Origin: an uncultured archaeon
GTDB taxonomy: Archaea; Iainarchaeota; Iainarchaeia; Iainarchaeales; JAGVWC01
Assembly (NCBI GenBank): GCA_964402015.1
Contig: CAYOAS010000022.1
Span: forward strand, 1 to 12,930
Length of the DNA: 12,930 nt
Direction of reading: 5' to 3'
In this document: positions 1-12,930 of the stretch, in pieces
How the letters are laid out: each line of letters opens with the position of its first letter
Position numbering within the stretch: position 1 is the first letter of the stretch
Program-made: the position numbers and the translations under genes
The notes under the pieces: generated by a model
What the model saw: only the letters and a program-made list of their open reading frames with translations
Databases searched by the model: none
What the model was told of the DNA's origin: nothing

Positions 1-382
1 GCAAAAAACAGGCACTACCAAATGTAGTCAATAAAATTCAGCTAAAAATCAGGTATCTAGATTGAAAAAAATAAGCCTAATAAAAAAGCGAGCCGGCTAA
101 TGACTTGGAAAAAAAGTAGCGATGGCAAAATATAAGTGTCAATCAAAACTTTCCCTTCCGCTACGCAACAGACAAAAAAGAACGGATGAAAACAGTAATA
201 GAAAGAGCGCTTGAATACAAGAAAGAAAAACAGCGCAGCTAACTTTTTGGATTTTGTTGTTTGTCTTTTGCTTGTGCCCAGAGAAATTCAAAAAAACCAA
301 ATTGTGGTGTTAGAATAAAATACAAACGTGTTTCATTTCCAGTTTGAAATGAATATTTCCTGCCAAAATTCTTCTTGTCACA

Positions 383-568
383 ATGGATTTTCTTTTGCCT
401 TCGCATATCGTTAACTATTTTAACGTTTCCAAGCACACTAGAACTATGCAAGAGTATAATGTAAAGCATGTTTCCCCTGTTGTTTCGCGGAAAAAATTCC
501 AGGGGCACGTTTATAATGTTACTACCGAAACAGGCAACTTGTTTGTAGAAGACATTTTGGTTCACAAT
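383..568 (+). mobile_element. Orphan intein C-terminal half (IntC-a) fused in frame to the Lon extein. There is an alternative internal start at ATG 446, which would give a 41-aa IntC.
   Basis: [26 protein letters not shown] followed by S at +1 is a canonical block F/G. It resembles the pattern of known short IntC halves such as Neq Pol IntC (...VILYDLSTESGKFYVNGLVLHN). No intein block A or B, and no Lon N-terminus, is present in the 382 nt upstream. That region is A-tract-rich and has stops in all frames. Confidence 0.6.
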
Positions 569-2305
569 TCAGGCGGCCTTGGAACTCCGGCGCACTTGAG
601 GATTGAAGCCGGCTTGATTCACAAAAGTTCCGGTGGCGTGCTATTTTTGGATGAAATTGCTACTCTTTCCCAGAAGGGGCAGCAGGAATTGTTGACAGCA
701 ATGCAGGAAAAAAAATATTCAATTACCGGCCAAAGCGAAATGTCTTCTGGAGCCATGACTAGAACAGAGCTGATTCCTTGTTTTCCGGCTGGAACAATAA
801 TTGCAACTGAAAAAGGCTTTGTTGAAATTGATAAATTTGTGAACGGGCTGTTTGAAAGTCAAGCATGGCAAGTTGGCAAAGAAAATAGTGTGGATTTTTT
901 GGATTTACTGGATTCTATTAAAGTTTGGGTTCCAACAGATAACGGAATTTTTTTAGACAAATTGGAACGAGTTTATAGGAAGCCTTTTTCTGGTAAATTA
1001 ATAAAAATTACTTTTGATGATGGCAGTGAATTATTGGCGACCAAAGAGCATCCAATTAAAACGCCAACGGGTTTTATCCAAGCAAAAGACCTTAAAATCA
1101 GGCAGGCAGTAGAAGCGATTTCACCAATAATTGATGATATGAAAATAATTGAAACATACAATAAAGAAAATCAGCGAGTTGCAAAGGCATATGCTGCTTG
1201 GAAAGCAAACCCATCATTAAAATCCAAAATACTCGGGGTTGATTATAAAACAATCGCTGCTTGGAAAAAAGGAACAGTGCCAAGGACCCTTCGTTGCATT
1301 GATTGGTTGAAAAAAAGAAAATTGCTTCCTTTGCTTTACGAGGATTCTAGATTGGGTCTGATTGCACGAATCAGTGGTGCTTTATTTGGAGACGGGGGTT
1401 TAACAAGAACTGGGTTGTTTTTTGTAACTGATTCAAACAGCAGAATGGACTTGGATGCTTTTAAGTATGATTTGATTAAAACTTTTGGGGACGATTTGGA
1501 ATCAAATTTTGTTTTCAGAAAACACGCTTCAAAAAAAGGGAGCGGTATTGATGTTTCTATGCATAATGCTTTTGTTTCCAGATTTTTTGCTGCGCTTCAG
1601 GTTCCTCGCAATGGCAAGGTAGCACAGCAGTTTGAAGTTCCTGCTTGGGTAAATTCTTCAAATGAAACAAAAAGAGAGTTTTTTTCTGCATTGTTATCCT
1701 GTGAAATGTGCGGCAAAATAAAAAATGCTGGCGGTAAAATATCATTTGTAATGGCAAAGGTTAAAAAATTTGAAAAACAACACATTGCTTTTTTAAATGA
1801 AATAAAAAATTTTTTGGCTGAAAACAAAATAGAGACGAGCAAAATTATTGAAAACAGGAGTTATATGAGAAATAAGACTGGCACGCCAGAAACTGCTGCG
1901 CTTTATTCTTTTAATATTCAGAATAACTGTGGGAATATTGCCCGCTTTATGAATCTGGTTCAGATTTGTTATGCAAGTAACAAAGCGGGTTATATGAAAA
2001 GGCGGTTTGAAGCAGCAGCAATTTACTCTGAAAATTTGGGAGTATTAAAAACAAATAAAGTTAATGCTCTGAAATTGCGGGCAAAGGGTTTAACTATAAA
2101 AGAAATAGGCAATTGCATTAAGCTTTCAAAAAACACTATCCTGAAGACAATTGAGCCGACTTACAATCAGTATTCTTCCATGCACAAAAAAATAGCAGCA
2201 GACCTAATGAAAACCGGCTTGACTGCCAAAAAAGCTGCGCTAAAATTAAAGATGCCATACACTACTTTACTTTATTGGAAAAATAATGGTGAAATGAATG
2301 TTTAA
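383..2305 (+). CDS. lon: Lon (LonB-type) protease fragment 1. It is a fusion of an intein C-terminal half (aa 1-62), the Lon AAA+ Walker-B/sensor-1 segment (aa 63-132), and the N-terminal splicing region plus LAGLIDADG endonuclease of a second intein (aa 133-640).
   Basis: The translation contains SGGLGTPAH...[13 protein letters not shown]...[33 protein letters not shown], which matches the archaeal LonB Walker-B region. The preceding ...[21 protein letters not shown]|S is an intein block F/G ending in His-Asn with Ser at +1. After ...TELIP the sequence [10 protein letters not shown] (intein block A) and ...ATKEHPI (block B, TxxH) follow. The ORF begins after an in-frame TGA at 350-352. The ORF track confirms the frame. 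Confidence 0.75.
569..778 (+). other. lon: Lon extein segment of 70 aa, covering Walker B (VLFLDEI) through the PCDF junction, and bounded by inteins on both sides.
   Basis: This is the aligned LonB motif run. It is interrupted exactly between the P and C of the conserved P-C-D-F(V/I)LVAAGN motif. Confidence 0.7.
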
Positions 2306-2417
2306 CACGACAACAAAAAAGATTGTTTCAATTGAAGAAACAGATTATTCCGGAATGGTTTATAATCTAAAAACAGTTTCTGGCACTTATTTGGCTAATG
2401 GTATTGCTGTTCATAAT
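779..2417 (+). mobile_element. Large intein (intein-b) inserted at the Lon PCDF site. Block A is at 779, block B at about 1040, the LAGLIDADG homing-endonuclease domain at about 1340-1800, HTH-like DNA-binding segments at about 2060-2280, and block F/G at 2350-2417.
   Basis: The intein starts at Cys ([14 protein letters not shown]) and ends [25 protein letters not shown] with Cys at +1 ([10 protein letters not shown]). Its length is 1639 nt, which is not a multiple of 3. The reading frame breaks at 2298-2305, where the gene 1 stop TAA overlaps the gene 2 ATG in ATGAATGTTTAA. The intein is therefore encoded across two ORFs. Confidence 0.75.
1340..1800 (+). other. LAGLIDADG homing-endonuclease domain inside intein-b.
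   Basis: Two LAGLIDADG-type motifs are present. [17 protein letters not shown] lies at nt 1352-1402. [16 protein letters not shown] lies at about nt 1673-1720. They are spaced about 100 aa apart, as in double-motif LAGLIDADG enzymes. Confidence 0.6.
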
Positions 2418-3506
2418 TGTGATTTTGTTCTGGTTGCAGCTGGAAATTATGAAGATTTGAGAAAGGTTCATCCCGCGCTCCGTTCAAGAATCCGCGGTTA
2501 TGGGTATGAGGTTTACATGAACAGTGACATGCCTGATACCCCGGAAAACAGGTTAAAGATTGTAAAATTTGTTGCGCAGGAAATAAAAAAGGACGGAAAA
2601 ATTCCTGCTTTTTCAAGAGAAGCTGTTGAAGAAATAATTTTTGAAGCAAGAAGGCGTGCGGGAAGCAAGAACAAGCTGACTTTGAAATTGCGCGATTTGG
2701 GCGGTCTTGTCCGCGCTGCCGGAGACCTTGCAAAAGAAAAGGGAAAAATTCTTGTAGAGCGCCAGGATGTTTTTGAGGCAAAAATGAGCGCAAGGACATT
2801 GGAGCAGCAGATGGTTGGAAAAATTTTGGAGCACAGGAGAGAATACAATGTTTATTTGACTGAAGGCAGTGCTGTCGGCAGAGTAAATGGCCTGGCTGTT
2901 TCTGGCGACGGGGATGCCGGCCTGGTTTTGCCAATCGAAGCAGAGATTGCACCGGCACAATCGAGCGCAGAGGGAAAAATAATTGCCACTGGAAAGCTTG
3001 GAGAAATTGCAAAAGAGGCAGTGCAAAATGTTTCGGCTCTTGTAAAAAAACTCAGTGGAAAAGACATAAGCAAATTCGATTTGCACATTCAGTTCTTGCA
3101 ATCTTATGAGGGCGTTGAAGGCGATTCTGCAAGCGTTTCTGTTGCAACAGCTGTCATCAGCGCGCTTGAGGGAATTCCGGTAAAGCAATCGCTTGCAATG
3201 ACTGGCTCTTTGAGCGTGCGCGGAGAAGTATTGCCAGTCGGCGGCATTAGTGCAAAAGTCCAGGCTGCAATAAAAGCTGGCTTTAAAGAAGTCATTGTTC
3301 CAAAATCAAATATTGAGGATATTGTTTTGCCGGAAAGCGAATTGAAAAAAATCCGTGTTGTTTCAGTTTCCAACATTTCCGATGTTTTGGATTGCGCATT
3401 TGAAAAATCAAGCCAAAAAATAAAGCTGTTGAAAGACCTGGACAAGCTAGTGAAAATCAATTTGTCAAGAGTAATAGAAAAAACAATAGAAAAAATTTCA
3501 GCCTAA
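2298..3506 (+). CDS. lon: Lon (LonB-type) protease fragment 2. It consists of an intein C-terminal half (aa 1-40, IntC-b) followed by the Lon AAA+ C-terminal subdomain and the Ser-Lys protease domain (aa 41-402).
   Basis: The product starts [40 protein letters not shown]|[10 protein letters not shown]. Downstream are the sensor-2 motif ALRSRI and the protease domain, with catalytic Ser in GDSASVS and Lys in [10 protein letters not shown]. The start overlaps the gene 1 stop by 8 nt. Confidence 0.8.
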
Positions 3507-3674
3507 GCATTCTGAACCTGCGGTGTTCGGAAAAAAAAGGTTTCAGAGCCAGCAATCCTTATAACACTAAAGTAGACCCTGACAACACGAAGATACCCCA
3601 TACAAAAAAAATTACCCAAAACAGTATTCTAGTTTGACTAAAAAAAATAATAAAGGGCATAAAAATGGAATATC

Positions 3675-4046
3675 ATGGCTCAAAAAGCTAAGATGTCGAG
3701 ACCATTTCGAAGAGGAGTTGTTTGTCTTAAGAGGGCTTGGCGCGTAATTGTAGGCTCTTACAAGACAGGAAGGGGCACGGGTCGTACTGATGCACTCAAA
3801 GAAGCAGCGCTTGTTGAAATGAAAAAGAAAAAACCTGATTGGGAAAAAATACTTCGTGTCAGAAAAGCAGTGGAAGAGGACATTAAACGCAACGAAGAAT
3901 TTATACGGCAAGTCAGGAAACTAATGAAAACTGCTCAAAAAATAGGCAAACCAGCTGATTCATATGAGGGCTTTATAAAAAAATCGCAAGCAGCCATTTT
4001 GTCCCATAAAAGGTTCTTGCGTAAAATAGGCTGGAGACACAGGTAG
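3675..4046 (+). CDS. Hypothetical small protein of 123 aa, very basic (K/R-rich), with no recognised family.
   Basis: A clean ORF with an ATG start. An AT-rich TATA-like segment (aataataaa) lies about 30 nt upstream. A convergent terminator hairpin lies downstream. Function is not assignable from sequence. Confidence 0.45.
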   Translation: MAQKAKMSRPFRRGVVCLKRAWRVIVGSYKTGRGTGRTDALKEAALVEMKKKKPDWEKILRVRKAVEEDIKRNEEFIRQVRKLMKTAQKIGKPADSYEGFIKKSQAAILSHKRFLRKIGWRHR

Positions 4047-4052
4047 TGCAAT

Positions 4053-4090
4053 AGGTTTCCGTCTGTTTGTTTTGAAACCTGTTTTTTGTT
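4053..4090. terminator. Bidirectional terminator-like hairpin plus T-run between two convergent genes.
   Basis: aggtttc(4053-4059) ... gaaacct(4074-4080) forms a 7-bp stem. It is followed by ttttttgtttt. Confidence 0.45.
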
Positions 4091-4091
4091 T

Positions 4092-5342
4092 TCAGTTTGC
4101 TAATATTATTCTTCCGTCGCGGAATGTGAAGTCTTTTTTCTTTATTTTTGCTGTTTCTTTTGTGCGCACGTTATGGAAAGCAATGTTTTCTTTTTCCGCG
4201 TCAATTGCTTCAATTTTTCCGAGCCATTTTCCCTGTTTGTCGTAAACTGGCAATCCCATTAATAGTTTTGTTATTTTTCCGCGCACGTCAAAGACCTTTG
4301 AAGACTGGTAAACGAGGAATAATACCAAAAAGCTGAACAGAATGCATCCCAAAAACCAGTTTAAATCTGCTTGTTTCAGGAACACTTGAGTTCCTGCATC
4401 CAGAATCAGCCAGACCAGGAAAATTGAAACGGAATACAAAAAATACTTGCGCAGTGCAAACGCTTTTTTGAAGTGCACAGTGTCAATTCCTTTTCCGATT
4501 ACAAAGCTGAGTGCGGAAAGCGCTGCAAAAAAATATGCTTGTTGCGCGCTCTGGATTGAATTCAATACAAATTCAAGGTCTTTGTTTGCCGCAAAATTTG
4601 CATATGCTGTTATTGCGCCGAAAGCGAGAATGAAAACGCTCCCGATATAAAAAGGAAAGCTCATGCGCTGTATTGAAAAGCTCGAGCCAAAACTCCTTAT
4701 TCCGGAAACAATGGGTTCTTCCAAACCAAAGCCTTTCAAGAGGAAATATATTCCGATTACAAGCGAAACCAATTGCAGGCTGAGGGAACCAAAGAAAAAA
4801 TATGCCAAAAAAATTACTGCCGGAATAAGCAACAGCCTTGAAATGCTCGGGTCCTTGAACGCTTCAATTATTGTATAATAAGTGCTTTCCACTTCTTTTG
4901 CCTGTTTTATTATTACAACCTCTTTTGAAACCAACCGCATTTTTGATTGCAGCAACGGCAATACCTGCTCGTCTTCCGCGCCGTCAGTTACGAGCACAAA
5001 ACCGTCCGCGGGATTTTTTTCCAGAATTGAATCCAATTGCTCCATTATTTGCCTGTCGGACTTGAAACCGCTTTTGTCAACGCCAGTAAATATTGCTACC
5101 TCTGTATTCTGGATTTCTTCTTTTACCTCGTCAAATTTTTTTATTGCCGCAAACATGCTGTTTGAATCGCTTTCAGAGGGATCTGCAACAGCCAATTTTG
5201 CTGCTGCATTCAATACAGCGCGCCTGCCAATGACCGGGCCTTGAATGCCTGTTTTTCTGCCCAAATCGTTGTCGCGGTCAACGCACACTACCAAAATGCT
5301 GTTAATCGTCTTCAATTCTACCACATTTAACCCTATTGCCAA
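4092..5342 (-). CDS. DUF373-family archaeal integral membrane protein. The N-terminal soluble domain carries an ILVVCVDRDNDLG motif. About 6 TM helices follow. The C-terminus has a small beta-rich domain.
   Basis: The N-terminal ...ILVVCVDRDNDLGRKTGIQGPVIGRRAVLNAAAKLAVADPSESDSN matches my recollection of the DUF373 signature. Hydrophobic helices occupy aa about 170-350. The annotated start at 5342 is a TTG, and an in-frame GTG lies at 5324. No ATG occurs before aa 63. Confidence 0.5.
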   Translation of the reverse strand: MAIGLNVVELKTINSILVVCVDRDNDLGRKTGIQGPVIGRRAVLNAAAKLAVADPSESDSNSMFAAIKKFDEVKEEIQNTEVAIFTGVDKSGFKSDRQIMEQLDSILEKNPADGFVLVTDGAEDEQVLPLLQSKMRLVSKEVVIIKQAKEVESTYYTIIEAFKDPSISRLLLIPAVIFLAYFFFGSLSLQLVSLVIGIYFLLKGFGLEEPIVSGIRSFGSSFSIQRMSFPFYIGSVFILAFGAITAYANFAANKDLEFVLNSIQSAQQAYFFAALSALSFVIGKGIDTVHFKKAFALRKYFLYSVSIFLVWLILDAGTQVFLKQADLNWFLGCILFSFLVLFLVYQSSKVFDVRGKITKLLMGLPVYDKQGKWLGKIEAIDAEKENIAFHNVRTKETAKIKKKDFTFRDGRIILAN

Positions 5343-5346
5343 GAAG

Positions 5347-5375
5347 TCTATAACCTGAACTTATTAGGTTATAGA
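5347..5375. repeat. Perfect 10-bp inverted repeat with a 9-nt loop. It is a candidate IS200/IS605 left-end subterminal hairpin and also a possible RHH operator.
   Basis: tctataacct gaacttatt aggttataga. A related hairpin (ccataacct...aggttatg) occurs at 6704-6736, at the 3' end of tnpB. Confidence 0.5.
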
Positions 5376-5422
5376 TGAATTGGTAATCCGTGTTTTTATT
5401 CTTTTCTGTTCTAATTTGTTCT

Positions 5423-5560
5423 ATGGAGAAAACGAGCATTTCTATTTGGAAAGACACAGTAGAAAAAGTTGCTGTTTTGGCTAAAAAAGAAAATCGTAGC
5501 ATATCGGCTCAGATAGATTACATTATACAAAAATATTTTGAAGGACAGGGAAAAAAATGA
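5423..5560 (+). CDS. Ribbon-helix-helix (CopG/Arc/MetJ-type) DNA-binding protein of 45 aa.
   Basis: Translated by hand as MEKTSISIWKDTVEKVAVLAKKENRSISAQIDYIIQKYFEGQGKK. It shows a beta-strand (SISIW), helix 1, an N-R-S turn, then helix 2, which is the classic RHH layout. Its stop TGA overlaps the tnpB start in ATGATGG. It is absent from the ORF track only because it is shorter than 60 aa. Confidence 0.55.
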   Translation: MEKTSISIWKDTVEKVAVLAKKENRSISAQIDYIIQKYFEGQGKK

Positions 5561-6741
5561 TGGCATACAAGTTTCGGCTTTATCCTTCAAAACAACAAGC
5601 ACAGGCATTGTTCAAGACATTCAATTTGTGCAGATTCATATACAACAATCTATTGGAAAAACTGAACAATAGCAAAAAGATTAATAGAAAAGCAATCCAA
5701 CATTTAATTGTTGAATTGAAAAAAGAATATCCTGAACTAAAAACGGTTTATTCAAAAACATTGCAGTATGAATGTTATCGGTTGTTTAGCAATTTGTGTT
5801 CATTATCCCGATTGAAAAAGAAAGGGCAAAAGGTGGGAAAATTGCGTTTCAAGGGAAGAGATTGGTTCAAGACAATCAATTACAATCAAAGCGGTTTCAA
5901 GTTGGAGCAAACAGGAAAACGCTTTGGCAAATTATCTCTTTCAAAAATAGGCAATCTAAACATTCGTTGCCACAGAATAACAAGCGGAAAAATCAAGCAA
6001 ATAACAATCAAGAAAAGCGCAAACAAGTGGTATGCTATTCTAATAACTGATGGAACAAACAATCGCCAATGTGGAACTAGAAAGATTGGCTTGGACTTGG
6101 GAATAATCAATTTTGTTGCAGACAGCAATGGCAACAAAACAAAATCACCATTGTTCTTGAAAAAGAACTTGGCAAAAATCAAGTTGGCACATCAAGATTT
6201 ATCAAGAAAAAAAAGGGGAAGCCAAAACAGAAAAAAGTTAAAACAACATTTAAACAAACTTTATGAAAAGGTTGATGACCAACGAAACGATTTTTTGCAA
6301 AAGCTATCAACAAAAATCGTTTCAGAAAACAAACTAATCTGTATAGAAAAGCTCGTCATCAATAAAATGGTTAACAACAAGAAAAACAAACATTGGAACA
6401 AGCGGAATATGCTTGATTGTTCTTGGGCAACATTTACTTCCCTACTAAAACGCAAGGCTGAAAGTGCTGGTGCAAAAGTAATAGAAGTAAATCCAAAGAA
6501 CACAACAAAAACGTGCAGCAATTGTGGAACTATGCAAGATATTCCATTATCACAGAGAACATACTCTTGTGATTGTGGATTGGAATTGGATAGGGATACA
6601 AATGCCGCTAAAAATATATTGGCTCTGGGACAGGGCTTTGTTGAGAAATTTCCTCTACCTTCCGACAATGTTGGAATGCAAGAACATTCAATGAAACAAG
6701 AAGCCATAACCTCAACACTAAAAGCGTTAGGTTATGAATAG
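5557..6741 (+). CDS. tnpB: IS200/IS605-family TnpB (OrfB), an RNA-guided RuvC-like nuclease.
   Basis: The N-terminus AYKFRLYPSKQQAQALFKTFNLCRFIYNN is the typical OrfB_IS605 start. The RuvC-I motif is IGLDLGI. The RuvC-II motif is LICIEKL. The zinc ribbon is CSNCG...SCDCG. The RuvC-III motif is LDRDTNAAKNI. All catalytic residues are present. Confidence 0.85.
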   Translation: MMAYKFRLYPSKQQAQALFKTFNLCRFIYNNLLEKLNNSKKINRKAIQHLIVELKKEYPELKTVYSKTLQYECYRLFSNLCSLSRLKKKGQKVGKLRFKGRDWFKTINYNQSGFKLEQTGKRFGKLSLSKIGNLNIRCHRITSGKIKQITIKKSANKWYAILITDGTNNRQCGTRKIGLDLGIINFVADSNGNKTKSPLFLKKNLAKIKLAHQDLSRKKRGSQNRKKLKQHLNKLYEKVDDQRNDFLQKLSTKIVSENKLICIEKLVINKMVNNKKNKHWNKRNMLDCSWATFTSLLKRKAESAGAKVIEVNPKNTTKTCSNCGTMQDIPLSQRTYSCDCGLELDRDTNAAKNILALGQGFVEKFPLPSDNVGMQEHSMKQEAITSTLKALGYE

Positions 6742-6830
6742 TTCACATAATTATTCAAAGCAATGTTATATATACATTAATTCCATATCAAAAATATAAT
6801 AGTTATGATAATATCTGGCAAAAAGCAAAA
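6600..6830 (+). ncRNA. Predicted omega-RNA (right-end element RNA) of TnpB. It would overlap the 3' end of tnpB and extend past the right end into a guide segment.
   Basis: By established knowledge of IS200/IS605 TnpB systems, the omega-RNA scaffold is encoded at the tnpB 3' end and right end. Here that region contains the right-end hairpin. No direct structural evidence can be obtained by eye. Confidence 0.25.
6704..6736. repeat. Right-end subterminal hairpin of the IS, related to the left-end hairpin.
   Basis: ccataacct (6704-6712) and aggttatg (6729-6736) are reverse complements around a 16-nt loop. The shared core is ATAACCT/AGGTTAT. Confidence 0.45.
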
Positions 6831-6842
6831 AAGTGGTAATTG

Positions 6843-7838
6843 ATGGCAAAACGATTGGGCCAACTGGAAAGCTATAAGGTAAAACAATGGATTTTTGTCC
6901 TTATTGCAATACTGGTTTGTGCAATAATTTATCTTTCCATGGCAAACCAGGAAACAATTGTCCCGCTTGTTCTGGTTCTTGCACTTTCGGCAATAGCTCT
7001 TTTTTTAGTAAAACAATACGATTTTTTGCTTACACTAAAGGAATACGAACGCGCTGTAATTTACCGCTTTGGCCATGTGAACAGGGTTGGCGGGCCAGGC
7101 TGGACTTTAATGTTGCCACTGATTGAATCTTTCAAGCTCGTTGATTTGCGCACAAGCACTATCGACATTCCCGAACAAGAAGTAATAACCAAAGACAAGA
7201 TTGTAACAAAGGTTGACGCAATTGTTTATTTGTACGTAAAGCCTGACAGCAGTTCTGTAACGCACAGCGTTATTGAAATTGATGATTACAGAAAGGCAGC
7301 GGAATTGTTTGTTCTTTCTTCAATCCGCGATGTTGGCGGAACAATGACCTCGAGCGAACTGATTTCAAACACAGCAGAGCTTAACACAAAAGTAAAAGAA
7401 AAAGTTTCCCAGATTGCCGACAGTTGGGGCGTTACAATTGAAAGCGTTGAAATCAGCAGCATAAAATTGCCAGAAACAGTTGCAAGCGCAATGCACGAGC
7501 AAAAAGCAGCAGAGCAAAAAAAGCTCGCGCGAATGGAATCAGCGCTCGCAAACCAAGCAGAAATAGACGCAGTAAGGACAGCAGCAGACCAGTTAAGCGA
7601 CAAGGCGCTTGCCTATTATTACATTCGCGCTTTGGAAAAGCTTGGAGAAGGGCCTTCAACAAAATTCATTTTTCCAATGGAATTAAGCAAGCTTGCTGAA
7701 CAGCTTGCGGGCAGAGTAAAAAGCGGTGTTTCATCTGGAGATTCTGAAATGGAAAAATTGTTCAAAAAATATGCGCCAGCAATAAAAGCCTTTGTTGAAA
7801 ACGAAAAAAAACAAAAAGGCAACGCAAAAAAGCGATGA
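6843..7838 (+). CDS. SPFH/band-7 (stomatin/prohibitin-like) membrane protein.
   Basis: There is an N-terminal TM helix. It is followed by YERAVIYRFGHVNRVGGPGWTLMLPLIESFKLVDLRTSTIDIPEQEVITKDKIVTKVDAIVYLYV, a canonical SPFH core. The C-terminus is coiled-coil-like and Ala/Glu/Lys-rich. The track start at 6840 is a TTG. The ATG at 6843 is preferred. Confidence 0.8.
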   Translation: MAKRLGQLESYKVKQWIFVLIAILVCAIIYLSMANQETIVPLVLVLALSAIALFLVKQYDFLLTLKEYERAVIYRFGHVNRVGGPGWTLMLPLIESFKLVDLRTSTIDIPEQEVITKDKIVTKVDAIVYLYVKPDSSSVTHSVIEIDDYRKAAELFVLSSIRDVGGTMTSSELISNTAELNTKVKEKVSQIADSWGVTIESVEISSIKLPETVASAMHEQKAAEQKKLARMESALANQAEIDAVRTAADQLSDKALAYYYIRALEKLGEGPSTKFIFPMELSKLAEQLAGRVKSGVSSGDSEMEKLFKKYAPAIKAFVENEKKQKGNAKKR

Positions 7839-7850
7839 ATTTGCGCGACA

Positions 7851-7857
7851 GATTCTT
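7851..7857 (+). terminator. T7 run 13 nt downstream of the SPFH stop. It is an archaeal-type oligo-T terminator candidate.
   Basis: ttttttt lies immediately after the stop at 7836-7838. A 7-bp hairpin, aagcaat/attgctt, lies at 7931-7951 between the convergent genes. Confidence 0.35.
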
Positions 7858-7983
7858 TTTTTAGCCAATGCAATTAAGCAGTTCACTAAAGAACAATGGC
7901 TTAACGCTCTAGGCTTTAAGCTGAAGATAAAAGCAATATTGATTATTGCTTCTAAAACGCCGTGGAATTTATTCTATGGTTCT

Positions 7984-8823
7984 TCACACGTTGAGAATAA
8001 GGTATGCCTCAATTATTGCTGCTGCGAATAATACAATGAATGCTGTCACGACAAGCACTGCTGCATCCTTTAAGCAGTTTTCAAAAATGTTTTTTTTGTA
8101 TTTTCTCGTTATGCCAACGCTGATTATGCCGCCGGCAATTGCGCCAATAAAATAAGCTGTTATTTCCGGAATGCCGTGCGGCAGCAATCCAATCGCGCGC
8201 ATGCTTGCCCTCACGAGGTCTGTTGCAAGCAATTCTTTTCCAATTACAAGGCCAATCACTGAAGCATTCCATGCTATGAGAAAAATCGCGCCAACGCCAT
8301 ATGCAAAGCTGAAGAGTATTGCCCATAATAATACCATTGCGTTGTTGTAGAAAATGCAGTTAATTGCAAGGCCAAAAATGTCAGAGCTCTTGCACGCTGT
8401 TGCTAAAGCGCTTGTTTGTGTCGCGTTCCCGCGCAAATTGGTTATCTGAAGCCATGTTGTTTCCTGTTCCTTGAAAGCAAGGTCGCGTTGTGGTGCGGGC
8501 AAATAATAATACCAAAAAGCATAGCAGACAATCAAGCCAATGAAAAACCAGCTGTAGACTTCAATTATGTCAAAATGCCTTTCGAGGAACGTTAACGGGG
8601 GACCCGGGCATTTTTCCTCTTCTTTTTCTTCTTTGATAAAAATAGCGTAAAGCACTGGCACTATTGCCACTGTAACAAAAGCAATGCCTAAAACGCTTGC
8701 TGCGTTTGGAAAGGTTTGCAGGCTCGCGAAGATGCCGACAGTGCACAATACAAAGGCATTGACAAGCATTGCAATTGGGTGCCTTCTTGCAAAATTTGCC
8801 TTTAAAACAGATTCCAAAACCAT
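7984..8823 (-). CDS. SpoIIM/DUF95-family integral membrane protein.
   Basis: It is a multi-TM protein. Its C-terminal motif ...AIGLLPHGIPEITAYFIGAIAGGIIS resembles the hG.pE motif of stage II sporulation protein M-like proteins (DUF95). It has an ATG start at 8823. Confidence 0.45.
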   Translation of the reverse strand: MVLESVLKANFARRHPIAMLVNAFVLCTVGIFASLQTFPNAASVLGIAFVTVAIVPVLYAIFIKEEKEEEKCPGPPLTFLERHFDIIEVYSWFFIGLIVCYAFWYYYLPAPQRDLAFKEQETTWLQITNLRGNATQTSALATACKSSDIFGLAINCIFYNNAMVLLWAILFSFAYGVGAIFLIAWNASVIGLVIGKELLATDLVRASMRAIGLLPHGIPEITAYFIGAIAGGIISVGITRKYKKNIFENCLKDAAVLVVTAFIVLFAAAIIEAYLILNV

Positions 8824-8891
8824 TTTTTGCCCTTCCGCATAAACCAGTGTTTTTTTATAGTTTTCCTATCCTAAAAAATATGGAAAAGAAG

Positions 8892-8899
8892 TATTTAAA
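8892..8899 (+). promoter_or_regulatory. TATA-box-like element (tatttaaa) about 40 nt upstream of csl4, in a divergent intergenic region.
   Basis: It is an AT-rich octamer resembling the archaeal TATA consensus, at a suitable distance from the ATG at 8940. It has not been checked for a BRE. Confidence 0.3.
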
Positions 8900-8939
8900 C
8901 CCGCTCTTTTTTGCTGTTGTTTGAAAAAGGTTTTTTTTT

Positions 8940-9524
8940 ATGAGTCAAGACAAGGAAAGCGAAAGCAAAATGGTTTTTCCAGGCACATTCCTCGGGGCAG
9001 AAGAAGAATATCTTGCCGGAAAGAATGCTGGTGTTGATGATTATGGCAATATTGTCGCCTGCACTGTTGGAAAAAAGGAAACAATCGCGCGCAACCGCAG
9101 CATTGAAATAAAAAAGCCCGGCAAGAACGCTTTGCCTTTCGAGCCAAATGATATTATCCTTGGCAGGATTTCTCTTGTAAAAGAGAACAGTGCAATGGTT
9201 GAAATTGACAGCGCAGAGCGCAACGGAATGGAAAAAAAGATTTTGCGCGGAGTTGCGGCAATAATGATCAGAATGGTTGACGCTGGTTTTGTAAGGCAAT
9301 TGTCGGACAAATTTCGCATTGGCGATATTGTAAAGGCAAAGATTGTTTCAGTTAGTTCCTGTGGCATCGATTGCAGCACTGCTGACGACAGGGAATTTGG
9401 GGTAATAAAGGCTTTCTGCAAAAAATGCAGGCAGCCGTTGCAATTGTTTGGAATGCAGTTGAAATGCCTTAATTGTGGCAATACTGAAACGCGGAAGATT
9501 TCAAGCGATTATGTTTTGAAATAA
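8940..9524 (+). CDS. csl4: Exosome complex RNA-binding protein Csl4 (S1 domain plus C-terminal zinc ribbon).
   Basis: The N-terminus is VFPGTFLGAEEEYLAGKNAGVDDYGNIVA. An S1-like segment is GDIVKAKIVSV. The C-terminus is CKKCRQPL...LKCLNCGNTETRK (CxxC...CxxC). This is the archaeal Csl4 architecture. Confidence 0.7.
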   Translation: MSQDKESESKMVFPGTFLGAEEEYLAGKNAGVDDYGNIVACTVGKKETIARNRSIEIKKPGKNALPFEPNDIILGRISLVKENSAMVEIDSAERNGMEKKILRGVAAIMIRMVDAGFVRQLSDKFRIGDIVKAKIVSVSSCGIDCSTADDREFGVIKAFCKKCRQPLQLFGMQLKCLNCGNTETRKISSDYVLK

Positions 9525-9548
9525 TAAAATAAAATTTGAGGTGTTTTT

Positions 9549-9824
9549 GTGGAAATTGAAATAATCAAAAGCCAGCAGAATCACGCGGAATTCAAGATAA
9601 AGGGAGAAAGGCATACTTTGCCAAACCTGTTGCGCAACCGCCTGCTGAAAGACAGCAGCGTTGTTTTTGCAGCATACAAGCTTAAACACCCGCTCGACAA
9701 CGATTCTGTTTTTGTAATAACAACAAAAGGAAAAACCGCAAAAAAAGCATTGCAGGAAGCCTGCAACAAAATCGATTCCGAACTGGAAGAATTGCGCAAG
9801 GCAATAAAAAAAGCAATGAAGTGA
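9549..9824 (+). CDS. rpoL: DNA-directed RNA polymerase subunit L (Rpb11 homologue).
   Basis: The 91-aa product EIEIIKSQQNHAEFKIKGERHTLPNLLRNRLLKDSSVVFAAYKLKHPLDNDSVFVITTKG matches the RpoL/Rpb11 pattern. It has a GTG start with a GAGGTG Shine-Dalgarno sequence 8 nt upstream. Confidence 0.7.
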   Translation: MEIEIIKSQQNHAEFKIKGERHTLPNLLRNRLLKDSSVVFAAYKLKHPLDNDSVFVITTKGKTAKKALQEACNKIDSELEELRKAIKKAMK

Positions 9825-9852
9825 GCGCGAATTGTTTTACCTAAAGCCATTG

Positions 9853-10401
9853 ATGAGAACAATTGCTTTTGACGATGGTTATTTCAAACCCAAAAAAAAA
9901 GGCAAGGCGCTTTTGGTCGGCATTCTTTCCCGCTTTGACAACCACATTGAAGGAATTGTTTCCGCCAAAATTTCCGTTGACGGCTTTGACAGCACAAAAA
10001 AAATTTTTGGCTTGATAAAAAAAACGCGTTTTGGCGAACAAGCGCAGTTCATTCTGCTTAGCGGCTTGAACTTTGCGGGCTTCAACATTGTTGATGTGCT
10101 GCAATTGTTCAAGAAAACCAAAAAGCCAGTAATTATTATTTTTCGCAAAAAGCCCGATTTGAAAAAGTTTTTTTTGGCAATAAAAAAAACCAAGAGTGCA
10201 ATGAAGCGCCGGCAGCTTGTTTTGAAAGCCGGGGCAATTTATTCTGTTGGAAAGATTCATTTTCAGGCAATCGGAATTTGCAAAAGAGACGCCGCGCAAT
10301 TAATAAAAAGGCTTTGCGCCAACTCTAACTTGCCAGAGCCAATCAGGCTGGCGCACCTGGTTGCGAGCGGACTTTCTCTGGGGGAAAGCACGCGCCCGTG
10401 A
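9853..10401 (+). CDS. DUF99/UPF0215-family protein, a conserved archaeal protein of unknown function with an endonuclease-V-like fold.
   Basis: MRTIAFDDGYFKPKKKGKALLVGILSRFDNHIEGIVSAKISVDGFDSTKK matches my recollection of the UPF0215 N-terminal motif (G.DDG.F ... LVGV ... DG.D.T). The track start at 9832 is a TTG. The ATG at 9853 is preferred. Confidence 0.45.
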   Translation: MRTIAFDDGYFKPKKKGKALLVGILSRFDNHIEGIVSAKISVDGFDSTKKIFGLIKKTRFGEQAQFILLSGLNFAGFNIVDVLQLFKKTKKPVIIIFRKKPDLKKFFLAIKKTKSAMKRRQLVLKAGAIYSVGKIHFQAIGICKRDAAQLIKRLCANSNLPEPIRLAHLVASGLSLGESTRP

Positions 10402-11180
10402 AAATAAAAAGTTTAGTATTTGAAGAGTGGTTTTTTTTGGGCATAATGGACAAACTGAAATGGCTTGACCCGTTCACTTATGTGGATTTACTGCTTGAAA
10501 AATTCAATCCAAACCACAACAAAGTTGTTGACTGGTCTGTTTACCTTGTCAGCGCTTTCGTTTTTGCCTGGATATTGTACTCGCTTTTTGGCATTGCCTT
10601 TGGAACAAGCGCGCCATTCGTAATTGTTTTGAGCCCCAGCATGGAACCAGTATTATATCGGGGAGACATTGTTGTGATGGTTGGCGCGGCTCCTGAAACA
10701 ATAAAGGCGCAATCTACAATAATTGATTTTCCTTTGGGTGAAAAAGCATTTTGGGATTTTGGAAAAATAGCTTATGGCACTGACGAAAAGGGAAATCTTT
10801 TTGCAAAAAATATTTTTTTGAGCGAGCAACAGGTTTTTGACATTACAAAAGACGGGGACACGATTGTTTATTTTTCGCAGTACAGGCAGGAACCAATCAT
10901 TCACCGGGCAGTGCTGAAAATAATCGCTCCCGATGGAACTTTCATTATAACGAAGGGTGACAGCATTCACAATACGACAATTGACCAGGATTGCGGGCGC
11001 GTTATCAATGAAAGGCCGGAACGCGATTGCATTACTCTTTATCCAATAACTGCAAAAGACATTCAGGGAAAAATGTTGTTCAAAATTCCCTTGCTTGGAT
11101 ATGTCAAGCTGTTGATTTTTGATGACATTCCACAGCTCTTGTTCGGCTGCCCGAAAGGAAGGGTTTGCTATTTTCCGTAA
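10398..11180 (+). CDS. Signal peptidase I (S26B, Sec11-type archaeal signal peptidase).
   Basis: A TM helix is followed by VLSPSMEPVLYRGDIVV (catalytic Ser box), IIHRAV (His box) and ITKGDSIHN (conserved Asp box). The GTG start overlaps the upstream stop in GTGA. An alternative ATG start lies at 10446. Confidence 0.6.
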   Translation: MKIKSLVFEEWFFLGIMDKLKWLDPFTYVDLLLEKFNPNHNKVVDWSVYLVSAFVFAWILYSLFGIAFGTSAPFVIVLSPSMEPVLYRGDIVVMVGAAPETIKAQSTIIDFPLGEKAFWDFGKIAYGTDEKGNLFAKNIFLSEQQVFDITKDGDTIVYFSQYRQEPIIHRAVLKIIAPDGTFIITKGDSIHNTTIDQDCGRVINERPERDCITLYPITAKDIQGKMLFKIPLLGYVKLLIFDDIPQLLFGCPKGRVCYFP

Positions 11181-11264
11181 GGGCTTATTATAAAAAAAGT
11201 TTTTTTGTGCAGTTTCCTTTAAAAATTTGTTGAACCAAAGAATCTGAATCGAAATGGTGAAAGA

Positions 11265-12014
11265 ATGGTAGAACTTGTTTTGGAGAATGCTGCTGTGTTC
11301 AAGAAGTGCATTGATGCTATTTCTGTTTTGATTGACGAAGCCGAGTTTATTATTGACAAGGATGCTGTGCGCCTGAAGGCAACTGACCCTTCGCAGATTT
11401 CAATGGTTGATTTTGTATTGGAAAAAAGCGCTTTCAAGCATTACCGCGTTGAAAACCTTACGAAAATCGGATTGGATTTGGATTATTTGTCGCAGGTAAT
11501 GAGCCGCGCTGGTTCAAGCGATGAATTAATGCTTTCGCTTGACGAGGCAAAATCGCGGTTGATTGTTTCTTTCAATGGAACTTCAAAACGCAGCTTTTCC
11601 GTTCCATTGATCGATGTCAGCGCCGCGGAACTGCCGACGCCAAAAATAGAGTTTGATTCAACAATAAAAATGTTGGCGGGAATTTTCCAGGACGGCTTGA
11701 AGGATGCTGTGCTTATTAGCTCGCACATTACTGTTGGGGTAAGCGATGACAATTTTTTCCTTAAAGCTAATTCAAGCAAGGGCAGTGTTGAAAACACGAC
11801 AAGCAACAAGGAAAAAGGCATTATTGATTTCAAGGCAACAAAAGAATGCACAAGCATGTTTCCGCTTGATTACCTGACTGACATGTTAAAGGTTGCAAGC
11901 TCTGACAATGAAATAACAGTTTACCTGAAAAACAATGCCCCCATAAAAATTTCTTATTTGATTGGCAAAGCGCAGATAACTTATTTCCTTGCGCCGCGCA
12001 TAGAAACAGAATAA
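11265..12014 (+). CDS. pcn: DNA polymerase sliding clamp (PCNA).
   Basis: The product is 249 aa. FKKCIDAISVLIDEAEFIIDKDAVRLKATDPSQISMVDFVLEKSAFKHYRVEN...IGLDLDYLSQVM matches the archaeal PCNA N-domain. Its length and two-domain repeat are typical. Confidence 0.8.
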   Translation: MVELVLENAAVFKKCIDAISVLIDEAEFIIDKDAVRLKATDPSQISMVDFVLEKSAFKHYRVENLTKIGLDLDYLSQVMSRAGSSDELMLSLDEAKSRLIVSFNGTSKRSFSVPLIDVSAAELPTPKIEFDSTIKMLAGIFQDGLKDAVLISSHITVGVSDDNFFLKANSSKGSVENTTSNKEKGIIDFKATKECTSMFPLDYLTDMLKVASSDNEITVYLKNNAPIKISYLIGKAQITYFLAPRIETE

Positions 12015-12095
12015 AATTGAGGACTATTAGTTTTTTTTCTTTGCAAACAATTATATTTTTAACAGATTCAGAATTTGTTTTTTTCGGGTGTGCAA

Positions 12096-12575
12096 ATGAT
12101 TTGTTTTATTGCGCTATTTGTTTTTGCAATTCTGGCGATTTTCTCTGCAAGATACAGGCCGTTTGCTTTGGAAGCATTCGACTGCGTTTTCCGCAGGGTA
12201 ACATTGCGCCCGTGCACAACTGGCTTTGACAAGAAAATGAAAATGCGCATCAGCACAAGGCTATTGGCAAAAAACCCGTGCTTGGGAAAGTTTGTGAACA
12301 AGCACTTCGAGGCTATTTCTTGGTTGCTGACAATAACAATGATAGCCAGCTTTTTTTATGCTGCTCTTGGAGTTTACAACTGGTGGGCATTCGGCAACTG
12401 CAACGGCCCGAATAGCAATGCTGCCTGCATATTAAATGACCTCACTGGCAAAAACGAGCCGCTGGGCTGCGAATGCGATGTAAATGGTTGCACCCAACAG
12501 GATATAGCCTATTGCAATGGCGACTGCAATTGCCTTTCGAGCCTCTGCCTGCAACAGGCAATATATCCAAAATAA
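12096..12575 (+). CDS. Hypothetical membrane protein with 3 predicted TM helices and a Cys-rich C-terminal extracytoplasmic tail.
   Basis: The ORF is preceded by the TATA-like ttatattttt at about 12050-12059, which makes the ATG at 12096 likelier than the upstream ATG at 12075. The C-terminus GNCNGPNSNAACILNDL...GCECDVNGCTQQDIAYCNGDCNC contains 11 Cys. No family is recognised. Confidence 0.4.
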   Translation: MICFIALFVFAILAIFSARYRPFALEAFDCVFRRVTLRPCTTGFDKKMKMRISTRLLAKNPCLGKFVNKHFEAISWLLTITMIASFFYAALGVYNWWAFGNCNGPNSNAACILNDLTGKNEPLGCECDVNGCTQQDIAYCNGDCNCLSSLCLQQAIYPK

Positions 12576-12579
12576 TTTT

Positions 12580-12652
12580 TGCCCGCACGGGCAGCAAGAG
12601 CTTTGCCTATAAAGTCAATCTTGCCCACAAAGTCAAAAAATTGCCCACAAAA
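12580..12652. repeat. Short palindrome (tgcccgcacgggca) followed by 2-3 imperfect direct repeats of AAAGTCAA-N-TTGCCCAC. It is a candidate operator or regulatory array, or a terminator.
   Basis: ttgcccgcacgggca lies at 12579-12593. aaagtcaatcttgcccac lies at 12611-12628. aaagtcaaaaaattgcccac lies at 12629-12648. The region sits between the stop at 12575 and the next ATG at 12782. Confidence 0.4.
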
Positions 12653-12781
12653 CTAATAATATTTATTTTATGCGATTTTTTGTTTATGCTTTTTGCCCAA
12701 ATGTTTTGCGATTGACCTAAGCGAAGCCTCAATAATCTTTATGTCACACTTAAACGGAGCAACGTTGAAACAACGTTTAGC

Positions 12782-12930
12782 ATGATTAAAGCAAAGTTCA
12801 ACGACCTAATAAAAAACAAAAAACCGACAGCGCAGGTAAACGAATTGCTTTGTAAAATATTATGCCATAATATTGTTGTTTTAATTCACGAAATGCACGA
12901 ATTAAATATTAACCCTCAATTTGAGCAAAA
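12782..12930 (+). CDS. Start of an unknown ORF (MIKAKFNDLIKNKKPTAQVNELLCKILCHNIVVLIHEMHELNINPQFEQ...) that runs off the window.
   Basis: It is an open frame from the ATG at 12782 to the window end. No family is recognised from 49 aa. Confidence 0.3.
   Translation, partial: MIKAKFNDLIKNKKPTAQVNELLCKILCHNIVVLIHEMHELNINPQFEQ

Follow-up and report, generated by a model that had tools for sequence, protein, structure and literature searches.

A stretch of DNA from an uncultured archaeon raises the question of how a LonB protease can be made when its coding sequence is distributed over separate genes and interrupted by intein sequence at two sites. The window analysed here is the entire 12,930-nt contig, and an earlier note on it proposed a Lon protease trans-spliced from three fragments. 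We consider it very likely, from sequence comparisons, that an Iainarchaeia-like archaeon (Diapherotrites, DPANN) carries here a genuine lonB locus whose protease is encoded in pieces bearing split-intein halves. The membrane protein LonB is probably stitched together post-translationally from three separately made pieces via two split inteins.

Gene layout and LonB exteins

All features described here lie on the plus strand. Gene B (ORF1, 383..2305, 640 aa) encodes the C-terminal half of split intein 1 (IntC1), followed by 70 aa of LonB and the N-terminal half of split intein 2 (IntN2) with a LAGLIDADG homing endonuclease (HE). Gene C (ORF2, 2298..3506, 402 aa) shares its first 8 nt with the end of gene B, is read in the +1 frame with respect to that gene and encodes IntC2, Cys+1 and the remaining LonB. 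The existing annotations of gene B as "sigma 54-interacting transcriptional regulator" and of gene C as "S16 family serine protease" are wrong. Scans of the window for tRNAs and Rfam families gave no matches.

The start of gene B had been placed at 383, which holds for the longest ORF. However, the true start is probably the ATG at 446 (Met22), since the resulting 41-aa IntC1 agrees with 15 relatives; IntC1 in relatives comprises 39-46 aa counted from a conserved Met. A BRE/TATA-like motif, AACTATTTTAACG (413..425), ends ~21 nt before this ATG and is a putative promoter. Among 15 related loci examined, most have the motif aaC(C/T)TATTTAA at equal distance 5' of the IntC1 start codon, and its position implies a leaderless or near-leaderless gene B transcript.

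The LonB profile TIGR00764 matches residues 43-133 of ORF1 (profile positions 175-267) and residues 40-381 of ORF2 (positions 266-606 of 608, E 1.6e-152). This bears out the proposal that the extein is collinear with LonB from SGGLGTPAH to the C-terminal protease domain. The middle extein (569..778, 70 aa, SGGLGTPAH...TRTELIP) covers profile positions ~190-267, contains the Walker B motif VLFLDE and is 89% identical to that of the related locus L002. The C-terminal extein (2418..3506, 362 aa) starts with Cys+1, completes the AAA+ module and also contains the LID and S16 protease domains. It carries the protease motifs GDSAS (3120-3134) and GGISAK (the Lys motif, 3240-3257) and is matched by Pfam Lon_C (E 1.2e-34) and LonB_AAA-LID. 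Profile coverage in the window is 175-606 of 608, and gene C alone scores 509.2 bits, below the TIGR00764 cut-off of 516.6. Only the first ~190 profile positions, with Walker A and the transmembrane hairpin, are missing. The earlier note had stated that the Lon N-terminus is not encoded upstream. A tblastn search of the plus strand of the window found no match to the LonB N-terminal extein, so that the statement stands as such, but its reach is short, as the window is the whole contig and only 382 nt precede ORF1. In three-gene relatives, the extein modules cover LonB end to end once the inteins are removed.

Intein 2 and the break between genes B and C

Intein 2 begins with Cys133 (nt 779, CFPAGT). 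IntN2 (779..2305, 508 aa) comprises Cys1, the N-terminal part of the Hint domain with block B (TKEH, residues 220-223, nt 1040), the LAGLIDADG endonuclease and C-terminal helix-turn-helix (HTH) helices, and it ends at the gene B stop codon (2303-2305), before block F. At its own ATG, gene C opens with IntC2 (2298..2417), a block F/G piece of 40 aa that ends GIAVHN/C, with Cys+1 at 2418, just as had been read from the sequence at first. Intein profiles recognise both halves: NCBIfam intein_Nterm matches IntN2 (E 6.5e-12), whereas IntC2 is matched by NCBIfam intein_Cterm and by Pfam Intein_splicing (positions 119-155).

Both endonuclease motifs, GALFGDGG (1376-1399) and FFSALLSCE (1679-1705), are present, and the acidic residues D337 and E441 are invariant in 19 sequences. 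The AlphaFold2 (AF2) model of gene B (pLDDT 77.6) resembles the HE-containing inteins TliVMA (7qss) and PI-TkoII (2cw7) as well as I-DmoI and WhiA, and its Foldseek matches include I-DmoI, E-DreI, TliVMA and PI-TkoII. Motifs, acidic residues and fold thus identify a double-motif LAGLIDADG homing endonuclease, whose nuclease activity is a prediction. As DNA, intein 2 remains undivided and its endonuclease appears intact; presumably it can still home.

The break at site 2 is widespread. Searches of NCBI, JGI, ENA and Logan assemblies yielded at least 22 gene-B and at least 25 gene-C protein clusters. All 22 parseable gene-B homologues (37-72% identical) keep the break; in each of them IntN2 has Cys1 and a block B TxxH (TP(E/D)H) and stops within 12 aa after a PYTT(V/L)LYWK-like motif. 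Likewise, all 25 gene-C homologues open with an IntC2 of 37-50 aa ending HN/CDF. The intein is cut between the endonuclease/DNA-binding region and block F, as the earlier note had it. In a database of 5.8 billion proteins, no unbroken intein 2 was found; a query spanning the junction was covered to 45% at best. A gene B scan of JGI metagenome contigs gave 88 pattern matches and no relative. An HE-less intein 2 was seen only in L045/P0023.

The junction between the two genes differs among genomes. An 8-nt overlap with a +1 frame is present in the window, L002, L009 and L067, whereas L001 has a 4-nt overlap (ATGA) and L045 a 13-nt overlap, both with a −1 frame. An SD-like motif precedes each gene C start: in the window it is GGTGA (2288..2292, within the gene B tail, 5 nt 5' of the gene C start codon), and in relatives GAGGAG, AGGTGAT, GGGGTG or GAGGT at the equivalent position; these motifs may direct ribosome binding. 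Because the stop/start overlaps vary between genomes, the split is neither a sequencing error nor a shared frameshift site.

Two alternatives have to be weighed here. The window is a short metagenome-assembled contig, and one indel would fuse ORF1 with ORF2, so that the locus could owe its form to a single-base indel at 2298-2305 combined with a 5' truncation of the contig. Such an artefact is extremely unlikely, as the split recurs, with differing junction sequences, across independent assemblies made with different assemblers from different sources at 37-85% protein identity, and as IntC1 is preceded by a conserved promoter motif rather than by coding sequence. Alternatively, a programmed frameshift or read-through across the break could produce a contiguous, cis-splicing intein 2; ORFs that overlap one frame apart can indeed host recoding sites. 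This is highly improbable, however: the shift needed would be +1 in some of the genomes above and −1 in others, relatives have no slippery sequence in common, every gene C keeps an in-frame ATG with its SD-like motif, and the HE-less L045 retains the same two-ORF layout. The split at site 2 is a stable genetic state, maintained under selection and found repeatedly in independent genomes.

Intein 1, gene A and the free-standing endonuclease

At site 1, the start of gene B encodes IntC1 (446..568) ending ...EDILVHN/SGGLGTPAH, with the junction between nt 568 and 569 and Ser63 as the +1 nucleophile. The reading of this site as the C-terminal half of an intein only, at the very start of the gene, is thereby upheld. 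IntC1 ends in a conserved Asn/Ser, preceded by His (HN) in 11/16 sequences. Together with IntN1 of L002, it aligns end to end with the mini-intein of MJ0781 KlbA (2jmz) and also with the natural split intein NrdJ-1 (8ubs), an alignment to known inteins that the earlier note had called for, and the two halves appear to make up a complete Hint domain. The intein halves showed no clear complementarity in charge of the kind known from DnaE: IntC1 is basic over its first 20 aa (+3 to +8), the acidity of IntN1 is inconsistent, and IntC2 is neutral.

The matching N-terminal half would be encoded elsewhere. A genome scan revealed a separate gene A, encoding the LonB N-terminus and IntN1, in ~35 species representatives. 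IntN1 in these genes comprises 114-134 aa (163 aa in one case) and has Ser, Cys or Thr at position 1 and TPEH or a close variant as block B. In relatives, gene A lies 0.3-3 kb upstream, a distance that reaches beyond the contig end of the window. No cognate gene A is present within the contig, and none of the retrieved contigs overlaps the 5' end of the window. Contigs cut just after gene A (L011, L016, L018, L048) were considered as the missing neighbour, but they share no sequence overlap with the window, and the idea was dropped given their G+C contents (45.5, 32.3, 48.0 and 51.0%, respectively, vs 39.2% for the window). Frame 3 of positions 1..62 (KKQALPNVVNKIQLKIRYLD, followed by a stop codon) was considered as an IntN1 tail and gave no IntN1 HMM signal (−2.5 bits).

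Genes A, B and C occur together in one locus syntenic with the window in L001, L002 and L009. These loci share the downstream genes DUF373, Band_7, SpoIIM, Csl4, RpoL, Endo_dU and PCNA. Together with the ~35 species carrying gene A, they support the proposal of a three-gene LonB with two split inteins.

In relatives (e.g., L002, L009), a free-standing HE gene is located between genes A and B. The window retains the 3' remnant of such a LAGLIDADG HE gene (120..242, ~40 codons and a stop codon). The remnant is 62% identical to the L002 HE over 26 aa (tblastn, E 1e-7) and matches profile positions 295-327 of 329 in an HMM of 12 free-standing HEs (21.2 bits, E 1.9e-8); furthermore, window positions 139-221 are 79.5% identical over 83 nt to the 3' end of the L012 HE gene (blastn, E 3e-14). 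Upstream of it (1..119), stop codons are present in all three frames. IntN1 of L002 ends at the position of residue 329 of the contiguous intein P0121, and the free HE of L002 starts at residue 333. Because of this collinearity with the P0121 HE domain, the free-standing LAGLIDADG HE visibly appears to derive from a contiguous intein.

The closest known relative of this system is the LonB intein of Pyrococcus, Thermococcus and Archaeoglobus (PabLon, PfuLon), which occupies the same insertion site (DVRHDPxQ/SGGLGTPAH), ends in a C-terminal splicing block (ETYNITTETGNLLANGLLVKN/S) homologous to the end of IntC1 and carries an endonuclease of the same LAGLIDADG family. Passages of PMC4031507 (its reference 84) and PMC3906313 point to biochemical studies of the P. 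abyssi Lon intein. The known intein is one cis-splicing polypeptide, whereas here there are separate genes for IntN, endonuclease and IntC, the endonuclease gene being a remnant in the window. Site 1 is thus already known as the Pyrococcus Lon intein site, and it is the split state there that is new. We interpret intein 1 as the known Thermococcales Lon intein, apparently cut up into genes for IntN, HE and IntC, of which the HE gene has decayed in the window. Site 2 (TExxP/Cys+1) is empty in the retrieved Thermococcales and Archaeoglobus LonB sequences. Intein 2 is found with a site 1 that is split, uninterrupted (P0006, L045, L067) or occupied by a contiguous intein (P0121), and the two inteins appear to assort independently.

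A contig without the LonB N-terminus, next to an endonuclease gene of which only a remnant is left, could also be taken for a decaying lonB pseudogene that has lost its N-terminal part and whose intein 2 is frameshifted. We regard this as very unlikely. The ORFs are open over 640 and 402 codons, the same "break" recurs in dozens of species, which retain the functional residues, and the N-terminal gene of relatives maps past the point where the contig ends. Moreover, dN/dS in comparison with L002 is 0.04-0.21 in every module, with 0.04-0.10 for the exteins (0.04 for the middle one) and 0.08-0.21 for the intein modules (IntC1, 0.14; IntN2, 0.20-0.21; IntC2, 0.08), values that are rough as dS is near saturation. 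They point to purifying selection on intein modules and exteins alike.

Proposed three-fragment assembly and known split inteins

In the mechanism that we propose for this lonB locus, gene A, lying upstream past the contig end as in the syntenic relatives, would encode LonB residues 1 to ~207 and an IntN1 of ~125 aa. Gene B would be transcribed from its own TATA-type promoter, and the same mRNA would also serve for gene C, whose translation would be coupled through SD-dependent initiation where the stop and start codons overlap. IntN1 would pair with IntC1 and IntN2 with IntC2, so that every pair gives one complete Hint fold. Two trans-splicing reactions, with Ser+1 at site 1 and Cys1/Cys+1 at site 2, would then set the intein halves free and join the three exteins into an ordinary membrane-bound LonB (~640 aa).

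As trans-splicing is deduced here from sequence, the intein halves might instead merely hold the LonB fragments together non-covalently, so that no peptide bond is formed and the protease is a multi-chain AAA+ enzyme. There is a precedent for reassembly without splicing: in a phage, NrdA is reportedly divided by an endonuclease gene and rejoined via interaction domains (PMC3045599). Nevertheless, we consider this unlikely, because docking would not require catalytic splicing residues, and these are strictly kept in the homologues of IntN2 (Cys1 and TxxH, 22/22) and IntC2 (HN/Cys+1, 25/25) and also conserved in IntN1 (Ser/Cys/Thr1 and block B) and IntC1 (Asn/Ser). In addition, a 508-aa endonuclease-bearing appendage in an AAA+ ring would probably hinder hexamer assembly.

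Covalent assembly by two split inteins on one protein implies natural orthogonality, since a middle fragment of the IntC-extein-IntN type would otherwise cyclise. The same topology serves to cyclise peptides and, with orthogonal split inteins, to ligate three fragments, and gene B shares it with engineered tandem trans-splicing and SICLOPPS constructs. Those constructs are laboratory designs, whereas gene B is natural and its halves come from two distinct inteins; LonB would form only if these halves do not pair with one another. The AF2 model of gene B aligns with the SICLOPPS crystal structures 5ol5 and 5ol6 (TM 0.77) and appears to dock IntC1 onto IntN2 in one chain, which casts some doubt on whether the two inteins are truly orthogonal. 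The pairs IntN1/IntC1 and IntN2/IntC2 and the HE-less pair of L045 are candidate orthogonal protein-ligation tools. If the reading is true, they would be new, presumably orthogonal split-intein pairs, and Cys-free ones at site 1 where the IntN1 of relatives has Ser1 (Ser1/Ser+1).

To our knowledge, natural split inteins are few and each of them links two pieces; nearly all reside in genes for replication or nucleotide metabolism, in cyanobacteria, phages and Nanoarchaeum. That natural three-piece splicing would be unusual, as the earlier note remarked, agrees with the literature searched, which describes two-piece natural cases only and no natural protein assembled from three fragments by split inteins. 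The same literature contains no description of this system under split inteins in Lon/LonB, DPANN, Micrarchaeota or Diapherotrites. The classical split inteins (cyanobacterial DnaE, Nanoarchaeum equitans PolB, gp41-1, NrdJ-1) are likewise split between blocks B and F and have halves fused to extein fragments, with an IntC of ~40 aa and an IntN of the size of IntN1 (~115-135 aa). In contrast to them, IntN2 has 508 aa and retains the whole endonuclease and the HTH region, two split inteins reside on one host, and this host is not a replication enzyme but a protease. The locus would add to the known cases a protease host (LonB) in DPANN archaea, a split intein with the homing endonuclease still on its N-half, and a "fractured gene" with a LAGLIDADG endonuclease.

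Taken as a whole, the sequences make us lean towards a broader reading, in which one natural protein would be made from three encoded fragments by two orthogonal split inteins, the site-2 intein would be split as a protein yet a single mobile element with a functional LAGLIDADG endonuclease, and the Iainarchaeia/Micrarchaeota LonB family would keep every intermediate of split-intein birth. These intermediates would lead from a contiguous intein with HE via a break between HE and IntC to separate IntN, HE and IntC genes, and further via HE decay and loss to two halves dispersed to different loci. The states across ~80 species would offer a direct view of the origin of split inteins and of split-gene dispersal in reduced genomes, and, if this is true, a long-standing evolutionary model of split-intein birth becomes directly testable.

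The "fractured genes" of Dassa et al. (2009) have the same layout, i.e., an N-extein-IntN gene, an HE gene and an IntC-C-extein gene in one orientation. The genes of that study, from marine metagenomes, are phage-like, belong to DNA metabolism, carry GIY-YIG or Vsr-like endonucleases and are each in two pieces, whereas here the host is an archaeal protease, the endonuclease is of the LAGLIDADG type, and a second split intein raises the number of pieces to three. HE loss and genomic uncoupling, stages predicted by the model of Dassa et al. (2009), are also present among the LonB loci. Besides L002, at least 10 further loci have the full fractured-gene layout (including L004, L005, L007-L010, L012, L014 and L017); of this layout, the window shows only the last ~40 HE codons, gene A being off the contig.

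Gene structure at the two intein sites

Gene B (ORF1) in its longest frame extends over nt 383..2305 of the + strand (640 aa) and gene C (ORF2) over nt 2298..3506 of the same strand (402 aa). The two overlap by 8 nt (…GAA ATG AAT GTT TAA / ATG TTT AAC…), the frame of ORF2 being +1 relative to that of ORF1. Gene B is publicly annotated as 'sigma 54-interacting transcriptional regulator'. Residues 43-133 of ORF1 match positions 175-267 of the archaeal LonB profile TIGR00764 and residues 40-381 of ORF2 match positions 266-606 of 608 (E 1.6e-152), which bears out the claim of the earlier note that LonB is collinear from SGGLGTPAH to the C-terminal protease domain. The profile search for intein and Hint domains proposed there also returned matches: Pfam recognized Lon_C, LonB_AAA-LID and intein-splicing pieces in the window ORFs, and NCBIfam intein_Nterm was found in ORF1 (E 6.5e-12).

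As noted earlier, ORF1 opens with an intein C-terminal piece (IntC1), which ends …EDILVHN/SGGLGTPAH with the junction at nt 568/569 (site 1). Intein 2 starts 70 extein residues downstream with Cys133 (CFPAGT, nt 779); its part in ORF1 (IntN2) contains block B (TKEH) and two LAGLIDADG homing endonuclease (HE) motifs, GALFGDGG and FFSALLSCE. ORF2 opens with 40 aa of blocks F/G (IntC2) ending …GIAVHN, followed by extein (site 2); an intein-less lonB target at this site would read ...ACNGARCCNGTNCCN/TGYGAYTTY.... The LonB N-terminal extein was not detectable on the + strand of the 12,930-nt window. Its reported absence upstream thus stands, but the window is the entire contig, and gene A, which would encode this extein and the N-terminal half of intein 1 (IntN1), is expected beyond its end.

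The split in intein 2 and its conservation

A protein database search retrieved 21 more ORF1 homologues (584-811 aa, 37-72% identity, query coverage 90-97%) from Diapherotrites/Iainarchaeia and Micrarchaeota in NCBI, JGI, ENA and Logan assemblies. In all 22 parsable sequences IntN2 begins with Cys, carries TP(E/D)H or TKEH at ~position 88 and stops no more than 12 residues past PYTT(V/L)LYWK or close variants; its length is 507-520 aa, except for one HE-less variant of 142 aa. A chimeric query spanning the junction (157 C-terminal aa of IntN2 joined to 120 N-terminal aa of the gene C product) detected no contiguous relative of intein 2 among 5.8 billion proteins, the query being covered to 45% at most. 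It retrieved ~25 clusters of 378-408-aa proteins starting exactly at IntC2, plus one partial protein, and an IntC2 of 37-50 aa ending HN/CDF stands at the start of 25/25 gene-C type proteins. The earlier note had placed the cut between the endonuclease/DNA-binding region and block F, with a downstream ORF that has its own ATG and encodes a 40-aa IntC before Cys+1; both hold for the window, and the same plan recurs across these homologues.

The break could be a sequencing error, or the two frames could be joined at a shared recoding site. The DNA junction between genes B and C is readable in six loci, i.e. the window and five loci of relatives (L001, L002, L009, L045, L067). The window, L002 and L009 share AATGTTTAA and L067 has ATGCCTGA (8-nt overlap, frame +1 in all four), whereas L001 has ATGA (4-nt overlap, frame −1) and L045, in which the HE is deleted, a 13-nt overlap (frame −1). 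Furthermore, every gene C ATG has part of the archaeal SD consensus (GGTGA, GAGGAG, AGGTGAT, GGGGTG or GAGGT) a few nt 5' of it. A sequencing error is excluded, since the geometry of the junction varies among loci while the split is conserved, and so is a shared recoding site, since the frame relation differs. The recurrence of the split with differing junctions in NCBI, JGI, ENA and Logan assemblies likewise makes an assembly artefact very unlikely. The B/C overlap would fit translational coupling of two cistrons.

An AF2 model of the gene B product (19-sequence alignment, pLDDT 77.6) matches the HE-containing inteins TliVMA (7qss) and PI-TkoII (2cw7) as well as I-DmoI and WhiA, which gives the order Hint N-part, LAGLIDADG core and HTH helices up to the stop for IntN2. 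The acidic endonuclease residues D337 and E441 are invariant in this alignment. The model also matches the SICLOPPS inteins 5ol5 and 5ol6 (TM 0.77, 228 alignment columns). This match suggests that IntC1 is docked onto IntN2 within one chain, although the docking may be a modelling artefact arising from the homology of IntC1 and IntC2. If real, it would raise the possibility that the inteins cross-react or that the 70-aa middle extein is cyclised. Artefact or not, the topology of the middle fragment is IntC-extein-IntN, so that LonB can form only with two orthogonal inteins.

Site 1 and gene A

Many ~470-aa DPANN proteins annotated as 'LonB' consist of IntC1 and the remainder of LonB, without intein 2. 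A genome scan used one genome per species and gene A of the closest relative as query; it gave 391 relatives, the best 80 of which were annotated module by module. Among these 80, ~35 species possess a gene A, which encodes the LonB N-extein up to …DVRHDPLQ, then IntN1, then a stop. IntN1 comprises 114-134 aa (163 aa in one case); it starts with Ser, Cys or Thr, and its block B is TPEH or a close variant. Three loci (L001, L002 and L009) contain all three genes, followed by the same neighbours as in the window (DUF373, Band_7, SpoIIM, Csl4, RpoL, Endo_dU, PCNA). In L002, the closest relative found (gene B 72% identical to that of the window), gene A (7807..8799), a free-standing HE (8892..9866), gene B (10001..11857) and gene C (11850..13067) follow one another; L001 and L009 have equivalent layouts. 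IntN1 of L002 joined to IntC1 of the window aligns over the entire MJ0781 KlbA mini-intein (2jmz) and also with NrdJ-1 (8ubs), a natural split intein.

The window itself retains the 3' end of such an HE gene at 120..242 (+, frame 3), encoding …ISVNQNFPFRYATDKKERMKTVIERALEYKKEKQRS followed by a stop codon. Against a profile of 12 free-standing HE genes, this stretch aligns with the final 33 positions (21.2 bits, E 1.9e-8); at the DNA level it matches the HE genes of L012, L007 and L005 (max 79.5% over 83 nt). As all frames are closed 5' of it, the gene is reduced to a remnant, which assigns the window to a predicted A–HE–B–C layout with gene A past the contig end; searches for this gene A did not recover it.

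Of 15 related loci inspected, most have a BRE/TATA-like motif, aaC(C/T)TATTTAA, ~21-30 nt 5' of the Met that gives an IntC1 of 39-46 aa. The window has AACTATTTTAACG as this motif (413-425), and its corresponding Met, Met22 of the longest ORF, lies at 446. Because this spacing is common to related loci, gene B is likely 446..2305 rather than 383..2305, and its mRNA is probably leaderless.

The gene structures are conserved and the catalytic residues kept. We infer that genes A, B and C would be translated separately, B and C from one mRNA; IntN1 would pair with IntC1 and IntN2 with IntC2, and two trans-splicing reactions would join the three exteins to normal LonB. The three-gene loci and the ~35 species with gene A support the three-gene LonB with two split inteins proposed in the earlier note, and from the sequences it is quite probable that LonB of this archaeon is made in three pieces joined by split inteins, with gene A beyond the contig. 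Full-text searches found no literature on split inteins with LonB, DPANN, Micrarchaeota or Diapherotrites, nor any natural three-fragment split-intein case.

Further inteins were observed in the related loci. In gene A of L001 (6669..9077), the Walker A motif of LonB is interrupted by a third intein (GTGK/CLTAD…FSHN/SMLAQ), which is contiguous and has a LAGLIDADG endonuclease, so that the LonB of L001 would need one cis-splicing and two trans-splicing events. L006 (6223..9195) has a contiguous intein after the 13th residue of the middle extein, and site 1 of L024 (5660..8860) is occupied by a different contiguous intein. In these DPANN lineages inteins occupy no fewer than four sites of LonB, which makes it a hotspot for them. 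The site-1 inteins of the proteins P0121, P0025 and P0028 and of L019, L020 and L052 start with Thr (…DPLQ/TFFP… or TIFP…), others in the family with Ser or Cys; Thr at position 1 is unusual in class 1 inteins. Note also that the space between genes A and B of L001 (9130..9831) is filled not by an HE but by a 233-aa ORF, which is unrelated and weakly matches Zn_dep_PLPC. In the Micrarchaeota loci L026 (3033..4448), L049 (3820..5232) and L076 (3586..5013), a second, shorter Lon-like AAA+ paralogue is located ~1.5-2.2 kb 5' of gene A; its N-part is 32-40% identical, and its match to the C-extein covers the first ~135 residues only.

Possible intein mobility and other features of the window

The known contiguous Lon intein of Pyrococcus, Thermococcus and Archaeoglobus is also inserted at site 1, and its P. 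abyssi form has been studied biochemically (reference 84 in PMC4031507; PMC3906313). Judged from sequence, the LonB family displays every stage of a series at this site: a contiguous intein with HE (P0121, P0025, P0028, L019, L020, L082, Pyrococcus), a contiguous mini-intein (L077), separate IntN, HE and IntC genes (L002 and at least 10 others), a decayed HE (frameshifted in L015; the window), no HE (L006, L013, L052) and gene A without gene B in the available downstream sequence of up to 7 kb (many Micrarchaeota). On the contiguous P0121 intein, IntN1 of L002 extends to residue 329 and the free HE of L002 begins at residue 333, so the fractured layout amounts to a contiguous intein cut into collinear parts. 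At site 2, one form is broken solely between HE and IntC, and another is split and lacks the HE (L045/P0023).

The locus layout and the predicted stages of loss and uncoupling are common to the LonB loci and fractured genes, i.e. split-intein loci with endonucleases (Dassa et al. 2009). However, the latter are phage-like, two-piece and have GIY-YIG or Vsr-like endonucleases, unlike the LonB loci. Classical split inteins are without endonuclease, whereas IntN2 carries one.

At the DNA level intein 2 forms a single contiguous element, and its endonuclease motifs are conserved. It occurs with a split site 1 (window, L001, L002, L009), an uninterrupted site 1 (P0006, L045, L067) and a contiguous site-1 intein (P0121); the two elements thus assort independently, which would be the expected behaviour were one or both still mobile. 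Between the window and L002, dS of intein 2 is 0.8-1.2, or 0.8-1.6 as given for 779..2417, lower than that of the flanking exteins (1.8-3.4), all values being near saturation; this may hint at a more recent horizontal spread than the divergence of the host genes. With the same near-saturated dS, dN/dS is 0.14 for IntC1, 0.04 for the middle extein, 0.21 for the Hint part and 0.20 for the HE/HTH part of IntN2, 0.08 for IntC2 and 0.10 for the C-extein.

Downstream of gene C, the ORF at 3675..4046 (+, 123 aa) is Lys/Arg-rich and precedes DUF373 (4092..5342, −); L002 has a different, 311-aa ORF at this place. Neither this ORF nor those at 10398..11180 (+, 260 aa) and 12075..12575 (+, 166 aa) gave a Pfam match. 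The ORF 5557..6741 (+) encodes a TnpB/IS605 OrfB-type protein (OrfB_IS605, Cas12f1-like TNB, HTH_OrfB) and sits between DUF373 and Band_7 (6840..7838, +). As these two genes adjoin in L001 and L002, the TnpB-type ORF is an insertion specific to the window genome.

Follow-up and report, generated by a model that had tools for sequence, protein, structure and literature searches.

A likely natural break in an endonuclease-bearing intein of archaeal LonB, encoded by two overlapping genes

The stretch of DNA analysed here (the window, 12,930 nucleotides in all) carries two adjacent genes that share one intein, intein-b, and at their junction a single T separates two reading frames from one. The original prediction allowed three explanations, these being a genuine split intein, a recent frameshift that inactivated a cis-splicing intein, and a homopolymer or assembly error. 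The question is which of them accounts for the site. We consider it likely that the site is the natural break of a genuinely split, LAGLIDADG-containing intein-b in LonB, encoded as two overlapping ORFs, and that LonB probably needs joining after translation.

The junction and the parts of intein-b

All of the features described lie on the forward strand. Gene 1 terminates as ...GEMNV-TAA (last codons TGG AAA AAT AAT GGT GAA ATG AAT GTT TAA), with its stop at 2303-2305. The ATG of gene 2 (2298-2300) is in the next frame relative to gene 1, and the gene 2 frame is closed directly 5' of this ATG by TGA 2295-2297. Within this junction (2295-2305) the two genes overlap by 8 nt, ATGTTTAA (2298-2305). 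The original prediction had the TAA, ATG and TGA at these positions, in agreement with the sequence, and it had the correct overlap length; the 12-mer in its title is too long, as it also takes in the preceding ATGA. Its estimate of an intein of about 546 aa after removal of a single T was borne out on recomputation: without one T of the TTT at 2301-2303, a single intein of 508 + 38 = 546 aa results. The complete cassette (779-2417) has 1639 nt, or 3x546 + 1. With the one T deleted, the virtual intein can be aligned over its full length to a contiguous intein of an unrelated host protein, and in this alignment the break lies past the last helix, in a linker that is not conserved.

A Shine-Dalgarno-like GGTGA (2288-2292) is located 5 nt 5' of the gene 2 ATG, inside the poorly conserved gene 1 tail. 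Its duplex with the anti-SD sequence has an energy of -7.4 kcal/mol, within the top 1.4% of background windows. Such a motif precedes the IntC-b ATG in nine of 11 loci, while the encoded tail is unconserved; the loci are phylogenetically related, so that this statistic overstates their independence. A scan for sigma-70 promoters and terminators was set aside as not meaningful for an archaeon.

The two genes are portions of one archaeal LonB (Pfam AAA_32/Sigma54_activat, Intein_splicing, LonB_AAA-LID and Lon_C). Gene 1 holds a middle extein of 70 aa (569-778; SGGLGTP...Walker...MTRTELIP), which matches AAA_32/Sigma54_activat and shares 66-90% identity with the corresponding stretch of 80 LonB loci. 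Gene 2 holds the C-extein (2418-3506), with Cys+1, the sensor-1 strand and the Lon protease domain; it matches LonB_AAA-LID and Lon_C (E 1e-34), and the Lon dyad is intact, with Ser in GDSAS and Lys in GGISAK. The AAA+ module (Walker B and sensor), the LID and the Ser-Lys domain of Lon_C that characterise LonB are thus all present. Intein-b occupies site b, ..VP/CDFVL (a slash marks the insertion point here and below), before the Cys of the LonB sensor-1 strand. The N-terminal segment of LonB, with Walker A and the membrane anchor, is absent from the window, the 12.9-kb contig ending before it; relatives encode it upstream, in an ORF of its own that ends in IntN-a.

IntN-b and IntC-b are found in separate ORFs and each is joined to an extein, the arrangement that defines a split intein. 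IntN-b, the N-terminal HINT half (779-1102), has Cys1 at 779-781 and the block B residues T220 and H223 at 1040-1051. C133, T220 and H223 are invariant in an alignment of 22 sequences, which provides the N-terminal nucleophile and the block B TxxH. Its profile matches in the PDB are the MJ0781, PI-PkoII and VMA inteins, and its AF2 model is β-rich. Translationally fused to it are LAGLIDADG homing endonuclease and HTH domains (1103-2302), a module of about 400 aa, so that intein-b is not an endonuclease-free mini-intein of the kind expected for natural split inteins. Pfam alone left the endonuclease unnamed, and it was recognised from its invariant motifs and a fold search. The motif acids D337 (1391-1393, in GALFGDGG) and E441 (1703-1705, in LLSCEMCG) are both invariant, and Foldseek matches it to TliVMA, PI-PkoII and I-DmoI; it therefore has two LAGLIDADG motifs with their acids and the αββαββα fold. 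The last conserved residue of gene 1 is W632 (2276-2278). IntC-b (2298-2417) has 40 aa and ends in His-Asn. It has 40-41 aa in all 11 loci, where the border with the extein reads ...VHN/CDFVL or ...THN/CDFIL and His-Asn and Cys+1 are invariant. Cys1, TxxH, HN, Cys+1, both LAGLIDADG acids and the Lon Ser and Lys have thus all been kept.

The entire cassette is precisely missing from the allele of a close relative, L090. Both flanks are 84% nt-identical to those of the window, CCT/TGC is contiguous, and the intein-less allele (P0371/L090) reads ...MTRTEPVP-CDFVLVGAGN, as expected for a precise in-frame insertion. An allele this similar that lacks exactly the cassette implies that the element was gained or lost as a unit. 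The GC content of the cassette is 0.35, compared with 0.43-0.48 for the exteins. The intein-less L090 junction, ACAGAGCCAGTGCCT/TGCGATTTCGTTTTGG, is a candidate target of the predicted intein-b nuclease.

The break in related loci

Neither gene 1 nor gene 2 had an exact match in a contig index, and relatives were reached through homologues. When genomes were scanned with an alignment of all of gene 1, the scan favoured extein patterns and found intein-b in 3 of 80 LonB loci; a metagenome scan with an intein-only alignment gave six more. The sequences compared are metagenome assemblies throughout, and the titles of the loci with intein-b name Micrarchaeota, Diapherotrites, Nanoarchaeia, unclassified archaea and metagenomes.

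Intein-b is split in all 11 distinct loci, which span several DPANN lineages and include the window, with the nuclease part 38-100% identical. In each of them the gene 1 stop lies 4-14 codons past the same invariant Trp, and the ATG overlaps the stop. Similarly, 21 gene 1 homologues (36-72% identity) all terminate 4-14 residues beyond W632. The overlap has 8 nt in the window and L081 (both ATGTTTAA), L082 (ATGAATAA) and L084 (ATGCCTGA), 4 nt in L083, 1 nt (TAATG or TGATG) in L001, L002, L085 and L086, 11 nt in L088 and 14 nt in L003, and gene 2 is in frame +1 or +2, depending on the locus. The comparison of orthologous loci, to which the original prediction had pointed, therefore found the overlap conserved: L081 (GCA_043809245.1), an independent genome with 72% protein identity, has an overlap identical to that of the window, and in the other nine loci, down to 38% identity, the break has the same position, while the sequence of the overlap and the frame vary. 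Recurrence of the break in all 11 distinct related loci is more than chance.

Searches of 5.8 billion proteins and of 1.84 billion cluster representatives gave no unsplit intein-b. Four of these representatives align to the C-terminus of the query, and the ends of all four are no more than 6 aa away from it. When the first 100 aa of gene 2 served as query in a word-indexed protein search, the matches were short fragments only. All LonB proteins of about 1100 aa that were retrieved carry their intein at site a.

Both sides of the break are under purifying selection. Between the window and L081, dN/dS is 0.22 for IntN-b, 0.21 for the endonuclease, 0.08 for IntC-b and 0.10 for the C-extein, these values being approximate because dS is near saturation.

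Alternatives and the proposed assembly

The conserved break and the selection on both halves lead us to reject the inactivating frameshift and the assembly error that the original prediction had offered, and together with the L081 overlap they support its remaining option, a genuine split. Had a recent frameshift inactivated a cis-splicing intein, lonB would be a decaying pseudogene. A one-nucleotide change does restore a single ORF, DPANN genomes are reductive, and the window contains the degraded tail of an endonuclease gene upstream. However, the break is shared by all 11 loci despite changes in overlap length and frame, dN/dS has been 0.08-0.22 on both sides since the window and L081 diverged, intein, nuclease and protease all retain their catalytic residues, and the protein and cluster-representative searches revealed no allele resembling an unsplit ancestor, which makes decay very unlikely. 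It is extremely improbable that the site really has two T, which would make the intein contiguous. The error would have arisen in a short T run (TTT) of a metagenome assembly, but three-T runs are not error-prone on short-read platforms, L081 was assembled independently and has the same overlap, the 8-nt overlaps of L082 and L084 differ in sequence, and the 1-, 4-, 11- and 14-nt overlaps of other clades are beyond any single-base error.

Programmed ribosomal frameshifting, such as a prfB-like +1 shift at GUU UAA C with GGTGA upstream, would also yield a contiguous cis intein. A +1 shift at the stop in the window indeed fuses the frames, and the SD-like element is upstream of it; its spacing of 7 nt to GTT is nevertheless unlike the prfB arrangement. 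There is no conserved slippery sequence, as junction sequence, overlap length and frame offset differ between clades, relatives would require +1 in some clades and -1 or +2 in others, and at several loci the ATG merely abuts the stop (TAATG). Every locus moreover has an ATG and an IntC of canonical length, which frameshifting does not need, and we give this mechanism a very small chance. It is also conceivable, though unlikely, that the split is real and the halves do not splice, acting instead as non-covalent association domains for the LonB fragments, as in the NrdA fragments of phage Aeh1 (PMC3045599). For genes broken by endonuclease insertions, non-covalent assembly of the products is on record (PMC3045599), and a bulky endonuclease on IntN might impede splicing. 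Against this, Cys1, the block B Thr and His, His-Asn and Cys+1 are invariant across loci and would not be needed for association alone, and an insert of about 550 aa in the AAA+ core before the sensor-1 strand would probably be disruptive.

Gene 1 encodes IntC-a, the 70-aa middle extein, IntN-b and the complete endonuclease/HTH module, and its stop falls in the unconserved linker just 5' of the last HINT strands; gene 2 starts inside the gene 1 stop region with IntC-b, of canonical length at 40 aa, to which the C-extein is joined. For a genuinely split intein-b, the following assembly is proposed. The two genes would be co-transcribed, and ATG 2298 may be reached by reinitiation after termination of gene 1 or by ribosome binding at GGTGA. 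IntN-b with its endonuclease and IntC-b would then associate and rebuild the HINT fold, and the rebuilt intein-b would trans-splice the middle extein to the C-extein. Split intein-a would add the N-terminal piece of LonB, which is not on the contig, and active LonB would be the product of three polypeptides. The freed heterodimer of IntN-endonuclease and IntC may still be a homing endonuclease that moves the cassette. Trans-splicing of LonB is argued from the conserved catalytic residues and purifying selection; a nuclease of this size on IntN is unlike the characterised natural split inteins, and efficient association of the halves is therefore not guaranteed.

Relation to known inteins and to intein-a

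Few natural split inteins are known, and they are valued for protein ligation. In reviews they figure as endonuclease-free mini-inteins, born by breaking a mini-intein, and characterised examples are called HEN-less (PMC6801210, PMC8966425). Relative to these, what is new in intein-b is that the LAGLIDADG nuclease stays fused to IntN. In the cyanobacterial DnaE and Nanoarchaeum equitans PolB inteins, as here, IntN and IntC are on separate polypeptides and the split is conserved across a lineage. Those are mini-inteins without endonuclease, with genes far apart in the genome (PMC7765530, PMC6801210), whereas intein-b keeps its nuclease and its genes overlap; trans-splicing has been demonstrated for them, and for intein-b it is predicted from sequence. 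Among artificially split inteins, bifunctional ones can retain trans-splicing when the cut is close to the boundary of the endonuclease (Southworth et al., 1998, cited in PMC8966425).

Intein-b closely resembles the fractured genes, in which a free-standing homing endonuclease gene lies between the halves of a split intein (Dassa et al., 2009, PMC2677866); at 15 of 26 loci in that study, the IntC gene begins 6-69 bp before the endonuclease coding region ends. As in these, the halves of intein-b are on adjacent same-strand genes of one host gene, the break is at the endonuclease insertion site, and the 3' end of the endonuclease overlaps the IntC start, the overlap being 8 nt for the window and 1-14 nt for its relatives. 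Site a of L081 has exactly the three-ORF form, with IntN, endonuclease and IntC in succession. At site b, however, the endonuclease is fused to IntN and not free-standing, and it is an intein-type LAGLIDADG enzyme, not GIY-YIG or Vsr-like. The hosts differ as well, being phage-like marine DNA-metabolism genes in the one case and a cellular DPANN archaeal lonB in the other, and LonB has two such breaks within one protein.

Contiguous LonB inteins are known from Euryarchaeota (Thermococcales and Archaeoglobales), where 10 are listed (Novikova et al., 2016, PMC4760082). They share the host protein and a related LAGLIDADG/HTH endonuclease (23-31% identity to that of intein-b), and occupy site a (DPLQ/SGGLGTP), which is also used in gene 1 of the window. 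They are single-ORF cis inteins, whereas intein-b is at a second site, where only split forms were found. The IntC-X-IntN topology of gene 1 resembles SICLOPPS, and its AF2 model matches SICLOPPS crystal structures; unlike in engineered SICLOPPS and split constructs, the IntC and IntN of gene 1 are from two different inteins and should not pair. Our literature search found nothing specific on split LonB inteins or on split inteins in DPANN.

The window and its relatives thus appear to present a conserved natural split with a homing endonuclease on IntN and overlapping genes. If this is correct, the arrangement offers a testable intermediate for the origin of split inteins, and it raises the question of whether an intein homes while split. 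We suggest tentatively, as a possibility short of an even chance, that intein-b and its paralogue intein-a form an undescribed class of mobile intein that persists and spreads while split, with the LAGLIDADG endonuclease covalently on IntN and the IntN-endonuclease/IntC heterodimer as the active homing enzyme after trans-splicing, and that LonB of many DPANN archaea is routinely made as three polypeptides joined by two mutually orthogonal split inteins. Such a class would be a natural intermediate, and would mean that full-length inteins, and not just mini-inteins, can give rise to split ones directly. The intein-a and intein-b loci are a possible source of new, possibly orthogonal, split-intein pairs. 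There is also a consequence for annotation, as these LonB genes now carry the labels "sigma-54-interacting regulator" or "AAA ATPase, partial".

The split reading of the original prediction stood, although it had overlooked the endonuclease kept on the N-terminal half, the splitting of intein-a as well, and the probable start of gene 1. Gene 1 probably starts at ATG 446 (M22) and not at ATG 383 of the mechanical ORF, judging from relatives and from a near-identical allele of 473 aa (P0371) that begins MQEYDVKH. From this start, IntC-a (446-568) is a 41-aa C-terminal fragment of split intein-a, followed by Ser+1. IntC-a has a separate ORF in about 44 species-level loci, where a stop 36-116 codons upstream closes the frame and a Met precedes HN by about 40 aa. 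As intein-a is also split, LonB is probably assembled from three polypeptides, and two related split inteins would imply a three-piece assembly of an AAA+ protease in archaea with reduced genomes. In L081 the order at site a is N-extein-IntN-a, free-standing endonuclease gene and gene 1, and in both L081 and L090 the site a endonuclease is free-standing and yet LAGLIDADG. The window retains at 132-209 a C-terminal tail remnant of such a gene of intein-a, broken by stops and a frameshift. By tblastn it is 61.5% identical over 26 aa (E 2e-5) to the free-standing endonuclease of L081, and its counterpart in L090 is an intact ORF of 47 aa.

Organisation of the split LonB and conservation of the break

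A single archaeal LonB protease covers both ORFs in Pfam, gene 1 (383..2305, forward strand) having AAA_32/Sigma54_activat and Intein_splicing domains, and gene 2 (2298..3506, forward strand) having Intein_splicing, LonB_AAA-LID and Lon_C domains. Comparison with relatives divides gene 1 into four parts: the C-terminal half of the upstream intein (IntC-a), followed by Ser; a 70-aa middle extein with Walker B; the N-terminal half of intein-b (IntN-b), which starts C/FPAGT and has TKEH as block B; and a LAGLIDADG endonuclease and HTH region of about 400 aa. Gene 2 comprises a 40-aa IntC-b, then Cys, then a C-extein made up of the sensor-1 strand, LID domain and Ser-Lys protease domain. The AlphaFold model of gene 1 (22 homologues, pLDDT 78) matches the endonuclease-containing inteins TliVMA and PI-PkoII, and also I-DmoI, and the LAGLIDADG acidic residues D337 and E441 are both invariant in the homologue alignment.

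The junction is as the original prediction described it. Gene 1 stops at TAA 2303-2305, gene 2 begins ATG TTT AAC at 2298 in the adjacent frame, immediately preceded in that frame by TGA 2295-2297, and the overlap is 8 nt (ATGTTTAA). Virtual deletion of one T of 2301-2303 does, as had been claimed, give a continuous intein-b of 546 aa, the cassette (779-2417) being 1639 nt, or 3x546 + 1.

The break in intein-b is conserved. In a protein-level search gene 1 had 21 homologues (36-72% identity, 584-811 aa), all of which terminate 4-14 residues beyond the invariant Trp of PYTT(L/V)LYWK. DNA was compared for ten further distinct loci beyond the window, drawn from GTDB species genomes (L001-L003), encoding contigs (L081-L083) and metagenomes (L084-L089), and every locus has a stop of the IntN-b-nuclease ORF and an overlapping ATG that opens a 40-41-aa IntC-b. 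The overlap is 8 nt in the window and L081 (both ATGTTTAA), L082 (ATGAATAA) and L084 (ATGCCTGA), 4 nt in L083, 1 nt (TAATG/TGATG) in L001, L002, L085 and L086, 11 nt in L088 and 14 nt in L003/L089; the frame of gene 2 relative to gene 1 varies between clades, being +1 or +2. No unsplit intein-b was found: all the ~1100-aa LonBs retrieved have their intein at DPLQ/SGGLGTP instead, and the four sequences that reach the C-terminus of the intein-b query in an exhaustive HMMER search of 1.84 billion cluster representatives all stop ≤6 residues from it.

Conserved overlap in relatives was the check named in the original prediction, and among its three options the result supports a real split intein. 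The conservation of the break contradicts both a recent inactivating frameshift and an assembly error; an independently assembled genome with exactly the same overlap also speaks against the latter. Programmed frameshifting, which would fuse the two ORFs, is rejected because the loci share neither a conserved slippery site nor a fixed frame relation. The only serious rival is non-covalent assembly of the pieces without splicing, and this is disfavoured by the invariance of the catalytic residues (Cys1, block B Thr/His, terminal His-Asn and Cys+1). It is therefore highly probable, judged from sequence, that intein-b is a genuine, conserved and functional split intein encoded by overlapping genes.

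Probable function of the split intein

Between the window and L081, a relative with 72% protein identity (GCA_043809245.1) and the identical split, dN/dS is 0.22 for IntN-b, 0.21 for the nuclease, 0.08 for IntC-b and 0.10 for the C-extein, these values being approximate with dS near saturation. Even so, purifying selection has clearly acted on all parts from the origin of the split onwards. Beyond the conserved Trp the protein sequence is not conserved, and 9 of 11 loci have a Shine-Dalgarno-like GGTGA/GGAGG 5-8 nt 5' of the IntC-b ATG. Against background windows these motifs rank in the top ≤9% (combined p about 1e-6, the loci not being independent), and selection for them would be expected if gene 2 is translated on its own. 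Over its full span, Cys1 to HN-Cys+1, the virtual one-T-deleted intein can be aligned (E 4e-28) with a contiguous intein whose host protein is unrelated and topoisomerase-like. In this alignment the last helix and the first IntC strand are joined by an unconserved linker, and the break lies within it, at the canonical endonuclease-insertion / split site. The invariant residues, dN/dS, Shine-Dalgarno-like motifs and linker-placed break argue for function rather than decay.

The locus as observed consists of two overlapping ORFs, conserved, under selection and cassette-like. We propose that the genes are co-transcribed, and that gene 2 would be initiated at ATG 2298 by coupling or by the Shine-Dalgarno motif. 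IntN-b with its homing endonuclease would then associate with IntC-b, and the middle extein would be trans-spliced to the C-extein; with the same process at site a, three polypeptides would be joined into mature LonB. Once released, the heterodimer may still have nuclease activity. Were IntC-a able to pair with IntN-b, the middle extein would be cyclised; presumably, therefore, the two inteins have to be orthogonal. The IntC-extein-IntN order is the topology of engineered SICLOPPS peptide cyclisation, and SICLOPPS crystal structures are matched by the gene 1 model (Foldseek, TM about 0.7 on target). In public annotations 'sigma 54-interacting transcriptional regulator' is the name given to the IntC-a/extein/IntN-b-HEG proteins, and 'AAA family ATPase, partial' the one given to the IntC-b proteins (P0002, P0006, P0008, P0009, P0121), a systematic misannotation of split LonB pieces.

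Intein-a and the N-terminal piece

Intein-a is also split. Gene 1 begins with a C-terminal fragment of it (383-568), and no LonB N-terminus is found upstream in the window. The window is a whole contig of 12,930 nt, and the N-terminal piece must be located outside it. Gene 1 is likely to start at ATG 446, not ATG 383, since the near-identical P0371 starts MQEYDVKH and other relatives start M-x5, about 41 aa before HN. About 44 of 80 species-level loci have an in-frame stop 36-116 codons before the SGGLGTP extein and a Met about 40 residues before HN; about 10 loci are contiguous. L081, syntenic with the window (DUF373, Band_7, SpoIIM, PCNA), has the full order N-extein-IntN-a (330 aa), free-standing LAGLIDADG endonuclease (324 aa), gene 1, gene 2. 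Comparison with L081 and L090 (the lonB locus encoding P0371) identifies a degraded tail of such an endonuclease at 132-209; this remnant at the contig start (1-260; NISVNQNFPFRYATDKKERMK) is frameshifted relative to the intact 47-aa ORF of L090 (1335-1478).

Dozens of free-standing endonucleases of the intein-b nuclease family start exactly at the nuclease-domain boundary, and breakage at both domain edges seems to be a habit of this LAGLIDADG/HTH family. The boundary-starting endonucleases have 300-400 aa and begin M..IL.E.DII.TYS (for example P0231, P0232, P0237, P0242 and L081 8892-9866). In L083 the N-terminal LonB piece (6669-9077) has, besides IntN-a, a contiguous LAGLIDADG intein in Walker A (GLPGTGK/C...SHN/S), giving this LonB three inteins in total.

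Possible mobility, known systems and neighbouring genes

The P0371/L090 allele precisely lacks the 1639-nt cassette, with 84% nucleotide identity on both flanks, and its C-extein product shares a 90%-identity protein cluster with gene 2. GC is 0.35 in the cassette against 0.43-0.48 in the exteins (569-778 and 2418-3503), and of the 80 species loci that the genome scan retained, only 3 have intein-b, these being spread over several DPANN lineages. This exact absence, low GC and sparse spread fits a mobile element that comes and goes whole in its split state. Apparent dS between the window and L081, near saturation, is 0.8-1.1 for intein-b and 1.7-3.4 for the exteins, tentatively hinting that intein-b is younger than its host gene or was transferred independently. 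The codons flanking the insertion differ (EPVP in L090 2234-3655, ELIP in window 446-3506), a possible trace of co-conversion or target-site immunity.

Among described arrangements, the "fractured gene" (Dassa et al. 2009, PMC2677866) comes closest: in it, adjacent split-intein halves have a free-standing endonuclease between them, and the 3' end of the endonuclease gene shares 6-69 bp with the IntC gene. Here, in contrast, the nuclease, a LAGLIDADG enzyme, is fused to IntN; the host protein is a cellular protease of archaea, and it is broken twice. Natural split inteins, according to reviews and structural papers, are mini-inteins without endonuclease that presumably originated from mini-inteins (PMC6801210, PMC8966425). 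For LonB, the reported inteins are all contiguous and euryarchaeal (PMC4760082), and the literature searched, which covered few subscription journals, held no description of split LonB inteins or DPANN split inteins.

Between the DUF373 and Band_7 genes lies a TnpB/IS605 OrfB-type gene (5557-6741, forward strand; OrfB_IS605, Cas12f1-like_TNB, HTH_OrfB_IS605). It is absent at that position from the syntenic L081, L082 and L083, and is thus a lineage-specific insertion in the window. lonB and the DUF373 gene are separated by a basic 123-aa ORF with no significant Pfam match (3675-4046, forward strand); at its position L081 has a 311-aa ORF of unrelated length.

Follow-up and report, generated by a model that had tools for sequence, protein, structure and literature searches.

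Protein engineering makes central use of split inteins, and models have been proposed for their origin; to our knowledge, the intermediate stages of these models are rarely seen. The locus described here raises the question of whether an intein can be divided between two polypeptides while still carrying its homing endonuclease (HEN). The window, i.e. the whole stretch of 12,930 nt that was analysed, comes from a metagenome-assembled contig of an uncultured archaeon, and the initial annotation had placed an endonuclease and helix-turn-helix (HTH) modules on the N-side fragment of a split intein, as a possible intermediate in split-intein birth. Our best explanation, which we consider very likely, is a class-1 split intein (intein b) encoded as one DNA element and made as two polypeptides, with the HEN on the N-side, within an archaeal (DPANN, Iainarchaeum-like) three-piece lonB gene of which the window holds pieces 2 and 3.

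Organization of the lonB locus

ORF1 (383..2305) encodes, in this order, the C-terminal half of a first split intein (IntC-a), 70 aa of LonB, the N-terminal half of intein b (IntN-b), a double-motif LAGLIDADG endonuclease and two C-terminal HTHs. ORF2 (2298..3506), in a different frame, opens with a 40-aa IntC-b ending in HN/C (slashes denote splice or insertion junctions) and continues with the remainder of LonB. The parts outside intein b are as follows:

408..421, + strand: TATA-like element TTAACTATTTTAAC, ~25–35 nt 5′ of ATG 446
446..568, + strand: IntC of the first split intein, at LonB site a; 41 aa, ...EDILVHN/S
569..778, + strand: middle LonB extein; 70 aa, Walker B GGVLFLDEI; TIGR00764 positions 175–267, E 9.7e-33
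2418..3506, + strand: C-terminal LonB extein (AAA lid and Lon protease domain); TIGR00764 positions 266–606, E 1.6e-152; Lon_C 1.2e-34

Once intein b is removed, the two exteins are colinear, with TIGR00764 positions 175–267 from ORF1 abutting 266–606 from ORF2; the middle extein also matched the Lon structures 4zpx and 3k1j in the PDB. ORF1 probably starts at ATG 446 rather than at 383, as both its homologues and an empty-site allele (P0263) begin at MQEY..., fitting ATG 446. The TATA-like element is likely the archaeal promoter of an operon of pieces 2 and 3, judging from its position and from a CTATTT(T)AA element at matching distance in three related loci (L001, L002 and L003).

No LonB or IntN coding was found in the region of the window upstream of ORF1. 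Since piece 1 is absent from the contig, we infer the three-piece state from relatives. Among the best 120 homologue matches, 46 carry the site-a IntC at the N-terminus, with the site-b N-half absent. For ORF1, no further contig with the identical sequence turned up in an exact look-up, and Rfam and tRNA scans of the window returned no matches. Homologous proteins are presently annotated as 'sigma 54-interacting transcriptional regulator', a label that masks their biology.

Intein b comprises two Hint halves

Intein b occupies LonB after ...RTExxP (site b), and its Hint halves lie at the two ends of the element:

779..2417, + strand: complete intein-b element; one contiguous 1639-nt insertion comprising IntN, HEN, HTHs, an internal stop/start and IntC
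779..1129, + strand: IntN of intein b (Hint N-lobe); block A Cys1 (C133, 'CFPAGT') and block B T-x-x-H ('ATKEHP')
2298..2417, + strand: IntC of intein b; 40 aa, blocks F/G, ...GIAVHN, with the +1 Cys at 2418

All hallmarks of a class-1 intein are present (Cys1, T-x-x-H, HN and Cys+1), and a Hint fold is predicted. IntN-b matched TIGR01445 (intein_Nterm) at 6.5e-12, and its C1, T88 and H91 are invariant in 22 sequences. Matches of IntC-b to the Intein_Cterm and Intein_splicing profiles were weak; IntC-b is conserved in 10 loci, and its junction with the extein in ORF2 reads HN/CDFVLV.

In a Foldseek search with the AlphaFold2 (AF2) model, the IntN lobe matched Npu DnaE IntN (4lx3, TM 0.69) and mini-inteins. 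A first AF2 model left IntC undocked (pLDDT <30), and in its multiple alignment full-length site-a proteins were misaligned at IntC; a different alignment that included IntC-less proteins was discarded, as an internal 'PTYNxYS' motif attracted the site-a IntC in it. In the second model, IntC docks as beta strands (pLDDT 73–91; IntN and IntC strands together 73–93), and Foldseek returned mini-inteins at an rmsd of ~2 Å over ~120 columns and HEN-containing inteins at 7.5e-16. This docking is partly driven by homology, because the alignment used contiguous site-a inteins. With that proviso, the expectation that the Hint fold closes when IntC-b is supplied was borne out in the prediction, and the structure check suggested alongside the initial annotation returned an endonuclease fold and, in model 2, a Hint fold around the insertion; in model 1, IntC stayed undocked.

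The N-side fragment carries a conserved LAGLIDADG endonuclease

Between the two Hint halves lie the following modules:

1130..2023, + strand: double-motif LAGLIDADG homing endonuclease domain, assigned from profile–profile, AF2 and Foldseek evidence
2024..2302, + strand: two tandem C-terminal HTH modules (~2048–2122 and ~2198–2284) and a 7-aa tail that encodes the putative ORF2 ribosome-binding site

Both LAGLIDADG-type motifs that had been noticed in ORF1 are present, at nt 1352–1402 ('ISGALFGDG', ...GALFGDGG) and nt 1661–1714 ('FFSALLSCE', ...ALLSCEM), and both HTH-like segments described downstream of them lie at the positions listed above. The inserted module, which had been taken to start at 1340, begins earlier, at ~1130, and includes a third, N-terminal HTH at ~1205–1282, upstream of motif 1.

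The acidic residues had been read as partly degenerate; they are not. Asp337 (nt 1391–1393) and Glu441 (nt 1703–1705) are retained and, as D205 and E309 in the family comparison, invariant in all 22 sequences compared, which diverge to as little as 32% identity. By eye, both fall on the canonical last-but-one LAGLIDADG residue when the motifs are aligned to the consensus. The lysines K280 and K402 are likewise invariant in both intein families. Motif 2 is without the usual Gly after its acidic residue (E-M/L-x-G, with E-M/L instead of D/E-G), so endonuclease activity could be reduced.

The LAGLIDADG assignment rests on profile–profile and fold evidence, because the window sequence by itself misses Pfam: scans of the window proteins against Pfam and NCBIfam gave no LAGLIDADG family match at E ≤ 1, LAGLIDADG is absent from the 25 families matched by most of the 22 family members, and a sequence-profile search of the PDB found the Hint N-lobe and Lon but not the HEN. 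In these scans, only models of intein-containing RtcB and RFC pointed to the HEN. The profile check proposed with the initial annotation gave no Pfam match for the window at E ≤ 1; by hhalign, the HEN region matched contiguous Lon inteins at a probability of 100% (E 1.8e-47, 281 columns). Members of that comparison set themselves pass Pfam LAGLIDADG_3 (PF14528; P0030 at 1.1e-14), so the window belongs to the profile family indirectly. The AF2 model of the HEN core (pLDDT >90) runs twice through the order alpha-beta-beta-alpha-beta-beta-alpha, and Foldseek matched it to I-DmoI (TM 0.63–0.70 over ~216 columns) as well as to the TliVMA, PI-PkoII and PI-PfuI inteins.

As for the HTHs, Pfam HTH_23 matches 22/22 family members (best 6.9e-12); the window alone scores 0.003–0.006 (17–18 bits), under the 24.6 cut-off. 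In AF2, the C-terminal HTHs appear as helix pairs at 440–502 (pLDDT ~80). Profile, fold and HTH matches such as these exceed by far what chance would give. Mean pairwise identity is higher in the HEN core (0.46–0.52) than in the Hint lobe (0.38), and dN/dS comes to 0.19 in the HEN and to 0.22 in both the HTHs and the Hint lobe. The HEN and HTHs are under purifying selection, and the endonuclease looks intact rather than degenerate.

The break between ORF1 and ORF2 is conserved

The two reading frames meet at a compact signal:

2288..2305, + strand: putative translational coupling signal; SD-like GGTGA 2288–2292, ORF2 ATG 2298–2300, ORF1 TAA 2303–2305

The ORF2 ATG at 2298 thus creates an 8-nt overlap, out of frame, with the end of ORF1. 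As the sequence stems from a metagenome, and a difference of one frame over 8 nt is what a single indel would give, the break could reflect a sequencing or assembly frameshift in a truly contiguous intein, or the locus could be a dying, non-functional pseudogene, a notion to which a decayed HEN remnant just upstream of ORF1 (see below) lends something. However, ~22 homologous proteins from independent assemblies (32–69% intein identity) end at the same point, all after a '...PYTTxLYWK' HTH, and across 10 distinct loci the stop/start overlap measures 1, 4, 8 or 14 nt, with frame offsets of both +1 and –1. In several loci, a stop directly before the ORF2 ATG shuts the ORF2 frame, and an SD-like motif precedes this ATG by 4–7 nt in 11/11 loci. 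Conservation extends to all splicing residues and to the exteins, with a dN/dS far under 1. These comparative data effectively refute assembly error and pseudogenization, which we regard as vanishingly improbable.

Alternatively, programmed frameshifting or readthrough at the overlap would yield a contiguous precursor that splices in cis, making the two ORFs a mere formality. Overlapping ORFs and A-rich runs such as AAAAATAA before the junction are what one might expect of such a site. Yet some loci would require a shift of +1 and others one of –1, no common slippery motif was found, and in L009 and L010 the ORFs share just 1 nt (TAATG). The window's ORF2 frame opens only at its ATG, leaving ~5 nt of room for a shift. 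On these grounds, programmed frameshifting was rejected as highly improbable.

A contiguous intein at site b was found neither among the best 120 matches nor among the nine strongest matches (E ≤ 1e-30) in 1.84 billion cluster representatives; in the latter collection, 4/4 strong matches covering the whole query end at the tail. Judged by gene structure, intein b appears to be naturally split, encoded by separate ORFs that are each fused to their extein, with a break kept in independent genomes.

Related loci include an empty site and a loss of the endonuclease

In one relative, L015 (protein P0263), 779..2417 is exactly absent, leaving a clean empty-site allele: its nucleotides 2146–2558 align with window 358–770 and 2566–3653 with window 2417–3504, at ~84% nucleotide identity. 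The protein reads ...RTEPVP/CDFVLV across the empty site, and the DNA ...acagagccagtgcct/tgcgatttcgtt..., also given as ...acgcgcacagagccagtgcct/tgcgatttcgttttggttggt.... By extein pN, this empty-site locus is closer to the window (0.044) than is the intein-bearing L001 (0.152). The intein-b element is lower in GC than its surroundings, with a GC3 of 0.29 vs. 0.40 in the exteins. Extein continuity, the empty-site allele, the conserved break, the LAGLIDADG fold and the predicted Hint closure together uphold the central proposal that HEN and HTHs are fused to blocks A/B and precede the break.

A second relative, L014, bears a deletion of ~1.1 kb that takes only the HEN and HTHs; SD and ORF2 start are kept, as are both intein halves, intact and with their splicing blocks. 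Since this locus lost just the HEN and HTHs and thereby became a mini split intein, the HEN-bearing split intein is a genuine precursor state, and to that extent the idea of an intermediate in split-intein birth stands. What does not stand is a fleeting intermediate: because members have diverged to 32% identity, the HEN-bearing split state must be long-lived, and it is so family-wide.

Further traces of endonucleases are found at site a. Both L001 and L015 encode a free-standing LAGLIDADG HEN between the site-a halves, and the window retains a remnant:

132..240, + strand: decayed remnant of the C-terminal tail of a free-standing site-a HEN, frameshifted or stopped in the window

The 324-aa HEN of L001 matched window 132–209 at 62% identity (tblastn, E 6e-7), and L015 1289–1495 aligns with window 54–258 at 88% nucleotide identity; there, the remnant is intact as a 47-aa ORF (1335–1478). 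Between the site-a halves, L002 has an ORF for a PLC-like protein and L003 one of 161 aa; both were considered as HEN kin and proved not to be HEN relatives.

Pairs that are similar in the intein tend to be similar in the extein as well (Spearman 0.73 for pairwise identities), so much of the distribution could be due to vertical descent and loss, not active homing. Synonymous divergence was 0.58 for the intein vs. 0.69 for the extein, a comparison confounded by composition, and the identity of the 70-aa middle extein among relatives is too uniform to discriminate horizontal transfer.

The correlated divergences, compatible with long vertical residence, also bear on whether the LAGLIDADG/HTH module still is a nuclease. 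With the split and trans-splicing real, it might be retained for DNA binding, for regulation or as a maturase-like scaffold. The off-consensus motif 2, the missing direct Pfam match and a complement of three HTHs, unusually many for such a module, would agree with this, and a mutual dependence of Hint and HEN has been reported for some inteins (bioRxiv 10.1101/546465). Against it speak the invariant Asp and Glu in 22 sequences, the two lysines invariant across both intein families, and a compositionally distinct element whose presence differs between close relatives and whose empty site is precise. Moreover, the module seems dispensable for assembly, because L014 is without it and retains both halves with their splicing blocks. 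We therefore judge a purely non-nuclease role unlikely, and favor a HEN-bearing split intein in a three-piece LonB that is stable and has probably retained its mobility.

Proposed expression, splicing and origin

In the model we favor, pieces 2 and 3 would be co-transcribed from the TATA-like promoter upstream of ATG 446, and ribosomes ending ORF1 would restart at the overlapping SD/ATG of ORF2, so that both halves are made together. IntN-b and IntC-b would then come together as a Hint fold and join the LonB pieces by trans-splicing, while IntC-a would do likewise with the IntN-a of piece 1, whose gene would lie upstream of the contig. Once excised, the IntN-HEN-HTH/IntC complex may act as a site-specific endonuclease cutting intein-free lonB alleles. 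Because its halves adjoin on the DNA, split intein b could still home as a unit, unlike inteins of the DnaE type. A stronger version, which we offer tentatively as somewhat short of an even chance, is that of a homing-competent split intein, broken after an active LAGLIDADG/HTH endonuclease. As an internal stop, a ribosome-binding site and a start come with the element, it would on this view turn an intact lonB into two translationally coupled genes in one step and so spread gene fission, and LonB would be a natural protein of three polypeptides, stitched together by two mutually orthogonal split inteins.

A single break, predating the diversification of the family, is probable, and two routes to it may be envisaged. 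By the first, the frame would have been broken where the HEN of a contiguous intein borders on IntC. By the second, a free-standing LAGLIDADG gene would have fractured a mini-intein and then been joined to IntN in frame through its 5′ end alone, with its own stop and the start embedded for the downstream gene left in place; this corresponds to half of step IIIa in the model of Dassa 2009. Many free-standing homologues of 300–410 aa start precisely where the HEN does ('IIxTY'), in two relatives a free-standing HEN separates the site-a halves of this very gene, and a HEN 3′ end overlapping the downstream IntC gene is a signature of 15 fractured loci (PMC2677866). The failure to find a contiguous site-b intein in either search above fits as well. 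However, contiguous inteins of the order HintN-HTH-LAGLIDADG-HTH-HintC do exist (the site-a Lon inteins and a TopA intein, P0148), so a simple frame break is equally parsimonious. Fusion is a serious candidate, to which we give a little less than even weight.

Comparison with known inteins

In its sequence features, intein b resembles the split inteins of DnaE (Ssp/Npu) and Nanoarchaeum equitans PolB, which are class-1, broken at the endonuclease-insertion loop and trans-splicing, as intein b is predicted to be; the division into an IntN of ~100–130 aa with blocks A/B and an IntC of ~35–40 aa with blocks F/G is also shared. Those inteins are endonuclease-free mini-inteins with halves at separate loci (PMC6801210; PMC2677866) and thus cannot home. 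In contrast, IntN-b bears a cargo of ~390 aa of LAGLIDADG and HTH modules, and its two halves are adjacent and probably translationally coupled. Intein b thus falls outside the description of natural split inteins as split mini-inteins (PMC6801210).

Fractured genes (Dassa 2009, PMC2677866; e.g. gp41-1, NrdJ-1, IMPDH-1) share with intein b the presence of both halves in one locus, with an endonuclease lying between the two. There, in phage-like sequences, a GIY-YIG or Vsr-like endonuclease has a free-standing ORF whose 3′ end overlaps the IntC gene by 6–69 bp (PMC2677866); here, a cellular archaeal housekeeping gene has a LAGLIDADG enzyme joined in frame to IntN, with overlaps of 1–14 nt (8 nt in the window). 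The HEN at site b has no separate start and is not a free-standing ORF, while site a does have a free-standing HEN in L001 and L015, of which the window keeps the remnant only. LAGLIDADG and HNH enzymes were said to be able to fracture genes, with none reported (PMC2677866).

Thermococcales, Archaeoglobus and some DPANN have contiguous LonB inteins (e.g. P0030 from Pyrococcus kukulkanii, P0027 and P0025), which reside in the same host protein and have a homologous HTH-LAGLIDADG module in the same domain order. They differ from intein b in their insertion at site a (DPxQ/.../SGGLGTP), in being single-chain and in having one C-terminal HTH-like segment, as opposed to two at site b. The best fold matches for Hint plus LAGLIDADG were TliVMA (7qss), PI-PkoII (2cw7), PI-PfuI (1dq3), PI-SceI (1lws) and I-DmoI; these solved structures are 11–16% identical in sequence to intein b, are all contiguous chains and have no tandem C-terminal HTH pair. 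Our full-text literature search found neither a LonB or DPANN split intein nor a natural split intein that retains its HEN, though an earlier description is possible.

Implications

The locus offers two natural, presumably orthogonal split-intein pairs on one protein, as well as a natural test of how an IntN cargo of ~390 aa affects fragment association. Between them, this lonB and its relatives display nearly every proposed stage of split-intein evolution: a contiguous HEN intein, a free-standing HEN, a fusion to IntN only, a HEN-less split intein and an empty site. Gene fracturing would accordingly involve LAGLIDADG enzymes too, not just GIY-YIG or Vsr-like ones, and in cellular archaea rather than phages. 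For this family, it appears that the split can come before endonuclease loss and last long, and that, with both halves adjacent on the DNA, a split intein may stay mobile.

An interrupted LonB gene

Profile searches matched positions 175–267 of archaeal LonB (TIGR00764) to aa 43–133 of the upstream reading frame (ORF1) and positions 266–606 to aa 40–381 of the downstream one (ORF2). As these spans abut, the interruption leaves LonB colinear. TIGR01445 marks an intein N-terminal region from Cys133 onwards (6.5e-12), and the first 40 aa of ORF2, ending in ...GIAVHN/C (slash, splice junction), gave weak intein C-terminal matches. These LonB and intein matches place region 1340–2305 as the distal part of an intein N-fragment. 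We refer to this insertion as intein b (halves IntN-b and IntC-b, at site b) and to a second, upstream one as intein a.

383–2305, + strand: ORF1 (640 aa), comprising IntC-a, the LonB middle part, IntN-b, the homing endonuclease (HEN) and helix-turn-helix (HTH) segments
446–568, + strand: IntC-a (41 aa, ...VHN/SGGLGTP), C-half of the second split intein
~1205–1282, + strand: third HTH, upstream of LAGLIDADG motif 1
2298–3506, + strand: ORF2 (402 aa), comprising IntC-b and the LonB C-terminus

ORF1 and ORF2 share 8 nt, read in different frames (ORF1 ...GAA ATG AAT GTT TAA; ORF2 ATG TTT AAC...). The rest of the contig is an ordinary archaeal chromosome (DUF373, TnpB insertion, Band 7, SpoIIM, Csl4, RpoL, Endo_dU, PCNA and, by eye, a signal-peptidase-like ORF), with synteny to relatives placed in Candidatus Iainarchaeum or Diapherotrites. 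The TnpB/IS605 OrfB gene (5390–6741; OrfB_IS605 and Cas12f1-like TNB domains, with a 56-aa ORF just 5′) separates DUF373 from Band 7, which are adjacent in the related loci L001 and L002; a scan for Rfam RNAs gave no match.

A conserved LAGLIDADG endonuclease

The initial annotation had read two LAGLIDADG-type motifs in 1340–2305 as an endonuclease. Pfam scans of single sequences missed the domain, but a profile of the region aligned with 100% probability to contiguous LonB inteins, over their endonuclease part (E 1.8e-47, 281 columns), and members of that intein set pass Pfam LAGLIDADG_3 in their motif-2 half (P0030, 1.1e-14; P0027, 8.1e-10). The AlphaFold2 core (pLDDT >90) contains the alpha-beta-beta-alpha-beta-beta-alpha unit twice, and Foldseek matched this first model to the HEN-containing inteins TliVMA (1.9e-10) and PI-PkoII (2.5e-8) and to the monomeric enzyme I-DmoI (target-normalised TM 0.63–0.70), all of which bears out the endonuclease assignment.

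Its acidic residues, initially described as partly degenerate, appear intact. When 'ISGALFGDG' and 'FFSALLSCE' are aligned by eye to L-A-G-L-I-D-A-D-G, Asp337 and Glu441 occupy the catalytic position, and both are invariant in 22/22 family members; the splicing-block residues C1, T88 and H91 are likewise invariant. K280 and K402, which may correspond to the PI-SceI active-site lysines, are invariant across both the site-a and the site-b families. Mean pairwise identity is higher in the HEN core (0.52 and 0.46) than in the Hint N-lobe (0.38), with almost no indels in the core. Relative to the 69%-identical L001, dN/dS was 0.19 in the HEN and 0.22 in both the C-terminal HTHs and the Hint lobe (approximate values, as dS is ~1). 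Given the invariant Asp/Glu, the conserved core and the low dN/dS, partial degeneracy is unsupported; the sole oddity of the HEN is a Met or Leu, instead of the consensus Gly, after the acidic residue of motif 2.

Both HTH-like segments noted downstream of the motifs proved real: HTH_23 matched all 22 members (best 6.9e-12; the window alone fell below threshold), several other HTH families also matched, and AlphaFold2 placed helix pairs at model residues 440–502 (pLDDT ~80). The third HTH is common to site-a Lon inteins ('...STLRWW..G.KP'); since it precedes motif 1, the inserted module starts at ~1130 rather than at 1340. A conserved 'PTYNxYS' lies between the two C-terminal HTHs (ORF1 'EPTYNQYSS', ~2150–2175) and resembles the block-F start of site-a IntC ('TYNVTTE') closely enough to mislead MAFFT.

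A predicted Hint fold around the endonuclease

When IntN-HEN-HTH was modelled fused to IntC, the latter was disordered for want of usable alignment rows. Once trimmed contiguous site-a inteins supplied the alignment, IntC (513–548) formed strands (pLDDT 73–91) and the N-lobe reached 78–93; this second model is partly homology-driven and treats the two halves as one fused chain. Its whole-chain matches improved (TliVMA 7.5e-16, PI-PkoII 5e-15, PI-PfuI 9e-13, PI-SceI 1e-6), and mini-inteins superposed at ~2 Å over ~120 columns. The model thus supports the reading that the Hint domain is complete and that the HEN occupies its canonical insertion loop.

The break is conserved

A search of 5.8 billion proteins yielded ~22 homologues (37–72% identity over the whole query, 32–69% over the intein part), all of identical layout and all stopping a few residues past the last HTH ('...PYTTxLYWK...'). 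In three of them site a is uninterrupted, yet the C-terminal end is unchanged. Publicly, such proteins are annotated as 'sigma 54-interacting transcriptional regulator'. In each of the ten distinct loci whose DNA was recovered, an IntC-bearing ORF follows directly 3′, with variable overlap.

Stop/start overlap between the ORF1- and ORF2-type genes
1 nt (TAATG): L009, L010
4 nt (ATGA): L002, L012
8 nt: window, L001, L007, L008, L011
14 nt: L003

ORF2 lies in the +1 frame relative to ORF1 in some loci and in the −1 frame in others, and in several a stop directly before its ATG closes the ORF2 frame. In 11 of 11 loci examined, the final codons of ORF1 contain a Shine-Dalgarno-like motif (GGTGA, GAGGT or GGAG) positioned 4–7 nt 5′ of that ATG. 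A break conserved together with such varying overlaps and frames and this motif excludes assembly error as its cause, and the same features make programmed frameshifting at the overlap very unlikely. Rather, they indicate two genes coupled in translation. Contiguous site-b inteins were absent from the 120 best matches and from the nine strongest (E ≤1e-30) of 150 matches listed by HMMER against 1.84 billion cluster representatives; each of the four representatives that span the full query ends at the tail.

A second split intein and a probable three-piece LonB

Nothing upstream of ORF1 on the contig encodes the LonB N-terminus. With IntC-a at the start of ORF1 and the LonB N-piece with IntN-a lying off the contig, LonB is here, judging from its relatives, a three-piece protein. 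LonB C-pieces (~470 aa) opening with the same IntC and devoid of a site-b N-half made up 46 of the 120 best matches, which makes a split at site a widespread among DPANN; at the very same site, Thermococcales, Archaeoglobus and some DPANN carry a LAGLIDADG intein that is contiguous.

In L001, the nearest relative bearing intein b, the order is LonB-N plus IntN-a, a free-standing 324-aa ORF matching HEN profiles (1.7e-40 and 3.7e-70), piece 2 (ORF1-type) and piece 3 (ORF2-type). This is the 'fractured gene' layout of Dassa et al. 2009 (PMC2677866), but with a LAGLIDADG enzyme and in a cellular archaeon.

L001 3756–5866: free-standing LAGLIDADG gene region between the IntN-a and IntC-a genes
L015 (relative with an empty site b) 1–846: free-standing LAGLIDADG gene upstream of piece 2, incomplete at the contig start
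Window 54–258, especially 132–240: decayed, frameshifted remnant resembling the C-terminal end of the free-standing HEN from site a

Nucleotides 132–209 correspond to the C-terminal 26 aa of the HEN in L001 (E 6e-7), and the counterpart of the remnant in L015 is an intact 47-aa ORF (1335–1478); the contig seems to start just downstream of the position of the relatives' free-standing HEN gene. In four loci, the piece-2 ATG is preceded at 25–35 nt by a TATA-like CTATTT(T)AA, and the protein of the empty-site allele starts MQEY...; this spacing and this start favour ATG 446 as the real start of ORF1. In L002, LonB piece 1 (2669–5077, 802 aa) holds a contiguous intein with a LAGLIDADG_3 domain inside Walker A (GLPGTGK/C...SHN/S), bringing that lonB locus to three inteins.

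Loss, presence and origin of intein b

L015 (protein P0263), a Logan contig (SRR22387781) whose LonB piece (2234–3655) clusters with ORF2 at at least 90% identity, has a clean, precise empty site b. Its 2146–2558 and 2566–3653 correspond to window 358–770 and 2417–3504 (~84% nt identity), and window 779..2417 (1639 nt) is absent. The exteins of this intein-free locus have diverged less from those of the window (pN 0.044, pS 0.56) than have those of L001, which bears the intein (pN 0.152, pS 0.69), so intein-b presence varies within the clade. The element has lower GC and GC3, which together with the empty-site polymorphism fits a mobile element. Intein and extein distances correlate positively (Spearman 0.73); vertical descent with occasional loss may therefore account for much of the distribution.

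Another relative, L014 (P0023, Iainarchaeum MAG), differs from L007 by a ~1.1-kb deletion of exactly the HEN and HTHs (L014 ~3150–3300). What remains is IntN (133 aa, with a short tail read out of frame), together with the SD motif and the IntC ORF, which is intact. By this comparison L014 has an ordinary mini split intein derived from a HEN-bearing one, the split having come first and HEN loss after.

How the site-b state itself arose can be read in two ways. The topoisomerase I-like P0148 (1199 aa, TopA) contains a contiguous intein ordered HintN-HTH-LAGLIDADG-HTH-HintC; the HEN/HTH cassette hence occurs in other host genes, and a break within a contiguous intein of this order is a possible origin. 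Equally, many free-standing homologues of 300–410 aa, some with a C-terminal HTH, start exactly at the HEN boundary 'IIxTY' (P0123, P0124, P0129, P0134, P0143, P0152), making a half-completed fusion of a free-standing HEN possible too.

A HEN-bearing split intein that may home

The following scheme for splicing, cleavage and homing of intein b is proposed. Pieces 2 and 3 would be co-transcribed and produced by coupled translation; IntN-b and IntC-b would associate and trans-splice, and piece 1 would supply the IntN-a partner of IntC-a. Once released, the IntN-HEN-HTH/IntC complex could then cut an intein-free lonB, and gene conversion would copy the whole split intein, as both halves, the internal stop, SD and start lie on one contiguous 1639-nt segment. 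Unlike DnaE-type split inteins, intein b could thus still home.

Natural split inteins have been described as split mini-inteins (PMC6801210), and fractured genes with free-standing GIY-YIG or Vsr-like endonucleases from phage-like loci; LAGLIDADG enzymes were suggested to be capable of fracturing genes, with none reported doing so (PMC2677866). Splitting has been attributed to HEN invasion or to a stop in a decaying HEN (PMC11766414; bioRxiv 10.1101/2025.01.02.630785). Searches of the accessible literature turned up neither a LonB or DPANN split intein nor a naturally split one that keeps a conserved HEN. The finding is a comparative one and will chiefly concern intein and mobile-element specialists. 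Intein b is a family-wide, HEN-bearing and probably mobile split intein, and its neighbour in this three-piece housekeeping gene is another split intein.

Follow-up and report, generated by a model that had tools for sequence, protein, structure and literature searches.

The window analyzed here, a 12,930-nucleotide stretch of DNA, carries on its forward strand a 45-aa gene of the CopG/Arc ribbon-helix-helix (RHH) type (positions 5423 to 5560), followed by a tnpB gene specifying a 394-aa protein (5557 to 6741). The product of the small open reading frame (ORF), MEKTSISIWKDTVEKVAVLAKKENRSISAQIDYIIQKYFEGQGKK, is read from an ATG at 5423 to a TGA at 5558 to 5560, and this stop codon overlaps the tnpB ATG (5557 to 5559) within ATGATGG, just as the initial annotation of this DNA had placed them. 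The gene is chimeric, with codons 1 to 39 belonging to an RHH family and codons 40 to 45 plus the stop corresponding to the 3' end of a tnpA gene.

The 45-aa ORF is confirmed as a genuine RHH-family gene. This assignment, made at first from the letters alone, has been borne out by phmmer homologues, the family alignment, the AlphaFold topology and structural matches to Arc and CopG. An exhaustive phmmer search of 1.84 billion representative proteins returned five homologues (P0121 to P0125), the best at 59% identity and E = 8e-9. Taken alone, the ORF falls below the Pfam gathering cut-offs for RHH_5 (E = 6.6e-4; 19.8 bits, cut-off 26), RHH_1 (E = 2.9e-3; 17.9, cut-off 20.5) and ParD_like (15.9, cut-off 23). 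Among the family members, RHH_1 and ParD_like match all five and RHH_5 four of five, with a best E of 5.7e-6, and the top match of the family profile among PDB sequences is Arc (E = 0.076). Two family alignments (A3 and A5) were built, and the window ORF retains every invariant column of the 10-sequence A5. Against the RHH locus L066, its dN/dS is about 0.12, with dS saturated.

Structure prediction, which had been proposed as a check, recovered the RHH fold at the family level. The AF2 monomer model built from the family alignment (pLDDT 88.4) has beta-alpha-alpha topology, with residues 1 to 9 extended and helices at 10 to 22 and 27 to 43. Nearly all of its best 45 Foldseek matches in the PDB are RHH proteins, led by Arc, CopG, StnY and AmrZ with probabilities of 0.99 to 1.0 and TM scores of 0.7 to 0.8; the E values are only 0.04 to 0.1 because the RHH domain is so short. 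The turn between the two helices of RHH proteins usually bears a G/N-x-S/T helix-capping motif, and direct reading of residues 24 to 26 gives N-R-S, which fits it. The AF2 model of the lone ORF was a two-helix hairpin with nonsignificant Foldseek matches, now superseded by the family-alignment model, and single-sequence phmmer against PDB sequences yielded chance matches only. A word-indexed search of 5.8 billion proteins with the 45-aa ORF and a search for its exact 8-residue peptides in JGI metagenome contigs returned no match, which reflects a limit of these methods; phmmer later found the family that the word-indexed search had missed.

TnpB matches HTH_OrfB_IS605, OrfB_IS605 and Cas12f1-like_TNB above the Pfam cut-offs and has 3569 homologues, the best at 87% identity. 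The catalytic columns are invariant, and the window TnpB keeps the canonical RuvC D-E-D triad (D180, E264 and D347, the last within ELDRDTNAA) along with the C4 zinc finger (C320/C323/C338/C340), as its relatives do; the earlier description of an intact TnpB therefore stands. The gene is under constraint, with a dN/dS of about 0.10 relative to four related elements (L060 to L063).

Both ends of the element were delimited by comparison with relatives. The left end (5332 to 5391) is 47/49 to 55/58 nt identical, over 5335 to 5385, to the left ends of four tnpA-tnpB elements (L060 to L063) and of a tnpA-deleted relative (L001), and the homology stops at about 5385. Immediately 5' of it lies TTTAAC (5326 to 5331); TTTAA(C/T) occupies the same position in L061, L062, L063, L001 and L004, and TTTAAA in L060, with unrelated sequence farther upstream in each. 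IS200/IS605 elements have their target or target-adjacent motif (TAM) on the 5' side of the left end, and TTTAAC is probably this sequence, judging from its position and conservation. The left end contains the perfect 10-bp inverted repeat already noticed in the initial annotation, TCTATAACCT-N9-AGGTTATAGA (5347 to 5375), 48 nt before the ORF start. That annotation raised the possibility of RHH binding to this palindrome, but no feature singles it out as an RHH operator: the hairpin is kept in tnpA-bearing relatives devoid of the RHH gene and is mirrored at the right end. On these alignments, the palindrome is the left-end subterminal hairpin of the insertion sequence (IS) and would be expected to serve as a single-stranded DNA site for TnpA.

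The right end, together with what is probably the 3' portion of the omega-RNA scaffold, spans 6650 to 6746 and overlaps the end of tnpB. It is conserved in L060 to L064 through a terminal TTCAC (6742 to 6746), beyond which the sequences are unrelated. Its hairpin (6706 to 6735; ATAACCT-N16-AGGTTAT, a pattern unique within the window) shares its stem with the left-end hairpin and is retained across relatives, two of which show a compensatory change at one pair; over the 3' region and this hairpin together, conservation comes with a few compensatory pairs. Both ends are thus intact and display the features of IS200/IS605 elements, i.e., subterminal hairpins, no terminal inverted repeats and a fixed short motif alongside. 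Rfam returned no match in the window, including the omega-RNA region. By analogy with the TnpB/omega-RNA architecture, the first bases beyond the right end (6747 to 6766; ATAATTATTCAAAGCAATGT) are predicted to encode the guide.

The closest TnpB relatives with recoverable contigs (L060 to L065; 78 to 87% identity) all carry a full Y1 tnpA in the slot occupied here by the RHH gene. This transposase is 136 to 139 aa long and is also present in L004, whose TnpB is 65% identical; L064/L065 ends at a contig edge. The element thus derives from a tnpA-tnpB ancestor and not from the IS1341-like type with tnpB alone to which it had been likened. A Y1 (HUH) TnpA is absent from the window element save for the last six codons (5540 to 5557), and because this gene is missing, the element is unable to move alone. 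The remnant (5540 to 5560; E-G-Q-G-K-K-stop) includes a G-rich stretch resembling a Shine-Dalgarno sequence, as well as the ATGA overlap with tnpB. In L060 and L061, tnpA ends in ...KKYVE(G/D)QGKGKEL* and meets tnpB at an identical ATGA. Of the six closest relatives with tnpA, five have this junction (L060, L061, L063, L064/L065 and L004); in the sixth, L062, the called tnpA (512 to 931) and tnpB (931 to 2103) share one base. These alignments indicate that the overlap predates the RHH gene, the same junction joining tnpA to tnpB in relatives.

The slot before tnpB is variable. L001 keeps the same tnpA tail and has an unrelated filler without an ORF, so tnpA loss also occurs without the gain of a regulator. 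In related DPANN elements, the slot holds small AbrB-like or other RHH-like ORFs, and zinc-ribbon ORFs too; the AbrB type is conserved in three genomes.

Local alignments resolve the region into a three-part mosaic, consisting of the left end up to about 5385, an RHH cassette (5392 to 5539), and the tnpA tail with tnpB from about 5526 onward. Over the cassette, 107 of 147 nt agree with the RHH locus L066, a match that takes in the 31 nt ahead of the ATG, and 5526 to 5620 matches the tnpA tail and tnpB 5' end of relatives at 82 to 84 of 95 nt. Both parents match the window in the crossover zone, a 14-nt stretch of microhomology (5526 to 5539; TACAAAAATATTTT) in which the codons for ...QKYF... 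of the RHH family and ...KKYV... of tnpA each fit the sequence. Since DNA identity to the closest RHH locus is no higher than 73%, the junctions can be placed only approximately. Beyond the tnpA tail, blastn and tblastn searches of the insert against 65 loci and the rest of the window gave chance matches only. Decay of a tnpA gene, envisaged earlier as an alternative origin of the ORF, therefore accounts for its last six codons and stop and for none of the remainder; an internally deleted tnpA was likewise rejected, as the 139 nt from 5386 to 5524 scored no better than shuffled sequences when each strand was aligned by Smith-Waterman to tnpA from four close relatives.

The cassette seems to have arrived with its own upstream DNA. 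The promoter-like stretch at 5392 to 5422 aligns with the DNA ahead of the RHH homologues in L066 and L067 at near-identical spacing to the ATG. It contains a TATA-like TTTTTATT at 5393 to 5400, with its first base 30 nt ahead of the RHH ATG, and a direct repeat of TGTTCTA at 5407 to 5413 and 5417 to 5423, 10 nt apart, three copies of which occur in the whole window. The repeat is suggestive, yet it is too short and set within T-rich DNA to be accepted as a significant operator. We infer candidate roles from sequence for both, i.e., promoter for 5393 to 5400 and operator for 5407 to 5423.

A search for the ORF in other copies of the element, suggested at the outset, placed it in no related element, which leaves a single instance of its pairing with tnpB. 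Neither 5.8 billion proteins nor JGI metagenome contigs nor 1.84 billion representatives (best match, 59% identity) yielded another RHH-tnpB copy. Conversely, neither tnpA nor tnpB turned up within about 4 kb of the RHH-family gene at any of about 30 loci (by tblastn, and by called genes for two further loci). The RHH family instead sits in virus- or plasmid-like settings, next to genes for an integrase with ParA, an RCR Rep or a GIY-YIG endonuclease, and in some cases on IMG/VR viral contigs.

These observations can be brought together in a reading that we consider the probable, though far from certain, one: on the chromosome of a DPANN-like archaeon lies a nonautonomous derivative of a tnpA-tnpB-type IS200/IS605 element in which a captured RHH cassette has replaced tnpA and autorepresses the RHH-tnpB unit. 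Illegitimate, microhomology-guided recombination would have exchanged tnpA and its promoter for about 148 nt from an RHH regulator gene of a virus or plasmid, bringing in the TATA-like promoter of that gene and joining its reading frame to what remained of tnpA, the final six codons. Through this in-frame fusion, the RHH gene would have taken over the ribosome-binding stretch along with the stop/start overlap ATGA that once coupled tnpA to tnpB. Cotranscription and translational coupling of RHH and tnpB, as first suggested from the overlap, are plausible because the RHH gene is located between the IS ends and overlaps an intact tnpB read in the same direction. Transcription may start at the captured promoter, probably as a leaderless mRNA, and would run through RHH, tnpB and the omega-RNA region. 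An RHH dimer binding near its own promoter would then repress it, placing the output of TnpB and guide RNA under negative autoregulation, in the way demonstrated by experiment for Arc of bacterial IS605 elements. Of the possible functions, autorepression of the promoter that drives RHH-tnpB is the most likely. Since both end hairpins are intact, TnpA supplied in trans could still mobilize the element.

Accidental capture is a possible alternative of appreciable weight. The RHH protein would then have no role in the IS, or would still act in its old virus or plasmid context (e.g., by repressing a related invader), leaving the IS as a stranded relic. The singleton arrangement speaks for this, as do an RHH family never linked to tnpB elsewhere and the example of L001, which lost tnpA and gained no regulator. 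Against it stand an in-frame fusion that supplies the end of the second helix and leaves the ATGA junction untouched, the retention of every family-invariant residue, and the integrity of tnpB and both ends; moreover, small DNA-binding genes recur in this slot, one AbrB type being conserved in three genomes. That the ORF arose as a fortuitous open frame or is a decayed tnpA remnant, and makes no functional protein, is scarcely credible and has been largely refuted. Its tnpA-derived codons 40 to 45, its absence from all related elements and its subthreshold single-sequence Pfam matches would suit such an origin, which is opposed by homologues at E = 8e-9 in the 1.84-billion-protein search, DNA homology to an RHH locus extending into the upstream region, a confident model of RHH topology and the lack of tnpA similarity across 5386 to 5524.

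The initial annotation also proposed an antitoxin-like partner. In its explicit form, the RHH protein would bind TnpB and block guide-dependent DNA cleavage, the two forming a toxin-antitoxin-like pair, and such a role appears quite improbable here. A small RHH gene directly upstream of, and overlapping, a nuclease gene does recall type II toxin-antitoxin operons, the family gives a weak ParD_like match in Pfam, and the hypothesis has been published for other archaeal TnpBs (PMC10691335). However, the 45-aa protein is an RHH domain and nothing more, with no C-terminal toxin-binding extension and with a tail that is a tnpA remnant; its homologues exist without any TnpB; the D-E-D triad is canonical, unlike the rearranged site of the published clade; and the overlap was inherited from tnpA-tnpB instead of having evolved for the RHH-tnpB pair.

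The initial annotation held that an RHH gene is not a recognized component of IS200/IS605 elements, a statement overturned by the literature. Arc-like RHH ORFs were reported in IS605, IS607 and IStron elements in 2023 (Zedaveinyte et al., bioRxiv 10.1101/2023.11.20.567912), repression of IS605 promoters by Arc has been demonstrated experimentally (Moon et al., 2026 preprint, bioRxiv 10.64898/2026.09.24.754181), and archaeal RHH/MazE-TnpB pairs have been described (Altae-Tran et al., PNAS 2023, PMC10691335). Like bacterial Arc elements, the window has an RHH microprotein of about 45 to 50 aa within IS boundaries beside tnpB; the ORF (5423 to 5560) lies inside the transposon boundaries set by the relatives' ends, as in the definition of Arc-encoding IS605 used by the Sternberg lab. 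Forms with arc and tnpB alone have been reported, and the repression of its own promoter demonstrated for Arc is the mechanism proposed for the window RHH. The bacterial elements come from Clostridia and relatives; there, a bidirectional sigma-70 promoter often separates arc and tnpA from a tnpB that points the other way, whereas the window element resides in an archaeal host with an RHH gene codirectional with, and overlapping, tnpB. Here, too, the RHH gene replaces tnpA and is fused to its tail, and its family is otherwise confined to virus or plasmid contexts. The detectable relatives of the window RHH are all unlinked to transposons, which suggests a lineage other than the published Arc clade (seeds WP_003367503.1 and WP_094548610.1).

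Like the window, the archaeal RHH/MazE-TnpB clade has a small gene of RHH or AbrB type immediately ahead of tnpB. Its TnpBs have a rearranged RuvC-III site, with aspartate changed to histidine in the RIIIr-4 branch (PMC10691335), in contrast to the canonical D180/E264/D347, and they have been described as nonmobile and read as toxin-antitoxin systems (PMC10691335), whereas the window element has both IS ends intact. The association is clade-wide there; in the present case, the nearest TnpB relatives carry tnpA and no RHH gene. The architecture otherwise agrees with that of IS608/ISDra2-type IS200/IS605 elements: subterminal hairpins at both ends with the same ATAACCT/AGGTTAT stem, a flanking motif 5' of the left end, no terminal inverted repeats, a tnpB on the right that overlaps the right-end/omega-RNA region, and an ATGA junction upstream of tnpB. 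The difference lies in the lack of a Y1 transposase gene save its last six codons. Also comparable are the small AbrB-like or DUF7557-type RHH ORFs of other DPANN elements (L008, L012, L031, L022 and L036; L032 and L056 to L058), which occupy the same slot between the left-end hairpin and tnpB, stop at, within a few bases of, or overlapping the tnpB start, and accompany a canonical TnpB. They have a swapped-hairpin AbrB fold or match Pfam DUF7557, with no sequence kinship to the window RHH, and three genomes conserve at least the AbrB version, against a single occurrence of the window's RHH version.

To conclude, the gene pair is real and its type of pairing has already been described; the locus is a single example, not a new system, and it reveals no new mechanism, the regulatory principle having been shown experimentally in bacteria. 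What it adds is an archaeal (DPANN-like) case to the IS605-family elements with an RHH regulator, one whose origin may be legible in the sequence itself as a virus or plasmid repressor cassette spliced with its promoter into the tnpA slot through microhomology. As a further possibility, such a chromosomal, IS-borne copy of a viral repressor might render the host partly immune to the donor virus. A broader and rather doubtful extension holds that the left end and the tnpA tail with its ribosome-binding stretch act as recombination anchors, through which DPANN IS605 elements would repeatedly swap their transposase for viral or plasmid RHH, AbrB or zinc-ribbon cassettes. If true, the window would record, as one recent event, how regulator-TnpB pairs arise, and anchor swapping would yield self-repressed, trans-mobilizable guide-nuclease modules. 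Considered along with the AbrB-like, other RHH-like and zinc-ribbon ORFs that occupy this slot in related elements, the locus suggests that exchange of a transposase for a small DNA-binding gene is a recurrent route to dedicated transcriptional control of TnpB, and such a route bears on how TnpB derivatives become domesticated.

The small gene directly 5' of tnpB (ATG 5423 to TGA 5558-5560, forward strand, 45 codons) is a real ribbon-helix-helix (RHH) gene. Its single-sequence Pfam matches are all subthreshold (RHH_5, E = 6.6e-4; RHH_1, 2.9e-3; DUF6364, 4e-3; ParD_like, 0.013), and neither a word-indexed protein search nor a metagenome scan with exact 8-mers of the ORF returned a homologue. 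When 1.84 billion representatives were searched exhaustively with phmmer, five homologues emerged, among them P0121 (45 aa, 59% identity, E = 8e-9) and P0122 (46 aa). The family motif is T-I-x-I-x-K-x-T-x-x-K-x-x-x-L-A-x-K-E-[KN]-R-S-x-S-A-Q-I-D-Y-I-[IL]-x-K-Y-F, and all invariant columns of a 10-sequence family alignment (A5) are retained in the window; RHH_1 and ParD_like match all five family members scanned and RHH_5 four of them (best E = 5.7e-6). An AlphaFold2 model on the family alignment (pLDDT 88) comprises an extended N-terminal segment (residues 1-9) followed by two helices (10-22 and 27-43). Foldseek ranks Arc, CopG, StnY, and AmrZ first in the PDB, followed by MatP, PutA, and RHH antitoxins; the best matches have probabilities of 0.99-1.0 and full-length TM scores of 0.7-0.8, but E values reach only 0.04-0.1, in keeping with a domain of just 45 residues. 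The dN/dS against the homologue in locus L066 is ~0.12, with dS saturated. The RHH assignment of the initial annotation is thus borne out, and its two caveats, a spurious ORF or one lacking an RHH fold, give way to these homologues, conserved residues, and structural matches, which essentially exclude a spurious ORF. The RHH-family protein P0124 (110 aa) carries two RHH units in tandem in one polypeptide.

The TGA of this ORF overlaps the tnpB ATG (5557) within ATGATGG, and tnpB (5557-6741, forward strand, 394 aa) is intact, both as originally described. TnpB matches Pfam HTH_OrfB_IS605, OrfB_IS605, and Cas12f1-like_TNB above cutoffs; D180, E264, D347, and four zinc-finger cysteines are present and invariant among relatives, and with a dN/dS of ~0.10 the gene is under purifying selection relative to them. 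A word-indexed search yielded 3569 TnpB homologues (best identity, 87%), the nearest in Iainarchaeota/Diapherotrites and other DPANN archaea. Of the six closest, all but P0006, which has no recorded gene, yielded their contigs. A Y1 tnpA of 136-139 aa lies immediately 5' of tnpB in P0001/L060 (87% TnpB identity), P0002/L062 and P0003/L063 (83%), P0004/L064-65 (81%; tnpA incomplete at the contig end), P0005/L061 (78%), and L004 (65%). An ATGA overlap joins the two genes in 5/6 of these relatives, and the called genes of L062 share one base.

Comparison with these relatives sets the element at ~5332-6746, with a GC content of 34% versus ~40% in its surroundings. Window 5335-5384 is almost the same sequence as their left ends (ATTGCCAAGAAGTCTATAACCTGAAnTTTGTTAGGTTATAGATGAATTGG), which identifies the perfect palindrome at 5347-5375 (forward strand, TCTATAACCT-N9-AGGTTATAGA) as the left-end subterminal hairpin. 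The right end has a hairpin with the same stem (6706-6735, ATAACCT-N16-AGGTTAT), a pattern unique in the window. In IS200/IS605 elements, subterminal hairpins are single-stranded DNA sites recognized by TnpA. The palindrome had been proposed as an RHH-binding site; it is indeed present and perfect, but relatives without an RHH gene carry the hairpins too, so nothing here ties them to the RHH protein. Right ends of relatives match the window as far as TTCAC, 5 bases past the tnpB stop, with unrelated flanks beyond, and the conserved TTTAAC in the left flank (5326-5331) is a probable target/TAM motif. A few compensatory changes occur in the hairpin of the right end and in a stem upstream of it. 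Both ends share AAGAAG(T/C)C(T/C)ATAACCT(G/C)AAC (alignment A6; window 6650-6746), and a second conserved stem with compensatory changes in the tnpB 3' coding region (GGCTCTGGGACAGGGCT, ~6621-6637) may mark the omega-RNA scaffold.

The element is flanked by chromosomal archaeal housekeeping genes for LonB, DUF373, an SPFH protein, an exosome Csl4-like protein, RpoL, an Endo_dU-family endonuclease, and PCNA. On the minus strand at 5313-5342, the listed TTG start (5342) of the DUF373 gene falls inside the left end and the Pfam match of the ORF begins at residue 16, which places the insertion only a few bases from the true start; the gene is probably separated from its original promoter. The LonB gene (383-3506) reads as two ORFs that overlap, one at 383-2305 (640 aa) and the other at 2298-3506 (402 aa; Lon_C and LonB lid). 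The first shows no more than a short match to AAA+ (residues 44-126) together with weak Intein_splicing similarity (E = 1.3e-4, residues 191-271), which suggests that LonB contains an intein and that its frame is broken at 2298-2305.

Local alignments trace the interval between left end and tnpB to different parents. Positions 5335-5385 match left ends of the tnpA-tnpB relatives (47/49 to 55/58 nt), 5392-5539 match the RHH locus L066 (107/147 nt, including 31 nt 5' of the ATG), and 5526-5620 match the tnpA 3' tail and tnpB start (82-84/95 nt). A GTTTTTATTCTTTTCT(A/G)TT motif keeps exactly the same spacing in L066; in L067, another RHH locus, its spacing differs by no more than one base. Both parents match at 5526-5539 (TACAAAAATATTTT), where RHH-family sequences have ...QKYF... 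and tnpA has ...KKYV..., the latter with a conserved Tyr codon close to the tnpA C terminus; the crossover probably lay in this 14-nt microhomology. By these alignments, codons 40-45 (E-G-Q-G-K-K) and the stop of the window RHH derive from tnpA; tnpA of L061 ends in E-G-Q-G-K-G-K-E-L-stop, 9 nt longer than the tail in the window. Since similarity of 5386-5524 to tnpA is no higher than in shuffled controls, the ORF is not a decayed tnpA, its tail excepted. An independent tnpA-less relative of the same lineage, L001 (73% TnpB identity), also keeps the tail (K-Y-T-E-S-R-G-K-G-K-stop). Its retention there without an ORF suggests that the G-rich tail serves tnpB translation; between the L001 left end and this tail (3860-4004) lie ~60 nt of unrelated filler with a nested palindrome (AGTGGC...ATGGTT..AACCAT...GCCACT).

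Elsewhere, the RHH family occurs apart from the transposon. We collected ~30 loci: L066, 19 metagenome loci (L067-L085), 10 IMG/VR viral contigs (L086-L095, one being the same as L068), L096, and L097. Searches (tblastn) with the window TnpB and the TnpA of a relative gave no match within ~4 kb in L066-L095, and neither tnpB nor tnpA is among the genes called in L096 and L097. The neighbors are of kinds common in mobile elements: a tyrosine integrase with ParA, a rolling-circle Rep, a GIY-YIG SegE-like endonuclease, DUF2726, and a PAPS-reductase-like gene; one homologue is divergent from a leftward operon whose last gene is a phage integrase. Gene context thus marks the family as virus/plasmid regulators with no standing transposon link, and the RHH-tnpB pairing in the window is unique.

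Archaeal TATA boxes usually lie ~26-27 nt from the transcription start. The captured upstream segment contains a TATA-like TTTTTATT (5393-5400) centered ~26-27 nt 5' of the ATG, a geometry shared by L066 and L067; from general archaeal promoter architecture, transcription starting there would give a leaderless mRNA. The native RHH 3' end is absent from the captured piece, so transcription would be expected to extend into tnpB and the scaffold at the right end. RHH proteins this small usually repress their own promoters. Arc of bacterial IS605 elements binds and represses the IS promoter (bioRxiv 10.64898/2026.09.24.754181). On both grounds, we favor an autorepressed RHH-tnpB(-omega-RNA) unit. 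Between box and ATG, TGTTCTA is directly repeated (5407-5413 and 5417-5423, 10-nt spacing), a candidate operator that is statistically not compelling. With both ends intact and the transposase absent, the element could be mobilized by TnpA in trans.

That the RHH gene was captured incidentally and has no role in the element is quite possible, the arrangement being a singleton. Direct antitoxin-like action on TnpB has been proposed in another archaeal clade (PMC10691335); for the RHH protein here it is unlikely, since the protein consists of the RHH domain alone, members of its family occur without TnpB, and the window TnpB is canonical.

The initial annotation regarded an RHH gene as an unrecognized component of such elements, a view now out of date. 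A 2023 study reported Arc-like RHH ORFs in IS605/IS607/IStron elements (10.1101/2023.11.20.567912), and in 2026 these were characterized as promoter repressors, in work that includes elements carrying just arc and tnpB (10.64898/2026.09.24.754181); the window differs in host domain and gene arrangement, and its RHH lineage is apparently distinct from the published Arc lineage. Archaeal tnpB with a 5' RHH or AbrB/MazE gene was described by Altae-Tran et al., whose TnpBs have a rearranged catalytic site, were described as nonmobile, and were read as toxin-antitoxin pairs (PMC10691335), whereas the window TnpB has canonical D-E-D, the IS ends are intact, and the association is not clade-wide.

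Among 53 related genome loci with a readable tnpB upstream region, the slot holds tnpA in 9, an AbrB-like ORF in 5, an RHH-like ORF of the DUF7557 type in 8 (4 clear, 4 tentative), and a zinc-ribbon ORF in 1; the small ORFs all adjoin or overlap the tnpB start, and all full-length TnpBs are canonical. The AbrB/SpoVT-like ORFs (38-43 aa; L008 3876-4004, L012 3292-3420, L031 3867-3995, L022 953-1084, and L036 3888-4004) overlap the start of a canonical tnpB or stop a few bases short, in Pacearchaeota/Woesearchaeota-type genomes; that of L008 matches MazE_antitoxin (E = 1.2e-3). In L008, L012, and L031, the ORF is conserved with a promoter-like ATATAAA box and lies between tnpB and a left-end-like hairpin sequence, which is clearest in L031. 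The DUF7557 ORFs, a second RHH-like family unrelated to the window RHH, overlap the tnpB start in Pacearchaeota and Aenigmatarchaeota contigs (L057 2386-2520, E = 6.8e-10; L058 3883-4008; L056 3883-4008; L032 3859-4038); L039, L040, L035, and L037 (Natrinema) carry further, tentative RHH-like ORFs. The zinc-ribbon ORF (L055 3880-4008; 42 aa, CxxC...CxxC, several Zn-ribbon Pfam matches) overlaps the start of a tnpB fragment on a Methanomethylicota contig. These occupants indicate that the slot is recurrently filled by small DNA-binding genes of independent origins, and the present locus adds a clear picture of how an RHH-tnpB pair can arise.
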